Shown: piece by piece, positions 1 to 64,000 of the stretch
How the letters are laid out: each line of letters opens with the position of its first letter
How positions within the stretch are numbered: position 1 is the stretch's first letter
Position numbers and translations under genes: made by a program
From: Bacilli bacterium
GTDB taxonomy: Bacteria > Bacillota_I > Bacilli_A > RF39 > UBA660
NCBI GenBank assembly: GCA_028706395.1
Contig: JAQWBL010000003.1
Coordinates: 14,039 to 78,038 of the forward strand
Direction: 5' to 3'
DNA: 64,000 bases
Notes under the pieces: generated by a model
Database searches by the model: none
The model's input: only the letters and a program-made list of their open reading frames with translations
Told to the model about the DNA's origin: nothing

Positions 1-1
1 G

Positions 2-1150
2 AAAAAAGAAAAAACCTCTATTTTTTTAGATTTAGCTGATGAAATAATTGCCAATCTTCCGTATCGCTTAAATAATAAAACTTATCTTTTAATTCCTGAC
101 CAAGAAAAAGAATTAATGGAAACAGCTTATGAATATTATTTTTCTAAAAACGAAGCCATGCCTATCTCTTTAACTTTAAAGATATCAGAGATAATGAAAA
201 AATTTAATGAAGTAGCACAAAAATTAGGGTTTACAGTTATAACAAAAATGAGTGATTATCATAATGATGGTCAACTATTTGATTTGTTGGGTATAGAATC
301 CATCAATAAAGGTTTAATCGAAGAAGAAGCAATTAATCTTCCCAATGTTAAAGTCCCTTTGACATTATCTGTTGATGATTATTTAAAAAACATTTTTTTA
401 CCAGTTGTTTTTAAAAACAGCACAGCTAATCGTGGTGAAGATAAATATTTAATTGAAACTAAAGAACAATTAAAAAAAATCATATCATTATTTGAATTAC
501 CCGAAAGTAAGGAAATAAACTTAAAAAGTGAATTCGTTGTTCAAGAATATGTTAAGAGTTTTGAAGGAGTTAACAGTTCTATTCGAGTATTTACTTCTTG
601 TACAGGTGATATATTATCTTCATTATTTTTAGTATCAATGGATAAAACTCCTAAAAAAAGGATTAAAAACTTTGGTATTAATGTTTTTAATCCTTGTGAA
701 TATTTAAATGATCCAAATTCCCCTTATTATCTCAATGCTAAAAGTATTATCTCTAATGCCGCTGGTGGTGGCAGAGTAATACCGTTAAATAAAGAAACAA
801 GTAATCTTAGCGCAAATGATGAAATAATGCTAACTCTTCACGAAATCAATATAGATACTTTAGATTTACCAAAAACAATAGTCGAACAATGTAAGGAAAT
901 ATCCACATTCTTTGGATCTAAAAAGGGTATTGTGTTAGGAATTGATTTTATCTATAATTCCAATGATGATAATTGGTATTACTTAGAAACAAATAGAAAT
1001 CCATCAGTTGAAGGTTATAGGCGTTATATGAACTTAAACGGATACCTAAAAAAGGATGTAAAATCCCTTATGCATCTAGATTCTTTAACTAAAATTGTTG
1101 AAAACATTATGACTAAGGATATGACCGAAAACAAAACAAGATCAAAATAA
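2..1150 (+). CDS. ATP-grasp-fold ligase-like protein, 5' end probably outside the window
   Basis: ORF track gives 116..1150. The same frame stays open back to nt 2 (38 stop-free codons in AT-rich DNA), so the true start is likely upstream. PVVFKNSTANRGEDKYLI, FVVQEYV, IRVFT and GIDFIY..WYYLETNRNPS resemble the ATP-grasp pattern. TAA stop is followed by a hairpin. Confidence 0.5.
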   Translation, partial: KKEKTSIFLDLADEIIANLPYRLNNKTYLLIPDQEKELMETAYEYYFSKNEAMPISLTLKISEIMKKFNEVAQKLGFTVITKMSDYHNDGQLFDLLGIESINKGLIEEEAINLPNVKVPLTLSVDDYLKNIFLPVVFKNSTANRGEDKYLIETKEQLKKIISLFELPESKEINLKSEFVVQEYVKSFEGVNSSIRVFTSCTGDILSSLFLVSMDKTPKKRIKNFGINVFNPCEYLNDPNSPYYLNAKSIISNAAGGGRVIPLNKETSNLSANDEIMLTLHEINIDTLDLPKTIVEQCKEISTFFGSKKGIVLGIDFIYNSNDDNWYYLETNRNPSVEGYRRYMNLNGYLKKDVKSLMHLDSLTKIVENIMTKDMTENKTRSK

Positions 1151-1173
1151 ATATAATATAGCTATAAAAAATC

Positions 1174-1205
1174 AAAAGAACCTTAATAAACAAAGGTTCT
1201 TTTTT
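1174..1205. terminator. bidirectional intrinsic terminator between convergent genes
   Basis: AAAAGAACCTT (1174-1184) pairs perfectly with AAGGTTCTTTT (1193-1203), 8-nt loop. A-run lies before and T-run after the hairpin. Confidence 0.75.
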
Positions 1206-1209
1206 ATAA

Positions 1210-1677
1210 TTATTTTTTTTCTATAAGTTTTAGAGCCTTATCAATCGTTTCTTCCAAAGTTTCAAATATTTCTTTATTAGATTCCTTTTTATATAACCAA
1301 TCTAAATATTTTATTTTTTTTGCATTATTAGGACGTCCATATATAATTTTCTCTGGTTTTTTAGCAAGCCAATAACCAAACTCTACATTAGTAGTAAATG
1401 CTGGCATTTTTTCCAATTCCCTTGGCACCCAAAAAATTATGATTGTAGCATTTGTAAGAGCTTCTCTTTCTCATTCAGCTTGATCAATATAATCATTTTT
1501 ACGTATAAGCTCATCCTCTGGAATATATACAATTCCATCAAATTTTCTTTTCCTTAAATATTTGATTGCTTCAATTCTCCAAGAAATAGTATCTTCATCT
1601 CTTGGTGTTGGTCCAGCCAAAAATATTGAATTTTTATTACTAATAATAACATTCTTATCTGAATAATTTAGTTCCAT
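1210..1677 (-). pseudogene. nucleoside 2-deoxyribosyltransferase-like protein interrupted by one in-frame TGA
   Basis: ORFs 1471..1677 and 1210..1428 are in the same frame, separated only by TGA (1471-1473). The joined product is about 155 aa: ..SIFLAGPTPRDEDTISWRIEAIKYL..VYIPE..DYIDQAE-[TGA]-EREALTNATIIIFWVPRELEKMPAFTTNVEFGYW. This reads as one Nuc_deoxyri_tr2-type domain. SD AAGAGG precedes the ATG at 1677. Confidence 0.6.
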
Positions 1678-1721
1678 TGTTTACCTCTTTTCCTCTATGT
1701 TAATTATATATCATTTTAAAC

Positions 1722-1749
1722 AAAAAACGAACCACCTATTGGAAGTTCG
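1722..1749 (-). terminator. intrinsic terminator, candidate original tRNA-His terminator
   Basis: Minus strand reads CGAACTTCC-AATA-GGTGGTTCG followed by TTTTTTG (5 bp + 2x2 internal mismatch + 2 bp stem). It lies 6 nt beyond direct-repeat copy 1756-1769. Confidence 0.5.
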
Positions 1750-1755
1750 CTTCAA

Positions 1756-1769
1756 TTTCTTAATGGGGC
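1756..1769. repeat. 14-bp direct repeat, distal copy (TTTCTTAATGGGGC)
   Basis: Identical to 3519-3532 in the same orientation. The other copy overlaps the tRNA-His 3' end. Confidence 0.7.
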
Positions 1770-1806
1770 TTTAGTCATCTATTTTATCAACCCTATATCT
1801 CACTAG

Positions 1807-1890
1807 TTAAAAACACAATATCGCGTTTAATAGTGAAAGTCCAGCGATTTGAAGGAAATAAATTTGATTGTTGTTTGAATTTTCATTCAT
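1807..1890 (-). CDS. 27-aa hydrophobic micro-ORF downstream of heliorhodopsin
   Basis: Not in the ORF track (below 60 aa). ATG at 1888-1890 is preceded by GAGGGGA SD 4 nt upstream. Translation is MNENSNNNQIYFLQIAGLSLLNAILCF, TAA stop. Starts 36 nt after the heliorhodopsin stop. Confidence 0.35.
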   Translation of the reverse strand: MNENSNNNQIYFLQIAGLSLLNAILCF

Positions 1891-1926
1891 AATATCCCCT
1901 CATTTTTTCAAAAATATATATTTAAA

Positions 1927-2706
1927 CTATGGTTGCATTGCTCCAAATAAAACTAACCAAGCTAACGCTGTTTTAGCAACAAGACTAAGTATAATATAAA
2001 CTCTTTCTCCATATAAATAATCTTTCCACTTACCTACTTTTTTATATTGTAGAATCATATTAATTGGGAATGTATTAAAGGCAACAAAATATGTTGCAAC
2101 TATAGCCCATACAAACCATGGAACCATATCTAAATTACCATTTCCAAACATATATATTAATATTACTATCCAAGGAGTTAATCCAGCAATTGTTCCCCAT
2201 AAAAAGGGTTCCCAATTAACTTTCTTTTTATCTTCTCCTTTATTTAATTGTTCCATTACTAATCCAAATATATTCATTAATGCATTAACAACAAATATTA
2301 ATATTAATGAACTAATATCATATACTCCAAATAATGTAGCAATTAATACTATCATTATAGAAGATGATAAAGCATATTCTATCCATCTGAATTTATTGAT
2401 TCCTTCTTTTAAACCTTCAACATATTTTTCCTTTTTATAAACTATAAAGAAATGTGCGAATGCTGATATGAATAAAAACATTGATACTAAAATACCAAAT
2501 GGTAAATCAAATAATGGTTTAGAAGCTTGTTGTAATGATTGAGTAGCAGTATTATATTCGATGAATAATTTTGTTATTGTAGGTGAAAATTCTGCTATCT
2601 TACTTATAACTGAAGTTGCTAATAATAACATTATTATTGCTTGTATTAGATGTAAAAAACCCATGTTTCTATTAAATTTAATTAATTTTTCATATTTATC
2701 TTTCAT
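1927..2706 (-). CDS. heliorhodopsin (7-TM retinal protein, inverted-topology rhodopsin family)
   Basis: 259 aa. Full-length similarity to heliorhodopsin 48C12 as I recall it: FNRNMGFLHLIQ, FRWIEYALSSSIMIVLIA (E110 counterion position), IAGLTPWIVILIYM, GERVYIILSLVAKTALAW (K245 at the Schiff-base Lys position), plus H19 and H85. SD AGGAGG at 2711-2716. Confidence 0.9.
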   Translation of the reverse strand: MKDKYEKLIKFNRNMGFLHLIQAIIMLLLATSVISKIAEFSPTITKLFIEYNTATQSLQQASKPLFDLPFGILVSMFLFISAFAHFFIVYKKEKYVEGLKEGINKFRWIEYALSSSIMIVLIATLFGVYDISSLILIFVVNALMNIFGLVMEQLNKGEDKKKVNWEPFLWGTIAGLTPWIVILIYMFGNGNLDMVPWFVWAIVATYFVAFNTFPINMILQYKKVGKWKDYLYGERVYIILSLVAKTALAWLVLFGAMQP

Positions 2707-2714
2707 ATATCCTC

Positions 2715-2927
2715 CTATTTAATTAACATATAAAAATAATAAGTTATTGTTGATACTATATTAGATAATGAGAATCCCCATATTAAATCTATAATAGTAA
2801 TTTTTAATGACCATTCTTTTATTGTAGCTAAATTTATTAAATCAAATATTACCACCTTTCTTAACAAAACAAGGTATGAACTTGCTTGTTTTCTTTGAAT
2901 ATTCTTGAAATTCTTTATTATTCTCAT
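2715..2927 (-). CDS. hypothetical 70-aa protein (possible small membrane protein), doubtful
   Basis: ORF track only. No SD upstream of the ATG. The C-terminal half is hydrophobic (IIDLIWGFSLSNIVSTITYYFYMLI). Its TAG stop overlaps the heliorhodopsin SD. Confidence 0.25.
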   Translation of the reverse strand: MRIIKNFKNIQRKQASSYLVLLRKVVIFDLINLATIKEWSLKITIIDLIWGFSLSNIVSTITYYFYMLIK

Positions 2928-3117
2928 ATTTTTTTCTAATAAAGGTATTCCAGAAAAAAATACTAATAATTATGTAATCAATATTGGGCTTATTAAACCA
3001 CCTGTATACATTATATCATTTTTATGGCAAAAACTAAGTTTTACTTATGCAAATCTTAAATTTTAATAGATTTTCTTTCTAATTTCTATTTTCCTTTAAA
3101 ATTAAAATATGCTTTTG

Positions 3118-3335
3118 CTATTTCTTCAAATGATTCCTCTTTATGTTTTGAGATTGTTTATTATATTCTTTGTCATAGAAAAGATTTTCTATTGTTGCGT
3201 CTAATAAAATTAATAGTTTATACACTACATCTATTTTAGGTATAGTATTAACACTTTCAATTTGATTTATTTTTTTCTAGTAACTCCTAATTCCTTTGCT
3301 TAGTAATCTTGAGTTATATTTTTAGTTTTAAAAAA
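3118..3335 (-). pseudogene. decayed XRE-family helix-turn-helix repressor remnant
   Basis: Minus-strand frame reads FFKTKNITQDY*AKELGVTRKKINQIESVNTIPKIDVVYKLLILLDATIENLF.. This is the classic HTH_3 pattern, with TAA (3300-3302) where the conserved Leu (TTA) of 'eLA' belongs. No start codon; a stop lies immediately upstream (3336-3338). Confidence 0.55.
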
Positions 3336-3453
3336 TTATTTTATTTTATTTACTATCACTTTATCACCCTTTCTATTATACTGCGTAATGCTTTATTTTT
3401 AAAATGAGTAGTTTCAGTTACATAATTTGATCTGTTTTGTGTTTTTAAAGCAT

Positions 3454-3481
3454 AAAAAAAGAAGACTGCAAATATGCAATC
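3454..3481 (-). terminator. intrinsic terminator now following tRNA-His
   Basis: Minus strand reads GATTGCA-TATT-TGCAGTC (7-bp stem, 1 mismatch) followed by TTCTTTTTTT. Confidence 0.5.
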
Positions 3482-3518
3482 CCTTTATTTATAAGGCCCA
3501 TTTGATAATGAGCAGTAT

Positions 3519-3532
3519 TTTCTTAATGGGGC
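3519..3532. repeat. 14-bp direct repeat, tRNA-proximal copy (TTTCTTAATGGGGC)
   Basis: Covers the last 6 nt of tRNA-His (GCCCCA on the minus strand) plus the 8 nt downstream. Identical to 1756-1769. Confidence 0.7.
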
Positions 3533-3603
3533 GACTAGTGGGGATCGAACCCACGCATAACGGAACCACAATCCGCCGTGTTAACCACTTCACCATAGTC
3601 GCC
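3527..3603 (-). tRNA. tRNA-His (anticodon GTG)
   Basis: Minus strand GGCGACTATGGTGAAGTGGTTAACACGGCGGATTGTGGTTCCGTTATGCGTGGGTTCGATCCCCACTAGTCGCCCCA. Cloverleaf folds by hand; anticodon loop TTGTGGT; T-loop GGTTCGATCC. Encoded G-1 lies opposite C73 (His identity feature) and CCA is encoded. Confidence 0.9.
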
Positions 3604-3679
3604 ATGTATTAATATATTATCAAAAAAAGATTTAAAAAGCAACCTTTTTTGTTGTTTTCTTGAATATAGATTAAAGCCC

Positions 3680-3707
3680 ATACACTAATATCTTAATTTC
3701 ATACTAT
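3680..3707 (+). promoter_or_regulatory. possible mother-cell (sigma-E-like) promoter of the cotJ operon
   Basis: ATA (3680-3682), 17 nt, then CATACTAT (3700-3707) fits the ATA-N16-18-CATACAnT pattern. Lies 20 nt upstream of the cotJ start. B. subtilis cotJ is sigma-E dependent. Confidence 0.3.
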
Positions 3708-3726
3708 ATTTCGAGGAGGAATTTAG

Positions 3727-4149
3727 ATGAATAACTATCAAAATTATCCTAATAGCAATTATTACAAGAATATTAGTGATAATAATTATAATGCTACCAA
3801 TAATCTGTTTGACCCTTATACCGGTTTTATTCACGGTAATATGTTCCCATCCCTTTATGACCCTTACGAAATATCTAAACCATATGACATTCAACCACTT
3901 AATGATCAGGCACAGATGCTTACTTATATTGATGCTTTAAGTTTTGCAGCAATCGATTTAAATTTATATTTGGATGTTCACCCAGAAGATCGAAATATGC
4001 TTAATCTTTTCAATCAATATCGTACTCAATTAAATGATTTAAAGAAAGAATACGATTCAAAATATGGACCACTATTACTTAGTGGAGATTCATTAACTGC
4101 ATTTCCTTGGGCATGGAATAAGAAACCATGGCCATGGGAAAATAAATAG
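3727..4149 (+). CDS. cotJB: spore coat protein CotJB with an N-terminal CotJA-like extension (apparent CotJA-CotJB fusion)
   Basis: 140 aa. The C-terminal part shows the CotJB pattern LTYIDALSFAAIDLNLYLDVHPEDRNMLNLFNQY..YGPL..PWPWE. The N/Y-rich N-terminus ends in GNMFPSLYDPY, like the CotJA C-terminal motif. SD GAGGAGG; cotJC follows 10 nt later. Confidence 0.75.
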   Translation: MNNYQNYPNSNYYKNISDNNYNATNNLFDPYTGFIHGNMFPSLYDPYEISKPYDIQPLNDQAQMLTYIDALSFAAIDLNLYLDVHPEDRNMLNLFNQYRTQLNDLKKEYDSKYGPLLLSGDSLTAFPWAWNKKPWPWENK

Positions 4150-4159
4150 GAGGTAAATT

Positions 4160-4726
4160 ATGTGGATTTATGAAAAAAAACTTGAATATCCAATTAATAT
4201 AAAGCGTAAAGATACCGCAATGGCAAGATACTTGTTCGCACAGTACGGTGGCCCAGATGGTGAATTAGCGGCTGCTTTAAGATATTTAAATCAACGATAC
4301 ACAATGCCTGATGAACGAGGTAAAGCTTTATTAACTGATATTGGTACTGAGGAGATGGCGCATGTTGAAATGATTGCTACGATGATTTATCAATTAAGTG
4401 ATGATGCTTCAATTAAAGAATTTGAAGCTGCCGGTTTAGGTGGACATTATACTCAACATGATCATGCATTATTCCCAACTGATACTAATGGTGTACCTTT
4501 TACTTCAGCATATATTGAAGCAACTGGTGATTATTGGGCGGATTTAGAGAGTAACATGGCTGCTGAGCAAAGAGCTAGAGTGATGTATGAACATTTAATG
4601 AACGAAACCGATGATCCTGATGTTCTAGCACCCCTTTCATTCTTACGTCAAAGAGAAATTGTTCATTACACTAGATTTAAAGAGCTTCGCGATTACTATA
4701 TATCTAAATATAAAAGAAATACTTAA
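4160..4726 (+). CDS. cotJC: spore coat protein CotJC (manganese-catalase-like)
   Basis: 188 aa. YGGPDGELAAALRYLNQRY and GTEEMAHVEMIATMIYQL are typical of CotJC / Mn-catalase ferritin-like proteins. SD AGGAGG. Confidence 0.9.
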   Translation: MWIYEKKLEYPINIKRKDTAMARYLFAQYGGPDGELAAALRYLNQRYTMPDERGKALLTDIGTEEMAHVEMIATMIYQLSDDASIKEFEAAGLGGHYTQHDHALFPTDTNGVPFTSAYIEATGDYWADLESNMAAEQRARVMYEHLMNETDDPDVLAPLSFLRQREIVHYTRFKELRDYYISKYKRNT

Positions 4727-4751
4727 TTTTTAAGTATTTTTATTTACAAAA

Positions 4752-4775
4752 AAACTCTTATTAATATAAGAGTTT
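4752..4775. terminator. bidirectional terminator (cotJC / zinc-ribbon gene)
   Basis: AAACTCTTAT-taat-ATAAGAGTTT, a perfect 10-bp stem flanked by A-run and T-run. Confidence 0.8.
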
Positions 4776-4795
4776 AAATATTCATTATTTTATGA

Positions 4796-5020
4796 TTATT
4801 TATCTGTTCTGTATGCAAACGTACTATTTGAATCATTTCTTTTGAAATCATTTCTATTATTACGTTCTGCTTTTCTCTTAGCACGATCTTCTGGGCATCT
4901 TGCTGGTGGATTAGTAAATCCTTTTTCATCATAGAACGCTTGTTCTCCAGATGTCCAAACAAATTCTTTTCCACAATCTTTACAAATTAGAGTAATATCA
5001 TTGTATTCTTTATTTTCCAT
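4796..5020 (-). CDS. small zinc-ribbon protein with basic C-terminal tail
   Basis: 74 aa. CKDCGKEFVWTSGEQAFYDEKGF..PARCPEDR resembles the conserved 'probable zinc-ribbon' small-protein family. SD AAGGAGG. The overlapping ORF 4774..4974 is ignored. Confidence 0.6.
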   Translation of the reverse strand: MENKEYNDITLICKDCGKEFVWTSGEQAFYDEKGFTNPPARCPEDRAKRKAERNNRNDFKRNDSNSTFAYRTDK

Positions 5021-5191
5021 TTCGTAACCTCCTTTTTCGATTTGATTTAATACTTATTTGGGACTCCAAGAATTGGGAAGTAACGAAATAATTTTTAAAC
5101 CAATAATAATATAACACATCACTAATTAATATGCAAGTGTTTCGGCTATTTATACTTAATATTATAACTATTTATTAAAATTATTCATTTT

Positions 5192-6574
5192 TTATGCTTC
5201 CATAAGTTTATTAATAGATGAGCTTATTTTCGTGATAATATCACTAATTTCTTCTTCAGTTAATTCACTAACTAAAATTGTATTACCAATATTCTCACCT
5301 ATATCAGCACCTTTACTTATTTTTGATTGATCAACAAAACCGATACTAATTAATTCTTTTCCTTGCTTTGCAACTTTAATATTGAAATCCTTAATAACAG
5401 TATATTCAATATTTTGAGTAATAGTTTCATAATTTAATATAAATTTACCAATTATTGTATAATCTGTATTTATAAGATTTAAAGTAAAGATATAATCTTC
5501 TAAAAACTTTTCACCATTAATTGTTAAAATGGTATTGTCGGATAGCTTAATATTTATAATAAACTTATCAGGTTCTAATTTAAACGAAAATCTAAAAACA
5601 ACTTTATTGTTACTAAATAATTCAATAATATCTTCGCTACCAATAGTATAAACAATTTTTTCATCGACTCCATTTATTAATTCCATCATCACAATTTCAT
5701 TTGATAAATCCTTGTAATATACTGAAAACTCTATGTTTTTAGCACCCTTATTATCATCCATATCATTTTTTAATTCTATATTATATCTCTTTAATATATC
5801 TAAAGCTTTCTCATCCTTATTCACATAATCTATAATTTTTTTATATAATTCTTTTTGTTCATTTGGAGTTATTAATAAAGTTATTTTCTTAACACTTAAT
5901 TCTTTATTGTTTATACTAATATTTACTTTTGCATTTTTTATATTAGCTTCATTTAGATTTTCTAAAAAACTTTTTTTAATCAAATCACCTAGATAATTAA
6001 TTTCTTCAATTATTTTAGTAGTATTAGCTTCCTCTAACTTTTCGATTGTTCCAACTTCAATATATTTTTCATATATATTTTTCAAAAATAAATATTGCTT
6101 ATTTTGAATACTATAAAAATTTACATTAAACAATTCTTCTCTTTCTAAACTACCCAATATATTAAATATTGTTTTTTTATTAATCAAATCTTTTTCATGC
6201 TTATAAGTTATTTTTGTTTTATTAAGATTATTAATAATTGTTTTAGTGTTTTCATCTATTTCTTCACTATTTAATTTAATATCTAACAATATATCCCCAA
6301 CCGTTGTGGTATTTCCTTCAATATTAATATTACTTATTAATGGTTCATATAAATACTCAAGATTTCCTGTTATTTTTTCCATTCCTTTAATTAATAATCT
6401 TTTAGGACTAGAATATATTAAATAAAATGCACTAAAAAGGATTACTATAATTATTAGCAATGTTAACCCAATTGATAAAGAATTAATTCTTTTTCGTTTG
6501 TTTTTTGGTTTAATTATTTCATCGTCAAATGATATATCAATAATTTCAATATCTAGGTCATTATTTTCCTTCAT
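5192..6574 (-). CDS. hypothetical membrane-anchored protein (one N-terminal TM, large extracytoplasmic domain)
   Basis: Track ORF 5192..6610. I prefer the ATG at 6572-6574 (MKENNDLD..), which has SD AAAGGAGAA. TM segment is LSIGLTLLIIIVILFSAFYLIY. No recognisable family. Confidence 0.6.
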   Translation of the reverse strand: MKENNDLDIEIIDISFDDEIIKPKNKRKRINSLSIGLTLLIIIVILFSAFYLIYSSPKRLLIKGMEKITGNLEYLYEPLISNINIEGNTTTVGDILLDIKLNSEEIDENTKTIINNLNKTKITYKHEKDLINKKTIFNILGSLEREELFNVNFYSIQNKQYLFLKNIYEKYIEVGTIEKLEEANTTKIIEEINYLGDLIKKSFLENLNEANIKNAKVNISINNKELSVKKITLLITPNEQKELYKKIIDYVNKDEKALDILKRYNIELKNDMDDNKGAKNIEFSVYYKDLSNEIVMMELINGVDEKIVYTIGSEDIIELFSNNKVVFRFSFKLEPDKFIINIKLSDNTILTINGEKFLEDYIFTLNLINTDYTIIGKFILNYETITQNIEYTVIKDFNIKVAKQGKELISIGFVDQSKISKGADIGENIGNTILVSELTEEEISDIITKISSSINKLMEA

Positions 6575-6700
6575 AATATTCTCCTTTATTATATAAGTAT
6601 AGCACAACAATTTTTTAATATCTTTAATTTATAATTTTCTTCATGTCAATAATTTGTTAATTATAATATTAATCTCATATACTATATCGAGGTGTGTAAA

Positions 6701-7699
6701 TTGAAAAAGGTTTTACTATTATGTGGTGGCCGATCAACAGAACATTATATTTCATGCTTATCAGCTATAACAATAATTGAAAACATTGATAAACAAAAAT
6801 ATGAATTAACAACTGTAATAATTGATGAATCAAACCGTTTCTATGTTTTTAATGATGATCCATCATATTTACAAAATGGGACATGGAGGGAATCTGAAAA
6901 TATTCATTTAATCTCTAATATAATCACTTATTTATCTAAGTTTGACATTATCTTTCCTATTACCCATGGTAATAATGGAGAAGACGGCAAATTACAAGGT
7001 TTTTTAGACTTGTTTGATATTAAATATGTCGGCTCAAAAACGTTGGCTAGTGCCCTTGGTATGGACAAAAGAATGGCTAAAATTATTTTTAATCATTTAG
7101 AAATCCCTCAAGTACCATATATTACTTTTACTTATCCTAATTATTCAATAAAAGAAATAAAAAAACAATTGAACTATCCGGTAATTGTTAAACCAGCCAA
7201 CGGTGGTTCATCTATTGGAATTACTAAAGCTAACAATAAAAAAGAATTAACCACGGCAATCGAAGTTGCTAGTAATTATGATGATATCATTATTGTTGAA
7301 AAATTTATTAAAGCCAAAGAACTAGAATGTTCAGTTATTGAACATAAAAAGCTAATAGCATCAACTATTGGAGAAATAGTACCTGCTAATGAATTTTATG
7401 ATTATAATGCGAAATATGAAAACAATACATCACAAACCATTATTCCCGCCATTATTCCTAAAAATATTTCATCACTAATTAAGGATTATGCTAAAAAGGC
7501 CTTCATAGGGATTGGAGCTAGCGGATTTTCACGTGTTGATTTCTTCTACGATGAAGAAAATAATCAAGTATATCTTAATGAAATAAATACTATCCCAGGA
7601 TTTACAACTATTAGTATGTTTCCCCAATTATTAATGTTTGATACTATAAGTATCACGGAAATTATTAGTATTTTAATAGAAAACGAATTAAAAAGATAG
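6701..7699 (+). CDS. ddl: D-alanine--D-alanine ligase
   Basis: LLCGGRSTEH, GEDGKLQGFLD, VKPANGGSSIGI, LNEINTIPGFT. The track starts at GTG 6692, but SD GAGGTG (6689-6694) is spaced 6 nt from TTG 6701, so TTG is the likelier start. Confidence 0.9.
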   Translation: MKKVLLLCGGRSTEHYISCLSAITIIENIDKQKYELTTVIIDESNRFYVFNDDPSYLQNGTWRESENIHLISNIITYLSKFDIIFPITHGNNGEDGKLQGFLDLFDIKYVGSKTLASALGMDKRMAKIIFNHLEIPQVPYITFTYPNYSIKEIKKQLNYPVIVKPANGGSSIGITKANNKKELTTAIEVASNYDDIIIVEKFIKAKELECSVIEHKKLIASTIGEIVPANEFYDYNAKYENNTSQTIIPAIIPKNISSLIKDYAKKAFIGIGASGFSRVDFFYDEENNQVYLNEINTIPGFTTISMFPQLLMFDTISITEIISILIENELKR

Positions 7700-7715
7700 A
7701 TCTTACGATCTATCT
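7694..7715. terminator. bidirectional terminator shared by convergent ddl and typA
   Basis: AGATAGATC-ttac-GATCTATCT, a perfect 9-bp stem. It contains both stop codons (ddl TAG 7697-7699; typA TAG 7714-7716). Confidence 0.75.
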
Positions 7716-9522
7716 ATTTTCTACTATCAAATTTCTTTCTTTCATTAGTATTTAAAATTTTCTTTCTTAATCTAATATTTTGTGGGGTTATTTCAACCAA
7801 TTCATCACTATTAATATAATCTAAAGCATACTCAAGAGTAATTGGACGTGGACGTTTTAAAACAACTGTTTTATCACTACCAGCAGCACGCATATTAGTT
7901 AATTGTTTTCCCTTAACAACGTTAACTGCTAAATCATTTTCACGGTTACATTCACCAACAATCATACCTTCATATACTTCAGTTCCTGGTTCAATAAACA
8001 TAATTCCACGATCTTCTAATTGACCTATTCCATAAGCTGAGGCTTTTCCGTTTTCCATTGATACTAAAACACCAAGTTTTCTTTCACCAATTTCATGTAT
8101 CTCAACTGGTAAATATTCTTTAAAAGTATGGTTTAAAATTCCATATCCTTTTGTCATTGTCATAAATACCGTTCTAAAACCAATCAGACCTCGTGATGGA
8201 ATAACATAATTTAATCGAACTTGTCCATTAATATTAAGCATATTAGACATTGTTCCTCCACGAACCCCTAAATTTTCAATAACCGTTCCAACACTTTCTT
8301 CTGGAACATCCATTTGTAAATCTTCATAAGGTTCATATTTTTTACCATCTATTTCTTTAATAATAACTTGTGGTTTTGATACTTCTAATTCAAAACCTTC
8401 ACGACGCATATTTTCAATTAAGATAGATAAATGTAATTCTCCACGACCGGATACAATCCAAGACTCTGAATCATTTTGTTCGACACGTAAACTTACATCA
8501 CTTTCCGTTTGTTTAAATAAACGTTCTTCGATTTTTCTAGCTGTTAATAATTTTCCGTCTTTTCCATTAAAAGGACTGCTATTAACTCCAAAAGTCATTT
8601 GTAAGGTTGGTTCATCAATTCTTAAATGAGGTAAAGCTTCTTCTTTACCAACATTACATAAAGTCTCACCAACACTAATATCTGATAATCCAGCAACTGC
8701 TACAATATCCCCAGCATGAGCTTCGTTTATCTCAACTCTATGAAGTCCAAAGAAACCAAATAATTTTTGAATACGAAATTGTTTGATACTTCCATCTAAT
8801 CTAACACAAGAAACCATTTCATTAACTTTGATAGTTCCTCTTTTAACTAAACCAATTCCAATTCTTCCAACATAATCATTATAATCTAAAAGTGCTGGTT
8901 GGAACTGTAATGTTCCTTCACTTACTCTTGGAGCCGGGATATAATTAATAATCATATCTAAAATAGGATCCATCGTATCTTCTTGATCCTCAACTTTAGG
9001 ACTCAAGCTACTGGTACCAGCTAACCCTGAAGCATAAATTACTGGAAAGTCTAATTGATCTATGTCTGCGCCTAATTCAATAAATAGGTCTAAAACTTCA
9101 TCAACCACTTCTTTTGGTCTAGCTGTTTCTTTATCAATCTTATTAACAACTACAATTGGTGTTACTTTTGCTTCTAATGCTTTTTTTAAAACAAACCTTG
9201 TTTGAGGCATGGTTCCCTCATAAGCATCAACAACTAATAAAACGCCATCAACCATATTCATAATACGTTCAACTTCGCCCCCAAAGTCAGCATGACCTGG
9301 AGTATCTAAAATATTAATTCTAAAATCTTTATAATTAATTGCTGTTGTCTTTGATAAGATTGTAATTCCACGTTCCTTTTCAATATCATTGGAATCCATT
9401 ACTCTTTTTCCAACAACTTCATTTTCTCTAAATGTTCCTGATTTTTGCAATAATTTATCAACTAATGTTGTTTTACCATGGTCAACATGGGCGATTATTG
9501 CAATATTTCTAATGTTTTTCAT
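7714..9522 (-). CDS. typA: translational GTPase TypA/BipA
   Basis: AIIAHVDHGKTTLVD, DTPGHADFGGEVER, NKIDK. Start moved to the ATG at 9520-9522 (MKNIRNIAII), which has SD AGAGGAAG and lies downstream of the predicted promoter. Confidence 0.95.
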   Translation of the reverse strand: MKNIRNIAIIAHVDHGKTTLVDKLLQKSGTFRENEVVGKRVMDSNDIEKERGITILSKTTAINYKDFRINILDTPGHADFGGEVERIMNMVDGVLLVVDAYEGTMPQTRFVLKKALEAKVTPIVVVNKIDKETARPKEVVDEVLDLFIELGADIDQLDFPVIYASGLAGTSSLSPKVEDQEDTMDPILDMIINYIPAPRVSEGTLQFQPALLDYNDYVGRIGIGLVKRGTIKVNEMVSCVRLDGSIKQFRIQKLFGFFGLHRVEINEAHAGDIVAVAGLSDISVGETLCNVGKEEALPHLRIDEPTLQMTFGVNSSPFNGKDGKLLTARKIEERLFKQTESDVSLRVEQNDSESWIVSGRGELHLSILIENMRREGFELEVSKPQVIIKEIDGKKYEPYEDLQMDVPEESVGTVIENLGVRGGTMSNMLNINGQVRLNYVIPSRGLIGFRTVFMTMTKGYGILNHTFKEYLPVEIHEIGERKLGVLVSMENGKASAYGIGQLEDRGIMFIEPGTEVYEGMIVGECNRENDLAVNVVKGKQLTNMRAAGSDKTVVLKRPRPITLEYALDYINSDELVEITPQNIRLRKKILNTNERKKFDSRK

Positions 9523-9546
9523 AAATACACTTCCTCTAACTGGCAT

Positions 9547-9576
9547 ATTATATCATATCCTGTTAAAACATGTAAA
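9547..9576 (-). promoter_or_regulatory. sigma-A-type promoter of typA
   Basis: Minus strand reads TTTACA (9571-9576), 18 nt, TATAAT (9547-9552). Confidence 0.5.
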
Positions 9577-9627
9577 CAAAAACATGAAATATCTTTTTTC
9601 ACATTGACAATTAACTTATTAAAATCT

Positions 9628-10362
9628 TTATTCCAACACGTCTTTCGGGGAAATATCCCTATTTCTTTCAAAAACAACGAGCTTGTTGTCAATATCTACT
9701 GTAGCCAATAATATTCTTTCATAATCTTTATAACCTTGTTTTTTAAGTTCCTTTAATAACCAATCTTCACTTTTTTTAATAATTTTCAAATTATTATTCA
9801 TTAATTTGCTATCAATAATTACATTCGCACATAATCCTTGTTTTTGAATTGGTAGATTCATATCTTCAATTACTAATGGTTTATATTTCCCTTTAGGTAA
9901 AATACTTAAAGTACCATTTACCTCCATAATCGCATATTCAATTTCAGATATATCAAAAAAGCCTTTAGCACGACATTCTTCTAATAAATCATTAATATCT
10001 AGCTTAACCTTAATCATATTTTTTTCTAATAGTTTTCCATCCTGAATCATAATTGTTGGCGTTCCCATAAAAAATCGTCTTAATTTAATGCTCTTGAGAG
10101 TAGCGTAAGATACAAGATAAGCCATTACCCCAAAAACAACTACTGCTAAAATACCATTTAAATAATGAGATTCTAGATTAATAGTCATTTCAGCCGCAAA
10201 ATTACCTATTGATATTCCAATTACATAATCAAACAAACTTAATTGCGATACTTGCTTTTTTCCAAGCATTTTAGTTATTAAAAATAATGTAACTAGTGAT
10301 AACATTGCTCTGATAAATACATCGAACAACTCTACCCAGTTAACATCGACCAGATCACTCAT
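9628..10362 (-). CDS. DUF421 (YetF/YrbG-type) membrane protein
   Basis: 244 aa. LGKKQVSQLSLFDYVIGISIGNFAAE and EIEYAIMEVNGTLSILPK match the B. subtilis YetF-family pattern. Confidence 0.8.
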   Translation of the reverse strand: MSDLVDVNWVELFDVFIRAMLSLVTLFLITKMLGKKQVSQLSLFDYVIGISIGNFAAEMTINLESHYLNGILAVVVFGVMAYLVSYATLKSIKLRRFFMGTPTIMIQDGKLLEKNMIKVKLDINDLLEECRAKGFFDISEIEYAIMEVNGTLSILPKGKYKPLVIEDMNLPIQKQGLCANVIIDSKLMNNNLKIIKKSEDWLLKELKKQGYKDYERILLATVDIDNKLVVFERNRDISPKDVLE

Positions 10363-10409
10363 AATATATCACCATTTTTAGTATCAATAAAAAAAAGGAT
10401 TTTATACCT

Positions 10410-11483
10410 TTATTTGTTTTTTCTAAATTTGAAACCTTTAGTTATCTTTTCTTTTAAATCTTCGTGACTGATAATAACATCTGTTTTCAAAATAAAAGTT
10501 AAGACAATAATAATAAGTAGTCCATATATAATATAACCAACTGATGATTTTAATATATACACAATTGATGCAACAGCAAATAAAATATTAATTACATAAA
10601 TAATAAGCACTACTGTTTGTTGACTTAAATTACGTTTTAGTAATTGATGATGAATATGATATTTATCAGGTGTCGAAATACTTTGACCTTTAATAAACCT
10701 TCTTAAAATCGCAAAAATAACATCAAGAATAGGAATGGCTAATATCAACAATGGAACAATCAATGATGTCATTGTAACATTTTTAAATCCTAAAAGAGCG
10801 ATAACTGAAATAATAAAACCTAAAAACATTGAGCCACTATCTCCCATAAAGATACTAGCGGGATAAAAATTATGAACTAAAAATCCGAGAGTAGAACCTA
10901 ACATAGTAAATGTTAAAACAAAATCTAATCCCGTTTTTTGTTGAATAACGGCAATTATTCCAATTGTTAAAAAGTAAATTGAACTTATTCCACCTGCTAA
11001 ACCATCTAGTCCATCAATAAAATTCATACAATTAATACATCCGAGAATAAAAAAGATTGTTAATGGATAAGTTAAAAACCCAAAATGAATATATATTCCA
11101 AAGGCACTAATATCTTGCAATAAAATATTACCATAAAATACAACTACACATGCAGCAATTAATTGACCAATAAACTTGGTCGATGATTTAAGTGGTTTAA
11201 TATCGTCAACAACACCTGTCAATACAATAATAAAACTACCGATTAAAACAGCATTCATAATTGAACTTGGTTCACCAAAAATCATATAACCAAGTAAAAA
11301 ACCTAAATAAATACCTAATCCGCCTAATCTCGGAATTGGTACTTTATGAACCTTTCTCTCATTTGGAATATCCATAGCCCCAATATGAAGGGCAACCTTT
11401 TTAATAAAAGGAATAATAAATGCTACGAATAGTAGAGTTGAAAAAACCATTAAAAATATGTATGAGATGTTCTCATTAGTCAT
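10410..11483 (-). CDS. tagO: undecaprenyl-phosphate GlcNAc-1-phosphate transferase (TagO/WecA, MraY-like)
   Basis: 357 aa, polytopic. PNERKVHKVPIPRLGGLGIY, NFIDGLDGLAGG, FMGDSGSMFLGF. Confidence 0.85.
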   Translation of the reverse strand: MTNENISYIFLMVFSTLLFVAFIIPFIKKVALHIGAMDIPNERKVHKVPIPRLGGLGIYLGFLLGYMIFGEPSSIMNAVLIGSFIIVLTGVVDDIKPLKSSTKFIGQLIAACVVVFYGNILLQDISAFGIYIHFGFLTYPLTIFFILGCINCMNFIDGLDGLAGGISSIYFLTIGIIAVIQQKTGLDFVLTFTMLGSTLGFLVHNFYPASIFMGDSGSMFLGFIISVIALLGFKNVTMTSLIVPLLILAIPILDVIFAILRRFIKGQSISTPDKYHIHHQLLKRNLSQQTVVLIIYVINILFAVASIVYILKSSVGYIIYGLLIIIVLTFILKTDVIISHEDLKEKITKGFKFRKNK

Positions 11484-11506
11484 TTATATCACCACTCTAA
11501 TTTTAG

Positions 11507-11545
11507 CAAAAAAAATAATATAAGTCTACAAATTAAACTTATATT
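11507..11545 (-). terminator. intrinsic terminator after mbl
   Basis: AATATAAGT / ACTTATATT, 9-bp stem (11517-11545), followed on the minus strand by a 9-nt T-run. Confidence 0.7.
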
Positions 11546-11560
11546 ATCTTAACCTAACTT

Positions 11561-12559
11561 TTATTTGTCAATTAAATGAATATTTTCTAATAGAAGGCCT
11601 GTCCCTTCAACAACACAAGTAAGTGGACTTTCAGCAATAAAGACGGGAACTTTTAATTCGTGAGATAAAAGTTGATCAAATCCTTCAATTAAAGCTCCAC
11701 CACCAGTAACAACAATACCTTTATCAATAATATCAGCAGATAATTCCGGAGGTGTTTGTTCCAATACATTTTTAGCCGTATGAACAATCATATAAACACT
11801 TTCGCGCAAAGCCTCTTCAACTTCTAATGAACAAATTGTTATAGTATGTGGTAATCCCGTAACTAAGTCACGACCTCTAACTTCCATTTTTTCGTTTTTG
11901 TCGTTTGGAAAGACAGTACCAATTGTCATTTTAATTTCTTCAGCTGTTCTATCCCCAATTAATAATTTATATTTTTCTTTAATATATTTCATAATATCCG
12001 CATCAAAAACATTACCAGCAACCTTAATAGATGAATTTGTAACAATTCCCCCTAATGAAAGAATCGCAATATCAGTAGTTCCCCCACCAATGTCGATAAC
12101 CATATTACCGCTTGGTTTAGAAATATCCATTCCCGCACCAATTGCTGCAACTTTAGGCTCGTCCTCTAAAAAAACTTTTTTTGCTCCGGTTCTCTCAGCA
12201 GCTTCTTTAATCGCATTTTTCTCAACTTGGGTAATATTAGAAGGACAACATATTAAAATTCTTGGTCTTGAAAAAAAACTACGACCATTTACTTTTCTAA
12301 TAAAATGATTAAGCATAATTTCAGTAATTTCAAAATCTGCTATAACTCCATCTTTCATTGGTCTGATTGCTTTAACCTTTCCCGGTGTACGACCAAGCAT
12401 ATCTCTAGCTTCTTTACCAACTGCCAATGGCTTTTTTGTTTCCGAATCAATTGCAACAACACTTGGTTCATTTAAGACAATACCTTGGCCTTTAATATGA
12501 ATAAGTACGTTCGCTGTACCTAAATCAAGTCCAATATCCTTTGAAAACATATTAAACAT
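11561..12559 (-). CDS. mbl: actin-like rod-shape protein MreB/Mbl
   Basis: DIGLDLGTANVLIHIKGQGIVLNEPSVVA, DIGGGTTDIA. Position directly downstream of spoIIID matches B. subtilis mbl. Confidence 0.9.
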   Translation of the reverse strand: MFNMFSKDIGLDLGTANVLIHIKGQGIVLNEPSVVAIDSETKKPLAVGKEARDMLGRTPGKVKAIRPMKDGVIADFEITEIMLNHFIRKVNGRSFFSRPRILICCPSNITQVEKNAIKEAAERTGAKKVFLEDEPKVAAIGAGMDISKPSGNMVIDIGGGTTDIAILSLGGIVTNSSIKVAGNVFDADIMKYIKEKYKLLIGDRTAEEIKMTIGTVFPNDKNEKMEVRGRDLVTGLPHTITICSLEVEEALRESVYMIVHTAKNVLEQTPPELSADIIDKGIVVTGGGALIEGFDQLLSHELKVPVFIAESPLTCVVEGTGLLLENIHLIDK

Positions 12560-12614
12560 ATTATCCGCCTCTTTTCCTTCAATTATTATATCATAGACTA
12601 CTTTTATTTGGTAG

Positions 12615-12869
12615 TTATTTCCTTAATTTTAAATACTTTTTTTTAGTTGATTCTCCACCCCTTAAATGTCTTATCTTAATATGGTGTTTTAGTATTTTAT
12701 CAACTTTATTATAAATGTTTTTATTAATAATAGGTAATCTCTCTTGCAAGTCTTTATGAACAGTACTTTTAGAAACATTAAAAACTTCTGCTATTTCACG
12801 AATCGTTTTTTCGGTTTTAAGAATATAATCGGCTTCCATAATCACACGATTAAAAATCATCTCACTCAT
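12615..12869 (-). CDS. spoIIID: stage III sporulation protein D (HTH regulator)
   Basis: 84 aa. TIREIAEVFNVSKSTVHKDLQERLPIIN. Conserved spoIIID-mbl synteny. Confidence 0.9.
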   Translation of the reverse strand: MSEMIFNRVIMEADYILKTEKTIREIAEVFNVSKSTVHKDLQERLPIINKNIYNKVDKILKHHIKIRHLRGGESTKKKYLKLRK

Positions 12870-12936
12870 ATATACTCCCCTTTAATTAATTATAGTTAAT
12901 TAAAGGTTTTTTAGACCTAAAAAGGAGCCCAGCTCC

Positions 12937-13572
12937 CTATAAATCACCTAATCCTTTTTCATAATATTCTTCAGGATTAACAGCTTGTCCTTTGTAAATA
13001 AATTCAAAATGTAAATGATCACCTAAATCTTTACTAAAATTAGAGTTTCCACTTTTTCCAATTATTTGACCTTGAATAATAGGATCATCTTTCTTAACCA
13101 CTACCTCACCTAAACTTTGATAAACACTAATCATATCATTACTATGTTTAATTTCAACAATCTTACCAAGTAAATTATCTTCCTTAACATCAATAACAGT
13201 TCCATCTAAAATAGATATTACATCAAACTTTTCAACGCCACCATAATCAACGCCACTATTTTGATAATAAGTATCGGCATGAAAGATAATAGATGTTTCT
13301 TGCTTCGCATTGTCTGCTAAATAATCGTAATATCCTTTAATAATTTTAACTTCTTCATTCATATAAGGACGTTTGATTGTTTTTTCTACATTAACAACCG
13401 GTACTTCATCTTCAACTATAGTTTTAGATACATAATCATAATCATCTTCTTCTGGTTTAAAGATATTTTTAGAAATAGATACTTCTATTACATAAATTAA
13501 ACCTATAATTAATAAAAAACCAGTAACATATCCAGCATAAACAACACCCTTTTTTAATACTCTCTTTTCCAT
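12937..13572 (-). CDS. spoIIQ: stage II sporulation protein Q-like (TM + degenerate LytM/M23 domain)
   Basis: Start moved to ATG 13570-13572 (MEKRVLKKG) with SD AGAGGTGA. N-terminal TM. The M23 domain keeps HLHFE, but the HxxxD motif reads NSGVD (His lost), as in B. subtilis SpoIIQ. Lies between spoIID and spoIIID. Confidence 0.65.
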   Translation of the reverse strand: MEKRVLKKGVVYAGYVTGFLLIIGLIYVIEVSISKNIFKPEEDDYDYVSKTIVEDEVPVVNVEKTIKRPYMNEEVKIIKGYYDYLADNAKQETSIIFHADTYYQNSGVDYGGVEKFDVISILDGTVIDVKEDNLLGKIVEIKHSNDMISVYQSLGEVVVKKDDPIIQGQIIGKSGNSNFSKDLGDHLHFEFIYKGQAVNPEEYYEKGLGDL

Positions 13573-13625
13573 TAATTTCACCTCTATTTTAAGTGTGAAC
13601 ATTAATAAAAATTTTATTCATTTTT

Positions 13626-14543
13626 TTAAATTTTTTTGATTTCAACACCTAAATAATAATGTTTTAAAATCTCATCATAAGTATATCCGAGTCTAGCCAT
13701 CGCTTCCGCACCATATTGACTCATACCGACTCCATGTCCATAACCTTTGGTTGTTATTTTAATCTTATCACCATTTTGAGCAATCGTGAAAAAAGCTGAA
13801 CGAAGATTCAAATTAGTAACAACCTCACTAGCTGAAAATATCTTACCGTTAATCATAATTTCTTTTACTCGTCCAGTACTTGTTGTTTTTAACAATTTAT
13901 ATGTTATCTTTGATGCCTTAGGAAGTCCTAATTTATTACAAAAGTCGCTTACCGTAAAATTAAAATAATCATAAAATACTGGTGACACCCCTTCTTCCCA
14001 AGACGAATCAACACTTCTTAAATAAGGAACTTTATTAATAAAAACATCTTCACTATTTTCCGTTTTTCCAACGCTAGTAGAAAAAAAGAAAGCTTCTACA
14101 ACACTTCCTTTATATTCTAAATATTCACCACGAGTTGAATTAACAGCTTGTCTTATTTTTTTTATTTTAGAATCAAAATCCTCTTTCCAAGCGGTTTTTA
14201 AATAATCTTCATCCAAATAAACTTGATTCATAATTGTATCCACTACATCATAATCTTTATCTTTATTATATGCCATTTTTTTCATCACATAGCTTCTTGC
14301 AGCCACGGTTTGAGCCTTTAATGCTTCCATATTAAAACTTACGGGCATCTCTCCGGCTAAAACACCGACAATATATTCTTCAAAAGGAACATGATCAATC
14401 TTACCATTATCTCTTTTAACTCGAACATTCATGTTGGAAACATATTTAAAATCATATTTTTCTTCTTGAATAAATATCGTTATTATTAAAAATGGTATAA
14501 AAATAATGATCAAAGTAGTAATTATTATTTTTTTAAGATCCAC
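13626..14543 (-). CDS. spoIID: stage II sporulation protein D (lytic transglycosylase)
   Basis: EALKAQTVAARSYV, GHGVGMSQYGA. GTG start with SD GGAGGG. Confidence 0.9.
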   Translation of the reverse strand: MDLKKIIITTLIIIFIPFLIITIFIQEEKYDFKYVSNMNVRVKRDNGKIDHVPFEEYIVGVLAGEMPVSFNMEALKAQTVAARSYVMKKMAYNKDKDYDVVDTIMNQVYLDEDYLKTAWKEDFDSKIKKIRQAVNSTRGEYLEYKGSVVEAFFFSTSVGKTENSEDVFINKVPYLRSVDSSWEEGVSPVFYDYFNFTVSDFCNKLGLPKASKITYKLLKTTSTGRVKEIMINGKIFSASEVVTNLNLRSAFFTIAQNGDKIKITTKGYGHGVGMSQYGAEAMARLGYTYDEILKHYYLGVEIKKI

Positions 14544-14590
14544 AGTATCCCTCCGTATTACATCAGTAAAACAAACAAATACTACTAAAT

Positions 14591-14788
14591 CTAAATAATC
14601 TTTGTGTAATTAAAAAAGTCCATAAAAAAGTTAACAACTAAATAAGACAAGCTCAAACAAATCATAATATATAATATGCTTGCCTGATAAATCTTATTCT
14701 TTTTAAAAATAGAATTAATATTAACACCATCTAAAGCCCAAATAACAACTGGCGTAACGAAAATGTACAATAATGCTTTAATACTCAT
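14591..14788 (-). CDS. DUF1146 (YwzB-like) small membrane protein
   Basis: 65 aa, two TM segments. Overlaps the rpiB stop by 11 nt. Family assignment is from memory. Confidence 0.5.
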   Translation of the reverse strand: MSIKALLYIFVTPVVIWALDGVNINSIFKKNKIYQASILYIMICLSLSYLVVNFFMDFFNYTKII

Positions 14789-15221
14789 TTAAATAATCAT
14801 CAATCTTTGTTAATCTTCTAACATGTCTTTCATCACCACTAAAACTAGTTTTCAAAAAAACATCAAGGATATCTTTCATTCTCATTAAGCTCATATAACT
14901 CGATAAAGTTATTACATTAGCATTATTATGGGTTCTAGACAGTTTGGCTTCTAATAAATTGTCAACTTTGGCACATCTAATATTTTTAACTTTATTACTG
15001 GCAATACACATTCCAACACCAGTACCACAAATTAAAATTCCGATTTCAATCTCACCCTCATTAATTTTTTCACCTATTTTAAAAGCATAATCAGGATAAT
15101 CAACTGAATCTTCACTATCAGTTCCATAGTTATATATAGTATGGCCTTTTTTTTCTAAATATTTTATTAATTTTTGTTTTTGTTTAACACCACGATGATC
15201 TGTAGCAATTCCAATATTCAT
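14778..15221 (-). CDS. rpiB: ribose-5-phosphate isomerase B
   Basis: IGIATDHRG, ILICGTGVGMCIASNK, RpiB/LacA/LacB family. Confidence 0.9.
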   Translation of the reverse strand: MNIGIATDHRGVKQKQKLIKYLEKKGHTIYNYGTDSEDSVDYPDYAFKIGEKINEGEIEIGILICGTGVGMCIASNKVKNIRCAKVDNLLEAKLSRTHNNANVITLSSYMSLMRMKDILDVFLKTSFSGDERHVRRLTKIDDYLNEY

Positions 15222-15392
15222 ATTATTCTCCTATCTTTTAATATAAATTAATTATATCACGACCAATTATGTTTGTACATATTATAAATACACATATAAT
15301 TCAGACTAAATATCATTTTTTTCAAAAATTAAGGTTGTTTATATACGCATTTTTACAGTTTTTTAATAACCTATAACAAGGGAGGGATTATT

Positions 15393-15470
15393 ATGGGTAA
15401 TATTGCTGGAAGATGTAATCCATGTATTTTAATCGTATTATTTGTACTTTTAATCATTGTATTATTCTAG
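15393..15470 (+). CDS. YjcZ-like tiny sporulation membrane peptide (25 aa)
   Basis: Not in the track. SD GGGAGGG lies 6 nt before the ATG. MGNIAGRCNPCILIVLFVLLIIVLF resembles the 'ALIVVLFILLIIVG' core of the YjcZ / tiny-TM Bacillus family. Followed by a terminator. Confidence 0.45.
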   Translation: MGNIAGRCNPCILIVLFVLLIIVLF

Positions 15471-15477
15471 ATAACAA

Positions 15478-15500
15478 AACCTCGTATTTTTTACGAGGTT
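15478..15500 (+). terminator. intrinsic terminator after the micro-ORF
   Basis: AACCTCGT-attttt t-ACGAGGTT, perfect 8-bp stem, then CTTTTTTT. Overlaps the 3' end of the convergent gene 15491..16084. Confidence 0.7.
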
Positions 15501-16084
15501 CTTTTTTTAATTAATTTCTTTTGCCTATTTAAATCCATTTTATGATATTCCGATAAAATTTGAAAACAATATCCCCTAAATAAAAGTTTTCCACCTAATA
15601 CATAATCATTAGTATTATAACAACCACTTGTTTTGTGAAAATTATAATTAATATTAAGTTCCCTTTTAGCATCTTCAAAAATGGTATCGACTTCACAATC
15701 TGTAATCGTATTATTATATACAGTAAATGCAATCGCATCACCAAGGATAATTGGTTCAATAATATCTGCTCTATCAGCTGTTTTTATAAGCGGATTATAT
15801 TCTAACTTATAATTATTATCCATAAGCATACTATTAATGTCGTCAGGTAATTCTTTATATATATTTCGATGAATTAAATCATGCCCATCATATAATATTT
15901 TAAGATTTCTTGCTTTTTCAATGATACTTATCCTTTTCATTACATAACTAATTAAAATAAGGTTTTTGTAATGAATTTTATCTTCTATATATCTAGAATT
16001 TACAACATCATAAACATACATCTTATATAAAGATTTATCATTTTGACTTTCACAAAACATATCGTAATATTCAATACTTGACAT
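15491..16084 (-). CDS. hypothetical protein (197 aa, no family recognised)
   Basis: ORF track, SD GGAGGATG. Only a weak resemblance to a DxxxSR...GD (SatD-like) layout, which I do not trust. Confidence 0.55.
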   Translation of the reverse strand: MSSIEYYDMFCESQNDKSLYKMYVYDVVNSRYIEDKIHYKNLILISYVMKRISIIEKARNLKILYDGHDLIHRNIYKELPDDINSMLMDNNYKLEYNPLIKTADRADIIEPIILGDAIAFTVYNNTITDCEVDTIFEDAKRELNINYNFHKTSGCYNTNDYVLGGKLLFRGYCFQILSEYHKMDLNRQKKLIKKRTS

Positions 16085-16160
16085 AGCATCCTCCTATATC
16101 TTTTATAGTGCTCTAAATGAATCCTAAAATTTATAACTTGCATCACTCAAATATATTATA

Positions 16161-16191
16161 TCAAAAAAACTCTAATATGTAATTAGAGTTT
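16161..16191 (-). terminator. intrinsic terminator after tRNA-Trp
   Basis: AAACTCTAAT / ATTAGAGTTT, perfect 10-bp stem (16167-16191), with a T-run on the minus strand. Confidence 0.75.
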
Positions 16192-16201
16192 GACTTCAAT
16201 T

Positions 16202-16276
16202 TGGCAGGGAGTTTCGGATTCGAACCGAAGTTCTCGGTTTTGGAGACCAAGCGAATAACCACTAACTCAACTCCCT
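16202..16276 (-). tRNA. tRNA-Trp (anticodon CCA)
   Basis: Minus strand AGGGAGTTGAGTTAGTGGTTATTCGCTTGGTCTCCAAAACCGAGAACTTCGGTTCGAATCCGAAACTCCCTGCCA. 7-bp acceptor stem, anticodon loop CTCCAAA, T-arm TTCGG/TTCGAAT/CCGAA, encoded CCA. The D-arm geometry is slightly unusual by hand folding. Confidence 0.85.
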
Positions 16277-16385
16277 ATATAAAATAATATCTTACTTCTT
16301 TCAAAGTATTTAGAGTATATCATAATTTCATTTAATTTTCAATAATATTTAAGTCATTTACTCATATATTTAAATAGGTGATTAG

Positions 16386-16814
16386 ATGGCAATAATAAAA
16401 TATACAGATAGTGAAAGAGATTTATTAGCAAGACTAATGAGGGCCGAAGCTGTTGGTGAAGGCGATTTAGGAATGCTTATGGTTGGCAACGTTGCAGTTA
16501 ACAGGGGTATTGCAGATTGTTTAACTTTCAGAGATATTAGAACCATTTCCCAAGTAATTTATCAAACCCCTGGTGGCTTTTCTGGTAAAGATAGTCCCTT
16601 ATTCTTTAGTGCTCCTACGAGTTCTGAACGAAACCTTGCAAACTTAGTATTAGAAGGAAAATATTTTCATCCCGCTACCCATGCTTTATGGTTTTATTCC
16701 CCCAAAACAGGTGAGAATTGTAGTCCAACTTGGTGGGAACAAAGATTAAGTGGGAGATATAAAAGTCATTGCTTTTATATACCAGATCCTTCTGTATGTA
16801 AACAAATAAGATAA
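16386..16814 (+). CDS. spore cortex-lytic enzyme family protein (CwlJ/SleB catalytic domain, Hydrolase_2)
   Basis: 142 aa. DLLARLMRAEAVGEGDLGMLMVGNVAVNR, PGGFSG, ALWFYSP. Confidence 0.8.
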   Translation: MAIIKYTDSERDLLARLMRAEAVGEGDLGMLMVGNVAVNRGIADCLTFRDIRTISQVIYQTPGGFSGKDSPLFFSAPTSSERNLANLVLEGKYFHPATHALWFYSPKTGENCSPTWWEQRLSGRYKSHCFYIPDPSVCKQIR

Positions 16815-16815
16815 A

Positions 16816-16845
16816 AAAGATTGAAATATCAAGTTCAATCTTTTT
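16816..16845. terminator. bidirectional terminator between convergent lytic-enzyme genes
   Basis: AAAGATTGAA / TTCAATCTTT, perfect 10-bp stem. Overlaps the amidase stop codon. Confidence 0.75.
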
Positions 16846-18229
16846 ATATTATCAGTATCTGACCAATGCTTAAATTATTAGTTTTTAATCCGTTTTTATT
16901 TTTAATTGATGCTACTGTTGTATTAAATTCTCTTGCTATAGCATATAAATTATCGCCACTTTTTACAACATAAGTAGTCGGCGTATCTGAAACAGGAATT
17001 CTTAACCTTTGGCCAATACTTAAACTATTAGAACTTAAGTTATTGGCATTTAATATATCATTAACTGTTGTGTTATACCTTCTTGCTATCGCATATAAGT
17101 TATCACCACTTTTAACAATGTAATCGATATAATTTGGACTAGGAACTGATGGTTCAGTTGGTACTTGACCATCAGCGGGAACTCTTATTTCTTGACCTAA
17201 ACTTAGTAGGTTACTACTTAAATTATTAATACTCATTAATTCATTAACGGTTGTGTTATACCTTCTTGCTATCGCATATAAATTATCTCCTGATTGAACC
17301 CTATATATTAGATAGTCACCACTAGGTTGTTCAACGGGTGGAATAGCAACTTCACTTGGGATTAATATTTGTTGACCAATACTCAAACTTGTTGAACTTA
17401 AATTATTGAAATCAACTAACTCGCTAACTGTTGTATTATAGTTCCTTGCTATAGAGTATAAACTATCACCGGCTTTTACTGTATAAACAACATATTCTCC
17501 AGTTGTTGGCGGTTCTTCCATTTGTGGAATTCTTAATACTTGACCTATTGTTAACAAGTTATTACTTAAATTGTTAGCGGCTTTTAATTCTTCTACTGTA
17601 ACATTAAGGGATCGAGCAATTGACCATAAACTGTCACCACTTTTAACAACATATACATTAGCACCCTCTGGTGGTGTATATGGTAATCTTCTATATTGCA
17701 TCACTGCTTTAACAACTGCTTCAGCATAATCATCTGAAAAGTTTTTAAGTTGCGTAACATCATCTAATGGACTATCTAAAAATCCATATTCAACCGTTAC
17801 AGCTTGAGTTGGACTTGTTTCTCTTTGAATAAAATAGTAATCTTTGGATGGATCTGATGGTAGTCTTCGTTGATAAGCCCTTCTTATATTTTGACCAGTT
17901 TTTGCAATTTCAGATAAAATCATATCTGCTAAGGTACTATTATTTCTAAGTGCATATATTACTTCAGCACCATCTCCACCTCCAGCATTTATATGATTCG
18001 ATATCACAATTACATTGGGATTAGCCCCATAAGCATTCATAATACGATTTACTCTATCAGTTGGATTTAATGTTTCATCAGTCGTTCTTGTCATCGTCAC
18101 TGGAACACCTAATTCTTGAAAACGATTAGCCATATACTGTGAAATTTCCAAGTTTAAATCTTTTTCAATAATTCCATTACCAACAGCACCAGAATCACTA
18201 CCCCCATGACCAGCATCTATTACAATCAT
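16844..18229 (-). CDS. N-acetylmuramoyl-L-alanine amidase (Amidase_3) with five C-terminal LysM repeats, no signal peptide
   Basis: 461 aa. Begins directly with MIVIDAGHGGSDSGAVGNG (CwlC/endolysin-like). Five copies follow of Y.VKSGD.LY.IAR.YNTTV..L...NNLSS..L.IGQ.L.IP. Confidence 0.9.
   Translation of the reverse strand: MIVIDAGHGGSDSGAVGNGIIEKDLNLEISQYMANRFQELGVPVTMTRTTDETLNPTDRVNRIMNAYGANPNVIVISNHINAGGGDGAEVIYALRNNSTLADMILSEIAKTGQNIRRAYQRRLPSDPSKDYYFIQRETSPTQAVTVEYGFLDSPLDDVTQLKNFSDDYAEAVVKAVMQYRRLPYTPPEGANVYVVKSGDSLWSIARSLNVTVEELKAANNLSNNLLTIGQVLRIPQMEEPPTTGEYVVYTVKAGDSLYSIARNYNTTVSELVDFNNLSSTSLSIGQQILIPSEVAIPPVEQPSGDYLIYRVQSGDNLYAIARRYNTTVNELMSINNLSSNLLSLGQEIRVPADGQVPTEPSVPSPNYIDYIVKSGDNLYAIARRYNTTVNDILNANNLSSNSLSIGQRLRIPVSDTPTTYVVKSGDNLYAIAREFNTTVASIKNKNGLKTNNLSIGQILII
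16847..17653 (-). repeat. five tandem LysM-coding repeats with near-identical DNA stretches
   Basis: For example, CCTTCTTGCTATCGCATATAA(G/A)TTATC recurs around 17080 and 17262, with a close variant around 16930. Confidence 0.8.
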
Positions 18230-18292
18230 TTGTTACCTCCTTTATCATTATTTTATGATATTCAACTATTTTGGTTATAAATAACAAACATT

Positions 18293-18330
18293 TAATAAAA
18301 AAAACTGCTACATTTATTTATAACAGTTTT
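18293..18330 (-). terminator. intrinsic terminator after hisS
   Basis: AAAACTG...CAGTTTT outer stem with partial inner pairing. An 8-nt T-run follows on the minus strand. Confidence 0.55.
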
Positions 18331-18346
18331 GTTTTAGTTTTATATT

Positions 18347-19708
18347 TTATTTATCTATATTAATAATCGTTTCTTTGCTTAATTCTTCATTATTTTTTTT
18401 AACCATATTTATTGCTTCATCTAATGAAAAATTAAATTGTTCTCCTGTTTCCATATTTTTAATTGTTACCTTTTTTTCAGATATTTCATCTTCTCCTAAA
18501 AACAATACATATTTAATATTAGTTCTATTAGCATAACTAATTTTATTTTTAAACTTTTTATCTTCAAAATAAATTTGAGTTTTTATCTTATTATTTCTTA
18601 AAGTTGATGAAATATTAATAGCATATGATAAATCTTCAGTCATAGGAATAATTAAAACATCGGCTGGAGAATTATTTACATTGCTTATATAATCCATCTC
18701 ATTTAAAACATAAAACAATCTTGTTAATCCAATTGAAATACCTACTCCTGGTAAATTCTTATCAGTATAAAATTCAGCTAGGTTATCATATCTTCCTCCT
18801 GAACAAATACTACCAATTTCTGGATGTTTGTTAAAAATTGTTTCATATACAGTTCCAGTATAATAATCTAATCCACGAGCTATTGATAAATCAATTTTGT
18901 AGTTTTCTTTTGGTACTTGAAAATCAGCAATATATTTATTAATTAATTCTAACTCATTAATACCTTGATCAAATAGTTCGTTATTACCAGCAAATTTTTT
19001 CAAATTTGCTATCACTTCTTCATTAGTACCCTTTATTTTAATAAATTCTAATATTTTAGAACGACTTTCGTTTGATATTCCAATTTCTTGCAATTCAGTC
19101 ATGAAATTCTCTTCACCAATTTTTTCAATTTTATCAATAATCCTCATAACATCAACTGTTTTATCTTTAAGATTCAACATATTAAAAAAGCCCGATAAAA
19201 TTTTTCTATTATTAATTCTAATAGTAAAATCATTCAGTCCCAAACGACTAAATGTTTGATAGATAATACTAGGTATTTCAGCATCATTAATAATATTTAA
19301 TTCACCATCACCTATAATATCAATATCAGCCTGATAAAACTCTCTAAAGCGTCCCTTTTGAGCTCTTTCTCCACGATATACTTTACCTATTTGATATCTT
19401 TTAAATGGAAAAACAAGTTCATTATAATTTTTGGCAACATATTTAGCAAGAGGTACTGTCAAATCAAAACGCATGGTCAAATCAGTATCCCCTTTTAAAA
19501 AACGATATATTTGTTTTTCTGTTTCTCCTCCTGCTTTAGCAAGCAATACTTCTGATTTTTCTAAAATAGGAGTATCTAGTGGATAAAAACCATATAATCC
19601 GTAAACTTCTTTTAAAACCGTTTCTATTTTGTTAAATTTTACTTGTTCTTGTGGCAGTAACTCCATAAATCCTGATAAAGTACTAGGATTAACTTTATTA
19701 TTGTTCAT
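18347..19708 (-). CDS. hisS: histidine--tRNA ligase
   Basis: 453 aa. RFDLTVPLAKYV, YRGERAQKGRFREFYQADIDIIG (motif 2), GGRYDNL (motif 3), and a C-terminal anticodon-binding domain. Confidence 0.9.
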   Translation of the reverse strand: MNNNKVNPSTLSGFMELLPQEQVKFNKIETVLKEVYGLYGFYPLDTPILEKSEVLLAKAGGETEKQIYRFLKGDTDLTMRFDLTVPLAKYVAKNYNELVFPFKRYQIGKVYRGERAQKGRFREFYQADIDIIGDGELNIINDAEIPSIIYQTFSRLGLNDFTIRINNRKILSGFFNMLNLKDKTVDVMRIIDKIEKIGEENFMTELQEIGISNESRSKILEFIKIKGTNEEVIANLKKFAGNNELFDQGINELELINKYIADFQVPKENYKIDLSIARGLDYYTGTVYETIFNKHPEIGSICSGGRYDNLAEFYTDKNLPGVGISIGLTRLFYVLNEMDYISNVNNSPADVLIIPMTEDLSYAINISSTLRNNKIKTQIYFEDKKFKNKISYANRTNIKYVLFLGEDEISEKKVTIKNMETGEQFNFSLDEAINMVKKNNEELSKETIINIDK

Positions 19709-19759
19709 ATTTCACTCTCCCAATTGTTCCCGGTATTTTAGCACATTTTAAACTTAGTG

Positions 19760-20179
19760 TCAATTTTTATGACCCTTATTAATAGTCAATTGATAACATA
19801 TCAGACTAATATAAATCAAATTGAAATAAAATAAATTATTAGCAACAAATTTCATTCGGTAATAACTTCCGTTAACCTCATCTAATTGATGATATACGTT
19901 AGTAACAATCGAATTATCAAATATTCCTCTAAGCATGATAAACATAATAATTAAATTAGAAACAATAAAAATTAAGTTATATTTGTCGTTATAATTAATA
20001 TGTTTTAAGTCTTTAAGAGTGTTAAAAGCTGTTGTGGTTACAGCAATAACCACAATAAAATAAGCCAGGACAACATGTATTCCTTCAATTTGCGGTAGTC
20101 CATAAATGGTGCATGCAATAAACAAGAAAATATTTATTAAGAAGATTATATTTTTAGCAATAAATAATTTTTTACTCAT
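19760..20179 (-). CDS. hypothetical 4-TM membrane protein
   Basis: Track ORF 19760..20197. The ATG at 20177-20179 (MSKKLFIAKN) has SD GGTGA. Overlaps the upstream gene's end. Confidence 0.5.
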   Translation of the reverse strand: MSKKLFIAKNIIFLINIFLFIACTIYGLPQIEGIHVVLAYFIVVIAVTTTAFNTLKDLKHINYNDKYNLIFIVSNLIIMFIMLRGIFDNSIVTNVYHQLDEVNGSYYRMKFVANNLFYFNLIYISLICYQLTINKGHKN

Positions 20180-20807
20180 TAATATCACCACTTTCAACGA
20201 CTAAGTTGCTTATATATTCAATGACATTTATTCTCATTGACAAATTATTCATAATAGCATTAATCATATAATTATCGTTATCTGATTTAATAAACTTATT
20301 AGGATATTGATAATTATTCATTAAAGGCTTCACATATTCACCTGAAGACATTAATAACAGATAAACATTTTCGATAAAATCATCAAGTCCAACATTTTCC
20401 TTATGGTTTGATAAAGTACGGCATTGTTCAATTGTACTTATAATTCCAACAGTAAAATTACCATTAACCATTTTAAATACTTCGACTTGACTCATTTTGT
20501 TTTCCTTTTCAGGAGCTTTCAAAAAATCTAACGAATCAATTTGTTCTACTTTATCAATTAAATCTTCTTTAATACCATTTAATTCTTCTTCCGTTAAATG
20601 GCTGTTAGTAAGCTTATCCATTTTTTTAATATTTTCTTTTATATTGTCTAATGATCTTTTAATTGATTCAATTTCAGGACCGTTCTTAAAATTATAAGAA
20701 TATGATGTTGTTCTTAAATAAATAATATGCCCAATGTTACTAATGAATAAATAGCTACTAATTGTTAAAATGATTATTGTTAGTCCAATTTGTATATTTC
20801 TTTTCAT
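20172..20807 (-). CDS. hypothetical membrane-anchored protein (N-terminal TM, coiled-coil-like region)
   Basis: 211 aa, ORF track, SD AGGGTGG. No recognisable family. Confidence 0.55.
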   Translation of the reverse strand: MKRNIQIGLTIIILTISSYLFISNIGHIIYLRTTSYSYNFKNGPEIESIKRSLDNIKENIKKMDKLTNSHLTEEELNGIKEDLIDKVEQIDSLDFLKAPEKENKMSQVEVFKMVNGNFTVGIISTIEQCRTLSNHKENVGLDDFIENVYLLLMSSGEYVKPLMNNYQYPNKFIKSDNDNYMINAIMNNLSMRINVIEYISNLVVESGDINE

Positions 20808-20849
20808 TTATACCACCCTACTATAAATTATATCATAAAAGGATAATCA

Positions 20850-21941
20850 TTACTGACTATCCTCAACACTTTTGTCTAATTTTATCGAAATATCTTCAAT
20901 TTTCCCATCGCGATATACTTTAGTCGTAATTGTTTCGCCTATTTCATACTTAAATAACACAAATCTAAAATGAGCGATACCAGTTATTTTAGTGCCATTA
21001 ATTTCTAAAATAACATCAGCTTTTTTTAATCCTGCTACGGCTGCTGGTGTATTAGGTTGAACAGAAATAACCGCAATCCCATTTTCAAATGGTTCATCAT
21101 ATTGAATACCATTACGATATAAAGCATAGGTTTCAGTTGCATCCATTATTTCAACGCCTAGTAAAGGTCTTTTAATTTCTTCACCTTTTTCTAAGCGATC
21201 AACAGATGTCATTACTATTTCAATTGGAATAGCAAAACCCATACCTTCTATTTCATCTTCAACTAATTTTAAAGAGTTAACGCCAATAACCTCACCATTA
21301 ATATTTACTAATGGTCCACCACTATTACCAGGATTAATAGCAGCATCAGTTTGAATAACATCCATCATTAAACTACCATTAGACTGATCAACGGAAATGG
21401 TGCGATCTTTACCAGATAAGATTCCTTTAGTAACTGTTCCAATATATTCAGAACCAAGGGGTGATCCTACAGTAAATAATGTATCACCAAGTTTTAATTT
21501 GGTACTATCACCAATCTTAACAACTTTTAATACTGCTGATTGATCAATCGATAAAACAGCAATATCAGCATAAGCATCACTTCCTAATAAAGTGGCTTCA
21601 CTTTCTTCACCATTAATATCCAAAACTTTTATTGAATCAGAGTTTTCGATAACATGATGGTTAGTAATAATATATCCGTTTTTATTATCTTTTTTATAGA
21701 CAAAACCAGTACCTGTCCCAATCAATTGATTATTTCTATATGATTCAATTAATACAACTGCATCATAAACCTTTTCCACAGCAGGTTGAATAGAATCAGA
21801 TTCCGTTATTTCAACCTCCTTAATTGTTTTAATTACTTTCTCACCTTCAATAGGATAATATCTAATAACTAAATATGTTGATGTTACTCCTACAAAGAAT
21901 GCTAAAACAACTGTTGTAATATAAACTATTTTTTCACGCAT
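20850..21941 (-). CDS. htrA: HtrA/DegP-family serine protease (trypsin-like domain + PDZ)
   Basis: N-terminal TM, ITNHHV (His), GNSGGPLVN (Ser), C-terminal PDZ (AAVAGLKKADVILEINGTKI). Confidence 0.9.
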   Translation of the reverse strand: MREKIVYITTVVLAFFVGVTSTYLVIRYYPIEGEKVIKTIKEVEITESDSIQPAVEKVYDAVVLIESYRNNQLIGTGTGFVYKKDNKNGYIITNHHVIENSDSIKVLDINGEESEATLLGSDAYADIAVLSIDQSAVLKVVKIGDSTKLKLGDTLFTVGSPLGSEYIGTVTKGILSGKDRTISVDQSNGSLMMDVIQTDAAINPGNSGGPLVNINGEVIGVNSLKLVEDEIEGMGFAIPIEIVMTSVDRLEKGEEIKRPLLGVEIMDATETYALYRNGIQYDEPFENGIAVISVQPNTPAAVAGLKKADVILEINGTKITGIAHFRFVLFKYEIGETITTKVYRDGKIEDISIKLDKSVEDSQ

Positions 21942-21950
21942 AATATCACC

Positions 21951-22883
21951 TTATTCTATATTTATTATTTCTCGCCAATTATCAGGAAATCCAATTTTGT
22001 TTAAAATATTGTTTAATGGTACGGTATCTACTTTGCCATCTAAAACATCTATTTCATACCCTACTTCATATATTAATTGTCTAAACTCATCATTGGTCAG
22101 CATCTGCTTCATAATAATAACTAACGCATATAAATCATTTTTACCGAAATTATACTCATCATCAGTCATTTCAATATTCAATAAATAATGATATTTAGTA
22201 TCCGGAATTTTTCTTTGGGTACGATGATCATATAAGATATCTTCATGGGCACATAGATTTCTAAAATTTGAAAGAAGTGTGAGATAGATTGTTAAGGTTT
22301 CTCCATCTAAATCATAATTCTCAGATAGAGTTAATTGATCCTCTGGTTTTAATATACAATATAATTCTGATACAATCCCAAACGATAAAACCTTAACTAA
22401 AATCCACATCGGAATATACCCATAGTTACTTAGATAATGGACAGTCGCCGAATGTTGTTTCCCATTAACCCTAATTTGTCGTTTCATTTTATTTAAAACA
22501 TCATGAACTTGTTTTGTCCTATAACTATCTTGATTAAAGTTTTTAGGATCTAAATAGTTTTTCTCTTTAAATCCATACTTTTTAGATAATATATAACTAA
22601 TCTTAGACTTGATATTATTTTCAATTATTAAGATATATTTAAACATAATGTTTCTAATTCGTCGATCAAATAGAAAAGTTCCATATAACTCTTCAAAAGT
22701 TGTTCCTGGAAAAAATTGATGATCCTTATTGGAACGCATAAACAAATGTCTATAACCGTTTATAAAAAAATAATTTTCACGAAACAGAACATCCTTTGTA
22801 GTTTCTGGGTTTTCAATAATAAGACCTTTATTTCTTAATATTTCAACTTGCTCATCAAGCGTCTTAAATATCTTACTTCCCAT
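21951..22883 (-). CDS. Abi_2 family (AbiD/AbiF-like) abortive-infection protein with HEPN-type Rx4H motif
   Basis: 310 aa. KTLDEQVEILRNKGLIIENPE..NYFFINGYRHLF N-terminus typical of Abi_2. FRNLCAHEDILYDHR contains R-N-x3-H. Confidence 0.8.
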   Translation of the reverse strand: MGSKIFKTLDEQVEILRNKGLIIENPETTKDVLFRENYFFINGYRHLFMRSNKDHQFFPGTTFEELYGTFLFDRRIRNIMFKYILIIENNIKSKISYILSKKYGFKEKNYLDPKNFNQDSYRTKQVHDVLNKMKRQIRVNGKQHSATVHYLSNYGYIPMWILVKVLSFGIVSELYCILKPEDQLTLSENYDLDGETLTIYLTLLSNFRNLCAHEDILYDHRTQRKIPDTKYHYLLNIEMTDDEYNFGKNDLYALVIIMKQMLTNDEFRQLIYEVGYEIDVLDGKVDTVPLNNILNKIGFPDNWREIINIE

Positions 22884-22901
22884 CCTATCACCCTATTATA
22901 A

Positions 22902-22910
22902 ATTATAACA
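22902..22910 (-). promoter_or_regulatory. extended -10 promoter element (TGtTATAAT) upstream of the Abi_2 gene
   Basis: Minus strand reads ATGTTATAAT about 20 nt upstream of the ATG. No convincing -35. Confidence 0.4.
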
Positions 22911-22957
22911 TAATATTTATTTTTTTTATACACACAAACCAAAAAAATAAATTTTTT

Positions 22958-23620
22958 CTATTTTTCCAAAAACTTCACGATTCCACCAGCAATTACCCTT
23001 CCTAATTTCTTTTGATAGTATTCTTTTCTTAATAGATATCTCTCATTAGGATTACTTAAAAATCCTGCTTCAATTAAAATACCTGGTTGTTTTATTCGTT
23101 TATGAAGATACATCTCATCAGTCTTTGTATATTTTCTTTTAGTTCGAAAATGTCTTGATAATTCATTTTGCATAATTTTGGCCAATTCAATATTAGAATC
23201 ATTTACATCATCATAAAAAACTTGAGCACCATACCATACTGGTGATTCTAAAGCATTTAAATGAATCGAAATATATAAATCGCATCCAGAACGATTAATA
23301 ATATTACCCCTTCTGGATAAATCGCTTCGTTTACGATTTATGGCATTAGGAACACCTAAATCATAATCACCATATCTTGTCATATATACAATCGCTCCCA
23401 TTTCACCTAAAGTATCTTGTAAAGCAGTAGCAATTTGTAAATTAATATCTGATTCATATATATCCTTATAGATTGCCCCCGGATCGACCCCACCATGACC
23501 GGGATCAATATAAATAACTTTTCCAAACAAAGGAAATTGATTAGTTTTAGCATCAACAAAACCAATCAAACATAACCCAATTATAAAAATCGACAAACAA
23601 ATTACCCTATACTTAAGCAT
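22958..23620 (-). CDS. cwlD: germination-specific N-acetylmuramoyl-L-alanine amidase CwlD
   Basis: N-terminal signal/TM, YIDPGHGGVDPGA, RKRSDLSRR, YISIHLN. Located downstream of rpsI as in B. subtilis. Confidence 0.85.
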   Translation of the reverse strand: MLKYRVICLSIFIIGLCLIGFVDAKTNQFPLFGKVIYIDPGHGGVDPGAIYKDIYESDINLQIATALQDTLGEMGAIVYMTRYGDYDLGVPNAINRKRSDLSRRGNIINRSGCDLYISIHLNALESPVWYGAQVFYDDVNDSNIELAKIMQNELSRHFRTKRKYTKTDEMYLHKRIKQPGILIEAGFLSNPNERYLLRKEYYQKKLGRVIAGGIVKFLEK

Positions 23621-23660
23621 TTAATCACCTTATTAAGTATATTCTTATTATTTTTAAATA

Positions 23661-23690
23661 GAAAAAAACGTAACCGAAATTACGTTTTTC
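23661..23690. terminator. terminator after rpsI
   Basis: AAACGTAA-ccgaaa-TTACGTTT, perfect 8-bp stem with flanking A- and T-runs. Confidence 0.75.
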
Positions 23691-23700
23691 ATTATAATTA

Positions 23701-24120
23701 TTATCTCTTTGAGAATTGTGGTGCACGACGTGCCCCTTTAAGCCCTGGTTTTTTACGTTCTTTAATACGAGAATCTCTTGTAATAAATCCTGCTCTTTTT
23801 AAGATCTTTCTGAAACTAGTATCACTTTCAGGATCACTATTAACATCATATTCTAAAAGTGCTCTTGTGATTCCTAATCTGATTGCACCAGTTTGACCGT
23901 TAAATCCACCACCATTAACTTTTACATCAATATCGAATGCTTCGTCTGTGTTAGTTGCTACTAAAGGTTGTTTTAAATCCATAACATTTGTTTCATAAGG
24001 GAAAAATTCTCTTACATCAACTCCGTTAACAGTAATTTTGCCTTTACCAGGAACCATTTTTACTTGTGCGATAGAAGCTTTTCTTCTACCTGTTCCAATA
24101 AATACTTTTTTATCTGCCAT
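23701..24120 (-). CDS. rpsI: 30S ribosomal protein S9
   Basis: [12 protein letters not shown].., ..[11 protein letters not shown]. Confidence 0.95.
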
Positions 24121-24132
24121 TCAAAACCCTCC

Positions 24133-24567
24133 TTAATCCAATTTTAACTCAACTGGTTGTTGAGCTGTATGTGGGTGTTCCGCTCCCTCATACACGAATA
24201 ACTTTCTATACATTTGACGTCCTAATCTTCCATTAGGTAGCATTCCTTTGATTGATCTTTCAATCATTTCAACTGGATATTTTTCTTTCATAACACGAGC
24301 TGTTCTTTCTCTTAATCCACCTGGATAACCACTATGGTTATAGTAAACTTTTTTATCAAGTTTATTTCCAGTTAAATTAATTTTTGAAGCATTAATAACT
24401 ATAACAAAGTCACCACAATCGATATGCGGAGTAAATGTTGTTTTGTTTTTTCCTCTTAAGATGTGGGCTACTTTAGTAGCTAAACGTCCAAGATTTAAAC
24501 CATCAGCATCAATCACATACCAGTTACGATTAACTTCTTCTTTTTTTTGCATATATGTGTCTTTCAT
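24133..24567 (-). CDS. rplM: 50S ribosomal protein L13
   Basis: [45 protein letters not shown]. Confidence 0.95.
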
Positions 24568-24645
24568 ATAACTTTTCCTTCCTTTACTTATCTACTACAG
24601 TAAGTGGTCCCAACACCAACAGTAGATCGATATATAAAATGTACC
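24568..24645 (-). ncRNA. rplM 5' leader with hairpin (possible L13 autoregulatory leader)
   Basis: TCTACT (24591-24596) pairs with AGTAGA (24621-24626), enclosing a TGGT/ACCA inner stem. Lies between the predicted TSS and the SD. Identity with the Rfam L13 leader is not verifiable by eye. Confidence 0.3.
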
Positions 24646-24652
24646 AATTAAG

Positions 24653-24681
24653 ATAATACTAAATTTTATGACAATTGTCAA
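24653..24681 (-). promoter_or_regulatory. sigma-A promoter of rplM-rpsI
   Basis: Minus strand reads TTGACA (24676-24681), 17 nt, TATTAT (24653-24658). The -35 sits inside the perfect 12-bp palindrome TGACAATTGTCA (24669-24680). Confidence 0.6.
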
Positions 24682-24793
24682 TAAAAACATATACTTTTAA
24701 ACACTTTTTTACACTTTTAAGAGATATTTAGAGATTTGACTATTTTTTTCCCGTGTAGTAAAATATTTATTACTATGAGAGAGGAGATTTACT

Positions 24794-25642
24794 ATGACAA
24801 TTAAGAAAAATACTTTAATAATTATTATGACCTTTTTAGCACTTTTTAGTGCCACTACTTATATTATAGTTAACAATAATAAAAATGACGAACAAAGTAA
24901 ATTTATGAGTGAAAATGGCGAAAGTTCTAATACCACTGATAAAGTAAGTGATGTTTCTAATAATAAGGATAATGTAATCAATAACAAAAACAAACAAAAC
25001 ATTAACCCTAACACTAACAAGGATTTACCAGTAAGTTCAGATGAAAATATCATTAATGATTCTATCAATAATCCAGATAAATTAACAATCGAACCAATTA
25101 TCCCACAAGATAAACCACAAGTAGTTGAGCCTTCTTACAATAACATTAAAGAACCAGATTCTAATGTATCAAGTGTTAATAAAGAAGAGGAAGTTATTAG
25201 CTATTTTAGAACACTAGAATTAGAAACTATTGAAAATACTGAAGAAAGTAATTTTGATAAAGTAAAAGAAAAAATTAATAATGTCTTTTTTACAACTGTA
25301 GACTTCATTTTTTATGACAAACCAATTAAGGGGGTTACATTTGACGAGTTAACTTCTAAAACTAAACTTGAGATTTTAAATATTGCTAGTCGAATTGACA
25401 ACATGATAATTAAACAATTCCCTAACTATAAAAAAACAATAAAAGATGGTAGCAATAAAGCATATCAATTTACAGCTATTCAAATTGGAAACTTGCAAAA
25501 CACTATAAAAGAAGCAATTGGTGAGGATAACTATAACAAAGCTGCTGATTCGATTGAAAGTGGCAAGGATAAAGTGGTTGAAGTAAAAGATAATTTATTT
25601 ACCAACATTAAGAAATGGTATGAAAATCTCCGTGAAAACTAA
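24794..25642 (+). CDS. hypothetical membrane-anchored protein with Asn-rich low-complexity linker
   Basis: 282 aa, SD GAGAGGAG, N-terminal TM (LIIIMTFLALFSATTYIIV). An upstream TTGACT-17-TAAAAT promoter is present. No family recognised. Confidence 0.6.
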   Translation: MTIKKNTLIIIMTFLALFSATTYIIVNNNKNDEQSKFMSENGESSNTTDKVSDVSNNKDNVINNKNKQNINPNTNKDLPVSSDENIINDSINNPDKLTIEPIIPQDKPQVVEPSYNNIKEPDSNVSSVNKEEEVISYFRTLELETIENTEESNFDKVKEKINNVFFTTVDFIFYDKPIKGVTFDELTSKTKLEILNIASRIDNMIIKQFPNYKKTIKDGSNKAYQFTAIQIGNLQNTIKEAIGEDNYNKAADSIESGKDKVVEVKDNLFTNIKKWYENLREN

Positions 25643-26057
25643 TAAACTTTATCATTTAAGTGAATCAAATTTAGATGGTGTTGAATTATTCCCTAGAATT
25701 CCTGATAACTTTATGACTCGAAATAATTATGAAAATAATTCTATTAAACGAATATCCTTTTCAACAAGTATTGACGGGGCCTTAACGGGTATTTCAAGTA
25801 ATCTTGATAACAAAGAATTTTATATTCATGAACCAAATGATTACTCCAACTTAGTTATCAAACAAATAACTAATGATGACGTCCCTGATCAATCACTCAC
25901 TGAAGAAATATGGGTACTTAATCCAACTAGATTAAAAATGATTGGAAAATTAAAAGTAATAAATTCTAAGAGCAAGATTTATAACTATAAATATGGGGAA
26001 TTTACTGCCGAAACTTATAGATGGAATTATATAGAATTAAAAAACGAAGAAAATTAG
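25620..26057 (+). CDS. hypothetical cytoplasmic protein (145 aa)
   Basis: ORF track. Overlaps the upstream gene by 23 nt (no SD, likely coupled). No family recognised. Confidence 0.5.
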   Translation: MKISVKTNKLYHLSESNLDGVELFPRIPDNFMTRNNYENNSIKRISFSTSIDGALTGISSNLDNKEFYIHEPNDYSNLVIKQITNDDVPDQSLTEEIWVLNPTRLKMIGKLKVINSKSKIYNYKYGEFTAETYRWNYIELKNEEN

Positions 26058-26068
26058 TTCTTCGTTTT
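26041..26068. terminator. bidirectional terminator between the insert and truA
   Basis: AAAACGAAGAA-aattag-TTCTTCGTTTT, perfect 11-bp stem. Confidence 0.8.
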
Positions 26069-26809
26069 TTAATATATTACATCTTTTAAATATAATCCCT
26101 CAGGAGCCGCAGTTTTTCCTGCTTCACGACGATCTTCTGATGCTAAAATATTGATAATATCTTCACTTTTTCGCTTGCCTTCACCAATCTCAATTAAAGT
26201 TCCAACCATGTTTCTTACCATATACCTTAAGAATCCAGTTCCAACAAAAGAAATGGTTAGCTTATTAACATTTTTAACATCCCTAATTAAGTTAGTTTGA
26301 ACGATGTTTCTAACAAAATCTTCCTTTTCATCATCTGCTTTAGAAAAGGCTTTAAAATTGTGTCTTCCTTCTAAATATTTAAGGGCCCTTTCCATTTCCA
26401 CAACATCTAAACGATTATTGTATTGATAAACATAATTTCGTTCAATTGGATCATACTCACCCATGTTAATTTTATATAAATATTCTTTAGCCTTAACATC
26501 AAATCTTGCATGAAAATTATCTTTAACTTCAATAAGTTCTTTAATATAAATATCCTCAGGTATTAAACTATTTAATGCTTTCATTAGTTTATCCGGAGTT
26601 ATATTCATATCTAAATCAAAATGTGCTTTTTGGTTTAAGGCATGAACTGATGCATCAGTTCTCCCACTGGCATGAATTGAAATGGATTCACCATCACTAA
26701 TTATTTTAAGTGCTTTTTCAATTTCACCTTGAACTGTTTTCATTCTTGGTTGCTTCTGATAGCCCTTATATTTCGAACCATCGTAAGCAAATGTCATAAA
26801 ATATCTCAT
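26069..26809 (-). CDS. truA: tRNA pseudouridine(38-40) synthase
   Basis: YDGSKYKGYQKQ, SGRTDASVHA. Confidence 0.95.
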   Translation of the reverse strand: MRYFMTFAYDGSKYKGYQKQPRMKTVQGEIEKALKIISDGESISIHASGRTDASVHALNQKAHFDLDMNITPDKLMKALNSLIPEDIYIKELIEVKDNFHARFDVKAKEYLYKINMGEYDPIERNYVYQYNNRLDVVEMERALKYLEGRHNFKAFSKADDEKEDFVRNIVQTNLIRDVKNVNKLTISFVGTGFLRYMVRNMVGTLIEIGEGKRKSEDIINILASEDRREAGKTAAPEGLYLKDVIY

Positions 26810-27561
26810 AATACTACCTCTCTAATTATTAAAAATATTAAAATAATGGCATGAACTAAAAACATATATGTATCAAAAAATCCCCATTTGTTCATTCTAA
26901 AATTTGTGCGTTTGTTATGGATATTATACAATCTTAATTCCATTGAAATTGCTAGTTCATCCGCTCTTCTAAATGAATGAATAATCATTGGTAACATTAA
27001 TGATTTAACACCAGTTATTTTATCTTTTATTTTGGAATTGCTATAATCAATTCCACGACAAGTTTGTGACTTCATAATTTTATTGGCTTGATCAATAATT
27101 GTTGGTATAAATCTAATTGCCAAACTAAGTGATAACGCCATTTTATTGACAGGTATTCCAATTACCCGAAGTGGTGTGAAAAACTTTTCTAAACCATAAG
27201 TTAATTCCGTTGGTGGCGTTGTAAGGGTTAACACAGATGTATATAAAACTACTAAAACCAATCTGGCAACCATAATAACAATTACTTGCCAATCAACACC
27301 AGTAATAATATTAATTAGGATAATAAAAATAATCAATATTTTAAGGCTTTTAATCGCCCCTAAATATACCTTTAAAGGAACATTTGACATAAGTACAATT
27401 AATAAGACAAATGCTGTAATCAATCCTATAAAAAATAAATCATTACTTAAAAACATTAATAAAACAAAAATAACCGTACATATAATTTTAGATAAAGGGT
27501 TCATTTTATGAATTTTAGAAGTGACTGGATAATATCTGCCAACCATTACCTTATTTAGCAT
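26806..27561 (-). CDS. ecfT: ECF transporter T component
   Basis: 251 aa, polytopic. Sits after two EcfA ATPases, with the conserved ARG-type motif region ..RRADELAISMELR. Confidence 0.9.
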   Translation of the reverse strand: MLNKVMVGRYYPVTSKIHKMNPLSKIICTVIFVLLMFLSNDLFFIGLITAFVLLIVLMSNVPLKVYLGAIKSLKILIIFIILINIITGVDWQVIVIMVARLVLVVLYTSVLTLTTPPTELTYGLEKFFTPLRVIGIPVNKMALSLSLAIRFIPTIIDQANKIMKSQTCRGIDYSNSKIKDKITGVKSLMLPMIIHSFRRADELAISMELRLYNIHNKRTNFRMNKWGFFDTYMFLVHAIILIFLIIREVVL

Positions 27562-28402
27562 ATCTATATATATCCTTTATTAAATCATTTATTTCGTCAC
27601 GATAACCCATTTTAATACCCTTTTCCATTAAAACCTTATGTGAGAATTCAATAACTTTAGGAACCCCAATTCCATGTTTTCTCAATGTTTCAACTTCAGA
27701 AAACACTTGATATTTGTCACCTTCTAAAACAACTTTTTTATCACTTAGCACGAATATATAATCAGCCATTTTATGAAGAAAATCAACATCTTGAGTAACA
27801 ACAATTATTGTTTTGTTATATTTGTTTTTTAGCATCTTAATAAGTCTTATTAAATTGTTTTTGCTATTACTATCCAAACCAACCGTCGGTTCATCAAAGA
27901 TAACCACTTTCGGATTAAATACCAAGATTGAAGCAATAGCTACTTTTCGTTTTTCACCATTACTTAAAGTATGTGGATTCCTTGGTAAATAACTGTCATC
28001 AAGTCCGACCATCTTCAAGGCATTACTGATTCTTTGCTTTATTTCATCTGTTTTATAATTAAAAGTTTTTAAACCAAATCCAATTTCTTTTTCAACTGTC
28101 TTATTAAAAAATTGTTCCTCTGGAAATTCAAAGATTAAGCCAACGTTGAATCTAAGTAAACTAATATTTACTATTTTACTCTTCTTTTCAATAAAACAAT
28201 TATCGACTTTAATATTTCCAGATGTTGGAATAATTAGGGCATTAATCATTTCAATAATCGTTGTTTTGCCACTACCACTTTTTCCAATAATTGCATTTAT
28301 TTGATTACTTTTGATTTCTAAATTCAAATCCTTTAATATTTCCTTTTCAAGCGATGATTTTTCATTATATATATATCCAACATTATTAAACTTTATTTCC
28401 AT
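27551..28402 (-). CDS. ecfA2: ECF transporter ATPase EcfA2
   Basis: GKSGSGKTT (Walker A), LSNGEKRKVAIA (signature), VIFDEPT (Walker B). Confidence 0.9.
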   Translation of the reverse strand: MEIKFNNVGYIYNEKSSLEKEILKDLNLEIKSNQINAIIGKSGSGKTTIIEMINALIIPTSGNIKVDNCFIEKKSKIVNISLLRFNVGLIFEFPEEQFFNKTVEKEIGFGLKTFNYKTDEIKQRISNALKMVGLDDSYLPRNPHTLSNGEKRKVAIASILVFNPKVVIFDEPTVGLDSNSKNNLIRLIKMLKNKYNKTIIVVTQDVDFLHKMADYIFVLSDKKVVLEGDKYQVFSEVETLRKHGIGVPKVIEFSHKVLMEKGIKMGYRDEINDLIKDIYRYAK

Positions 28403-29202
28403 ATTTTATTCACCATCAAATCCATATCAAAAGTCATTTCATCAATCAAATTATAATACATTAGTTTTTGTGAAAGCGATGCCATAAAAGGAATATCCAA
28501 ACCAATCTGATTAAATACTTTTTCTTCTAAAAAAACTAATTCTTTATTACCGTTTAATATAATTTTACCATTATCAATTAAAATAACATCATCACCATAT
28601 ACCGCTTCTTCGATATCGTGAGTAATATTGATAATTGTAACACCCTTTTCTTTATGTAATTTTGATAAAACCGCTAATATATTATCCCGTTCAACATAAT
28701 CAATACGATTAATTGCTTCATCAAGAATAAGAATCGTTGGTTCTAAAACAAGAATACTAGCAAGTGCTACTAATTGTTTTTGACCACCACTTAATTGAAA
28801 TGGATTTTTTTCCAGCAAATGAGTAATATTTAAATATTTACTTACTTCCTTTATCTTTCTTTTTATGTCGTCATTTTTAAGTTCCAAGTTTTCAAGAGCA
28901 AAGGCCATTTCATCCATAACTGTTTCAGCCACAAAAGTACTGTCTGGATGCTCAAAAATAACCCCGATTTTTTTTCTTATTTCTTTAATATTGTCATTTG
29001 TTTTAAGAGTATTATCAATAACTATATAACTATCAGATTTAATTAATCCCATTATAATTTTGACAAGTGTACTTTTTCCACTACCATTTGGTCCAATGAT
29101 AGTTGTCCAAGTACCTCGTTTAATAGTTAAATTGAAGTTATCAAAAATGATATTATCGTTATATTTAAAAGTAAGGTCTTTAATAATTAATATATCGTCC
29201 AT
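28393..29202 (-). CDS. ecfA1: ECF transporter ATPase EcfA1
   Basis: GPNGSGKST, LSGGQKQLVALA, LILDEA. Track start is 29217; the ATG at 29200-29202 (MDDILIIK) has better GGAG spacing. Confidence 0.9.
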   Translation of the reverse strand: MDDILIIKDLTFKYNDNIIFDNFNLTIKRGTWTTIIGPNGSGKSTLVKIIMGLIKSDSYIVIDNTLKTNDNIKEIRKKIGVIFEHPDSTFVAETVMDEMAFALENLELKNDDIKRKIKEVSKYLNITHLLEKNPFQLSGGQKQLVALASILVLEPTILILDEAINRIDYVERDNILAVLSKLHKEKGVTIINITHDIEEAVYGDDVILIDNGKIILNGNKELVFLEEKVFNQIGLDIPFMASLSQKLMYYNLIDEMTFDMDLMVNKIWK

Positions 29203-29308
29203 AATAATCATCTCCATCGCACAACTATTATAATATATTTGAATTACTTTTACAACTTTTATATTTGTTTTAGCAATTATTCAGTTTACATAAAGAACTG
29301 GTGATTTG

Positions 29309-29337
29309 TTGACTTTAAAGTAAAAAAATAATATTAT
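29309..29337 (+). promoter_or_regulatory. sigma-A promoter of fba
   Basis: TTGACT (29309-29314), 17 nt, TATTAT (29332-29337). SD AGGAGG follows. Confidence 0.6.
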
Positions 29338-29355
29338 TATATTAGGAGGTATAAA

Positions 29356-30222
29356 ATGTTAGTAAATTCCAAAGAAATGTTAATAAGGGCAAGAAATAAG
29401 GGCTACGCCGTTTGTCAATTTAATATTAACAATTTAGAATGGACAAGATTCATTTTAGAAGAATGTGAACTTAATAAAGCACCAGTTATGTTAGGGGTAA
29501 GTAGTGGAGCTGCTAAATATATGGGTGGTTATAGTACTGTTTATAGTATGGTTAATGTCCTTATAAAAGATTTAAATATTACAATACCAGTGGTTCTTCA
29601 TCTTGATCATGGTTCTGATTTTGAAACATGCAAGAAAGCAATTGATGCTGGTTTTACTTCAGTAATGATTGATGCATCAAAATATGATTTAGAAAAAAAT
29701 ATTGAAATTACTAAAACCGTTACTGATTACGCTAACAAGTTTAATGTAACCGTTGAAGCCGAAATTGGTCATATTGGTGGTGATGAAGACGGAATAACAG
29801 GCAATATTTTATATGCCGAAGTAGATGACTGTGTTACCTTAACTAAAGAAACAAATATTGATTCTTTAGCGCCCGCACTGGGAAGTGTCCATGGTATATA
29901 TAAAGGTGAACCAAAATTAGAATACACTCGTATGCTTGAAATAAAAAACAATACCGATTTACCACTAGTATTACATGGGGCATCAGGTATTCCTGAATAT
30001 GATATCAAAAAAGCTATAAGTTGTGGTGTTGCTAAAATAAACATTAATACTGATTTACAAATAGCATGGTCAAAAAAGGTAAGAGAATTTTTAAATAATG
30101 ACAATGAGGTTTATGACCCAAGGAAAATCATAAAATCTGGTGAAGTTGAATTTAAAAAAACTGTTTATGAAAAACTATTACTAACTGGTAGTATTAATCA
30201 GTTTAATACACCAAATATCTAG
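29356..30222 (+). CDS. fba: class II fructose-1,6-bisphosphate aldolase
   Basis: VVLHLDHG, GHIGG, LVLHGASG. Confidence 0.95.
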   Translation: MLVNSKEMLIRARNKGYAVCQFNINNLEWTRFILEECELNKAPVMLGVSSGAAKYMGGYSTVYSMVNVLIKDLNITIPVVLHLDHGSDFETCKKAIDAGFTSVMIDASKYDLEKNIEITKTVTDYANKFNVTVEAEIGHIGGDEDGITGNILYAEVDDCVTLTKETNIDSLAPALGSVHGIYKGEPKLEYTRMLEIKNNTDLPLVLHGASGIPEYDIKKAISCGVAKININTDLQIAWSKKVREFLNNDNEVYDPRKIIKSGEVEFKKTVYEKLLLTGSINQFNTPNI

Positions 30223-30261
30223 GCTTACATATAAATATAATAACGAATGACGGAGGTAAAT

Positions 30262-31518
30262 ATGAAACAAATTGAAATCGAAGGTGGACACCTATTAGAA
30301 GGAACAATCAACATAAGTGGGGCCAAGAACAGTGCCGTGGCACTTGTTCCAGCGGCATTATTATCAGATGATGTAGTAGTTATTAATAACATTCCAAACA
30401 TTTCTGACATCGATGCATTAAACGAAATATTAGTTTATTTAGGTGCAGAAGTAGTTAGAGAAAATGATACTATTAAAATTAATTCTAAAAATATCGTTAA
30501 TCGAGAAATACCTGAGAGTATTTCTAAAAAATTAAGAGCATCATACTATTTTATGTCAGCTCTATTAGGTAAATATAAACGAGTAGAAATGTTTTTCCCA
30601 GGGGGGTGTTCAATTGGTGCTAGACCGATTGACCAAACTTTAAAAGGATTTAAAGCATTAGGGGCAACTGTCATTGAAGAAGATAATAAATTTACTATCT
30701 TTGCTGACAAACTTATTGGGGGCCATGTTTACTTAGACATGCCAAGTGTTGGTGCAACTATTAATACAATGCTTGCTGCCGTTAAAGCCGAAGGTGAAAC
30801 AATTATTGAAAATGCTGCTAAAGAACCAGAAATTGTAAATGTTGCTATATTTTTAAATAATATGGGGGCCAAGATTACTGGTGCTGGAACAAGTGAAATA
30901 AGAATTGTTGGGACAGATAAATTAGGAAAAGGATTCACTGAAGTTATTCCTGATCGAATTGAAGCTGGTACTTATATAATTGCTGGGGCTTTAATGGGAA
31001 ACAATTTAAAAATCAACAATATTATTCCTGAACACCTTGATAGTTTAATTCATAAATTAAAAGAAATGGGTGTTAAAATTGAAGTGTTTAAAAATCATTT
31101 ATTTGTTTCAAAAACACCGAATATGAAACCGGTTAATATTAAAACAATTGGTTATCCAGGATTTCCAACGGATCTACAACAACCATTAACAACTTTATTA
31201 ACACAATGTAGTGGAACATCATATCTTGAAGAAACTATTTATGAAAATAGATTTCAAAATATTTCATTTTTAAGAAATATGGGTGCTAAAATCGATCAGT
31301 TAGATATGCGTCACATTAAAATAAATGGTCCAGTCAATCTACTTGGAATGACTGTTGAAGCAACTGATTTACGAGCTGGAGCTTGTTTAGTGCTTGCTGG
31401 ACTAATTGCTGAAGGTACAACTTACATTAATAAATCCGAACATGTTTTAAGAGGATATGAAAATATCGTTGAAAAATTAAATGAAGTTGGTGCTAAAATA
31501 AGGATTAATGAAATATAA
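30262..31518 (+). CDS. murA: UDP-N-acetylglucosamine 1-carboxyvinyltransferase
   Basis: ISGAKNSAVALVPAALL, PGGCSIGARPID (active-site Cys). Start at ATG 30262 (MKQIEIEGG) with SD GGAGGT. Confidence 0.95.
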   Translation: MKQIEIEGGHLLEGTINISGAKNSAVALVPAALLSDDVVVINNIPNISDIDALNEILVYLGAEVVRENDTIKINSKNIVNREIPESISKKLRASYYFMSALLGKYKRVEMFFPGGCSIGARPIDQTLKGFKALGATVIEEDNKFTIFADKLIGGHVYLDMPSVGATINTMLAAVKAEGETIIENAAKEPEIVNVAIFLNNMGAKITGAGTSEIRIVGTDKLGKGFTEVIPDRIEAGTYIIAGALMGNNLKINNIIPEHLDSLIHKLKEMGVKIEVFKNHLFVSKTPNMKPVNIKTIGYPGFPTDLQQPLTTLLTQCSGTSYLEETIYENRFQNISFLRNMGAKIDQLDMRHIKINGPVNLLGMTVEATDLRAGACLVLAGLIAEGTTYINKSEHVLRGYENIVEKLNEVGAKIRINEI

Positions 31519-31521
31519 TTA

Positions 31522-31546
31522 AATAGAGTAAACCTCTATTTTTTTT
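31522..31546 (+). terminator. intrinsic terminator after murA
   Basis: AATAGAG-taaac-CTCTATT, then TTTTTT. Confidence 0.7.
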
Positions 31547-31558
31547 AAGGAGGAAAAT

Positions 31559-32290
31559 ATGAAAATAAAAACAATATTGATTGGTAGTATTATTCTTCTG
31601 ACAACTTTTTTAATTTATTTAACAACTCTTGATAAACTTGTCTATTTTTTACCACTTGGTGATTCTTTAGCGCAAGGTAAAACCCCTTATGGCGAAAAGG
31701 ATTATAGTTATAATGATTATCTAAAAGACTATATTGACAATAAAGGCATTTTAGAAAAATATATTGACGGTTTTATTGTTGATGATCAGCGCACAACTGA
31801 TTTAATTAAAGATATTGAAGATAATAAGAAGATTATGATTGGTAATAAAAATCAAACTATTAAAAATGCTTTAATAAAAGCTGATTTAGTAACATTATCA
31901 ATTGGTATGAATGATTTGTATTATAAATTAAATACTGCTAACTTAGAAAATAACGAAATTTACAATCATATTGATGAAATGATGGGAGACATTGATACCC
32001 TCTTTAAAATCTTAAGAAAATATTGTAAAGAAGATATTATTATTATTAATTATTTTAGATCAACGGTACTTTTAGAAAATCCTCAAGTCAAAGAATTCTT
32101 TGATTATGCTAACACTTTACTTAAAAATAAAAGTGATGAATATAAAATTGAATATGTTAGTATCGACAGGCTACTTGAAAATAACACTTTATACTTACCA
32201 ATGACAACTAGCTATTTACCGTCTAGAAATGGCTATGAAGCAATAAGTAAAGAGATTATAAAAAGAATTGATAAAACATTATTAAAATAG
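31559..32290 (+). CDS. SGNH/GDSL-family hydrolase, membrane-anchored
   Basis: N-terminal TM, LPLGDSLAQG (block I GDS), SIGMNDL (block III). Confidence 0.75.
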   Translation: MKIKTILIGSIILLTTFLIYLTTLDKLVYFLPLGDSLAQGKTPYGEKDYSYNDYLKDYIDNKGILEKYIDGFIVDDQRTTDLIKDIEDNKKIMIGNKNQTIKNALIKADLVTLSIGMNDLYYKLNTANLENNEIYNHIDEMMGDIDTLFKILRKYCKEDIIIINYFRSTVLLENPQVKEFFDYANTLLKNKSDEYKIEYVSIDRLLENNTLYLPMTTSYLPSRNGYEAISKEIIKRIDKTLLK

Positions 32291-32330
32291 TTGATTTTTC
32301 CAAATTTTTATCATACAATTATTTTGTTCG

Positions 32331-32359
32331 AATTTCTAAAATCAATATTTTTAGAAATT
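32331..32359 (+). terminator. strong hairpin without U-tract abutting the rpmE promoter (terminator or insulator, uncertain)
   Basis: AATTTCTAAAA-7 nt-TTTTAGAAATT, perfect 11-bp stem. It is followed by GGTTGC rather than a T-run, and the -35 of rpmE starts 3 nt later. Confidence 0.35.
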
Positions 32360-32361
32360 GG

Positions 32362-32390
32362 TTGCTTAATTTCCTAATACTTGTTATAAT
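32362..32390 (+). promoter_or_regulatory. sigma-A promoter of rpmE with extended -10
   Basis: TTGCTT, 17 nt, TATAAT with TGt immediately upstream (TGTTATAAT). Confidence 0.65.
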
Positions 32391-32442
32391 ATTAAGGAAT
32401 TAATTACTATGACTATCCAGTCATGGCGGAAGGAGATTATGT

Positions 32443-32655
32443 ATGAAAAAAGAAAATAAAAACGCATACGTTAAAACTACAGTAACTTGCTCATGTGGAA
32501 ATACTTTTGAAGTAGAATCAAACACGAGTGAATTACAAATTGAAGTTTGTAATAAATGTCATCCTTTCTTTACAGGTGTTCAAGGTCAAACTATGAAAGC
32601 TGGTAAAGTAGAGAAATTTAATCGCAAATATGGTTTTAATAAAGAAGAAAACTAA
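32443..32655 (+). CDS. rpmE: 50S ribosomal protein L31 (zinc-binding C+ form)
   Basis: CSCGNTFEV..EVCNKCHPFFTG. Confidence 0.95.
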   Translation: MKKENKNAYVKTTVTCSCGNTFEVESNTSELQIEVCNKCHPFFTGVQGQTMKAGKVEKFNRKYGFNKEEN

Positions 32656-32672
32656 TATATAATTGGTTTATA

Positions 32673-32701
32673 AAAGTTAGAAGAAATTTCTAACTTTTTT
32701 T
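32673..32701 (+). terminator. intrinsic terminator after rpmE
   Basis: AAAGTTAGAA-gaaat-TTCTAACTTT, perfect 10-bp stem plus T-run. Confidence 0.8.
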
Positions 32702-32746
32702 ATATTTTATAATTTTTAGGACATGATAATATTACGAGGGATAAAT

Positions 32747-34207
32747 ATGTCAAAAATTAATAAAGATTTAAAAGTTATGGTTGAAGAAATTAAAACTAAA
32801 TTAGGTAATCCACCCGATTTAATCGTAAAAGATTTAGTGGTTAGTGGAAAGAAAGTATCAATATTATCAATTGAAAGTATGTCAGATTCAGTCATTATCA
32901 ATGACTTTATTTTGGAATACCTATCTTTTGATATTAAAATTGAAAAAAATAATAATTTGTTAGAATACTTATACTCCAATATCCCGACTAACAAATGCGT
33001 TAAAACAGAAAAAATTGATGAAGTAATATATAACTTATTAAGTGGTTTTACAATTGTTCTTGTAAATGGTTATGAGTTAGCACTATCAATCGAGACAAAA
33101 GCAAAAATTAATAGCGATATTGCTGAAGCTATCAATGAAAGAACGACCCTTGGACCGAATGATGCGTTTACTGAAAATTATCAAATAAATTTAGGCCTAA
33201 TTAGAAAAAGATTAAAAACAAGTGAATTAAAAATATCTGAAACAGTTGTTGGAAATAAAGGAAAAAGTAAAGTTGCTGTAATGTATTTAGATGATGTTGC
33301 TGATAAAGACACTGCAGAAATAATCTTTAATAGAATTAAAAATATAGATATTGACGTAATTTTTGATCCCCAACAAATTGTTGAATTAATATCCGAAAAT
33401 GAAAAAAATGTGTTTCCTAATTGCGTAACAACAGAAAGACCTGATTATGCAACATCACTTTTACTCGGTGGTCGAATTGCCATAGTTTTGGAAAATGCCC
33501 CCTACATATCAGTTGTACCGGCTAATGTTGATGATTTTTTACAACATATTGAAGACCGTTACAATCGTGTTATAAGCTCAAGTGTGAATCGTACCATTCG
33601 ATTTCTATCAATAATAATTACCCTTTTAACACCAGCTATATATGTCGCTATGACCACTTATAATCACGAAAGTATTCCTTCAAAATTATTAGTTAGTTTT
33701 TCTACACAAAGAAGTGGAGTACCTTTTTCAACAATCATGGAAGCCCTCCTTATGATTATGGTTTTCGAAATCCTCAAAGAAACTGATGCCAGGGCTCCTA
33801 ATTCTTATTCTAATTCCCTAACAATTGTTGGTGCACTCGTTTTAGGTGAAGCAGCTGTAACTGCTGGAGTTGTATCTCCAATTATGGTCATTGTAAGTGC
33901 CATTACCGCCATCAGTGGCTTAATCGTTACTTATATTGATGTTGTCAACGGAATTAGATGGTGGCGACTCATATTTTTGATTGGTGCGGCTAGTTCTGGT
34001 TTTATTGGAATAATGGTTGTAAGTTTTCTTTTTATCGCAAACGTTACCTCTATTAAGTCCTTTGGAACCCCTTTTATGAATGGAATCGCCCCAATGAAAA
34101 AAGGAAATATATGGGATAGTATCTTTCTTTCGTTTGAAAATAAATTTAATCGAACCCTTCAAAAAGATATGCATAAACCATCAAATAAAGGAAGTGAAAA
34201 TAAATGA
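32747..34207 (+). CDS. spore germination receptor A subunit (GerA/GerKA family)
   Basis: Start at ATG 32747 (MSKINKDL) with SD GAGGGA. Soluble N-domain followed by C-terminal TM bundle typical of the GerA family. TGA stop overlaps the next ATG (ATGA). Confidence 0.9.
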   Translation: MSKINKDLKVMVEEIKTKLGNPPDLIVKDLVVSGKKVSILSIESMSDSVIINDFILEYLSFDIKIEKNNNLLEYLYSNIPTNKCVKTEKIDEVIYNLLSGFTIVLVNGYELALSIETKAKINSDIAEAINERTTLGPNDAFTENYQINLGLIRKRLKTSELKISETVVGNKGKSKVAVMYLDDVADKDTAEIIFNRIKNIDIDVIFDPQQIVELISENEKNVFPNCVTTERPDYATSLLLGGRIAIVLENAPYISVVPANVDDFLQHIEDRYNRVISSSVNRTIRFLSIIITLLTPAIYVAMTTYNHESIPSKLLVSFSTQRSGVPFSTIMEALLMIMVFEILKETDARAPNSYSNSLTIVGALVLGEAAVTAGVVSPIMVIVSAITAISGLIVTYIDVVNGIRWWRLIFLIGAASSGFIGIMVVSFLFIANVTSIKSFGTPFMNGIAPMKKGNIWDSIFLSFENKFNRTLQKDMHKPSNKGSENK

Positions 34208-35403
34208 TTAAAAAATTGGTGATTTTTTTAACTTTACTTTTAGTAACTGGTTGTTGGGACTATCGGGAATTGAATGATTTAGCAATCGTTGGTTCACTTT
34301 CAATCGATATTGTTGATGATGAGTTTGTAATTGCAGCCCAAATAATGAATGCCAAAAAGGAAGGTGGATCAGGAAATTCTTCTAGTGGTTCTACAAGTAC
34401 CCCAATTGTTGTTTATAAGTTTAGCGCCAATACTATTTCTAACACTTTAAGAAAAATGACCACAGAATCTCCAAGAAAATTATATATTGGTCACATAGCT
34501 ATGGTATTGATTAGTGAAAATGCCGCTAAAATAGGATTCAAAGAAATTTCAGATTTCTTATTACGAGATCATGAATCAAGAAAACAATTCAAAGTTTTAA
34601 TTATTAAAGACAATCCCGTTGATCAGGCTCTATCCATTTTAGATCATCTTGAAACATTGACTATTCAAGCAACTCTTAATTCTTTAAACAATGCCTCCAG
34701 CTACTACGGAAATGTAACACCTATTGGTTTTGATGAATTCATAGCATTAGGTTTTTCTAAAGGAATTGAAGGCATCATTCCATATGCTATCTTAGAAGGC
34801 GATCCTAAGGAGGGTGAAAAAAAGGAAAGTACAGAGATTACAATACCTCAGGCGAAAATTATTTTAAAAGGTTTAAGCGTTTTTAAAGATGATAAACTAA
34901 TTGGATTTTTGGATGATAATGATAGTATTGGTTTCAATTTTCTTATGGGTAACCTTAAATCAGCAATGATTCCCTTTAAATGCGACGAAAAGAATTATGC
35001 AACAACCGAAATAATAAATTATAAGACTGACATGAAAATTGAAATTAAAAATGACTTGCCAGTAGTCAAAATAAAAGTGACTGGTGAAGCTAATCAAGCA
35101 GAAATAAATTGTAATGTTGACATGGAGGTTATTGAAGGTCGGGATTTTATAATGAATCTTATGAATGAGGAAATAAAAAGGTTAATGAGCAACTCCATTG
35201 ATAATGTTAAAGAAAATTTTGGAAGTGATATTTTTGGTTTTGAAAGATATTTATATCGACACAACTATAAATATTGGAAAAAGGTCGAAAAAAAGTGGGA
35301 TGAACTTTTCAAAAAGATTGAATATGAAATTGATGTCAATTTCATGCTTGCTAAAAAGGGATCAACTCTTGATTCAATTAAGGGGGTAAACAATGGGGAG
35401 TAA
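34204..35403 (+). CDS. spore germination receptor C subunit (Ger(x)C lipoprotein)
   Basis: Lipobox LLVTGCWDYRELNDLAIV. A-C-B gene order as in gerK. Confidence 0.9.
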   Translation: MIKKLVIFLTLLLVTGCWDYRELNDLAIVGSLSIDIVDDEFVIAAQIMNAKKEGGSGNSSSGSTSTPIVVYKFSANTISNTLRKMTTESPRKLYIGHIAMVLISENAAKIGFKEISDFLLRDHESRKQFKVLIIKDNPVDQALSILDHLETLTIQATLNSLNNASSYYGNVTPIGFDEFIALGFSKGIEGIIPYAILEGDPKEGEKKESTEITIPQAKIILKGLSVFKDDKLIGFLDDNDSIGFNFLMGNLKSAMIPFKCDEKNYATTEIINYKTDMKIEIKNDLPVVKIKVTGEANQAEINCNVDMEVIEGRDFIMNLMNEEIKRLMSNSIDNVKENFGSDIFGFERYLYRHNYKYWKKVEKKWDELFKKIEYEIDVNFMLAKKGSTLDSIKGVNNGE

Positions 35404-36517
35404 AAATAATAAAATAAGTGCTTTTCAATTTGCAGTTATTGGTTTCTTAAGTGGTGCTTCCCTTTTTGAGGGAGTTGCTTCCGTTTTTTTACTTGAAAGT
35501 TCAATGCAAAATTCTTGGATTACGGTGATTATTGCTTTAATTGTTGGATTATTACCAATTGGCCTTATTCTTTATGTTATTAACTATGAACCGGAAAAAA
35601 ATATCATCGAAAAAATAAACCATCTTTTTGGTCCAATCATCGGAAACATTATGAATGTCATCTTAATAGGGGTCACATTTGTTATTTTAATAACTAACTT
35701 GTGGAGCCTAGTCAATTTTGCTGAAGTTAAATATTTAACCGAGACACCTGCTACCGTTATTGCAATACTTTTTATGGCTACGGTTGTTTATTCAACTATA
35801 AAAGGAATTGAAACAATTGCTAGAAGCAGTGAAGTCTTACTTTACTTATTCATAATCTTCCAAATTTTTGTTACCTTTGCACTTATAGGTAATTTAGAAA
35901 TTGATAATTTATTCCCAATTATGGAAAATGGAATATCACCAATTTTAAATGGTTCATTTAAATTTTTAACTTATGTAATTCCATCATTTATGTTATTAAC
36001 TATAATTCCTAAATCAATGGTTGAAGATAATAAAAAAATAACTAAATATGTTATTAATGGATACGTCATTTCAATGCTTGTAATGCTATTATCAATATTC
36101 GTTGTTGTATCAGTTGTTGGACCAAACCTCGCTGATTTATATAGATTTCCTTCATATTATGTAATGAAAAAGATCCATTTGACTGGCTTTGTTGAAAATC
36201 TTGAAAATATTTTATCAATACTTTGGATAATCAATATGTATATATGCATGTCTATTAGTTTACACTATATATCAACGTATCTTAACAACGTTTTTAAAAT
36301 TAAAAGTGATCTAAAGCGAGTAATTAGTATTATAGCCATTGCTGCTATTGCAATATATCTTAAAGATAAATATTACTATAGTTCTGTTGTAGGAATTCTT
36401 ATTGTGAGAAACATTTACCCCTACATAGTAGGAGTAGCAACCTTAATTATTATTAGTATTATTTCAATTAAAATATTTTTCAATAAAAAATCAAAAGAAA
36501 TTCAAAATCAAAGCTAA
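35393..36517 (+). CDS. spore germination receptor B subunit (Spore_permease / APC-like)
   Basis: 374 aa, about 10 TM. ISAFQFAVIGFLSG N-terminus typical of GerAB/GerKB. Confidence 0.85.
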   Translation: MGSKNNKISAFQFAVIGFLSGASLFEGVASVFLLESSMQNSWITVIIALIVGLLPIGLILYVINYEPEKNIIEKINHLFGPIIGNIMNVILIGVTFVILITNLWSLVNFAEVKYLTETPATVIAILFMATVVYSTIKGIETIARSSEVLLYLFIIFQIFVTFALIGNLEIDNLFPIMENGISPILNGSFKFLTYVIPSFMLLTIIPKSMVEDNKKITKYVINGYVISMLVMLLSIFVVVSVVGPNLADLYRFPSYYVMKKIHLTGFVENLENILSILWIINMYICMSISLHYISTYLNNVFKIKSDLKRVISIIAIAAIAIYLKDKYYYSSVVGILIVRNIYPYIVGVATLIIISIISIKIFFNKKSKEIQNQS

Positions 36518-37024
36518 CAAAATTAAGACTAATCCTCCACCTAAGGTTGCATAATGTCCAATATTTTTACTAATTTTTTCTCCAATACTTAACCCAGTAA
36601 AAGTCATTATTGCACTAGTAAGAAAAAAAACAATCGCCACCATTAAATAATTATCATTAATTGCTTTTAAACCAGTTCCTAAAGTAAAACTATCAATACT
36701 TACAGCTAAGGCAAATAAAAGCATCCCTTTGATATTTAATATCATTAATTTATTTTCCTGCTTAAATGAAGATATAACCATTTCAGTACCAATAAATAAA
36801 AGTATGACTGTCAAAACAATATGAATTTCAATATGCAACAAACTAACGATTTGATCACCTAAAAACATTCCAAGCAAGGGCATGATAAAATGAAAGATGC
36901 CTACAATTAAAGATAGTGTCAATTTATTTTTTCGTTTCATATTAATGGTTCCATAAATTAATGATAATGAAAAAGCATCCATACTAATTGAAAGTGCTAA
37001 AACGAGAATAGTAAAAAGCGACAT
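36491..37024 (-). CDS. MntP/YtaF-family (DUF204) membrane protein
   Basis: 177 aa. Duplicated LSISMDAF / LAVSIDSF motifs. Its 3' end overlaps the convergent gerB-like gene by 27 nt. Confidence 0.7.
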   Translation of the reverse strand: MSLFTILVLALSISMDAFSLSLIYGTINMKRKNKLTLSLIVGIFHFIMPLLGMFLGDQIVSLLHIEIHIVLTVILLFIGTEMVISSFKQENKLMILNIKGMLLFALAVSIDSFTLGTGLKAINDNYLMVAIVFFLTSAIMTFTGLSIGEKISKNIGHYATLGGGLVLILLALILNFF

Positions 37025-37064
37025 AAAAAAACCTCCTAATATATAATATTTAGAGGTTTTTTTT
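37025..37064. terminator. hairpin terminator after spoIIR that also contains the SD of the next gene
   Basis: AAACCTC (37029-37035) pairs with GAGGTTT (37053-37059), with flanking A- and T-runs. On the minus strand the descending arm carries AGGAGG (37032-37037) of the DUF204 gene. Confidence 0.6.
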
Positions 37065-37593
37065 ATATACTAAAATATTTTTTAATAAGCTCTTTTACAA
37101 AAAACTTGTATTCAACTTCCGTTGATTCTTCTGCTTCAATTAAACATAATGGTGGAAATAATACACACCACCAATTGTCACCTAATCCTTCACCAAGGGT
37201 TACTTTCACTGATTCATAATATCCTTCTTCATAAGTTACGCCTTTATATGTCTTTTCAGGAAAATAATTATCACCAAAATTTATATTATATTTTAAATTA
37301 TAATTCTCCTGTTTTAATAAAGTGCCTATTTCCTTATCAATATTATTAAGATTACCTTTAATAATACTCCTAGCTTCATTAATTGAAGTAGTATTACTAA
37401 GTAATTTAATCATACTATGTTGGAGTTTCGTACTAACCTTATTTTTAATGCTTTGATCAGCATTAGAATTGCTATTAGGTATTACTCTAAGTCTAATTGC
37501 TTCATTAGGTATAATAAACTTATTGTCATAAGAATTACTTAAAGATAAATACATAACAGTTACTATTAAGATCAACAATATTCCTTTTTTCAT
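37063..37593 (-). CDS. spoIIR: stage II sporulation protein R
   Basis: Signal/TM, IRLRVIPNSNSNADQSIKNKV, GDNWWCVLFPPLC. Confidence 0.85.
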   Translation of the reverse strand: MKKGILLILIVTVMYLSLSNSYDNKFIIPNEAIRLRVIPNSNSNADQSIKNKVSTKLQHSMIKLLSNTTSINEARSIIKGNLNNIDKEIGTLLKQENYNLKYNINFGDNYFPEKTYKGVTYEEGYYESVKVTLGEGLGDNWWCVLFPPLCLIEAEESTEVEYKFFVKELIKKYFSI

Positions 37594-37597
37594 AAAT

Positions 37598-37634
37598 AAT
37601 CACCTATTCAATGTTGAGCATCAAATAGGTGATT
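37598..37634 (-). terminator. 11-bp hairpin between rlmH and spoIIR, sequestering the spoIIR SD
   Basis: AATCACCTATT-15 nt-AATAGGTGATT, perfect stem. On the minus strand the 3' arm contains AGGTGA, 6 nt before the spoIIR ATG. Only a short U-rich tail. Confidence 0.5.
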
Positions 37635-37640
37635 TATACA

Positions 37641-38093
37641 TTATTTATGATAAGATTCATTTTTTATTATTTTAAACGAACGATATATTTGTTCTAATAA
37701 AAGAACTCTAAATAGTTGATGAGGAAAAGTCATTTTTGAAAAAGATAACTTGTAATTACTTCTTTCTTTAACTTCCGCATGAAGTCCATCAGAACCCCCA
37801 ATGACAAAAGTTATATTAGCATTTGTCATTAATGTTTCATCTATTTTTTTGGATAGTTCAACTGATGATAACATTTTTCCATCTATTTCCAATGTAATAA
37901 CAAAATCATGAATATCAATATTTTTCATTATTTTGTTTTTTTCTTTTTCTAAATCACTACTCTGATTATTATTTTCACTATCTAATTCAATAATCGATAA
38001 CTTTGTATAGCGACTCATTCTTTTACTATATTCTAAGGCAGCATCACGCCAATAATTTTCTTTAAGTTTTCCAATACATATAATTTTAATCAT
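37641..38093 (-). CDS. rlmH: 23S rRNA (pseudouridine1915-N3)-methyltransferase RlmH
   Basis: 150 aa SPOUT protein. IICIGKLK.., FVIGGSDGL. Its ATG overlaps the walJ TGA (ATGA). Confidence 0.9.
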   Translation of the reverse strand: MIKIICIGKLKENYWRDAALEYSKRMSRYTKLSIIELDSENNNQSSDLEKEKNKIMKNIDIHDFVITLEIDGKMLSSVELSKKIDETLMTNANITFVIGGSDGLHAEVKERSNYKLSFSKMTFPHQLFRVLLLEQIYRSFKIIKNESYHK

Positions 38094-38857
38094 AATTTAA
38101 TTAAATCCGTTCTTTTATTTTGTTCAGCAATAATAATTGATTCGACATTTAGATTGTTCTTATTAAGAGTATCAATCAACACATCACGAGCCTTAATAGG
38201 ATCATTCGCTTCTTCACTTAGATGCGCTAAAACGATGTGCTTTGTTTTCGGGCCAATAAACCTTGCCAAATAATTAGAAGCATCGTTATTAGATAAATGG
38301 CCAACATCGCCAAGTATTCTTATTTTCAAATGATGAGGACGACTAGTTTGCATAAGCATTTCCACATCATGATTACTTTCAAGAATATACATGCTTTTAT
38401 TTTGAAGTTTACTATAATATTTATGATTTATATAACCTGTATCAGTAATATAAACAACATTTTTATCTTTACTTTCGAAAATATATCCAAATGACTCCCC
38501 AACATCATGAGAAGTTTTTATTGGAATAATAAGCATATCATCAATTGTTATATCATCATCAATATATACATAATTATTAATTTCAAATCGCTTTATTATT
38601 TCCTCATGAATTTTTTTAGTCAAATAAACAACAGGATTGTATTTTTTACAAAAAACTTTTAAACCATTAACATGATCAATATGACTATGGGTGATAAAAA
38701 TACTATTGATTTGGGCGGGATTCACACCTATTGATTTTAAAGCCGCTTCAGCGTAGGAACAACTTGTACCAATATCAACTAACAATCGATGATTTTCGCT
38801 TGATATATAAGTACAGTTCCCCTTGCTTCCGCTAGCTAAAACACTTATCTGTATGAT
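38090..38857 (-). CDS. walJ: MBL-fold hydrolase YycJ/WalJ, start codon uncertain (non-canonical)
   Basis: The track ORF starts at TTG 38785 (MLVDIGTS), but the frame is open to 38872. The upstream codons encode AIIQISVLASGSKGNCTYISSENHR, the conserved YycJ N-terminus. Only ATC/ATA codons (38855-57, 38852-54, 38846-48) are available as starts. HxHxDH motif THSHIDHVNG. Confidence 0.75.
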   Translation of the reverse strand: MIQISVLASGSKGNCTYISSENHRLLVDIGTSCSYAEAALKSIGVNPAQINSIFITHSHIDHVNGLKVFCKKYNPVVYLTKKIHEEIIKRFEINNYVYIDDDITIDDMLIIPIKTSHDVGESFGYIFESKDKNVVYITDTGYINHKYYSKLQNKSMYILESNHDVEMLMQTSRPHHLKIRILGDVGHLSNNDASNYLARFIGPKTKHIVLAHLSEEANDPIKARDVLIDTLNKNNLNVESIIIAEQNKRTDLIKL

Positions 38858-40302
38858 AGCACATCCATTGGTCTAGTTTTATATCCCCCACCATGAGGTT
38901 TCCCAACCCATAATTCAAAGTGTAAATGCGGACCAGTTGATGCTCCAGTACTCCCCATGTAAGCAATTAAATAGCCACTTGGAACTACTTGACCAACTGA
39001 TACTAAAGCTCTAGATAAATGGGCATATAAACTATAATAACCATTATTATGATTAACGATTATATAGTTACCATAACCACCGGCTTCGTATCCAATTTTA
39101 GTAACTACCCCATTGTTTGCACTATATATATTAGAACCATAACCTAGTGCTATATCTAAAGCTTGATGAAGCTCACGCTTATTAGAAAATGGGTTAGTAC
39201 GATAACCATAATTGGTGGTAATAACATATCCACTTGCAGTTGGCCATGTCCAAGAATAAGAATTACCAATATGTGGTGGATTCTTTTTACCTTTAACAAT
39301 AATTTGGCTAATAGCAGGTTTTAATTCTTCGCTACTAATTGGATCAACATAAACAATAACACCGTTGATAGTTTTTGTTTTTTGAGTAACACGAGTTAAC
39401 CCATCTTCACCTTTTCTAACAATTTCATCATCACCAATAATTCGATCTTCATCATATCTAATTTCCGGCTTGTATTCACTGACAACATCACGAACCATAT
39501 GTTCTTCAACAACAACCCTTATTTGCGGATCAGGAATACCAATCATAACTTTTTGTCCTGGAAATAATAAATTACTCTTGCTATTAAATTCAGGATTAGA
39601 AATTAAAAACTCCTCAATACTTATTTTATTATTGAACGCTACAGTTTCGATTGTATCACCAACCATAACCTTGTATTCTTGTTGACTATCAGTTGTTCCG
39701 AATAATAAAAATTGTGCGAGTTCCGATTTGTCTAAATAGATTTTTTCATCAGTCGGAATATTGGTTTCTTTGAAAGTAATATTATCTTCTAAATAAACAT
39801 TTTCAACAACATTTCCAACTGTTTCAATTTTTAATTGACCATTTGTTTTATATAAATTATATGTGGTTTTTCCAACAAAAGTCTCAATTGTATTTTCAAC
39901 TGCTTCTTCAAATACTTTTGAATCAATAACATATATAGTTCGATTTGAGAACTCATTTTCAATATTAAACTGATAACCTTTTACAGTAAATGGTTTCAAT
40001 TCATTTATTTTGTTATATATTTCTTCTTCAGTACTTACGTTATCACTAAAAGTTATGTTTTTTTTAATTTCCAAAGTTGATGGTCCATAGACCTTATCAA
40101 CTTTATATTTTCGCTTCAAATGTTCTCCACGATCATCAATATATTTTTCTAATTTCGCCTTATCATTAATAATTCCTAAACTTTCACCGTCTAAATAAAC
40201 CTGGTAAAACTCATTAGGATAATTTTGACGATTATAATCAAATCCCAAGAGTAAAAAACTCATAGAGACTAATAATACCATAAAATATCCAACTTTTTTC
40301 AC
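38845..40302 (-). CDS. membrane-anchored M23 peptidase with LysM-like and G5 domains
   Basis: HQALDIAL (HxxxD) and GPHLHFELW. G5-like EIVRKGEDGLTRVTQKTKTINGV. LysM-like YKVMVGDTIETVAF. I prefer GTG 40300-40302 (MKKVGYF), which has SD AGGTGA. Confidence 0.85.
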   Translation of the reverse strand: MKKVGYFMVLLVSMSFLLLGFDYNRQNYPNEFYQVYLDGESLGIINDKAKLEKYIDDRGEHLKRKYKVDKVYGPSTLEIKKNITFSDNVSTEEEIYNKINELKPFTVKGYQFNIENEFSNRTIYVIDSKVFEEAVENTIETFVGKTTYNLYKTNGQLKIETVGNVVENVYLEDNITFKETNIPTDEKIYLDKSELAQFLLFGTTDSQQEYKVMVGDTIETVAFNNKISIEEFLISNPEFNSKSNLLFPGQKVMIGIPDPQIRVVVEEHMVRDVVSEYKPEIRYDEDRIIGDDEIVRKGEDGLTRVTQKTKTINGVIVYVDPISSEELKPAISQIIVKGKKNPPHIGNSYSWTWPTASGYVITTNYGYRTNPFSNKRELHQALDIALGYGSNIYSANNGVVTKIGYEAGGYGNYIIVNHNNGYYSLYAHLSRALVSVGQVVPSGYLIAYMGSTGASTGPHLHFELWVGKPHGGGYKTRPMDVLSYR

Positions 40303-40311
40303 TTCAATCAC

Positions 40312-41655
40312 CTATTTTTCTTCTTCGTTAACATAATTTCTAAATGTACTAGTGTTTTTAATAAACATTAAATCAATCGTTGCAGTTGGACCATTACGAT
40401 GTTTTCCAATAATAAATTCACTTTTACTAGTGTTTTCATCAATTACTGCTTCTTTATTATAATAATCATCACGGTACAAAAACGAAACAATATCAGCATC
40501 TTGTTCAATCGAACCAGATTCCCTTAAATCACTTAATAGTGGTCGCTTATTTTCACGGCCTTCAACAGATCGCGATAATTGCGCAAGAGCGATAACTGGA
40601 ACTTCTAATTCCATCGCCAATGTTTTTAATGAACGTGAAATTTCTGATATTTCCATTTGACGGTTACCAGCATACTTAGCTGAACCACTAATTAACTGTA
40701 AGTAGTCAATTACAATCAAACCAAGTCCATTATTAGAACTTGCTAAACGGCGACATTTCGCACGTATTTCACCAATTGTCATACCTGGAGTATCATCAAC
40801 ATACATCTTGGTATCAGCTAAACGGCTAATTGCCTCATTAACTCTTTTCCAATCATTATGTTCAAGACGGCCAGTTCTTAACTTATTACCATCGATTTGT
40901 CCAAGTGATGCTAGCATTCTCATAGCTAACTGTTCAGCACCCATTTCCATGTTGAAAACAGCTACTGCTTGATCGGTATTAATAGCCACATGACAAGCAA
41001 GATTAAGTGCGAAAGCTGTTTTCCCCATTCCGGGACGTGCTGCAATAATAATTAATTCATTAGGATGTAATCCAGAAGTCAATTTATCTAAATCATAAAA
41101 TCCCGTTGGTAATCCAGTTATTTCTCCTTTTTGTTGTGCTAACTTTTCCAAATCAGATTGAGCTTTAAAAAGAACATCTTGAATCGTTCTAAACTCAGTT
41201 CCTTTTCTAGTTTTAACAACATTTAAGATTTTGCGCTCAGCATTATCAAGAACTTCATTAAGAGATTCAGTTGATGTATAAGCACTTGTAACAATCTCTG
41301 TTGCCTCTTCAATTAATCTTCTTAATGTAGCATTTTCTAAAACAATTTTAATATAAGCATCAATATTAGCAGCACTTGCTACCTTATTAGTAATTTCTGC
41401 TAAATATTCAACATTACCAATTAATTTTAGCCATTGTCTTTTATCAAGTTCTGCTGTTACAGTTGTATAATCAATAACGGTTCCAGCTTCTGCTAAATCA
41501 GCAATAACTGTAAATATTTTACTATGAGCGTCCAAAAAAAACAAATCGCTAGTTAAACTCTCGACACATTTTTGTAATGCATACTTGCTAATAAACATTG
41601 AGCCTAAGACGGCTTGTTCAGATTCTAAATTATGGGGTAGCGTTTTTCCGTTCAT
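40312..41655 (-). CDS. dnaB: replicative DNA helicase (DnaB family; DnaC in Bacillus nomenclature)
   Basis: LPHNLESEQAVLGS, ARPGMGKTAFALN (Walker A), LIVIDYLQL, ALAQLSR. Confidence 0.95.
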   Translation of the reverse strand: MNGKTLPHNLESEQAVLGSMFISKYALQKCVESLTSDLFFLDAHSKIFTVIADLAEAGTVIDYTTVTAELDKRQWLKLIGNVEYLAEITNKVASAANIDAYIKIVLENATLRRLIEEATEIVTSAYTSTESLNEVLDNAERKILNVVKTRKGTEFRTIQDVLFKAQSDLEKLAQQKGEITGLPTGFYDLDKLTSGLHPNELIIIAARPGMGKTAFALNLACHVAINTDQAVAVFNMEMGAEQLAMRMLASLGQIDGNKLRTGRLEHNDWKRVNEAISRLADTKMYVDDTPGMTIGEIRAKCRRLASSNNGLGLIVIDYLQLISGSAKYAGNRQMEISEISRSLKTLAMELEVPVIALAQLSRSVEGRENKRPLLSDLRESGSIEQDADIVSFLYRDDYYNKEAVIDENTSKSEFIIGKHRNGPTATIDLMFIKNTSTFRNYVNEEEK

Positions 41656-41656
41656 A

Positions 41657-42109
41657 CTACACCTTGCTTTCTACTACTAAGTTAACTTCGATTAAAGCTT
41701 TTACTTGTTTATGAAGTTCAATTGTAACTGTATGATTTCCGATTGTTGATAAAGGATTTTTTAAAATAATTTTCTTTTTATCAATATCAAACCCATGTTT
41801 TTTTAATTCACTTGCTATATTTTTATTACTTATACTTCCAAAAACTTTCATTTCAGAACCAGTTTTAACAGGAAATACCAATTTAACTTTTTCTAACTTA
41901 TCTTTTAAAGTTTTAGCACCAATTAATTCTTTAAGTTCAAGTTCATCTTGTTCTTGATTATCTTGCGCTAAACGTTTTACACTAGTTTCGGTTGCTTGGA
42001 CAGCATATCCGTTTTTTATTAAGAAGTTCATTCCGTAACCATCTTTAACGTCTTTAATTTCGCCTTTTTTACCTTGACCTTTTAGATCTTTTATAAAAAT
42101 CACTTTCAT
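41657..42109 (-). CDS. rplI: 50S ribosomal protein L9
   Basis: [30 protein letters not shown]. Confidence 0.95.
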
Positions 42110-42147
42110 CTAATCACCTCAACTATCTATATTATACTATAATTTAG

Positions 42148-43080
42148 CTAAGTTGTCTTACTATTACGAATTTTATTTGCAAGCAATGTTATTTTTTTAA
42201 AACGATGATATAATCCTGACTTAGTTATTTTATTCCCTGTTTCAAGACTAATAATATCACTTAATTCACTAAGCGATGCATCAGGATATTTCAAACGATA
42301 TATTGCCACAATTTTAATTTTATCATCAAGTAGATCAAGTCCCCCAATGCTTTTAATCACATTAATATCATCAACTTGATTAGTAGCAGTAACAATTATC
42401 TTATCAACATTAGCTTGTTCACAATTATTAAGACGATTAGTCATATTTTTATGATCACGATAAATTCTAATATCTTCAAAATATAAAACCGCACTACTAG
42501 CATTAATAATTCTTAAAAAATCGCTTATTTTTTCGGCTTCTTTAACATAAATCATGTATTTATTATCACGCATTAATATTTTGCTATTTAAGAAAAATTC
42601 ATTTAATAACTCACTTATAAACTGAGCATATTCTTTATCATCAACTAAAAATTCTAAATGATATCTAGACTTTTTAGGGTCATTAATACTACCGACAGCC
42701 ATAAACAAACCACGCAAATAAGCCCTTTTGGTTTCCATATCATCCGTAATATAATCTTTTGGAATACTTAGATTGCCATTATTAGTTTCAATACTTAAAT
42801 CGGCTAAGACCGCATCTACTTGTTTAACAATTTCTAAAATATAGTAATAACCCTTACTAAAGTTGTAACCTTTTCTAACCGTCACATTAGCATGTATTTG
42901 ATAAATATCTTTAACTAAATTAAAAATACGACGAGCCACACTAGCATTTTCAGTTGTAATTTTAATCGTTTTATCAATAACTCCAATGTTACGAAAGATT
43001 GCTGACAACTCTGCAATATATTCCATCTCATTAGATTCTAACTTACTAATTTCATTTTTAACAATACTAGTAAATGACAT
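42148..43080 (-). CDS. whiA: sporulation/cell-division regulator WhiA
   Basis: 310 aa. MSFTSIVKNEI.., degenerate LAGLIDADG core (YLRGLFMAVGSI), C-terminal HTH (ITKSGLYHRFKKI). Downstream of yvcK. Confidence 0.9.
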   Translation of the reverse strand: MSFTSIVKNEISKLESNEMEYIAELSAIFRNIGVIDKTIKITTENASVARRIFNLVKDIYQIHANVTVRKGYNFSKGYYYILEIVKQVDAVLADLSIETNNGNLSIPKDYITDDMETKRAYLRGLFMAVGSINDPKKSRYHLEFLVDDKEYAQFISELLNEFFLNSKILMRDNKYMIYVKEAEKISDFLRIINASSAVLYFEDIRIYRDHKNMTNRLNNCEQANVDKIIVTATNQVDDINVIKSIGGLDLLDDKIKIVAIYRLKYPDASLSELSDIISLETGNKITKSGLYHRFKKITLLANKIRNSKTT

Positions 43081-43090
43081 ATAACACCTC

Positions 43091-44035
43091 CTATAATAAA
43101 TGAAGGAAAATATAAGACGCTAATTTTTTATAATCGTGACGAATATTTTCATCAACAATCATTGTAAAATTAGAAGCAATAACTTCAACCCCTAATTTTT
43201 TAACATTTTCTTCATCATAAACAACAGGATCCTTTTGTTCTAATGTTTCATATTTTTTAGTTAAAGCCTCAGATATTGGGCCATTATTTACAACGGCAAT
43301 ATCCACTTGACGTTTACCTAAAAACCTATTTAATAACTTAATGTGATGACTAACATTAAAATTATCAGTTTCCCCAGGTTGAGTCATCATATTACAAACA
43401 TACATTATTTTCGCATTGCTTTTTTCTAATGCTTCAACAACTTCACTACATATTAAATTAGGAATAATGCTGGTAAAAACACTACCCATACTTAAAACAA
43501 TTAAATCTGCTTCTTCAATTTCTTTAATAACATTAGGATTAACGGTTGGCTTTTCTTTATAATAAACACTACTAATAATTAACTCACTTTGAGTAATATT
43601 ATGTTCACCTTCAATAATTGAACCATCTTCCATTTTCCCCATTAAAACAACATTATCTTCAGTCAAAGGAACTACTTTACCTTTCAAGTTTAATACTTTA
43701 GATAATATCTCAATACCTTCTGATAAATTACCACCAATATTTGAAGCCGCTGTTAATAATAAATTACCAACTGTATGGCCATTTAAATCGCTCGTTGTTT
43801 TAAAGCGATAATTAAGCAGTTGTTCAAATAATGGTTCCGTTTCTGATAAAGACACTAACACACGTCTAATATCACCAACAGCAGGAATATTAAACTCCTC
43901 ACGTAAGCGACCAGTACTACTACCATCATCACTAACTGATACAACAGCACTTATATCTATTGGAAACATCTTTAATCCGTTTAGAAGAATTGACAAGCCG
44001 GTTCCTCCTCCTAAAACGACAATTTTCTTTTTCAT
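43091..44035 (-). CDS. glmR: YvcK/GlmR (CofD-like gluconeogenesis / UDP-sugar-binding factor)
   Basis: KIVVLGGGTGLS, VSDDGSSTGRLR, GETDNF. Confidence 0.9.
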   Translation of the reverse strand: MKKKIVVLGGGTGLSILLNGLKMFPIDISAVVSVSDDGSSTGRLREEFNIPAVGDIRRVLVSLSETEPLFEQLLNYRFKTTSDLNGHTVGNLLLTAASNIGGNLSEGIEILSKVLNLKGKVVPLTEDNVVLMGKMEDGSIIEGEHNITQSELIISSVYYKEKPTVNPNVIKEIEEADLIVLSMGSVFTSIIPNLICSEVVEALEKSNAKIMYVCNMMTQPGETDNFNVSHHIKLLNRFLGKRQVDIAVVNNGPISEALTKKYETLEQKDPVVYDEENVKKLGVEVIASNFTMIVDENIRHDYKKLASYIFLHLL

Positions 44036-44095
44036 TTAATCACCTTTATATATTATACTATATTTTAGGACTTTTTTATAATAAATTTGTCAACT

Positions 44096-44120
44096 AAAAA
44101 GATTAACAAACACGTTAATC
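44096..44120 (-). terminator. intrinsic terminator after the GlmU-C gene
   Basis: GATTAAC-6 nt-GTTAATC, perfect 7-bp stem, followed on the minus strand by TTTTT. Confidence 0.6.
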
Positions 44121-44135
44121 AAAATCCAATTAAAA

Positions 44136-44738
44136 CTATTTATTATAATCTTCTTTATTTATTTGTCTTGCTCGTGCAAGTGCTAAAGCATTAGCAGGGA
44201 CATTATCAGTTATGGTCGAACCTGCCGAAACTATTGCATTATTCTCAATTATAACTGGAGCAATCAAATTCGCATTACAACCAATAAAAGCATTATCCTT
44301 TATAATTGTTTTATGCTTATTTTTACCATCATAATTTGCCGTTATTACACCACAACCAATATTGACATTAGAGCCAATTAAAGAATCACCAATATATGAT
44401 AAATGAGGAATCTTTGAATTGCTTTTAATAACCGTGTTTTTAAGTTCAACAAACGAACCAATCTTAACATTATCCCCAATATTGTTGTTTTCCCTTATGT
44501 GAGCATACGGTCCAATCTTATTGTTTTTACCAATCGTACTATCCTTTATTTGAGAATTATATATAATACTATCATCACCAATAATAGAGTCTTTAATATA
44601 AGTTCCCATATGAATAACTACATTATTTCCAATAACAGTTTTACCCTCAATTAGTACATTAGGATATATAACCACATTTTCACCAATTACAACATCTGTA
44701 CCAATATAAGTATTATTTTTATCAATATATTTTACCAT
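44136..44738 (-). CDS. stand-alone GlmU-type left-handed-beta-helix acetyltransferase domain (no uridyltransferase domain)
   Basis: 200 aa. Collinear with B. subtilis GlmU residues about 250-456: [74 protein letters not shown]. Own SD AAAGGTGGTGA; upstream frames are closed. Confidence 0.8.
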
Positions 44739-44769
44739 CTTATCACCACCTTTATTTTATCATATATAC

Positions 44770-47394
44770 TCACAATGATTTAACATTATTACATCCTGAT
44801 TTATCATCTTTATAATTGGTACACCCCATAAAATAACTTTTATCCTTCGAATTTTGTTTTACGACTAAAAATCCATTATCACATTTATTACAAGTTGTAA
44901 TATTTTTTTTGCATTTCAAACTATTAGTCTTAAATCCACACATTTCTTTTTCATTAGTGCAAACATATAAATTACTAATATTTAAATGATTGTTAAGGTC
45001 CTTTATTAAAGGATGTTTACAATTTGGGCATATATCATCTCTCACTCCAAATTCACTTTTTACTGCATTAGTTACTAAAACATTGGGATAGTCTTTTATT
45101 TCAGTTAAAAATGACGATGGATTACTATTTGGGGCAATAATATAAACCTTATTTTTAGTACGAGTTAAAGCAACATAAAATAATCGACGTTCTTCGGCAA
45201 ATTTAAAACTATTATCTTTTACCGCAATAATATCCATAATTGGATCATTTTTAATTTGTGATGGGAATCCATAGACCCCTTCACTACCATTGATGATAAT
45301 AACATTATCAAATCCTAATCCTTTTGAACTATGGGCCGTTAAAAAGGTTATATCAACATTTGGATTATTTATTGCTCTAATTTTATCTTGTTCATATTCG
45401 TAAAACAAATCAGAACCAATTAGATGATATTTATCAAAATTATAGCGACCTATTAATAATATTGCGGTGTCTTTTCCATACTCTTCTACAATTTTAGTAA
45501 TACATTCATCAATAGCCGTTATTTGACTCTTTCTTTTTTCAAAACTATCATCATAATTACTAATAATAACGGGCTTACTTAATCTTTTTTGAGCTCTTAA
45601 TTGTTTGATTATTTGTTTACTATTTTTCATAACAAACTTACCAGCAATATCAATTAATTCTTGGCTATTACGATAAGTATTAGTTATTTGTAATTCTTCC
45701 CCATAACCCATTAAGTCCTTAAATTCAGTAAACAAACTAACATCAGAACCAGAAAATGCAAAAACTGCTTGCCAGTCATCACCAACCGCTACTACTTTAG
45801 CATCAGTTAATCTTGATACTTCTTTGGTTAAATTAAAACGTTGAATAGATATATCTTGATATTCATCAATAATAATATATTTGTAATTTAAATCAATTTC
45901 ATCCTTCTGAGCTTTTTTCAGCAGGTCATAAGAATTATTAATCATATCATCAAAATCTATTAAATTATTAATTTTGAGTTCTGTTTCATAGTATTTAAAT
46001 AAATCTTTAATAAACGTTAAAAACATAACAATTCGGCTATCTTTTTGATATTCAATAATTAAATTATCAAAATTCTCATATTTTAAACCTTTTGATTTAT
46101 ATCCACTAACAAAATTCATACAAAACAAAATAAAGCGCATATAATAAACATCCCTATTACCTATCGATAATTGATCATAGATTTCTTTTTCATCACGTTT
46201 TCTTAAAATAATGCCCGACTTGATTAATTCTTCTTCTAAATGTTCCAGCAAACTACGACCATCTTCATATTTAGAATACGTACACATTAATTTTGTACGA
46301 TGTAGATTATGGAGTTTTGCTTTATAATCAATGCCTCTCCTATATCGATAATTTTCAACATGACTATACCTTCTATTACCGCCTTTTTCATTTATTCCAT
46401 AATGCTCTAAATAGTAAGTTTTCTCGCCAAAATTAATGGTAAAATCAGGCATATATATATTGCCGCGATTACTAAATGGATATGGTTTTTCATAATCATA
46501 TTCAATATTATTCATATATAAATAATTGGCAATCATTACCTCTTCACTCGATCTTAAAAATTCTCCACGAATCGTATACTTGTTTTTAGTACGACTATTA
46601 ATGACTTCACGATTATATTCTCCTAAACGACTTTTTAGAGTAATGTAATCATTACGTCTTTTAAAATCATGATATTCATTTATATTATCAAATTTAAAAG
46701 CTGAACTAGGAATATCAAAATAATATAGAAAAAATATTAAAAACTCTTTTAACTTCTTATTATCATTTCCTAATACTTTCGTAAAATAGTTAGCAATTAT
46801 ATTATAACTATTTGTTAAAACCTTTATCGGCTCATCGGTACTTTGCTTTAAAACATCAATTCCAAACTTATGAAAAGTACATATTTTAACCGGTATTTTA
46901 AACTCCTTATTAATTATTCTTTTTAATTCATCAACCGCTTTGTTAGTATAAGAGATAAGCATAATATCAGCTGGATCAACTTTAACTTTTTCAACTAGAT
47001 ATTTTACTTTAGCAGCCATTGTCGTTGTTTTACCACTTCCAGCACCCGCTACAATCATCGCAAAATCTTCGTCCGTTAAAACAGCTATTCGCTGTTCTGT
47101 ATCAAGATTAATATTTTTATCAATACCTTTGAATAAGTTATCAAAATATTCTTTTTCCTCAATTAATTTTCGCTTAATAAAAACATCATTATGTTTTTCT
47201 ACACTAGCATCAATATTATTAATAATTGACATTGCCTTATTAAAATCATTAGAAAAATAAACATTCTTTTTCATTTTCCAAATCTCATTGCTATTGTCTC
47301 TAATAAACTTTTTAATATCTTTCTTAGAAATATACTTATCATCAGTAATAAAAATTTCATAGTTTTTGATAATTATCTTATCTGAAGAATTCAT
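44770..47394 (-). CDS. helicase IV (HelD)-like UvrD-family helicase with nuclease-like insert and C-terminal zinc ribbons
   Basis: 874 aa. LDTEQRIAVLTDEDFAMIVAGAGSGKTTT, IIIDEYQDIS, VGDDWQAVFAFSGSD, TNTYRNS, LTAHSSKGLGFDNVII, AEERRLFYVALTRTKNKV parallel E. coli HelD. The insert ..IANYLYMNNIEYDYEKPY..IYMPDFTI..TYYLEHYG looks PD-(D/E)xK-like. The tail has two Cys clusters (CPNC..C..C and CNKC..GC..C). Confidence 0.85.
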   Translation of the reverse strand: MNSSDKIIIKNYEIFITDDKYISKKDIKKFIRDNSNEIWKMKKNVYFSNDFNKAMSIINNIDASVEKHNDVFIKRKLIEEKEYFDNLFKGIDKNINLDTEQRIAVLTDEDFAMIVAGAGSGKTTTMAAKVKYLVEKVKVDPADIMLISYTNKAVDELKRIINKEFKIPVKICTFHKFGIDVLKQSTDEPIKVLTNSYNIIANYFTKVLGNDNKKLKEFLIFFLYYFDIPSSAFKFDNINEYHDFKRRNDYITLKSRLGEYNREVINSRTKNKYTIRGEFLRSSEEVMIANYLYMNNIEYDYEKPYPFSNRGNIYMPDFTINFGEKTYYLEHYGINEKGGNRRYSHVENYRYRRGIDYKAKLHNLHRTKLMCTYSKYEDGRSLLEHLEEELIKSGIILRKRDEKEIYDQLSIGNRDVYYMRFILFCMNFVSGYKSKGLKYENFDNLIIEYQKDSRIVMFLTFIKDLFKYYETELKINNLIDFDDMINNSYDLLKKAQKDEIDLNYKYIIIDEYQDISIQRFNLTKEVSRLTDAKVVAVGDDWQAVFAFSGSDVSLFTEFKDLMGYGEELQITNTYRNSQELIDIAGKFVMKNSKQIIKQLRAQKRLSKPVIISNYDDSFEKRKSQITAIDECITKIVEEYGKDTAILLIGRYNFDKYHLIGSDLFYEYEQDKIRAINNPNVDITFLTAHSSKGLGFDNVIIINGSEGVYGFPSQIKNDPIMDIIAVKDNSFKFAEERRLFYVALTRTKNKVYIIAPNSNPSSFLTEIKDYPNVLVTNAVKSEFGVRDDICPNCKHPLIKDLNNHLNISNLYVCTNEKEMCGFKTNSLKCKKNITTCNKCDNGFLVVKQNSKDKSYFMGCTNYKDDKSGCNNVKSL

Positions 47395-47413
47395 AAAACA
47401 CCCGCCTTTATTA

Positions 47414-47440
47414 TAAAAAAAGGATAATTATTCATTATCC
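47414..47440 (-). terminator. intrinsic terminator after the small membrane ORF
   Basis: GGATAAT-tattc-ATTATCC, perfect 7-bp stem that includes the stop codon, followed on the minus strand by TTTTTTT. Confidence 0.65.
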
Positions 47441-47583
47441 TTATTAATATAGCCAATTAAAGAAAAGCCAATAACGACCACTCCAAAGCCAATAAATGAG
47501 AAGCTTAATTCTGACCAAAGAAGAAAGCCAATTATAACTAATATTGTTCCTATTGATAACCCCATTTTTACATTTTTTTCCAT
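47428..47583 (-). CDS. 51-aa two-TM membrane peptide (own promoter and terminator)
   Basis: Not in the track. MEKNVKMGLSIGTILVIIGFLLWSELSFSFIGFGVVVIGFSLIGYINKDNE. SD AAAGGTG. Upstream TTGAAA-17-TATAAT. Confidence 0.45.
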   Translation of the reverse strand: MEKNVKMGLSIGTILVIIGFLLWSELSFSFIGFGVVVIGFSLIGYINKDNE

Positions 47584-47676
47584 CATAATTCACCTTTAAG
47601 ATGTTTTCCATCTAAACTCATTATACAACAATATGTTAGATATTTCAACGAACAAATATATTGGTTTTTAGAACAA

Positions 47677-47706
47677 TAAAAAAACTGGAATAACACCAGT
47701 TTTTTC
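47677..47706. terminator. terminator after the rbs operon
   Basis: AAAACTGG-7 nt-CCAGTTTT, perfect 8-bp stem with A- and T-runs. Confidence 0.75.
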
Positions 47707-47713
47707 ACATCAT

Positions 47714-48604
47714 TTATTCAGCTTTGATTAAAGTCAAACTAACAGGAATATTAGCAGCAACATTTTCATCATTTAAGATTTTCTTAGCGTAATCAACACT
47801 CATTGTTCCCATTAATTTTGGTTGTTGTGCAACAGTAGCAGCCATTCTACCGTCGTTTACAGCTTCAACAGCATCATCAGTAGCGTCAAAACCAACAACA
47901 AAAATACCTTCAAGTTCAGCTGCTTCAATAGCTGCTAAAGCTCCTAAAGCCATTTCATCATTGTGTGCAAAAACACCAACAATTCCTTCATTTGCTTGAA
48001 TAATATTTTCCATAACATTTAACCCTTTTTCACGATTGAATTCAGCAGTTTGTTTAGCAACAACATTTAACTTATCTTTAATTGCTTCGTTAAATCCTGT
48101 TCCACGATCAATTGTTGCAGAAGCACCTGGGATACCCTCTAATTCAACAACACGTCCATTTTCACCAACTAGTTCAAGAAGATATTCACCAGCCATTTTA
48201 CCACCAGCAACATTATCTGATGCAATGTGTGTCACAACATCACCTTCGCTCGCGCTACGGTCGACTGTTATAACTGGTATTTTAGCTTCGTTAGCTGCTT
48301 TAACAGCAGCTCCAACAGCATCTGAATCAGTTGGGTTAATAATAATAATGTCTACCTTTTTACTAATTAAATCCTCAACATTAGATAGTTCTTTAGAACT
48401 TTCATCTTGAGCATCGTAAACGATCACTTCAAACCCTAATTCTTCAGCTTGTTCTTCGACACCATTCTTCAAATCAACAAAGAAAGGGTTATTCAATGTT
48501 GAAATTGAAAGTCCAATAGTCTTTTTGTCGCTTTTTCCAAAGCAACCTGTTACAGTAACTAATAGCATTGCTACTATGGCTGTTAATGATAAAAACTTTT
48601 TCAT
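47714..48604 (-). CDS. rbsB: ribose ABC transporter substrate-binding lipoprotein
   Basis: Lipobox VTGC. Periplasmic-binding-protein type I pattern (IGLSISTLNNPFF, VITVDR). Last gene of the rbs cluster. Confidence 0.9.
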   Translation of the reverse strand: MKKFLSLTAIVAMLLVTVTGCFGKSDKKTIGLSISTLNNPFFVDLKNGVEEQAEELGFEVIVYDAQDESSKELSNVEDLISKKVDIIIINPTDSDAVGAAVKAANEAKIPVITVDRSASEGDVVTHIASDNVAGGKMAGEYLLELVGENGRVVELEGIPGASATIDRGTGFNEAIKDKLNVVAKQTAEFNREKGLNVMENIIQANEGIVGVFAHNDEMALGALAAIEAAELEGIFVVGFDATDDAVEAVNDGRMAATVAQQPKLMGTMSVDYAKKILNDENVAANIPVSLTLIKAE

Positions 48605-48633
48605 AAATTCCTCCTTCTGTTTCTATCTATGTA

Positions 48634-49560
48634 TTACTTTTTACGATCAATTAAGACCGCTAAAAGTATTACAACACCTTTAACAACATCTTGGTAAAAA
48701 GATGTTACCCCCAATATATTTAATCCATTATTTAAAAATCCAATAATTAAAATACCAACAACTGTACCAAAAACTCGTCCGCGACCACCGGCTAAACTAG
48801 TGCCGCCAAGAACAACGGCAGCAATAGCATCAAGTTCATAACCCATTCCAGCATTTGGCTGTGTTGAATTTAGTCTGGATGCTAAGATGATGCTAGCAAT
48901 AGTTGTTAAAAACCCAGAAATTGTATATACTTTCATTTTCACTCTATTAATATTTATAGCTGAAAATCTAGCCGCTGTTTCATTTCCACCAACGGCATAA
49001 ACTTCTTTTCCAAAGATGGTTTTCTTAAGAATAAAAGCCACGATAATAATTGCAATAATTAAAATAATCGTAGGAATGGGAATTCCTAAAAAATATCCAC
49101 GACCAATTTCATTTACTAAATCACTTTTGAATCCAGTAATTGGTCTTCCATCCATAAATACCCTTGTAATTCCTCGATATAAAGTCATGGTACCTAATGT
49201 TGCAATAAATGCTTGTAACTTACCGTATGAAATTAAAACACCATTTACAAGTCCTAAAAGGGCTCCTAAAATAAGGGTTAAAATAATAGCAATAACCGGA
49301 TCAACACCACTTAGTAGCATTTTTGTTAAAACAGCTCCAGTAAGCGCGAAAATACTACCAACTGATAAATCAATTCCTCCAGTTAATATTACAAATGTCA
49401 TTCCCAAAGCAATTAATCCATTAATTGATACTTGTCTTAAAACATTTGATAAATTACTTATTTGAATAAAATTAATATCAATAACGGTAATTATCAGAAT
49501 GAGAACAATAAGTCCAACTAGGGCTGTATTTTTCCCTAAAAAATCCTTTACCTTGTTCAT
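48634..49560 (-). CDS. rbsC: ribose ABC transporter permease
   Basis: 308 aa polytopic. GGIDLSVGS, AIAAVVLGGTSLAGGRG. Confidence 0.9.
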   Translation of the reverse strand: MNKVKDFLGKNTALVGLIVLILIITVIDINFIQISNLSNVLRQVSINGLIALGMTFVILTGGIDLSVGSIFALTGAVLTKMLLSGVDPVIAIILTLILGALLGLVNGVLISYGKLQAFIATLGTMTLYRGITRVFMDGRPITGFKSDLVNEIGRGYFLGIPIPTIILIIAIIIVAFILKKTIFGKEVYAVGGNETAARFSAININRVKMKVYTISGFLTTIASIILASRLNSTQPNAGMGYELDAIAAVVLGGTSLAGGRGRVFGTVVGILIIGFLNNGLNILGVTSFYQDVVKGVVILLAVLIDRKK

Positions 49561-51044
49561 TATTTACCTCCCGTTGATAAAGTCATAATTTTTTCTTGAT
49601 TAAAATCCTTTTTAGATAAAATTGATTTCAATTTTCCTTCATGCATAACGGCAATTCGATCGCTCATTCCCATAACTTCTGGGAGTTCACTAGAAATCAT
49701 GATAATCGCCACCTTACTTTTCTTTAATTCATTAATTATTTCATATATTTCATATTTCGCCCCAACATCAACACCTCTTGTTGGTTCATCTAAAATAAGA
49801 ATCATTGGTGATGTTGCCAACCATTTTCCAACAACTACTTTTTGTTGATTACCACCACTTAAAGTTTTAATTTTATTATTAATATCACCAGTCTTAATAT
49901 CTAATTTATCAATATATTTTTTAGTTAATTCTTTCTCTAATTTATGGTCAACCATTTTCACTTTATTTAAAACTTCTTTTAAATTAGGTAATACCATATT
50001 ATCAACAACTGAAAAGTCTAGTACAATTCCTTCTTCTTTTCGATTTTCAGTAATATAGCCAATACCATATTTTTTAGCATCAATCGGGCTTTTAATTTTA
50101 ACACTTTTTCCAGCAACTTTTATTTCACCACTGTCTGGATGAATAATTCCAAATATCGTTTGCATAATTTCAGTTCGTCCAGATCCCATTAAACCAGAAA
50201 AACCTAAGACCTCACCTTGATGAAGATTAAAATTAATATTTTGATAATATCCACTTTTACTTAAATCATTAATTTCAAGAACAACCGCACCAGGTTTATG
50301 ATCAGTTTTCGGATATCGTTCTGTCATCTCATAACCAACCATCATTTTAATAATATCTTCAATAATTACATCTTTTATCTTTCTCGTACCAATAATTTCA
50401 CCATCTCGAAGAACTGTTACGCGATCACAAATTGTAAAAATTTCTTCCAAACGATGAGTTATATAAATAAATGATACTCCCTCTTTTTTTAAACTATTAA
50501 TTGTATCAAATAATATTTTTATTTCCCTTGCTGTTAAAGCTGATGTTGGTTCATCTAAAATAATTGTTTTTTTATTCCATAACAGAGCCGATGCAATCTC
50601 AATTAATTGTTGAAGTCCAATTGGGATATCACCCATCAAACTATCAACATCAATATCTAATCCCACCTCTTTTAACTTTGAAGAAGCAATTTTTTTCATT
50701 TGATCAACGTCAAGAAAACCCATCTTATTTTTTATATATCTTCCTAAAAACATATTTTCCCAAATTGTCATATTAGGTAAAGCATTAAGTTCTTGATGTA
50801 AGAAAGCAATATTTAATTTCATACCTTCAATTACATTTTTAACATTTATTTCTTTGCCGTCAATATATATTTCACCACTATTTTTACTTTCAATCCCTGT
50901 TAGTATTTTCATTAATGTTGATTTTCCTGCTCCGTTTTCGCCAACCAAAGCATGGACCTCACCACTATCCAATTCAAAATTAACATTTTTTAAAACAGGC
51001 ACACCATAAAAACTTTTATTTATATTTTTCATTAGTACTTTCAT
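49560..51044 (-). CDS. rbsA: ribose ABC transporter ATP-binding protein (duplicated ABC)
   Basis: GENGAGKST, LSGGNQQKV. Two nucleotide-binding domains. Confidence 0.95.
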   Translation of the reverse strand: MKVLMKNINKSFYGVPVLKNVNFELDSGEVHALVGENGAGKSTLMKILTGIESKNSGEIYIDGKEINVKNVIEGMKLNIAFLHQELNALPNMTIWENMFLGRYIKNKMGFLDVDQMKKIASSKLKEVGLDIDVDSLMGDIPIGLQQLIEIASALLWNKKTIILDEPTSALTAREIKILFDTINSLKKEGVSFIYITHRLEEIFTICDRVTVLRDGEIIGTRKIKDVIIEDIIKMMVGYEMTERYPKTDHKPGAVVLEINDLSKSGYYQNINFNLHQGEVLGFSGLMGSGRTEIMQTIFGIIHPDSGEIKVAGKSVKIKSPIDAKKYGIGYITENRKEEGIVLDFSVVDNMVLPNLKEVLNKVKMVDHKLEKELTKKYIDKLDIKTGDINNKIKTLSGGNQQKVVVGKWLATSPMILILDEPTRGVDVGAKYEIYEIINELKKSKVAIIMISSELPEVMGMSDRIAVMHEGKLKSILSKKDFNQEKIMTLSTGGK

Positions 51045-51448
51045 TAAAAAATTACTCCTGATCTTAATATTATATTAGCATACGGTGTATTCTCACCAGT
51101 TCTAATAACGGCTTTTACTTCTTTAGTTTTCTTTTTAAAGTCTTCATGGCTTACATATTTTATATCTTTTATTTGTTCACCTTCAAGTATCTTTATTGTT
51201 TCATCTAACAAGGCGTTGTTTTGAGTAATTATTTCACTAGCCAAGATAACTCCTTCAACTTTCATATCCTTTAAAACTTCCTCCAAAACATCAATAAATG
51301 CTGGACTTCCCAGTTTCAAAGAAATATCAATTTTAAGTACATCATCTGGAATTGGTAGACCACAATCTCCTATAACAATTAAATCAGTATGCCCCAAATG
51401 GCTTAACAACGTTGAAATATCACTATTTAAGATTCCTAATTTTTTCAT
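51044..51448 (-). CDS. rbsD: D-ribose pyranase
   Basis: Start at ATG 51446-51448 (MKKLGILNSDISTLLSHLGHTDLIVIGDCGLPIP) with SD GGAGG. Overlaps the rbsK 3' end. Confidence 0.9.
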   Translation of the reverse strand: MKKLGILNSDISTLLSHLGHTDLIVIGDCGLPIPDDVLKIDISLKLGSPAFIDVLEEVLKDMKVEGVILASEIITQNNALLDETIKILEGEQIKDIKYVSHEDFKKKTKEVKAVIRTGENTPYANIILRSGVIF

Positions 51449-52322
51449 CAAATTCCTCCATCTCATTAAAAGTTGGCATTCCTGTTTGAGCTCCCATTTT
51501 TTGAATTTTTAAGGCTGCAGCTCGATTAGCATATATAATGGCCTTGCTTATATCATTATCTTTTATAATTGACAACGAAAAGGCACCATTAAAAGTATCA
51601 CCTGCACCCGTTGTATCAACAATTGGTACATCATAAGCTGGAAATTTTAAAACCTTTTTCCCATCACTACATATTGCACCATCTTCTCCAAGTGTTATAA
51701 TCAGCTTATTTGGATATTTCATAACTAATGATTCATAATCACTACTATTAAAAATAAAAGTTGCTTCATGTTCATTAGGTGTTAAATAAGTAACTTTGTT
51801 AATTATATTATCATTTAGTTTAGAAGCCGGTGCCGGATTTAAAATAACCGGTACTTTGTTCTCAAAACATAAATCGACAATATATTCAACTACTTCAAAA
51901 GGTATTTCTAGTTGCAATAAAACTATCTTAGAATTTAAAATTTTATCTTTATATTTATCAATAATATCTTTAGTAATCAGGTAATTCGCACCGGGCACTA
52001 CAATGATATTATTTTCTCCATTACAAACATTAATTGAGGCAATACCGGTTGTAGCATTGGGGATTTTGATTATATTGCTAGTGTTAACATTATTTTTTTT
52101 AAAATTTTCTATTAAAAAAGTTCCGTTTAGATCAGCACCAACACAACCAATAAAGTCAACTTTACCCCCTAAACGAGAAGCAGCAACAGCTTGGTTAGCA
52201 CCTTTTCCACCCGGAACAATTTGAAATGAAGAACCAATAACTGTTTCTCCGATTTTAGGTATACGACTAGTAACAACAATTTGATCGACATTCATACTAC
52301 CAATTACGATTAAATCAGTCAT
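51423..52322 (-). CDS. rbsK: ribokinase
   Basis: VIGSMNVD, GGKGANQA, DTTGAGDTFNGA. Confidence 0.9.
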   Translation of the reverse strand: MTDLIVIGSMNVDQIVVTSRIPKIGETVIGSSFQIVPGGKGANQAVAASRLGGKVDFIGCVGADLNGTFLIENFKKNNVNTSNIIKIPNATTGIASINVCNGENNIIVVPGANYLITKDIIDKYKDKILNSKIVLLQLEIPFEVVEYIVDLCFENKVPVILNPAPASKLNDNIINKVTYLTPNEHEATFIFNSSDYESLVMKYPNKLIITLGEDGAICSDGKKVLKFPAYDVPIVDTTGAGDTFNGAFSLSIIKDNDISKAIIYANRAAALKIQKMGAQTGMPTFNEMEEFDEKIRNLK

Positions 52323-52352
52323 TCAATCACATCCTACCATCACTATAATTAC

Positions 52353-52381
52353 ATTATAAGTGGTTTTGTCAAAATTTGCAA
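52353..52381 (-). promoter_or_regulatory. sigma-A promoter of the rbs operon
   Basis: Minus strand reads TTGCAA (52376-52381), 17 nt, TATAAT (52353-52358). Confidence 0.55.
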
Positions 52382-52387
52382 GTTAAT

Positions 52388-52406
52388 ATTTACAGATAGT
52401 GTAAAT
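52388..52406. promoter_or_regulatory. inverted repeat ATTTACA-N5-TGTAAAT just upstream of the rbs -35 (candidate operator)
   Basis: Perfect 7+7 inverted repeat, 6 nt from the -35 hexamer. Confidence 0.35.
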
Positions 52407-52413
52407 TGAAAAT

Positions 52414-52443
52414 CAAAAACATCACAATTTATAATTGTGATGC
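52414..52443 (-). terminator. intrinsic terminator after asnS
   Basis: CATCACAATT-tat-AATTGTGATG, perfect 10-bp stem plus T-run on the minus strand. Confidence 0.8.
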
Positions 52444-52449
52444 TCATTT

Positions 52450-53832
52450 TTAAAATTCGCAATTTCCCGGTGTTCTTGGAAATGGAATAACATCCCTAAT
52501 ATTTTCAACACCAGTTAAATATATTAATAATCTCTCAAATCCCATACCAAACCCAGAATGTTTACAACCACCGTATTTTCTTAGATTAACATACCAATCT
52601 AATTCTTCTTTGTTAACATTCATTTCTTCCATACGGTTAAGCAGTTTATCAATTCTTTCTTCTCTTTGACTACCACCCATTAATTCACCTGCACTTGGCA
52701 CTAGTAAATCAACCGCCGCAACTGTTTCATTGTCATCATTTAAACGCATATAGAAAGCCTTTATATCTTTTGGCCAATCTTTAACAAAAACAGGTGCTTT
52801 AAAGTGAATTTCAGTTAAATATTTTTCATGTTCTTTAGCTAAATCTTCTCCATGATTTGGTTTGTTTTCAAACTTATTATTGGAATTTAATAAAATATCA
52901 ATAGCCTCTTTATGAGTAATTCTAACAGCCTTTTTATCAAGAACAAAATTTAATTTATCAAGTAACCCAGGTTCAACAAATTTATTGAAAAATTCCATTT
53001 CTACTTCAGCATTATCTAATACATATCTAATAATATATTTTAGGACATCCTCTTCAACATCCATAAGTTGCTCTAAATCACAAAAAGCAATTTCTGGTTC
53101 AATCATCCAAAACTCTGAGGCGTGAGTTTTAGTATTAGAATTCTCGGCTCTAAAAGTTGGTCCAAAGGTATAAATTCGTTTATACGCTAAAGCAAAAGCT
53201 TCACCTTGTAATTGACCGGATACTGTTAATGAAGTTTCCTTGTGGAAAAAATCCCTACTATAATCAACACCATTCTTATCAAGTGGTAACTTGTTTAAAT
53301 CTAATGTAGTAACCTTAAACATTTCGCCGGCACCTTCAGCATCACTACCTGTAATGATTGGACTATGAAGATAAACATAACCACGTTCTTGAAAATAAGT
53401 ATGGATAGCCATTGCCACTAAACTTCTTATTCTAAATGTTGCATTAAAAAGATTAGTACGAGGTCTTAAATATCCTACTTCTCTTAAAAATTCTCTAGTA
53501 TGTCTTTTAGGTTGAATTGGGTAATCCTCTGGACAATCCCCTTCTAAAGTAATCTCTTTTAATTCAATTTCAAAAGCTTGATTTTTTCCAAGTGACTCAA
53601 TTACATTTCCAACTACTCTAATAGCTGAACCAACACGATATTTAGTTATTTCATCAAAGTCTTTTAAATGATTTCCATATACAATTTGAACTGATTTAAA
53701 ATATGTTCCATCATTAAAATCAATAAACCCAAATTCTTTTTGTTTACGATGATTTCTAATCCAACCCTCTAAAACAACTTCTTGACCTAAATAATCTTTT
53801 TCATATATTTCCTTAACATCAATAACCTTCAT
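52450..53832 (-). CDS. asnS: asparagine--tRNA ligase
   Basis: Start at ATG 53830-53832 (MKVIDVKEIY) with SD AGGAGG. FRAENSNTKTHASEFWMIEPE, GFGMGFERL. Confidence 0.95.
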   Translation of the reverse strand: MKVIDVKEIYEKDYLGQEVVLEGWIRNHRKQKEFGFIDFNDGTYFKSVQIVYGNHLKDFDEITKYRVGSAIRVVGNVIESLGKNQAFEIELKEITLEGDCPEDYPIQPKRHTREFLREVGYLRPRTNLFNATFRIRSLVAMAIHTYFQERGYVYLHSPIITGSDAEGAGEMFKVTTLDLNKLPLDKNGVDYSRDFFHKETSLTVSGQLQGEAFALAYKRIYTFGPTFRAENSNTKTHASEFWMIEPEIAFCDLEQLMDVEEDVLKYIIRYVLDNAEVEMEFFNKFVEPGLLDKLNFVLDKKAVRITHKEAIDILLNSNNKFENKPNHGEDLAKEHEKYLTEIHFKAPVFVKDWPKDIKAFYMRLNDDNETVAAVDLLVPSAGELMGGSQREERIDKLLNRMEEMNVNKEELDWYVNLRKYGGCKHSGFGMGFERLLIYLTGVENIRDVIPFPRTPGNCEF

Positions 53833-53948
53833 ATTTCCTCCTAATAAAAAACAATTACAAGAAAGGTCTGGATAGTTTAATACCACCTTTATCATAATTG
53901 ATTATTTGTATTAACCGTTTACATCCAGTCAGTCTCTTTATATTTATT

Positions 53949-53977
53949 ATTATAGCCACACTTGGTTAATTAGTCAA
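53949..53977 (-). promoter_or_regulatory. sigma-A promoter of asnS
   Basis: Minus strand reads TTGACT (53972-53977), 17 nt, TATAAT (53949-53954). Confidence 0.55.
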
Positions 53978-53979
53978 CC

Positions 53980-54615
53980 TTATTTTTGAATCGATGTTAG
54001 TTTGAAAAAATCATATAAAACTTTAGAGATTACGTCCCAATTGTATTTCAATTCATTATTGATTCTTTTGACTATTTTTCCTTTATCATCTTCAGTTTCA
54101 TTAAAACATTCATAATACAAATATTTTAATTTATCTATATCCTGAATTAATTTAATTTCATTTTTAATATACTTATCCACAATTCTTTCAAATCTTGTTT
54201 TAAAAGGATCAATTATTTCTTTACATATTATAGAATATTTAATCTCATTTTCGGGCAGGCGATCACAAACTTCTAAAACTTCGCCTTCCTCATCAAAAAG
54301 CATTTTAGACTTTAAAATACTATTTCCTTCCACATCAAATACAATCCCCAAAGCATCAAGTCCATCACTAAATATTGAAGCATAATCATATAATTCATCT
54401 TTCTTTTTAGAAAAGATTTCGGTTTTTCCTTTTATTTGACTAAGAAGGTCATCACTAATTTTTATTTGGTTTTCTCTCATTTCAATTAAATTCTTGCTAC
54501 TAATTTTTATAAGAGGAATCCTTCTAATATGAATAATATTATCATTTAGATTCCATTCATAACACTCATACAACTCGTTATTATAATTTAGTAAAACATC
54601 ATATATATAATTCAT
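53980..54615 (-). CDS. conserved-looking hypothetical protein (211 aa)
   Basis: Start at ATG 54613-54615 (MNYIYDVLLNYNNELYECYEW) with SD AGGAGGAG. No family name recalled with confidence. Confidence 0.6.
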   Translation of the reverse strand: MNYIYDVLLNYNNELYECYEWNLNDNIIHIRRIPLIKISSKNLIEMRENQIKISDDLLSQIKGKTEIFSKKKDELYDYASIFSDGLDALGIVFDVEGNSILKSKMLFDEEGEVLEVCDRLPENEIKYSIICKEIIDPFKTRFERIVDKYIKNEIKLIQDIDKLKYLYYECFNETEDDKGKIVKRINNELKYNWDVISKVLYDFFKLTSIQK

Positions 54616-54823
54616 TTTTTTCTCCTCCTGGTATATAAATACTTGCAAATATAATGATTAGACCAATAACTGCATAAAAACATTCAATTCTTCTAATAAT
54701 AAAATTAACATATTCATAAAAATTATACCCAATTGTCATCAAATTTAAATAACTAATAATATATACACAACCAATAATCGTTAGACCAAACCCTAATAAG
54801 AAAAAAAAGATTCTCGCAAACAT
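54599..54823 (-). CDS. hypothetical 74-aa two-TM membrane protein
   Basis: ORF track. SD AATAGGTGG upstream. Overlaps the downstream gene by 17 nt. Confidence 0.5.
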   Translation of the reverse strand: MFARIFFFLLGFGLTIIGCVYIISYLNLMTIGYNFYEYVNFIIRRIECFYAVIGLIIIFASIYIPGGEKNELYI

Positions 54824-54928
54824 TTTACCACCTATTAAATTATAAACTTATCATTTTTTTTAATGACTATTTTAAGAATATTTCATTGACAAATAGTCAA
54901 TATTATTAGTAAATAACAATAAAAACGG

Positions 54929-54957
54929 TTGACAATTGATGTCGTAAATTGTAATAT
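54929..54957 (+). promoter_or_regulatory. sigma-A promoter of the UPF0316 gene
   Basis: TTGACA (54929-54934), 17 nt, TAATAT (54952-54957). Confidence 0.55.
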
Positions 54958-55011
54958 TAGAGTGCAATTATTTTAGTTTAATAGCTCGCAAGATTATAAA
55001 GGAGGTGTATC

Positions 55012-55536
55012 ATGGCTTTAGCCCTATTAGCAGCAAAAATATTTTTTGTAAGAATACTAGATGTTTCTATGGGAACAGTTAGAATGATATTATTAGTTAA
55101 AGGACGAAAGGTAATCGCCAGTGTAGTTGGATTTGTTGAAATCGCTATTTGGTTCACCGTCGTTAAAGAAGCAATCAATACCGATGTAACAAGTATTTGG
55201 ATTGTTATTGCTTATGCTGGTGGATTTGCAATCGGTACATTAATAGGAAGTATCTTATCAGAAAAATTTATTAAAGGTAGTTTAAATGTTCAAATAATAA
55301 CAAGTAAAAATGATAAAGTAGCAGATGCATTAAGAGAAAATGGTTATGCTGTATCAGTTTTAGATATTAAAGGTAAAGATGATACTAAACCAAAGTATAT
55401 GCTAATCATGGAAGTTGATAAAAATCACTTCAATCATTTAAGAACATTAATTAAAGAATTAGATAGTAAGGCATTTATTGTTGTAAATGAAACTAAATAT
55501 GTTCAAAATGGTTACTTTAGAGATGCCGTAAAATAA
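55012..55536 (+). CDS. UPF0316 / DUF2179-domain membrane protein
   Basis: 174 aa. FFVRILDVSMGTVRMILLVKGRK and a C-terminal DUF2179-like domain (YAVSVLDIKGKD). Confidence 0.8.
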   Translation: MALALLAAKIFFVRILDVSMGTVRMILLVKGRKVIASVVGFVEIAIWFTVVKEAINTDVTSIWIVIAYAGGFAIGTLIGSILSEKFIKGSLNVQIITSKNDKVADALRENGYAVSVLDIKGKDDTKPKYMLIMEVDKNHFNHLRTLIKELDSKAFIVVNETKYVQNGYFRDAVK

Positions 55537-55537
55537 A

Positions 55538-55562
55538 AAAGAAACAATATTATTGTTTCTTT
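55538..55562. terminator. bidirectional terminator
   Basis: AAAGAAACAATA / TATTGTTTCTTT near-perfect palindrome. Overlaps the ltaS-like stop. Confidence 0.75.
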
Positions 55563-57538
55563 TAATTTTCAGGAAAACGATATTTAAAATAATCAGTATC
55601 TAAAGTTTGTTGGGAAGCAGAAAAATAATTATTAACCCTTTGATTTGTTTTAGAAATATAATCGTCATCTACTTCTTCTAGTAACTTATAAGTTCCATCT
55701 CCTGAATAATACATAACCTTGTCAGTTATCCAACTACCTGTTGTAAAAATAACTATCGTTTCTTCTTCAGAAAATAAATCTTTTCCAACATAATATCTTG
55801 GATCATAATCCAAATCAAATAAATTGGCAATTGTTGGTAAAATATCAAAAGTACTTGCTGTTTTACTGATTAATTGTGGTTCCATTCCACTATTATAAAT
55901 AATAAATGGTAGCTTATCGATATTGAAATCCTCAAGTCGATTAATTGGTGAAGCTTCATTTAAATATTTATATTCCATATTTAATGGGTGATGGTCCCCA
56001 AAAAGAACTAACACAGTATCTTCTAAAATACCTTTTTCTTTAAGGGTATCTAATAAATATTCTAATGAAAGATCAAGTTCAATTGCTTTAGCCATATATC
56101 TTTTTATTTTAATATTATAAGGTAAATCTTTAACTTTAGACCAATGATCTAATACAACTCCAACATGACCATCTTCATCATACGGGAAATGGGTAGTTGA
56201 AGTAATAATAAAACTAAAAAATTTCTCTTCGTCAATAAAATGTGGAACAGCCTCTTTCATCAAATTTAAATCACTTGGCCATCCCCAGATCCTTTTAATA
56301 TCTAAATCATCATCATTATAAAATTTTATTGAACCCATATTTTTATGCAACACTGTCCTATCATAAAATTTATCAGAGTAATTATGATATGAAGTACTAT
56401 AATAATTTTGATCATTGAACAATTTAAAAATAGAAGTACTATAATCATTGTTTTTATATGAATTAGGCGTACAAACAGTTGAACTAGGTATAATTGATGT
56501 AAGCCCAATATATTCACTCTCACCTGTTGTGCAGCTATATTTAGGAGCATAATAATTATCAAAACTAATTCCTTCATTGTATAACTTATACAAAGTTGGA
56601 GTTAATTCTTTATTGATAGCAATCATATCAAAAGCCTCAACCATAATATAAATTAGATTCTTATCTTTAAAAATACCCGTCATCTCATTTTTCGGAGTAA
56701 TAGATTGATTAATATAAAAATCATGAAGATTTTTTATCTTACTACTAGTTTCATTTTTGATTAATTCCTTCCAAACCGTATCATCAATATGTCTAGTATA
56801 ATCAGTAACAACCGGTGGTTTTGGTTCAGGTTTGTCAATAATAATTAAATCGGTTTCCTTCTTTTGAAAAATAAAAATAATATCTCTAACTAAAAACCTA
56901 TTCGTACCAAATTGTTTTAGTGACAATTCTAAAAGAGTAGGATTTCGATACAATATTTTACTTTCTTTTATTTGATTTGGATTTTGGAAAAAATCAATAT
57001 ATAAAGTTGATAAGGATAATAGATGAACTATAACAATAAATAATAATCTTCTTATATTTTCTTTATAATTTGGTTTCTCGTAAACAAGTACATCTTTAGT
57101 AAATATGTATATAATAATAAGTAATAAAGCTGGCAATAAACATAGGTAATAAATCGGTTTTATATAAAGTAAAAAGCTTTTTATCTGTTCTGTTATTCTC
57201 CCTAAACCATCTCCAGCAGCATTAAATGACATATAATTTCCCATAAAATTATAAAAGTTTAGTTGCACTAAAGCATAAATACCAGAAAATAGAACAGATA
57301 CCAATATAGTTGTTTTAGCTAACTTTTCTTTTAAAAATGAACAAGCAAAAGCAATAATTGTGCTTGCAACAATTGTGAATAAAACAATTCTTATAAATTC
57401 AACACTATAAATACTTCGGAATGCAATATACCTAAAAACAATTTCAATATACAATAAACTAATAAATAAAATGAAAAAGATTTTTAGAAAATAATTAGTC
57501 TTTTTTAACTTTCCATCAATTTCGATTACTTCGACCAT
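55562..57538 (-). CDS. LtaS-family lipoteichoic acid synthase / phosphoglycerol transferase (5 TM + sulfatase domain)
   Basis: 658 aa. N-terminal polytopic region, then sulfatase-type motifs: MVEAFD, CTTGESEY, LFGDHHP. Confidence 0.85.
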   Translation of the reverse strand: MVEVIEIDGKLKKTNYFLKIFFILFISLLYIEIVFRYIAFRSIYSVEFIRIVLFTIVASTIIAFACSFLKEKLAKTTILVSVLFSGIYALVQLNFYNFMGNYMSFNAAGDGLGRITEQIKSFLLYIKPIYYLCLLPALLLIIIYIFTKDVLVYEKPNYKENIRRLLFIVIVHLLSLSTLYIDFFQNPNQIKESKILYRNPTLLELSLKQFGTNRFLVRDIIFIFQKKETDLIIIDKPEPKPPVVTDYTRHIDDTVWKELIKNETSSKIKNLHDFYINQSITPKNEMTGIFKDKNLIYIMVEAFDMIAINKELTPTLYKLYNEGISFDNYYAPKYSCTTGESEYIGLTSIIPSSTVCTPNSYKNNDYSTSIFKLFNDQNYYSTSYHNYSDKFYDRTVLHKNMGSIKFYNDDDLDIKRIWGWPSDLNLMKEAVPHFIDEEKFFSFIITSTTHFPYDEDGHVGVVLDHWSKVKDLPYNIKIKRYMAKAIELDLSLEYLLDTLKEKGILEDTVLVLFGDHHPLNMEYKYLNEASPINRLEDFNIDKLPFIIYNSGMEPQLISKTASTFDILPTIANLFDLDYDPRYYVGKDLFSEEETIVIFTTGSWITDKVMYYSGDGTYKLLEEVDDDYISKTNQRVNNYFSASQQTLDTDYFKYRFPEN

Positions 57539-57694
57539 ATGAACACCTTCTATATCACATTATATCATATTATGTGATAAAATTACCCTATTTATAAAAT
57601 TAAATAATCAATTTATTCATATTTAGGTATTAGTTAACACTCTTTTAATTTTCGTGAATATCTTATTAGTGAAATGAATGAAAGGGTGAATTTT

Positions 57695-58132
57695 ATGTGT
57701 GATAACAAAAAAGATAGTTGCAATTGTATTTCTGAAATACTTAAAGTAATTTTACTTTTACAACAAAACAGTACTGATGATGAAGCTTGCTTAGAAACTT
57801 GTGATAAAGGATTTTTAGGTAATAATGTTGTTTGTCCAAAATACAACACTAGACCAATAATGCTTTTCACAGCATGCGGTAACGGGACTCCTTGGTCAAT
57901 GCCTACAACAAGAGGTGTTGATTCAGTTGAAGATTTAACTTCTAAAACATCTACTGTTTTCCGTATTGAGAAGTTAGATGGATGCTGTGCAACATTTAGA
58001 GTTTTAGAAGCTTGTCCTAGAGGGGCTGAAAAAGGTTCAACAACTTTTAGAGCTACTAATTCCTTCTTTACAATTGATTTAACTTGTGTGTGCGCAATAA
58101 AATGTTTAGATGATACAGTCGTTGATTTATAA
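57695..58132 (+). CDS. spore coat/crust protein of the CotY/CotZ/ExsY family
   Basis: Start at ATG 57695 (MCDNKKDSCNC) with SD AAAGGGTG. NTRPIMLFT, TVFRIEKLDGCCATFRVL and IDLTCVCAIKCL parallel B. subtilis CotZ. Confidence 0.8.
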   Translation: MCDNKKDSCNCISEILKVILLLQQNSTDDEACLETCDKGFLGNNVVCPKYNTRPIMLFTACGNGTPWSMPTTRGVDSVEDLTSKTSTVFRIEKLDGCCATFRVLEACPRGAEKGSTTFRATNSFFTIDLTCVCAIKCLDDTVVDL

Positions 58133-58137
58133 AAAGA

Positions 58138-58166
58138 AATAGGTTTACTTAGGTAAACCTATTTTT
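58138..58166. terminator. bidirectional terminator
   Basis: AATAGGTTTAC-ttag-GTAAACCTATT, perfect 11-bp stem plus T-run. Confidence 0.8.
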
Positions 58167-58491
58167 AATTTGAAAAATCAATATCTAATATTTCATTAAT
58201 TGGAATCAATTCATTTTCAATCGTTATAATATGAGTATTGTTCTTACCAATTATTTGTCTGTTAATTATACCATTATTTAATTTAATCGCAACATTTGCC
58301 TTATAAACATATCCAGGCGAATTAAATATAGCATTTATTTTTTGATTAACATCCATATTATTTTTTTGAATTATTGGCTTTTTAGTGGTTTCAAAATTGC
58401 GGTTTTCACTCAATCCATAACTCACCTTTTCATTATTTGTAAGCACTTTATCGACCTTGTTAACAAAGACTTTAGGTAGTTTTTTGTTCAT
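58165..58491 (-). CDS. hypothetical protein (108 aa), convergent with the cotY/Z-like gene
   Basis: ORF track, SD AGGAGG. No family recognised. Confidence 0.5.
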   Translation of the reverse strand: MNKKLPKVFVNKVDKVLTNNEKVSYGLSENRNFETTKKPIIQKNNMDVNQKINAIFNSPGYVYKANVAIKLNNGIINRQIIGKNNTHIITIENELIPINEILDIDFSN

Positions 58492-58537
58492 ATAAAATAC
58501 CTCCTAAATAATTGTATGCCTCCTTTACTAAAGTAGA

Positions 58538-59374
58538 CTATTTAGAAAATCTTTTATCAAAACTTCTGGAACTAGTAAAACCAATAAATAATAGAAAAAT
58601 TCCAATTATAACATCAATCGTAGAATAATTACTTTTAAACGTTTGAATAATCATTAAAAAAACTGATGATAGTGCAAGAGCGGCAATGACAAAATAAGTT
58701 TTTACTTTGTGGTTTGTCAATAAGTATTTAATTAAACTGATAAAAACTATTCCACCAATTATAAGACCAACTATAAAAGGGATGATTAATTTTAAATTAT
58801 TAATTATTAAATTAAGGTTACCTAGATTACTAAATAAATCTAGTAAAATATTATATAAACCTAAAATCATCATAATGGCAGTTCCGCTAATACCAGGAAT
58901 AATCATTGTTGCCGCTTCAATAATGCCGATAGTAAACAATAATACAAATCCCTTCAAACCATTACCAAGTATAATTTGATTATTCGTATCAATAAATGAC
59001 AATGATGTTACTAGCAACAAAAGGAAAGTAAATAACATTATATTTTTCTTATTATAATTACCTTTAACTTCGTTAAAAATTGAAGGAATTCCGCCTAGTA
59101 TTAATCCTACAAAAAAACAAATAATTATAAAATAATAGTTTAAAAGTAGAATCTTAATTAATTTACTCATTAATACTATCGCCAATAAGATCCCACTACC
59201 AATAGTAATTAAAAACTTAGCATTTCCTTTTATATTGTCAAAAAAATGGTAAAGAGAATCTATCGTTTTTTCATATAATCCCATTACCATCATAATCATT
59301 GAACCACTTAATCCCGGAATTATCTTTCCAATTCCAATTATAACTCCTTTTAAAAATAATATTAAATTTTCCAT
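58538..59374 (-). CDS. DUF368 family membrane protein (family reported as polyprenyl-phosphate transporter PopT)
   Basis: GKIIPGLSGSMIMMVMGLYEKTI and IIPGISGTAIMMILGLY duplicated motif. ATG at 59372-59374 with SD AGGGG. Confidence 0.85.
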   Translation of the reverse strand: MENLILFLKGVIIGIGKIIPGLSGSMIMMVMGLYEKTIDSLYHFFDNIKGNAKFLITIGSGILLAIVLMSKLIKILLLNYYFIIICFFVGLILGGIPSIFNEVKGNYNKKNIMLFTFLLLLVTSLSFIDTNNQIILGNGLKGFVLLFTIGIIEAATMIIPGISGTAIMMILGLYNILLDLFSNLGNLNLIINNLKLIIPFIVGLIIGGIVFISLIKYLLTNHKVKTYFVIAALALSSVFLMIIQTFKSNYSTIDVIIGIFLLFIGFTSSRSFDKRFSK

Positions 59375-59421
59375 ATACAAGCCCCTAACATATTAAACAA
59401 TATGATAGAATTTCGCTTTTA

Positions 59422-60432
59422 TTATGAAAAATAATCAATTTTCATATTTTTTCGAACACGTTTCATAACTTCTTCTGCTTTTTCTAAAGCTTTTGCCGTT
59501 CCTGTTCGTAATATTTCATCAATCAATTCTGGACGATCTTCGTAATATTTTCGTCTTTCTTGCATTGGTTTTAAAAATTCAATCATGTTTTTAATAAGTT
59601 CCTTTTTACATGATACACAGCCTCTACTACCATTTCTACATTCTTTATTAATTGTTTCTAAACTATCATTACTTACCAATTTATGATAATAATAAACCAT
59701 GCAATTATCAGGGTTTCCCTTGTCATCCTTTTTTATCTTATTAGTATCAGTTCTCGCGCTCATAATCTTTTTAGAAATGGTCTCTTCATCATCATTCAAA
59801 TATATAGCATTACCTAAACTTTTCCCCATTTTTTCATTTCCGTCAAGTCCCTTAATACGAGAATTCGCACCAACCATATAGTCCGGTTCAACTAATGTAT
59901 CACCATATATTTTATTAAACTTTCTAACAATCTCTTTAGTTTGTTCAATTAAAGGAATTTGATCTTCTCCAACGGGAACAAGAGCTCCATCAAAAGCCGT
60001 AATATCAGCTGCTTGACTAACTGGATAACCCAAAAATCCATAAGTAACACTTTCTCCACCACTACCAAATAAATGTTGTTTTTGGCCTATTTCCGTTTTA
60101 ATTGTTGGATTACGATATAATCTAGAAACAGTTACTAAATTTGAATAAAACACTGTCAACTCAGCAATTTGAGGTATCATCGACTGAATAAAAATAGTTG
60201 TTTTTTTAGGATCGATACCTGCTGCAATATTGTCTAAAACAACTTCTCTAACATTTTTTCTTACCTTATCAGGATTCTCAAAGTTATCAGTAAGCGCTTG
60301 AACATCAGCAATAATAATATATGTATTATATTCATCTTGCAACATAGCGCGTTGTTTTAATGACCCAAAATAATGTCCCAAATGTAAACGACCAGTTGGT
60401 CTATCTCCTGTTAATATATTTTTTTTATTCAT
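59422..60432 (-). CDS. trpS: tryptophan--tRNA ligase
   Basis: TGRLHLGHY (HIGH), KMGKS (KMSKS). SD GGAGG lies immediately after the stop of the upstream patatin gene. Confidence 0.95.
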   Translation of the reverse strand: MNKKNILTGDRPTGRLHLGHYFGSLKQRAMLQDEYNTYIIIADVQALTDNFENPDKVRKNVREVVLDNIAAGIDPKKTTIFIQSMIPQIAELTVFYSNLVTVSRLYRNPTIKTEIGQKQHLFGSGGESVTYGFLGYPVSQAADITAFDGALVPVGEDQIPLIEQTKEIVRKFNKIYGDTLVEPDYMVGANSRIKGLDGNEKMGKSLGNAIYLNDDEETISKKIMSARTDTNKIKKDDKGNPDNCMVYYYHKLVSNDSLETINKECRNGSRGCVSCKKELIKNMIEFLKPMQERRKYYEDRPELIDEILRTGTAKALEKAEEVMKRVRKNMKIDYFS

Positions 60433-60442
60433 ATTATCCTCC

Positions 60443-61717
60443 TTATTTGTTACAAATTGTATAAATGTATAATGCCGCTAAAACATCCCTTTCAAAGAAT
60501 CGTGCAAGAGTGCATAATTCTTTTTTTATTTTAGGATTATTATGCATTATTTCCATTTTACTATATAAATATTTAATAAAGTAGCTTTTATCAGCTAACT
60601 TTATAGTCTCTTTATTTTTTATTTTCTTTTCAATTAAGTCAATATTAAAATTTTCATAATTATTAATTGCTTCAATTAATGATTTATTATAGATACTAAT
60701 ATGATAAATTAAACTATCATTTAACTTAAACATTTCACCTAAATATTCCATTATATCCAGCATTATTTTCTGACTAGTTTTTATTCTATCATTAATAATT
60801 GCCGAAATTTTATTTTTTTTCAAAATTTCTTCTGTTAACCTCTTGTTTTTACCATTTAAATCAGCCATGTTTAGTAAATTAGATTTTAAAGTTTGATGGT
60901 ATTGATTAAAATTCTTTTCAACGTGATTTAATCTAAACGTATATTTTTGACCATCTAATCTTTTAAATGTTTTCATAGCATCATTATAACCTAATTTAAT
61001 ACTACGTCGTGTGAAATTACTATCAAACAACAAAAATGAATCTAGTTTATTACGAGGTACTATATAAGTAATTGGAATATCTTTTTCTTTAATCTTATGA
61101 GTTATTCCAAATGAATTTAAATCAACAGCAATAATTGAGGTAGCCCCCATATCTATAGCTTGATTGATTGGTAATTTTTCATAATAAGCTCCATCAATAA
61201 ACAAATCATCGTCAATATTTTTCATTTTAAAAGCGGGAAAGCAAGTTGCTGATGCCATTAAATAATCTTTTAATTGATGTGGAGAAATATCTTTCTTTTG
61301 TAATACTACTGGTTTAAAACTAGATAAATTAACAGTAACCAAACCATAATCAATATTTGATTTATAAAATTTTTTGTGATTTAAATATTTATCCATTGTA
61401 TTTTCTAATTGAGTAACATCCATTCCTCCACGAAGAATAATATTAGACATATATTTTTTAAAAACTTCAACCTTACCTTTAAAGGTTAGAAGATCACTAT
61501 CCATTGGTTCACTAAATAACAAACTAAAATTAAGGTTATACCACATGCTTCTAGCCTTAAAGTATTCTTTTTGAACCATTAAAGCTCCATTTAAGGCTCC
61601 AACTGAGGTTCCTGTAACAATATCATATTTAATATTCAGCTTACGAAGAGCACGCCAAACACCAACTTGGTATGCTCCTCTGGCTCCACCACCGGACAAA
61701 ACAATTGCTCTTTTCAT
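60443..61717 (-). CDS. patatin-like phospholipase with extended C-terminal helical domain
   Basis: LSGGGARGAYQVG (oxyanion), GTSVGA (GxSxG), FIDGAY (Asp dyad). Confidence 0.85.
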   Translation of the reverse strand: MKRAIVLSGGGARGAYQVGVWRALRKLNIKYDIVTGTSVGALNGALMVQKEYFKARSMWYNLNFSLLFSEPMDSDLLTFKGKVEVFKKYMSNIILRGGMDVTQLENTMDKYLNHKKFYKSNIDYGLVTVNLSSFKPVVLQKKDISPHQLKDYLMASATCFPAFKMKNIDDDLFIDGAYYEKLPINQAIDMGATSIIAVDLNSFGITHKIKEKDIPITYIVPRNKLDSFLLFDSNFTRRSIKLGYNDAMKTFKRLDGQKYTFRLNHVEKNFNQYHQTLKSNLLNMADLNGKNKRLTEEILKKNKISAIINDRIKTSQKIMLDIMEYLGEMFKLNDSLIYHISIYNKSLIEAINNYENFNIDLIEKKIKNKETIKLADKSYFIKYLYSKMEIMHNNPKIKKELCTLARFFERDVLAALYIYTICNK

Positions 61718-61793
61718 CTTTCCACCCGCTTTAAATATAACTTTATTATATCACTAATGCCTTATTTTTCATAGTATATTAAAGTCTACTCAC

Positions 61794-61831
61794 TAAAAAA
61801 ATAAATAGTAACTTTTAAAAGTACTATTTAT
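61794..61831 (-). terminator. intrinsic terminator after the 243-aa membrane protein gene
   Basis: ATAAATAGTA / TACTATTTAT, 10-bp stem including the stop codon. T-run on the minus strand. Confidence 0.65.
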
Positions 61832-62555
61832 TTTTAACCTTTGGTTCGTATTTAACATATTCATAATAAATAGGTGCGATTTTAAATGTCAAGATAAGGG
61901 CGAAAACAACAGCAAAACCGCACATGATTGATTCAACAGCAACTCTCGTTGCAGGAATAACAATATAGACAAAAGTAAGTGGTAAAATAAATGATAAATA
62001 TCCTATTATAAACCATTTAAGGGCTTCTTTGATTTTACTTTTATTTTCCTCATTTTTAATACCCTTAAGTGATTCCCAAATCCCAATAAGTAAGAATCCA
62101 AAGTAATAATAACCATAAAACCCCATAATTGATGAATCAACATCAAAGATAATATAATTCCCACCACATGTGGCATTTTGAACAGCGCTAGGTACAAATG
62201 CAAATACCATCGCCGTTGCAATCGCCATTACACTTCCTATTTTAAATAAATAAGATTTTTTATTCAACCTACTTATTAAATAAATTCCTAACACTGGTAA
62301 AAAGGTAATCGCCACGAGTCCAATTCTAGACCATATTAGCAAATCCTTACCATCACATATTTGATACTCAGATAATTGGAAAACAGCTAAGAATACTAAC
62401 GTAGCAACGATTGCCATATCTGACTTCTTCTCTCTACTCTTAAAAAATGAATAAATTGCTAAACTAATTTCAATAATAAACGTAACAATCATTACTTCTG
62501 GTGAGAAACAATATAACTTTGTCCTCTTTTTATTTTTTTCAAACATACTTTTCAC
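61824..62555 (-). CDS. hypothetical polytopic membrane protein (about 7 TM)
   Basis: 243 aa, ORF track. No family recognised. Confidence 0.6.
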   Translation of the reverse strand: MKSMFEKNKKRTKLYCFSPEVMIVTFIIEISLAIYSFFKSREKKSDMAIVATLVFLAVFQLSEYQICDGKDLLIWSRIGLVAITFLPVLGIYLISRLNKKSYLFKIGSVMAIATAMVFAFVPSAVQNATCGGNYIIFDVDSSIMGFYGYYYFGFLLIGIWESLKGIKNEENKSKIKEALKWFIIGYLSFILPLTFVYIVIPATRVAVESIMCGFAVVFALILTFKIAPIYYEYVKYEPKVKNK

Positions 62556-62578
62556 AAAACACTCCCTACAACTAATTT

Positions 62579-63583
62579 CTAATGTAATACATCAGTTGGC
62601 TTAGCTTTTAATATATCATCAAAGCGTCGTCCCATTTTATAAGCATAATATCCTGCAGCTCCAATCATAGCCGCATTATCAGTACAATAATTGATATTTG
62701 GTATTAATAAATTTATATTATTTTCATTACATAATTCAGTTAATCTATCTCGAAGCCCTTTATTAGCTGCCACTCCCCCAGCAACAATTAAATTGGTAAC
62801 ATCATATTTTTTTAAAGCTCGCATTGTTTTTTTAGTTAATATTTCAACAACTCGGTTTTGAAACGAAGTAGCCATATTTTCAATATTTATTTTGTTACCA
62901 CGCTGTTTTTCATTATGAGCCATGTTAATAACCGCACTTTTAAGACCACTAAAACTAAAATTAAATGATGTATCATCCATTGGTAACGGAAGATCATAAG
63001 TATCCTTGCCAGTGAATGCCAGTTTATCGATAACTGGTCCACCGGGGTAACTAAGTCCAAGAACACGGGCTACCTTATCATATGCCTCACCAACAGCATC
63101 GTCTACTGTACCACCAATATATTTAAATGAATAATCTTCTTCCATAAGTATTAATTCAGTGTGCCCACCGCTTACCACAAGTGCGATTAACGGGAATTCT
63201 AGCGGTTTTACCAAATTATTAGCATATATGTGTCCTGCGATGTGATGAACCGGAACAAACGGTTTATTGTAGATAAAAGCAAGGGTTTTGGCGGCTACGA
63301 GACCGATTAGTAAAGATCCTATCAATCCTGGACCATAAGTAACCGCAATAGCATCAATTTCTTCAATCTTCATATTAGCCTTTTCCAATACTTCTTCAAT
63401 GACGATGGTAATATTTTCAATATGGGCGCGACTTGCCGTTTCCGGAACTACTCCACCAAACTTAGAATGAATATCTATTTGTGATAATACAACCGTTGCA
63501 ATTTCAGTATGACCATCTTTAATTATTGAAACACTTGTTTCATCACAACTAGTTTCAAATGCTAAAATATATTTACTATTCAT
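62579..63583 (-). CDS. tsaD: tRNA N6-adenosine threonylcarbamoyltransferase TsaD
   Basis: [24 protein letters not shown]. Confidence 0.95.
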
Positions 63584-63995
63584 TCATATCACCTCGCATA
63601 TAAATTATGGCATCTTCATCACCATAATATTTTTTTCTTATCAATAACTTTTTAAATTGAAATTTTTCATACATTTTTATAGCAGCAAAATTACTAGCTC
63701 GAACTTCTAATGAAATATTAAAATTTTCATTATTATTTTCAATTACATAATTGACTAATTTGGAACCTATCTTCATATGTCGATAATCTGGTAACACATA
63801 AATATAATCAATTTCTATTCGATCATAAATTACCGAATACTTGAGAATCGCAACTATCAAATCATTAACTACATATTTAATGTAATTATAAAAGGGATGT
63901 TCTAATAATTCATTAGTTACAACTTCATGTTCATCAATATTTTTTATTATTTGATTATAAGTAATTAAATCATTACTATTTATCTTTTGAATCAT
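63576..63995 (-). CDS. rimI: GNAT acetyltransferase, likely ribosomal-protein-alanine acetyltransferase RimI
   Basis: 139 aa. [24 protein letters not shown]. Overlaps tsaD by 8 nt as in tsaB-rimI-tsaD clusters. Confidence 0.75.
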
Positions 63996-64000
63996 TTAAC

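Follow-up and report, generated by a model that had tools for sequence, protein, structure and literature searches.

Flexible islands of 'Ca. Actinomarinales' are known to grow by additive insertion of cassettes at tRNA genes, with direct repeats of a partial tRNA (PMC7771536). The tRNA-His locus described here lies in a 64-kb stretch of DNA that was analysed as a whole (hereafter the window) and resembles these islands in several respects: small cassettes adjoin a single-copy tRNA gene, the tRNA end recurs as a direct repeat at the far end, close relatives differ in content, and cassettes pass between genera. It differs from them in its host (low-GC uncultured Bacilli), in its target (tRNA-His), in a repeat made up of 6 tRNA nt plus trailer, and in its cargo, heliorhodopsin in this case and defence genes in the relatives; the heliorhodopsin of Actinomarinales is found at a fixed, non-island locus (PMC7771536). 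The tycheposons of Prochlorococcus, whose defining features are a tyrosine or serine recombinase as integrase and replication modules (bioRxiv 10.1101/2020.12.28.424599), are likewise tRNA-proximal islands in which successive integrations push older elements inward, with partial tRNA copies between the units, remnants in decay, and cargo for niche adaptation or defence. The element in the window carries neither an integrase nor a replication module, and membership in the tycheposons is thus not claimed for it.

CIMEs of Firmicutes are decayed ICEs or IMEs that keep attL and attR and have lost the genes for integration and transfer (PMC5704250). The present locus is similar in its Firmicutes host, in its location between att-like repeats at a conserved gene's 3' end, in its lack of an integrase and in its tandem accretion; the repeats at 3519-3532 and 1756-1769 are kept, and no recombination or transfer genes accompany them. 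By analogy with CIMEs, an incoming element may be able to mobilise the window element. The latter differs from CIMEs in that our comparison set of 98 loci, IMG/VR and JGI contigs yielded no ICE or IME that shares its att site and could be its parent, and in that it is much smaller. Integron cassettes are comparable to the arrays in two relatives (L020 and L046) in having one-gene units, short conserved separators that resemble recombination sites, and strain-variable content. They differ in that the arrays of L020 and L046 have no adjacent IntI-type integrase or attC architecture, in that the units bring their own terminator and promoter, and in that the array begins at a tRNA gene.

We consider it likely, with a probability of about 0.72, that positions 1756-3532 of the window are what is left of a small integrative element, which was inserted site-specifically at the GCCCCA of tRNA-His and has since lost any recombinase that it may have carried. 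Read in this way, the insert is a decayed tRNA-targeted integrative element of the ordinary kind, following the known logic of tRNA-targeted islands. The features of the locus are listed in Table 1.

Table 1. Features at the tRNA-His locus of the window, with positions, strand and the basis of each call
Feature	Position	Strand	Basis
Bidirectional terminator after the ATP-grasp gene	1174-1203	.	Position, terminator scan, fold
Entire segment specific to the window, compared with the empty L092/L093 site (2.36 kb)	1156-3517	.	blastn blocks 2-1155 and 3518-11998
Nucleoside 2-deoxyribosyltransferase-like pseudogene (PF15891)	1210-1677	-	In-frame TGA at 1471-1473
D trailer: hairpin 1722-1749, T-run 1713-1721, TATAAT box	1691-1755	-	Alignment, nhmmer, fold
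Distal 14-nt repeat, attR-like junction: displaced tRNA-His 3' end GCCCCA and trailer start	1756-1769	-	
Right end R, non-coding arm abutting the distal GCCCCA	1770-1850	-	Similarity to L020 and L091
Heliorhodopsin, only intact gene of the insert	1927-2706	-	Pfam PF18761, E = 1e-94
DUF2177 remnant, last ~43 codons	2715-2844	-	PF09945 positions 80-123 of 124
DUF1295 (steroid-reductase-like) 3' remnant	2845-2995	-	TAA stop, 1-nt frameshift, 5' ~600 bp missing
XRE-type HTH regulator pseudogene	3118-3359	-	Two TAA stops, one frameshift in an A-run
Left end P, two-hairpin trailer now terminating tRNA-His	3450-3526	-	Terminator scan, fold
Proximal 14-nt repeat, attL-like junction: tRNA GCCCCA and trailer TTAAGAAA	3519-3532	-	
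tRNA-His (GTG), target gene, CCA encoded	3527-3602	-	ARAGORN; Rfam tRNA, 62.5 bits

Empty and occupied tRNA-His sites in close relatives

An empty site, which the initial annotation of this DNA had proposed to look for in related genomes, is found in two independent assemblies, L092 and L093, whose flanks are 87-90% (89.5%) identical to the window. The ATP-grasp gene is followed there by 130 bp that include one hairpin, and then come tRNA-His and cotJB; nothing else is interposed. The hairpin that follows tRNA-His in these closest relatives is another one (T0) than the 1749-1722 hairpin that had been expected at this position. In L092, only 115 unaligned bp lie between the two blastn homology blocks; the corresponding segment of the window also takes in the distal repeat, the 1722-1749 hairpin and a deoxyribosyltransferase-like pseudogene. 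The boundaries 1756-3532 originally drawn are supported in that the ends P and R are common to L020 and L091, but relative to the empty site the insert spans 1156-3517.

A relative closer still, L091 (flanks 92% identical), is occupied. Its tRNA-His is followed by a P-like end (P'), an XRE remnant, heliorhodopsin, an R-like end (R'), GCTCTA, and then the hairpin that abuts the tRNA gene in L092, so that the native trailer has been displaced to the far end of the insert, behind the degenerate GCTCTA. These comparisons place the DNA insertion precisely at the tRNA-His 3' end. Of the signature of site-specific integration that had been claimed for this locus, the insertion at a tRNA 3' end is thus seen directly against the empty site, and the event itself would have been a site-specific recombination. 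The terminator at 1174-1203 is the positional counterpart of T0, which is the tRNA-His trailer of the empty L092 and lies distally in the insert of L091; the stems of the two differ, and their position and flanking similarity suggest that they may be orthologous.

The 14-nt repeat TTTCTTAATGGGGC occurs in the window in exactly two copies of the same orientation, the second over the 3' end of tRNA-His, as first noticed; no third copy is present in the window even when up to 1 mismatch is allowed, and 0.02 copies are expected for a fixed word. The proximal copy consists of the last 6 nt of tRNA-His (GCCCCA, including the encoded CCA) and 8 nt of trailer, i.e., 6 of the 14 nt are derived from the tRNA, which is short in comparison with a classical tRNA att site. 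Because the window holds 26 exact direct repeats of at least 14 nt with a spacing within 5 kb (low-complexity ones left out), the 14-nt repeat taken alone is weak evidence, suggestive and not decisive; from this count we estimate a probability of about 0.04 that one of the 26 touches either of two tRNA 3' ends. Moreover, since a two-hairpin trailer of the P type follows tRNA-His in many relatives, with a similar trailer start NNNNGAAAT, the 14-nt identity may come partly from the conserved trailer start and not from a crossover core. The arm upstream of the distal GCCCCA was also considered as a decayed tRNA T-arm and acceptor, and this was rejected, as the local alignments did not exceed those of shuffled sequences in 10 cases.

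It is the evidence from related genomes that carries the observation beyond chance. The 26 comparable pairs within 5 kb and the sharing of only 6 nt with the tRNA speak for a coincidence, in which AT-richness brought a 14-mer close to the tRNA gene and an ancestral heliorhodopsin region was lost in some relatives. Such a coincidence is, however, very improbable, given the clean empty site in L092/L093 and the displaced native trailer in L091, to which homologous ends in L020, a GCCCCA-initiated repeat in five other species and a xenologous heliorhodopsin are added below.

Element ends and cargo in further relatives

The left end P is made up of a hairpin (3496-3513) followed by a terminator (3462-3483) with a T-run; a hairpin terminator had already been placed between the repeats, and the terminator scan finds it at 3483-3462. 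P is also present in L091, and it differs at 6 of 77 positions from 12767-12843 of L020, a distant relative (CotJC 74%) with the order tRNA-His, P, two D12 methylases and an HNH protein, R, GCCCCA and D. The tRNA 5' flank of L020 is not alignable with that of the window, and the ends are thus more conserved than vertically inherited intergenic DNA should be. The right end R is 82% identical over 138 nt to 16850-16985 of L020, where it adjoins restriction-modification cargo, and a weaker copy is found in L091. The same two ends therefore enclose different cargo.

The hairpin and T-run of D (1749-1713) fold at -17.2 kcal/mol (z = -3.7). D lies directly behind tRNA-His in L094 and L046, and displaced D copies recur in L020. 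The suggestion that the 1722-1749 hairpin was the original terminator of the tRNA gene thus agrees with its role as a tRNA-His trailer in L094 and L046, but not with the native trailer of the closest relatives, which differs. An Rfam search of the P and D trailers returned tRNA as the sole match and no known RNA family.

It is also evident that GCCCCA followed by a terminator-type trailer closes the tRNA-His islands of five further species (L012, L046, L058, L063 and L084), and in all of these except L058 the trailer at the island end matches the genome's own tRNA-His trailer. The tRNA end and trailer recur 0.8-3.2 kb downstream in the window (14 nt), L012 (32 nt), L063 (29 nt), L046 (about 65 nt) and L084 (about 50 nt), always starting with GCCCCA. 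Further displaced copies are found in L020 (three) and L058 (one, GCCCCA with an unrelated terminator-type trailer). Within 6 kb downstream, GCCCCA in the tRNA orientation occurs 22 times, compared with 8-12 times in three controls. The elements range from 1.3 to 4.2 kb, and the cargo of the relatives' islands (AbiJ, ApeA-like, PDC-M30A, MazF and restriction-modification) is typical island cargo.

In L020 the array runs P, restriction-modification, R; then D1, a beta-lactamase-like gene, R2; then D2, a nitroreductase gene, R2; and then D3 onwards. Similarly, L046 has D1, a 268-aa gene and R2, followed by a T0-like trailer, a 387-aa gene and an R2-like arm, and by D2 and core genes. Among the 98 loci, the R2 arm TGTGYCYATTGRWATATTGCCCCA is confined to these two arrays, and each of the trailer types P, D and T0 is seen both attached to the tRNA gene and displaced. 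A core enclosed by an inverted repeat, with the R2 arm and the D hairpin as its two halves, was considered as well, and this fails at the +915 site of L046, where the trailer is of another type.

The two arrays, the arm restricted to them and the two positions of the trailers could be taken to mean that tRNA-His is an integron-like platform that captures arrays of small integrase-less cassettes with a recombinase encoded elsewhere, each cassette comprising a trailer/terminator with a promoter, between one and three genes, and a conserved short arm with GCCCCA at its end. We regard this as decidedly unlikely: no recombinase gene adjoins any array, no attC-like fold was demonstrated, an ordinary terminator hairpin being the one strong structure, cassettes and genomes of this kind are few, and tandem accretion of decayed elements gives the same pattern (PMC5704250; bioRxiv 10.1101/2020.12.28.424599). 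It is likewise doubtful that the 3' end of tRNA-His in this clade is a dedicated integron-like capture site for integrase-less cassettes, with heliorhodopsin as a circulating cargo; if so, insertion, stacking and exchange of the cassettes would be the work of a recombinase encoded at some other place in the genome.

Decayed genes and the heliorhodopsin of the insert

In the insert, the genes for the XRE regulator, DUF1295, DUF2177 and the deoxyribosyltransferase-like protein are broken. The decayed XRE-type repressor reported next to the tRNA gene is confirmed by its stops and frameshift; no intact ORF is left, and after repair of the lesions HTH_3 is matched at 2e-8. L091 carries the same XRE pseudogene with different lesions. 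The DUF1295 remnant, of which the last ~40 residues are left, shows 76-87% identity to L001-L008 in blastn and after repair matches PF06966 at 1e-8. A 255-bp deletion took the start and about 85 codons of DUF2177 and joined what was left to the DUF1295 remnant. The 70-codon ORF annotated here (2715-2927) exists, but it is actually chimeric, with the 3' end of DUF1295 fused to the C-terminal codons of DUF2177. A 27-codon ORF (1807-1890) is also present as described, but it is probably spurious, because it has no Pfam match and is alignable with L020 only up to 1850.

In the deoxyribosyltransferase-like gene, the TGA stands where a conserved Trp is expected. Genetic code 4 was considered as an explanation and rejected, since TGA ends 7 of the 61 long ORFs in the window, which leaves a pseudogene. 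The gene is absent from L091 and L092 and intact in L094, where it lies ~430 nt downstream of tRNA-His and D. No recognisable right-end repeat follows the unit of D and this pseudogene before 1203.

The function of heliorhodopsin, a light sensor, is still a matter of debate. The heliorhodopsin of the window, which has thousands of homologues, aligns to PF18761 with 316.7 bits (cut-off 26.7; residues 8-257 on profile positions 1-242 of 242), and its translation contains a lysine in ...SLVAKTALAW... near the C-terminus, a candidate for the retinal-binding lysine of the last helix. An exact-sequence look-up of the gene returned no record. Its dN/dS of 0.09 relative to L001 indicates purifying selection. 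At the amino acid level it is 90% identical to P0002 (L001-L006) and 70% identical to the L091 gene at the same locus, and the heliorhodopsins of L001-L008 and L098, which lie in other contexts with intact DUF1295-DUF2177, are 86-90% identical to it. Between the window and L091, dS is 1.38 and dN 0.21 for heliorhodopsin, compared with 0.17-0.44 and 0.009-0.048, respectively, for the flanks. Judged from these divergences, the window gene is a foreign (xenologous) allele relative to L091. The contexts of the close heliorhodopsins P0003 and P0004 show no linkage to tRNA-His, and the window and the L001-L008 contigs, which carry the closest heliorhodopsins, have no further gene in common for a comparison of hosts.

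DUF1295 and DUF2177 (and DegV) are known from the gene neighbourhood of heliorhodopsin (bioRxiv 10.1101/2021.02.16.431466). The remnants indicate that the window gene derives from such a DUF1295-DUF2177-heliorhodopsin operon, which is intact in L001-L008 and L098; it differs from the published arrangement in that the partners are destroyed in the window. L091 and the genome of L020 (there L089) also have heliorhodopsin without adjoining DUF1295 or DUF2177.

The window and L091 are co-linear at about 92% identity through P and the XRE part up to ~3175, a position inside the XRE remnant, and to the left of it the window has a segment different from that of L091. The initial annotation had the element deliver the heliorhodopsin gene. 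This holds in so far as foreign DNA lies at tRNA-His; it was not, however, a single clean delivery, as the segment from ~3175 leftwards is itself foreign, with a xenologous heliorhodopsin.

Recombinases and the mode of insertion

The impression that no integrase survives is borne out both for the insert and for the islands of the relatives. No integrase gene lies between 1156 and 3517 of the window, a serine recombinase is found neither in the 64 kb of the window nor in the L091, L020, L046, L012 and L063 islands, and no tyrosine or serine recombinase occurs in or adjoining the islands of the window and of these five genomes, L058 and L084; the nine islands examined yielded no recombinase. Among 162 ORFs downstream of tRNA-His searched with Pfam, the top families include no recombinase except large serine recombinases. 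The latter lie near tRNA-His in L009, L030, L040, L043 and L056 and are broken in L030 and L040. A resident serine recombinase as the general enzyme is not supported, as it is found at these five loci only and showed no link to the GCCCCA repeats; moreover, the serine-recombinase elements of L009 and L056 have no P/R ends. The same cassette with an intact integrase, for which the initial annotation had proposed to look elsewhere, did not appear in the searches: the 98 loci, the JGI contigs and IMG/VR yielded no integrase-bearing element with P/R ends. When IMG/VR was scanned for exact patterns of P, R and R2, there were 0 hits and hence no free, circular or phage-borne form, and a JGI metagenome scan with one D pattern gave a single match, L090, by chance.

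The lack of a recombinase at any island would also be expected if the interval from tRNA-His to the ATP-grasp gene were a recombination hot spot with no site-specific enzyme, in which RecA-dependent swaps are anchored in the tRNA-His/cotJ side and in the common backbone, and the copies of GCCCCA with trailer are passengers of the donor DNA and not att sites. The mosaic structure of the window, co-linear with L091 to about 3175 and then different, is in line with such swaps, as are the 80-82% identity of R, D and the deoxyribosyltransferase-like gene to L020/L094, against about 70-72% for core genes, and repeat lengths of 6 to about 65 nt, which are unlike a fixed target duplication. We nevertheless consider a hot spot of this kind unlikely. 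The displaced copies in seven genomes all start at GCCCCA, with trailers that are otherwise unrelated. Homologous exchange predicts variable left boundaries, often with more of the tRNA. The junctions of L091 and L092 diverge precisely at the tRNA end. Furthermore, the same two ends with unrelated cargo are found in hosts whose core DNA, at about 70% identity, is too diverged for efficient homologous recombination.

Under the site-specific insertion that we favour, a small element would have entered at the last bases (GCCCCA) of tRNA-His through a recombinase that acted in trans or has since been lost. Its conserved left end P would have given tRNA-His a new trailer and terminator, and its conserved right end R would abut the second GCCCCA, with exchangeable cargo between the two. 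In the window, this cargo would be the dead XRE regulator and the truncated DUF1295-DUF2177-heliorhodopsin operon. The insert appears to be composite, with a distal second unit consisting of a displaced D-type tRNA-His trailer and the deoxyribosyltransferase-like pseudogene; beyond it, the hairpin at 1174-1203 stands at the position of the lineage's own terminator. The most plausible order is that P and the XRE remnant were already present in the ancestor common to the window and L091, and that the DNA from ~3175 to ~1204 was later swapped for that of another lineage's occupied tRNA-His site, probably by homologous recombination within the element backbone. The present heliorhodopsin would have arrived with this replaced segment.

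These results show that heliorhodopsin moves among uncultured Bacilli as cargo of tRNA-linked islands, two sister genomes having xenologous copies at the same site. The purifying selection on heliorhodopsin after the loss of DUF1295 and DUF2177 at this locus bears on the proposal that these genes function jointly, although further copies of the two partners may lie elsewhere in the genome. In this clade, tRNA-His is a hot spot of insertion, and the site in the relatives holds mostly anti-phage genes between conserved ends, with no recombinase. Conserved ends without a recombinase thus make the enzyme that moves these elements a tractable question.

Repeat, occupied and empty sites at tRNA-His

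The 64-kb window contains two copies of the 14-mer TTTCTTAATGGGGC in the same orientation, one at 1756-1769 and the other at 3519-3532, and allowing one mismatch adds no third; read on the minus strand, the proximal copy consists of GCCCCA, the last six bases of tRNA-His, followed by TTAAGAAA. The repeat pair in the initial annotation is thus confirmed, and its other parts (hairpins, XRE remnant, 70-codon ORF and heliorhodopsin) are all present. By itself the repeat is weak evidence, because the window holds 26 non-trivial exact direct repeats of at least 14 nt lying up to 5 kb apart; the probability that one of them touches a tRNA 3' end is roughly 0.04. Chance is one of the rival explanations.

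Features of the window and, where a locus (L) is named, of related loci
Feature	Location	Strand	Remarks
Nucleoside 2-deoxyribosyltransferase-like pseudogene	1210-1677	minus	PF15891; in-frame TGA 1471-1473
Second hairpin and T-run	1749-1713		
Heliorhodopsin	1927-2706	minus	Pfam PF18761, E 1e-94
Heliorhodopsin	L089 8001-8780; L091 11386-12165; L096 1220-1999		locations differ
XRE remnant	3118-3359	minus	two TAA stops, one frameshift in A-run
Terminator hairpin	3483-3462		
tRNA-His(GTG)	3527-3602	minus	ARAGORN
zf_Tbcl gene	4796-5020	minus	
zf_Tbcl genes	L091 9124-9312; L092 8506-8694		
Serine recombinase	L009 6877-8727; L056 2257-4008	as tRNA-His	intact
Serine recombinase	L030 5157-6593; L040 6072-7553	as tRNA-His	split

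Syntenic loci of close relatives were reached via homologues of the left-flank ATP-grasp protein. Two independent assemblies (L092 and L093; CotJC and BipA 97%, flanking DNA 87-90% identical to the window) run from ATP-grasp through a 130-bp spacer, which contains one bidirectional hairpin (T0), to tRNA-His and cotJB, and have no heliorhodopsin, XRE or deoxyribosyltransferase-like gene at this locus. In a sister locus, L091 (CotJB and CotJC 98%, flanks 92%), ATP-grasp is followed by the T0 hairpin, then by GCTCTA and a short arm R', next by heliorhodopsin and the XRE remnant, and finally by trailer P', tRNA-His and cotJB; T0, which abuts the tRNA in L092, sits 1.3 kb off behind a degenerate GCCCCA copy. 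L091 against L092 is the classic pattern of occupied against empty site. Insertion at the tRNA-His end is borne out, with L092 and L093 empty and L091 and the window occupied. The proposed extent of 1756-3532 proved too narrow against L092: homology covers 2-1155 and 3518-11998, so the window-specific DNA is 1156-3517.

Two units and recurrent islands

The hairpin at 1722-1749 (trailer type D) had been taken for the original terminator, expected behind tRNA-His at an empty site. It is a genuine tRNA-His trailer, standing directly behind the tRNA in L046 and L094 as predicted, and about 430 nt past it L094 has an intact homologue of the deoxyribosyltransferase-like gene that is broken in the window. 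These are, however, more distant lineages, and the closest relatives, including L092 and L093, carry T0, whose counterpart in the window by position is 1174-1203. The window therefore holds two units, a P...R element and D with the pseudogene at 1210-1677. The in-frame TGA stands at a Trp conserved in homologues (QAEWEREAL); since TGA is a normal stop, at which 7 of the window's 61 long ORFs end, the gene is a TGG-to-TGA pseudogene, and code 4 was ruled out.

The left end P (3450-3526) and the right end R (1770-1850) are common to the window, L020 and L091, R more weakly in L091. L020 is a 1.49-Mb chromosome with CotJC 74% identical to the window's; behind tRNA-His it has a trailer with 6 differences over the 77 positions of window 3526-3450. 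Genes for a pair of D12 adenine methylases and for an HNH protein come after this trailer, and beyond them window 1850-1713 is matched at 82% identity by a stretch ending in GCCCCATTAAAGAAAT and a hairpin. No alignment of the tRNA 5' flank was possible between L020 and the window. Matches at both P and R in L020 mean that a distant host has the same two cassette ends enclosing unrelated cargo, and the boundaries 1756-3532 fit the P...R element of L020 and L091 well.

Among 80 cotJC-anchored loci from GTDB species representatives, 58 have tRNA-His, mostly immediately upstream of cotJB. The tRNA end and its own trailer are repeated 0.8-3.2 kb downstream in L012 (32 nt), L063 (29 nt), L046 (about 65 nt) and L084 (about 50 nt), and here and in the window GCCCCA starts the repeat without exception. 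Displaced copies (three in L020, two in L046) mark off units of one or two genes, and a second conserved arm, R2, closes some of these units; in L058 the single displaced GCCCCA has behind it a trailer of terminator type that is unlike the locus's own. Within 6 kb downstream, GCCCCA in tRNA orientation was found 22 times, against 8-12 in three controls. Relatives carry, among other cargo, AbiJ, an ApeA-like HEPN protein, MazF, PDC-M30A, restriction-modification, a beta-lactamase-like protein and nitroreductase.

Downstream of tRNA-His, L020 (16930-18640; beta-lactamase-like, nitroreductase, lipoprotein) and L046 (6770-9345; 268-aa and 387-aa proteins) have single-gene units lined up in arrays, with repeats made up of GCCCCA, a terminator and TATAAT between the units; the conserved arm TGTGYCYATTGRWATATTGCCCCA precedes several of these repeats and occurs nowhere else in the 98 loci or IMG/VR. 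A two-hairpin tRNA-His trailer (first hairpin, TTATGATAAAT-like spacer, terminator hairpin, with varying stems and constant architecture) is seen in L009, L010, L011, L019, L022, L024, L043, L044, L056, L058, L081 and the window (3450-3526). It mostly starts with NNNNGAAAT, has no match in Rfam, and might act as a processing signal or be itself a small RNA that is processed. Most of the 80 relatives in the set keep the tRNA-His(-)/cotJB/cotJC arrangement. In the window, the N-terminal stretch of CotJB (3727-4149) weakly matches CotJA (PF11007, E 0.0015) and there is no separate cotJA ORF, which suggests a cotJA-cotJB fusion. There are two small treble-clef zinc-finger paralogues (zf_Tbcl), 67% identical, and in relatives one lies on either side of the tRNA-His/cotJ region.

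Heliorhodopsin cargo and its probable history

The window heliorhodopsin is intact (dN/dS about 0.09 against L001), and the XRE remnant in repaired reading matches HTH_3 at 2e-8. The nearest heliorhodopsins (P0002, P0004, P0005 and P0007; 86-90% amino acid identity) all lie in a three-gene module, DUF1295-DUF2177-heliorhodopsin, whose surroundings differ, and none of them adjoins tRNA-His; DUF2177 and DUF1295 are characteristic heliorhodopsin neighbours (bioRxiv 10.1101/2021.02.16.431466). Window 1928-2844 shows 81-87% DNA identity with the heliorhodopsin and DUF2177 end of the module, and 2833-2995 corresponds to the DUF1295 3' end. Through a 255-bp deletion, DUF1295 lost its stop and DUF2177 its first ~85 codons, so that the 70-codon ORF is a fusion of two gene remnants; in addition, a TAA stop and a 1-nt frameshift interrupt what is left of DUF1295, whose 5' ~600 bp are missing. 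Among these Bacilli/'Tenericutes' MAGs, anaerobic-digester and gut-derived assemblies from apparently dark habitats included, heliorhodopsin is a common gene, located at different loci and often without adjacent DUF1295/DUF2177.

Co-linearity between the window and L091, at about 92%, begins at 3175 in the 3' end of XRE and extends across the tRNA and past it. Their heliorhodopsins are 70% identical (dS 1.38, dN 0.21), far more diverged than the flanking genes (dS 0.17-0.44, dN 0.009-0.048), and delivery in a single event needs correction. The window's R-D-pseudogene stretch is 80-82% identical to L020 and L094, core DNA about 70-72%. The simplest reading has two steps, in an order that we infer: the ancestor that the window shares with L091 would already have had an XRE-bearing element at tRNA-His, and in one lineage the right part of that element would later have given way to DNA from an occupied tRNA-His site of a different lineage, DNA that brought along the present heliorhodopsin module. 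Hot-spot exchange through homologous recombination is a rival explanation for the element as a whole.

Proposed mode of integration

No recombinase lies within any examined island, in agreement with the earlier remark that no integrase survives. Large serine recombinases occur near tRNA-His in L009, L030, L040 and L056 (about 0.5 kb downstream) and, farther away, L043, and in none of the other loci; no tie to the GCCCCA repeats was found, and the former four are probably separate mobile or defence elements in the same neighbourhood. The L056 recombinase has a 92-aa ORF before it and a reverse-transcriptase-like 469-aa ORF after it.

The window element is like tRNA-direct-repeat additive islands (PMC7771536), tycheposon islands with their partial tRNAs and degenerate remnants (bioRxiv 10.1101/2020.12.28.424599) and CIMEs of Firmicutes (PMC5704250). 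Unlike tycheposons and integrons, however, it is missing their defining recombinases, and classing it as either is therefore ruled out; an integron-like platform acting in trans is a rival. Site-specific integration at GCCCCA explains the findings best: a recombinase would have integrated the element at this end of tRNA-His and afterwards been lost, or mobilisation would have been supplied in trans. The core of the initial annotation is supported: DNA inserted at the end of tRNA-His, an element that is a fossil, and heliorhodopsin as its cargo. The extent, the original terminator and the single-event account need correcting. The element belongs to a known kind of tRNA-linked element, and what is new is this example of it.

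Follow-up and report, generated by a model that had tools for sequence, protein, structure and literature searches.

The heliorhodopsin (HeR) gene described here has probably become a solo photosensory gene that outlived its operon partners. It is encoded in a Bacilli bacterium, within a 64,000-nt stretch of contig JAQWBL010000003.1 (assembly GCA_028706395.1) that was analyzed as a whole and is called the window below. Directly upstream of HeR are the decayed ends of two genes, DUF1295 and DUF2177, whose intact counterparts precede HeR in its closest relatives. The features of this locus, in window positions, are as follows.

1210–1677, minus strand: nucleoside 2-deoxyribosyltransferase-like pseudogene, the downstream neighbor of HeR, with a TGA at 1471–1473
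1718–1753, minus strand: intrinsic-terminator-like hairpin (1724–1753) followed by a U-tract, ~175 nt past the HeR stop
1927–2706, minus strand: HeR coding sequence, ATG start, 259 aa, intact, with H19, H85, E110 (counterion), S241 and K245 (Schiff-base Lys)
2711–2716, minus strand: Shine-Dalgarno (SD) sequence AGGAGG, 4 nt before the HeR ATG, sharing bases with the TAG that ends the DUF2177 stub
2715–2847, minus strand: DUF2177 remnant, codons ~89–130 of ~130–132 (the last ~43 codons)
2852–2999, minus strand: DUF1295 remnant, codons ~209–258 of 258 (the last ~48 codons), with a TAA and a frameshift
3010–3018, minus strand: extended −10 element TGATATAAT, 11 nt upstream of the DUF1295 stub
3462–3602, minus strand: tRNA-His (3527–3602) and terminator (3462–3483), which bound the HeR transcription unit upstream

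Identity and distribution of the heliorhodopsin

Judged by its sequence, the 259-aa ORF is a bona fide heliorhodopsin, a member of this 7-TM retinal-binding family. It matches Pfam PF18761 with 316.7 bits (cutoff 26.7) over profile positions 1–242 of 242, and the NCBIfam equivalog “heliorhodopsin HeR” (NF038020) with 296 bits against a cutoff of 100. The protein is also collinear over its full length with two members of known structure, TaHeR (6is6; E=7e-58) and 48C12 (6su3; E=2e-48). The same identity had been proposed in the original prediction by comparison with 48C12, and it is borne out by these profile searches and alignments. All of the window motifs quoted at that time (FNRNMGFLHLIQ, FRWIEYALSSSIMIVLIA, IAGLTPWIVILIYM and GERVYIILSLVAKTALAW) are present, and the 48C12 strings quoted with them are exact matches to the 48C12 sequence.

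In alignments with 48C12 and TaHeR, the key residues occupy the columns that had been predicted for them. The counterion E110, the single Glu in TM3, aligns with 48C12 E107 and TaHeR E108, a column that is marked by the structure entry for the TaHeR E108D mutant (7clj). The Schiff-base residue K245, in TM7, corresponds to 48C12 K241 and TaHeR K238. Likewise, the two histidines claimed as conserved are found in TM1 and TM2, where H19 corresponds to 48C12 H23 and H85 falls in the second His column. Together with W108 and S241, these four residues are invariant in the alignment of 194 clade sequences (194/194). Thus, the window protein has the Glu counterion, the Schiff-base Lys, both His residues, Ser241 and the seven TM segments in common with TaHeR and 48C12. 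The TM1–TM2 loop of TaHeR is slightly shorter (a 7-residue indel), and there is no difference at the level of the family. Because 20 Lys and Arg residues lie on the N-side loops of the seven hydrophobic segments versus 3 on the C-side loops, the N-terminus is predicted to be cytoplasmic. This inverted topology is the one that the original prediction had proposed to check.

The earlier description implied that the gene is unusual, and this impression did not hold. Its product is already annotated in NCBI as “MAG: heliorhodopsin HeR [Bacilli bacterium]” (MDD4547331.1, 100% identical over 259 aa). A protein search returns more than 7,300 homologs at E≤1e-10, and a scan with one genome per species finds 571 relatives. 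HeRs that are 67–74% identical are present in hundreds of genomes of Clostridia (spore-forming Clostridia included), Bacilli and Chloroflexi. Representatives come from Christensenellaceae, Clostridiaceae, Fusibacter, Anaerobium, Proteiniclasticum, Trichococcus (including T. flocculiformis), Halolactibacillus, Enterococcus aquimarinus, Erysipelothrix, Izemoplasmatales, Dehalococcoidia and Anaerolineae. HeRs had previously been described in monoderm Firmicutes, strict anaerobes included (Bulzu et al. 2021). The window HeR is therefore typical of a large clade of Firmicute HeRs and was annotated before.

At the same level of identity, HeRs (loci L006–L085) also occur in MAGs labeled Thermotogae, Fusobacteria, Sumerlaeota, Desulfovibrionaceae and Muribaculaceae. 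This scatter suggests horizontal transfer between anaerobes that share habitats, mis-binning, or a combination of the two.

As originally claimed, no retinal or carotenoid gene is found nearby. Among the ~65 ORFs of the 64-kb window, a Pfam search identified no intact gene for photolyase (PF00875), glnA, NAD+ synthetase, DegV, blh or crt. The absence of blh is the published norm. This gene is present in HeR genomes mostly where another rhodopsin is encoded (Chazan et al. 2021, bioRxiv 10.1101/2021.02.16.431466), and so missing retinal genes are expected, and are the rule, for a genome that encodes only HeR. The decayed partner operon is the only new element at this locus, a modest curiosity beyond which the window HeR adds nothing new.

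Remnants of a partner operon

The claim that HeR has no partner genes nearby is correct for intact genes but overlooks the pseudogene remnants of DUF1295 and DUF2177 at positions 2715–2999, directly upstream. The N-terminal ~88 codons of DUF2177 (~275 bp) have been deleted. What is left forms the end of a chimeric ORF of 70 aa (2715–2927) directly upstream of HeR, which lacks an SD and matches only positions 80–123 of the 124 in the DUF2177 profile. The loss from DUF1295 comprises its first ~630 bp, such that window positions 2995 to 2852 align locally with nt 631–773 of the 777-nt gene. This stub additionally carries an in-frame TAA (2970–2972) and a frameshift caused by the loss of 1 nt in an A-run (2929–2935). 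Both remnants were placed by local alignments; a global DNA alignment with MAFFT misplaced the DUF1295 stub. Consequently, the window has neither an intact DUF2177 gene directly upstream of HeR nor an intact DUF1295 gene before it. No other copy or remnant of either gene, or of the other neighbor genes of the relatives, was found in the 64 kb.

In relatives with HeRs 79–90% identical to that of the window, the gene order is always DUF1295 (257–260 aa), DUF2177 (130–132 aa) and HeR, with gaps of ~9 nt. Six distinct lineages fall in this range of identity (L001, L005, L007, L087, L088 and L089), and the intact operon is found across L001–L007 and L087–L089. Because the junction is homologous and the closest relatives are all intact, the window locus descends from a DUF1295-DUF2177-HeR operon. 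Such arrangements have been noted before, as an association of HeR with DUF2177, DUF1295 and DegV (Chazan et al. 2021) and as a DUF2177 operon group of HeRs (Cho et al. 2024, PMC11109279). Like these operons, the window retains the DUF2177-HeR junction and its SD; unlike them, it has stubs in place of the DUF1295 and DUF2177 genes and no DegV gene in 64 kb.

In one relative, the operon is extended to DUF1295-DUF2177-HeR-photolyase-flavodoxin (L088 2762–6627), with the photolyase gene directly downstream of HeR. This locus unites the two published types of HeR neighbor, DUF2177 and photolyase. When neighbors were clustered for 80 genome loci, no universal HeR neighbor emerged in the wider clade.

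The decay of the partner genes is also seen in a sister MAG (L086; GCA_028685535.1), which is 99.96% identical to the window over 5,607 nt, shares the gene order and the stub with it, and shows no difference across the remnants. Since this independent assembly carries the identical decayed state, the decay is real. One lesion, the 1-nt change in a homopolymer, is a typical kind of error, and it could be argued that the upstream genes only look decayed because of faulty assembly or sequencing and that the operon is really intact. Yet the main lesions are deletions of ~630 bp and ~275 bp, and the other parts of the window contain long, undamaged ORFs. With the second assembly agreeing in structure, we regard an artefact as next to inconceivable.

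The signals for HeR expression have fared better than the partner genes. The strong SD reported originally is confirmed, and L001, with its intact operon, has exactly the same sequence at the DUF2177-HeR junction, this SD included. Further upstream, all relatives have an extended −10 element 25–31 nt before the DUF1295 start. A generic sigma-70 scan of the window did not rise above the chance level for DNA this rich in A and T (24 sites vs 20.3 expected), and therefore a genome-specific test based on TGATATAAT was used instead. This element occurs at 9 sites versus 4.25 expected, of which 8 are just upstream of minus-strand genes. Besides the site at 3010–3018, these are the following.

9547–9555, 12585–12593, 15251–15259, 16155–16163, 20827–20835, 57559–57567 and 61745–61753, minus strand: other TGATATAAT sites, before genes including TypA, MreB and RpiB

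The placement of these sites suggests that leaders are very short in this genome. With TGATATAAT at 3010–3018 and an extended −10 element in each of the relatives, the operon promoter seems to have survived the deletion, and positions 3010–3018 probably represent it. The region between the tRNA-His terminator and the DUF1295 stub (3003–3460) is ~460 bp of AT-rich DNA that is free of ORFs and has no detectable similarity to the upstream genes of the relatives.

Constraint on HeR and its proposed role

HeR in the window remains under constraint. Pairwise dN/dS values between this gene and those of relatives are 0.07–0.13 (~0.09), compared with 0.06–0.10 among the intact-operon relatives, although these tests average over the whole branch and do not isolate the period after the deletions. 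No disabling lesion is present in the 780 nt of the gene. In the 194-sequence alignment, the window protein deviates at 0 of the 121 columns that are at least 95% conserved in the clade. Of the sites at which the six intact-operon relatives all agree, 8 of 55 are altered in the remnants and 4 of 180 in HeR (Fisher p=0.0013). The changes in the remnants include W to C, P to S, T to F and T to I, whereas all 4 in HeR are conservative.

The sister MAG gives reason for caution. Its only two differences from the window are both nonsynonymous and both in HeR (L086 4802–5581). These substitutions, N211K and L242F, are radical, lie close to the Schiff-base Lys, and affect columns that are invariant in 193/194 and 194/194 clade sequences, respectively. 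They could represent early decay of HeR in the L086 strain.

The closest characterized homolog of the window HeR is TfHeR from Trichococcus flocculiformis, which belongs to the same Firmicute HeR clade (L084) and is identical at 181 of 259 residues (70%). TfHeR binds a class 2 CPD photolyase and increases its activity ~3-fold, and its residues R162 and K227 are essential for this binding (Shim et al. 2022, PMC9769723). Of these, K227 is retained as K223 in the window protein and R162 is replaced by E158, at a position that varies across the subclade, L088 included. The counterpart of TfHeR E97 is ambiguous because this residue falls in an indel, where the window HeR has a 3-residue deletion. 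Furthermore, genes for photolyase and DUF2238 adjoin the TfHeR gene, and neither is next to HeR in the window. Given the replacement of R162 by E158, the photolyase-helper mechanism of TfHeR cannot simply be transferred.

A different functional context is suggested by the ancestral partners. In Chlamydomonas, singlet oxygen induces a set of SAK1-dependent genes, linked to photo-oxidative stress and lipid modification, that comprises DUF2177 and DUF1295 as well as cyclopropane fatty acid synthases and DUF1365. A link between HeR and membrane lipid remodeling has been proposed (Chazan et al. 2021). In the history that we favor, the ancestor of the subclade carried HeR as the third gene of a DUF1295-DUF2177-HeR operon that probably served as a light or photo-oxidative-stress module. 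In the lineage of the window, two deletions, one nonsense mutation and one frameshift destroyed DUF1295 and DUF2177 but spared HeR, its SD and, as it seems, the promoter of the operon. HeR would now be a solo gene that is presumably transcribed from that promoter behind a pseudogene leader of ~300 nt. By analogy with characterized bacterial HeRs, its product most likely senses light with a slow photocycle and acts on other proteins through direct contact, and it would transport no ions. The partner protein is probably encoded elsewhere in the genome, and the chromophore might be obtained from outside the cell or made by a pathway that has yet to be recognized.

The main rival to this solo-sensor reading sees HeR as a disappearing relic: a lineage no longer exposed to light would be losing its light-response module piece by piece, with HeR as the one gene not yet hit. 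Decay is indeed evident on both flanks, with the DUF1295 and DUF2177 stubs upstream and a nonsense-broken Nuc_deoxyri_tr2 gene downstream, and the sole differences between the window and the sister MAG are those two substitutions at invariant HeR columns. The small excess of nonsynonymous divergence in the remnants suggests, as a rough estimate, that inactivation was fairly recent. The window HeR, however, carries no disabling lesion and no deviation at conserved columns, and its few changes at invariant sites are conservative, whereas those in the remnants are often radical and come along with a nonsense codon and a frameshift. The SD and promoter element, too, have been preserved. For these reasons, we judge the relic reading to be unlikely. 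Slightly less doubtful, though still improbable, is the idea that HeR acts as a photolyase helper in the manner of TfHeR, on a photolyase whose gene lies in another part of the genome. The 70% identity, the conserved K227 and the photolyase gene directly downstream of HeR in L088 are in its favor, and they are set against the missing photolyase in the 64-kb window, the loss of the essential R162 at a position that is variable even in L088, and the location of E97 in an indel.

A light-driven or light-gated ion transporter would be a very surprising outcome. Proton transport by a viral HeR has been reported, as cited in PMC11109279, but the characterized bacterial and archaeal HeRs are reported to be non-transporting regulators (PMC11109279; PMC9769723), and the window protein is typical of the bacterial clade, including at its conserved columns. 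A solo photosensory HeR that outlived its partners therefore remains the reading that we prefer.

There is perhaps an even chance that this lineage constitutes a natural knock-out of DUF1295 and DUF2177 in which HeR is kept under purifying selection together with its promoter. If so, the core function of HeR would be independent of these two genes, and sister lineages with intact operons would show what the partners add. HeR function is only partly understood, and DUF2177 and DUF1295 are the neighbors most specific to HeR genes. The combination of decayed partners and a conserved HeR argues against obligate dependence on them and, with the intact-operon sister lineages, offers a comparative system.

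Genomic setting of the locus

The window has a GC content of ~28%, with no local anomaly, and contains many sporulation genes. This gene content marks the host as a spore-former, in keeping with the sporulating low-GC Firmicute named in the original prediction. The sporulation genes are as follows.

3727–4149, plus strand: CotJB
4160–4726: CotJC/Mn-catalase
9628–10362: YetF
13626–14543: SpoIID
16386–16814: SleB-type hydrolase
32723–36517: GerA/GerAC/spore-permease receptor genes
37063–37593: SpoIIR
57674–58132: CotZ

The N-terminus of the CotJB ORF has a weak CotJA-like match (PF11007, E=0.0015, residues 26–47), and 3727–4149 may thus encode a CotJA-CotJB fusion.

Downstream of HeR, two small ORFs at 1210–1677 form one 157-codon frame that matches PF15891 with 44.6 bits when a Trp is restored at the TGA (1471–1473), which sits where a Trp is expected. 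Relatives labeled Mycoplasmatota prompted us to consider that TGA encodes Trp (genetic code 4). This possibility was rejected, as TGA ends 6 of the 65 ORFs and the long ORFs are intact under table 11. With TGA serving as an ordinary stop in the rest of the window, the codon at 1471–1473 is a nonsense mutation. The pseudogene is a sign of gene decay in the neighborhood and no partner of HeR.

Two further observations concern this region and the wider window. Between the HeR stop and the terminator hairpin is a 27-aa ORF, MNENSNNNQIYFLQIAGLSLLNAILCF, at 1807–1890 on the minus strand, with the SD GAGGGG; it has no Pfam match and is absent from the relatives, whose downstream genes differ. In addition, an Abi_2 (abortive-infection-like) gene is located at 21951–22883 on the minus strand, between genes for an HtrA-type protease and a cell-wall amidase.
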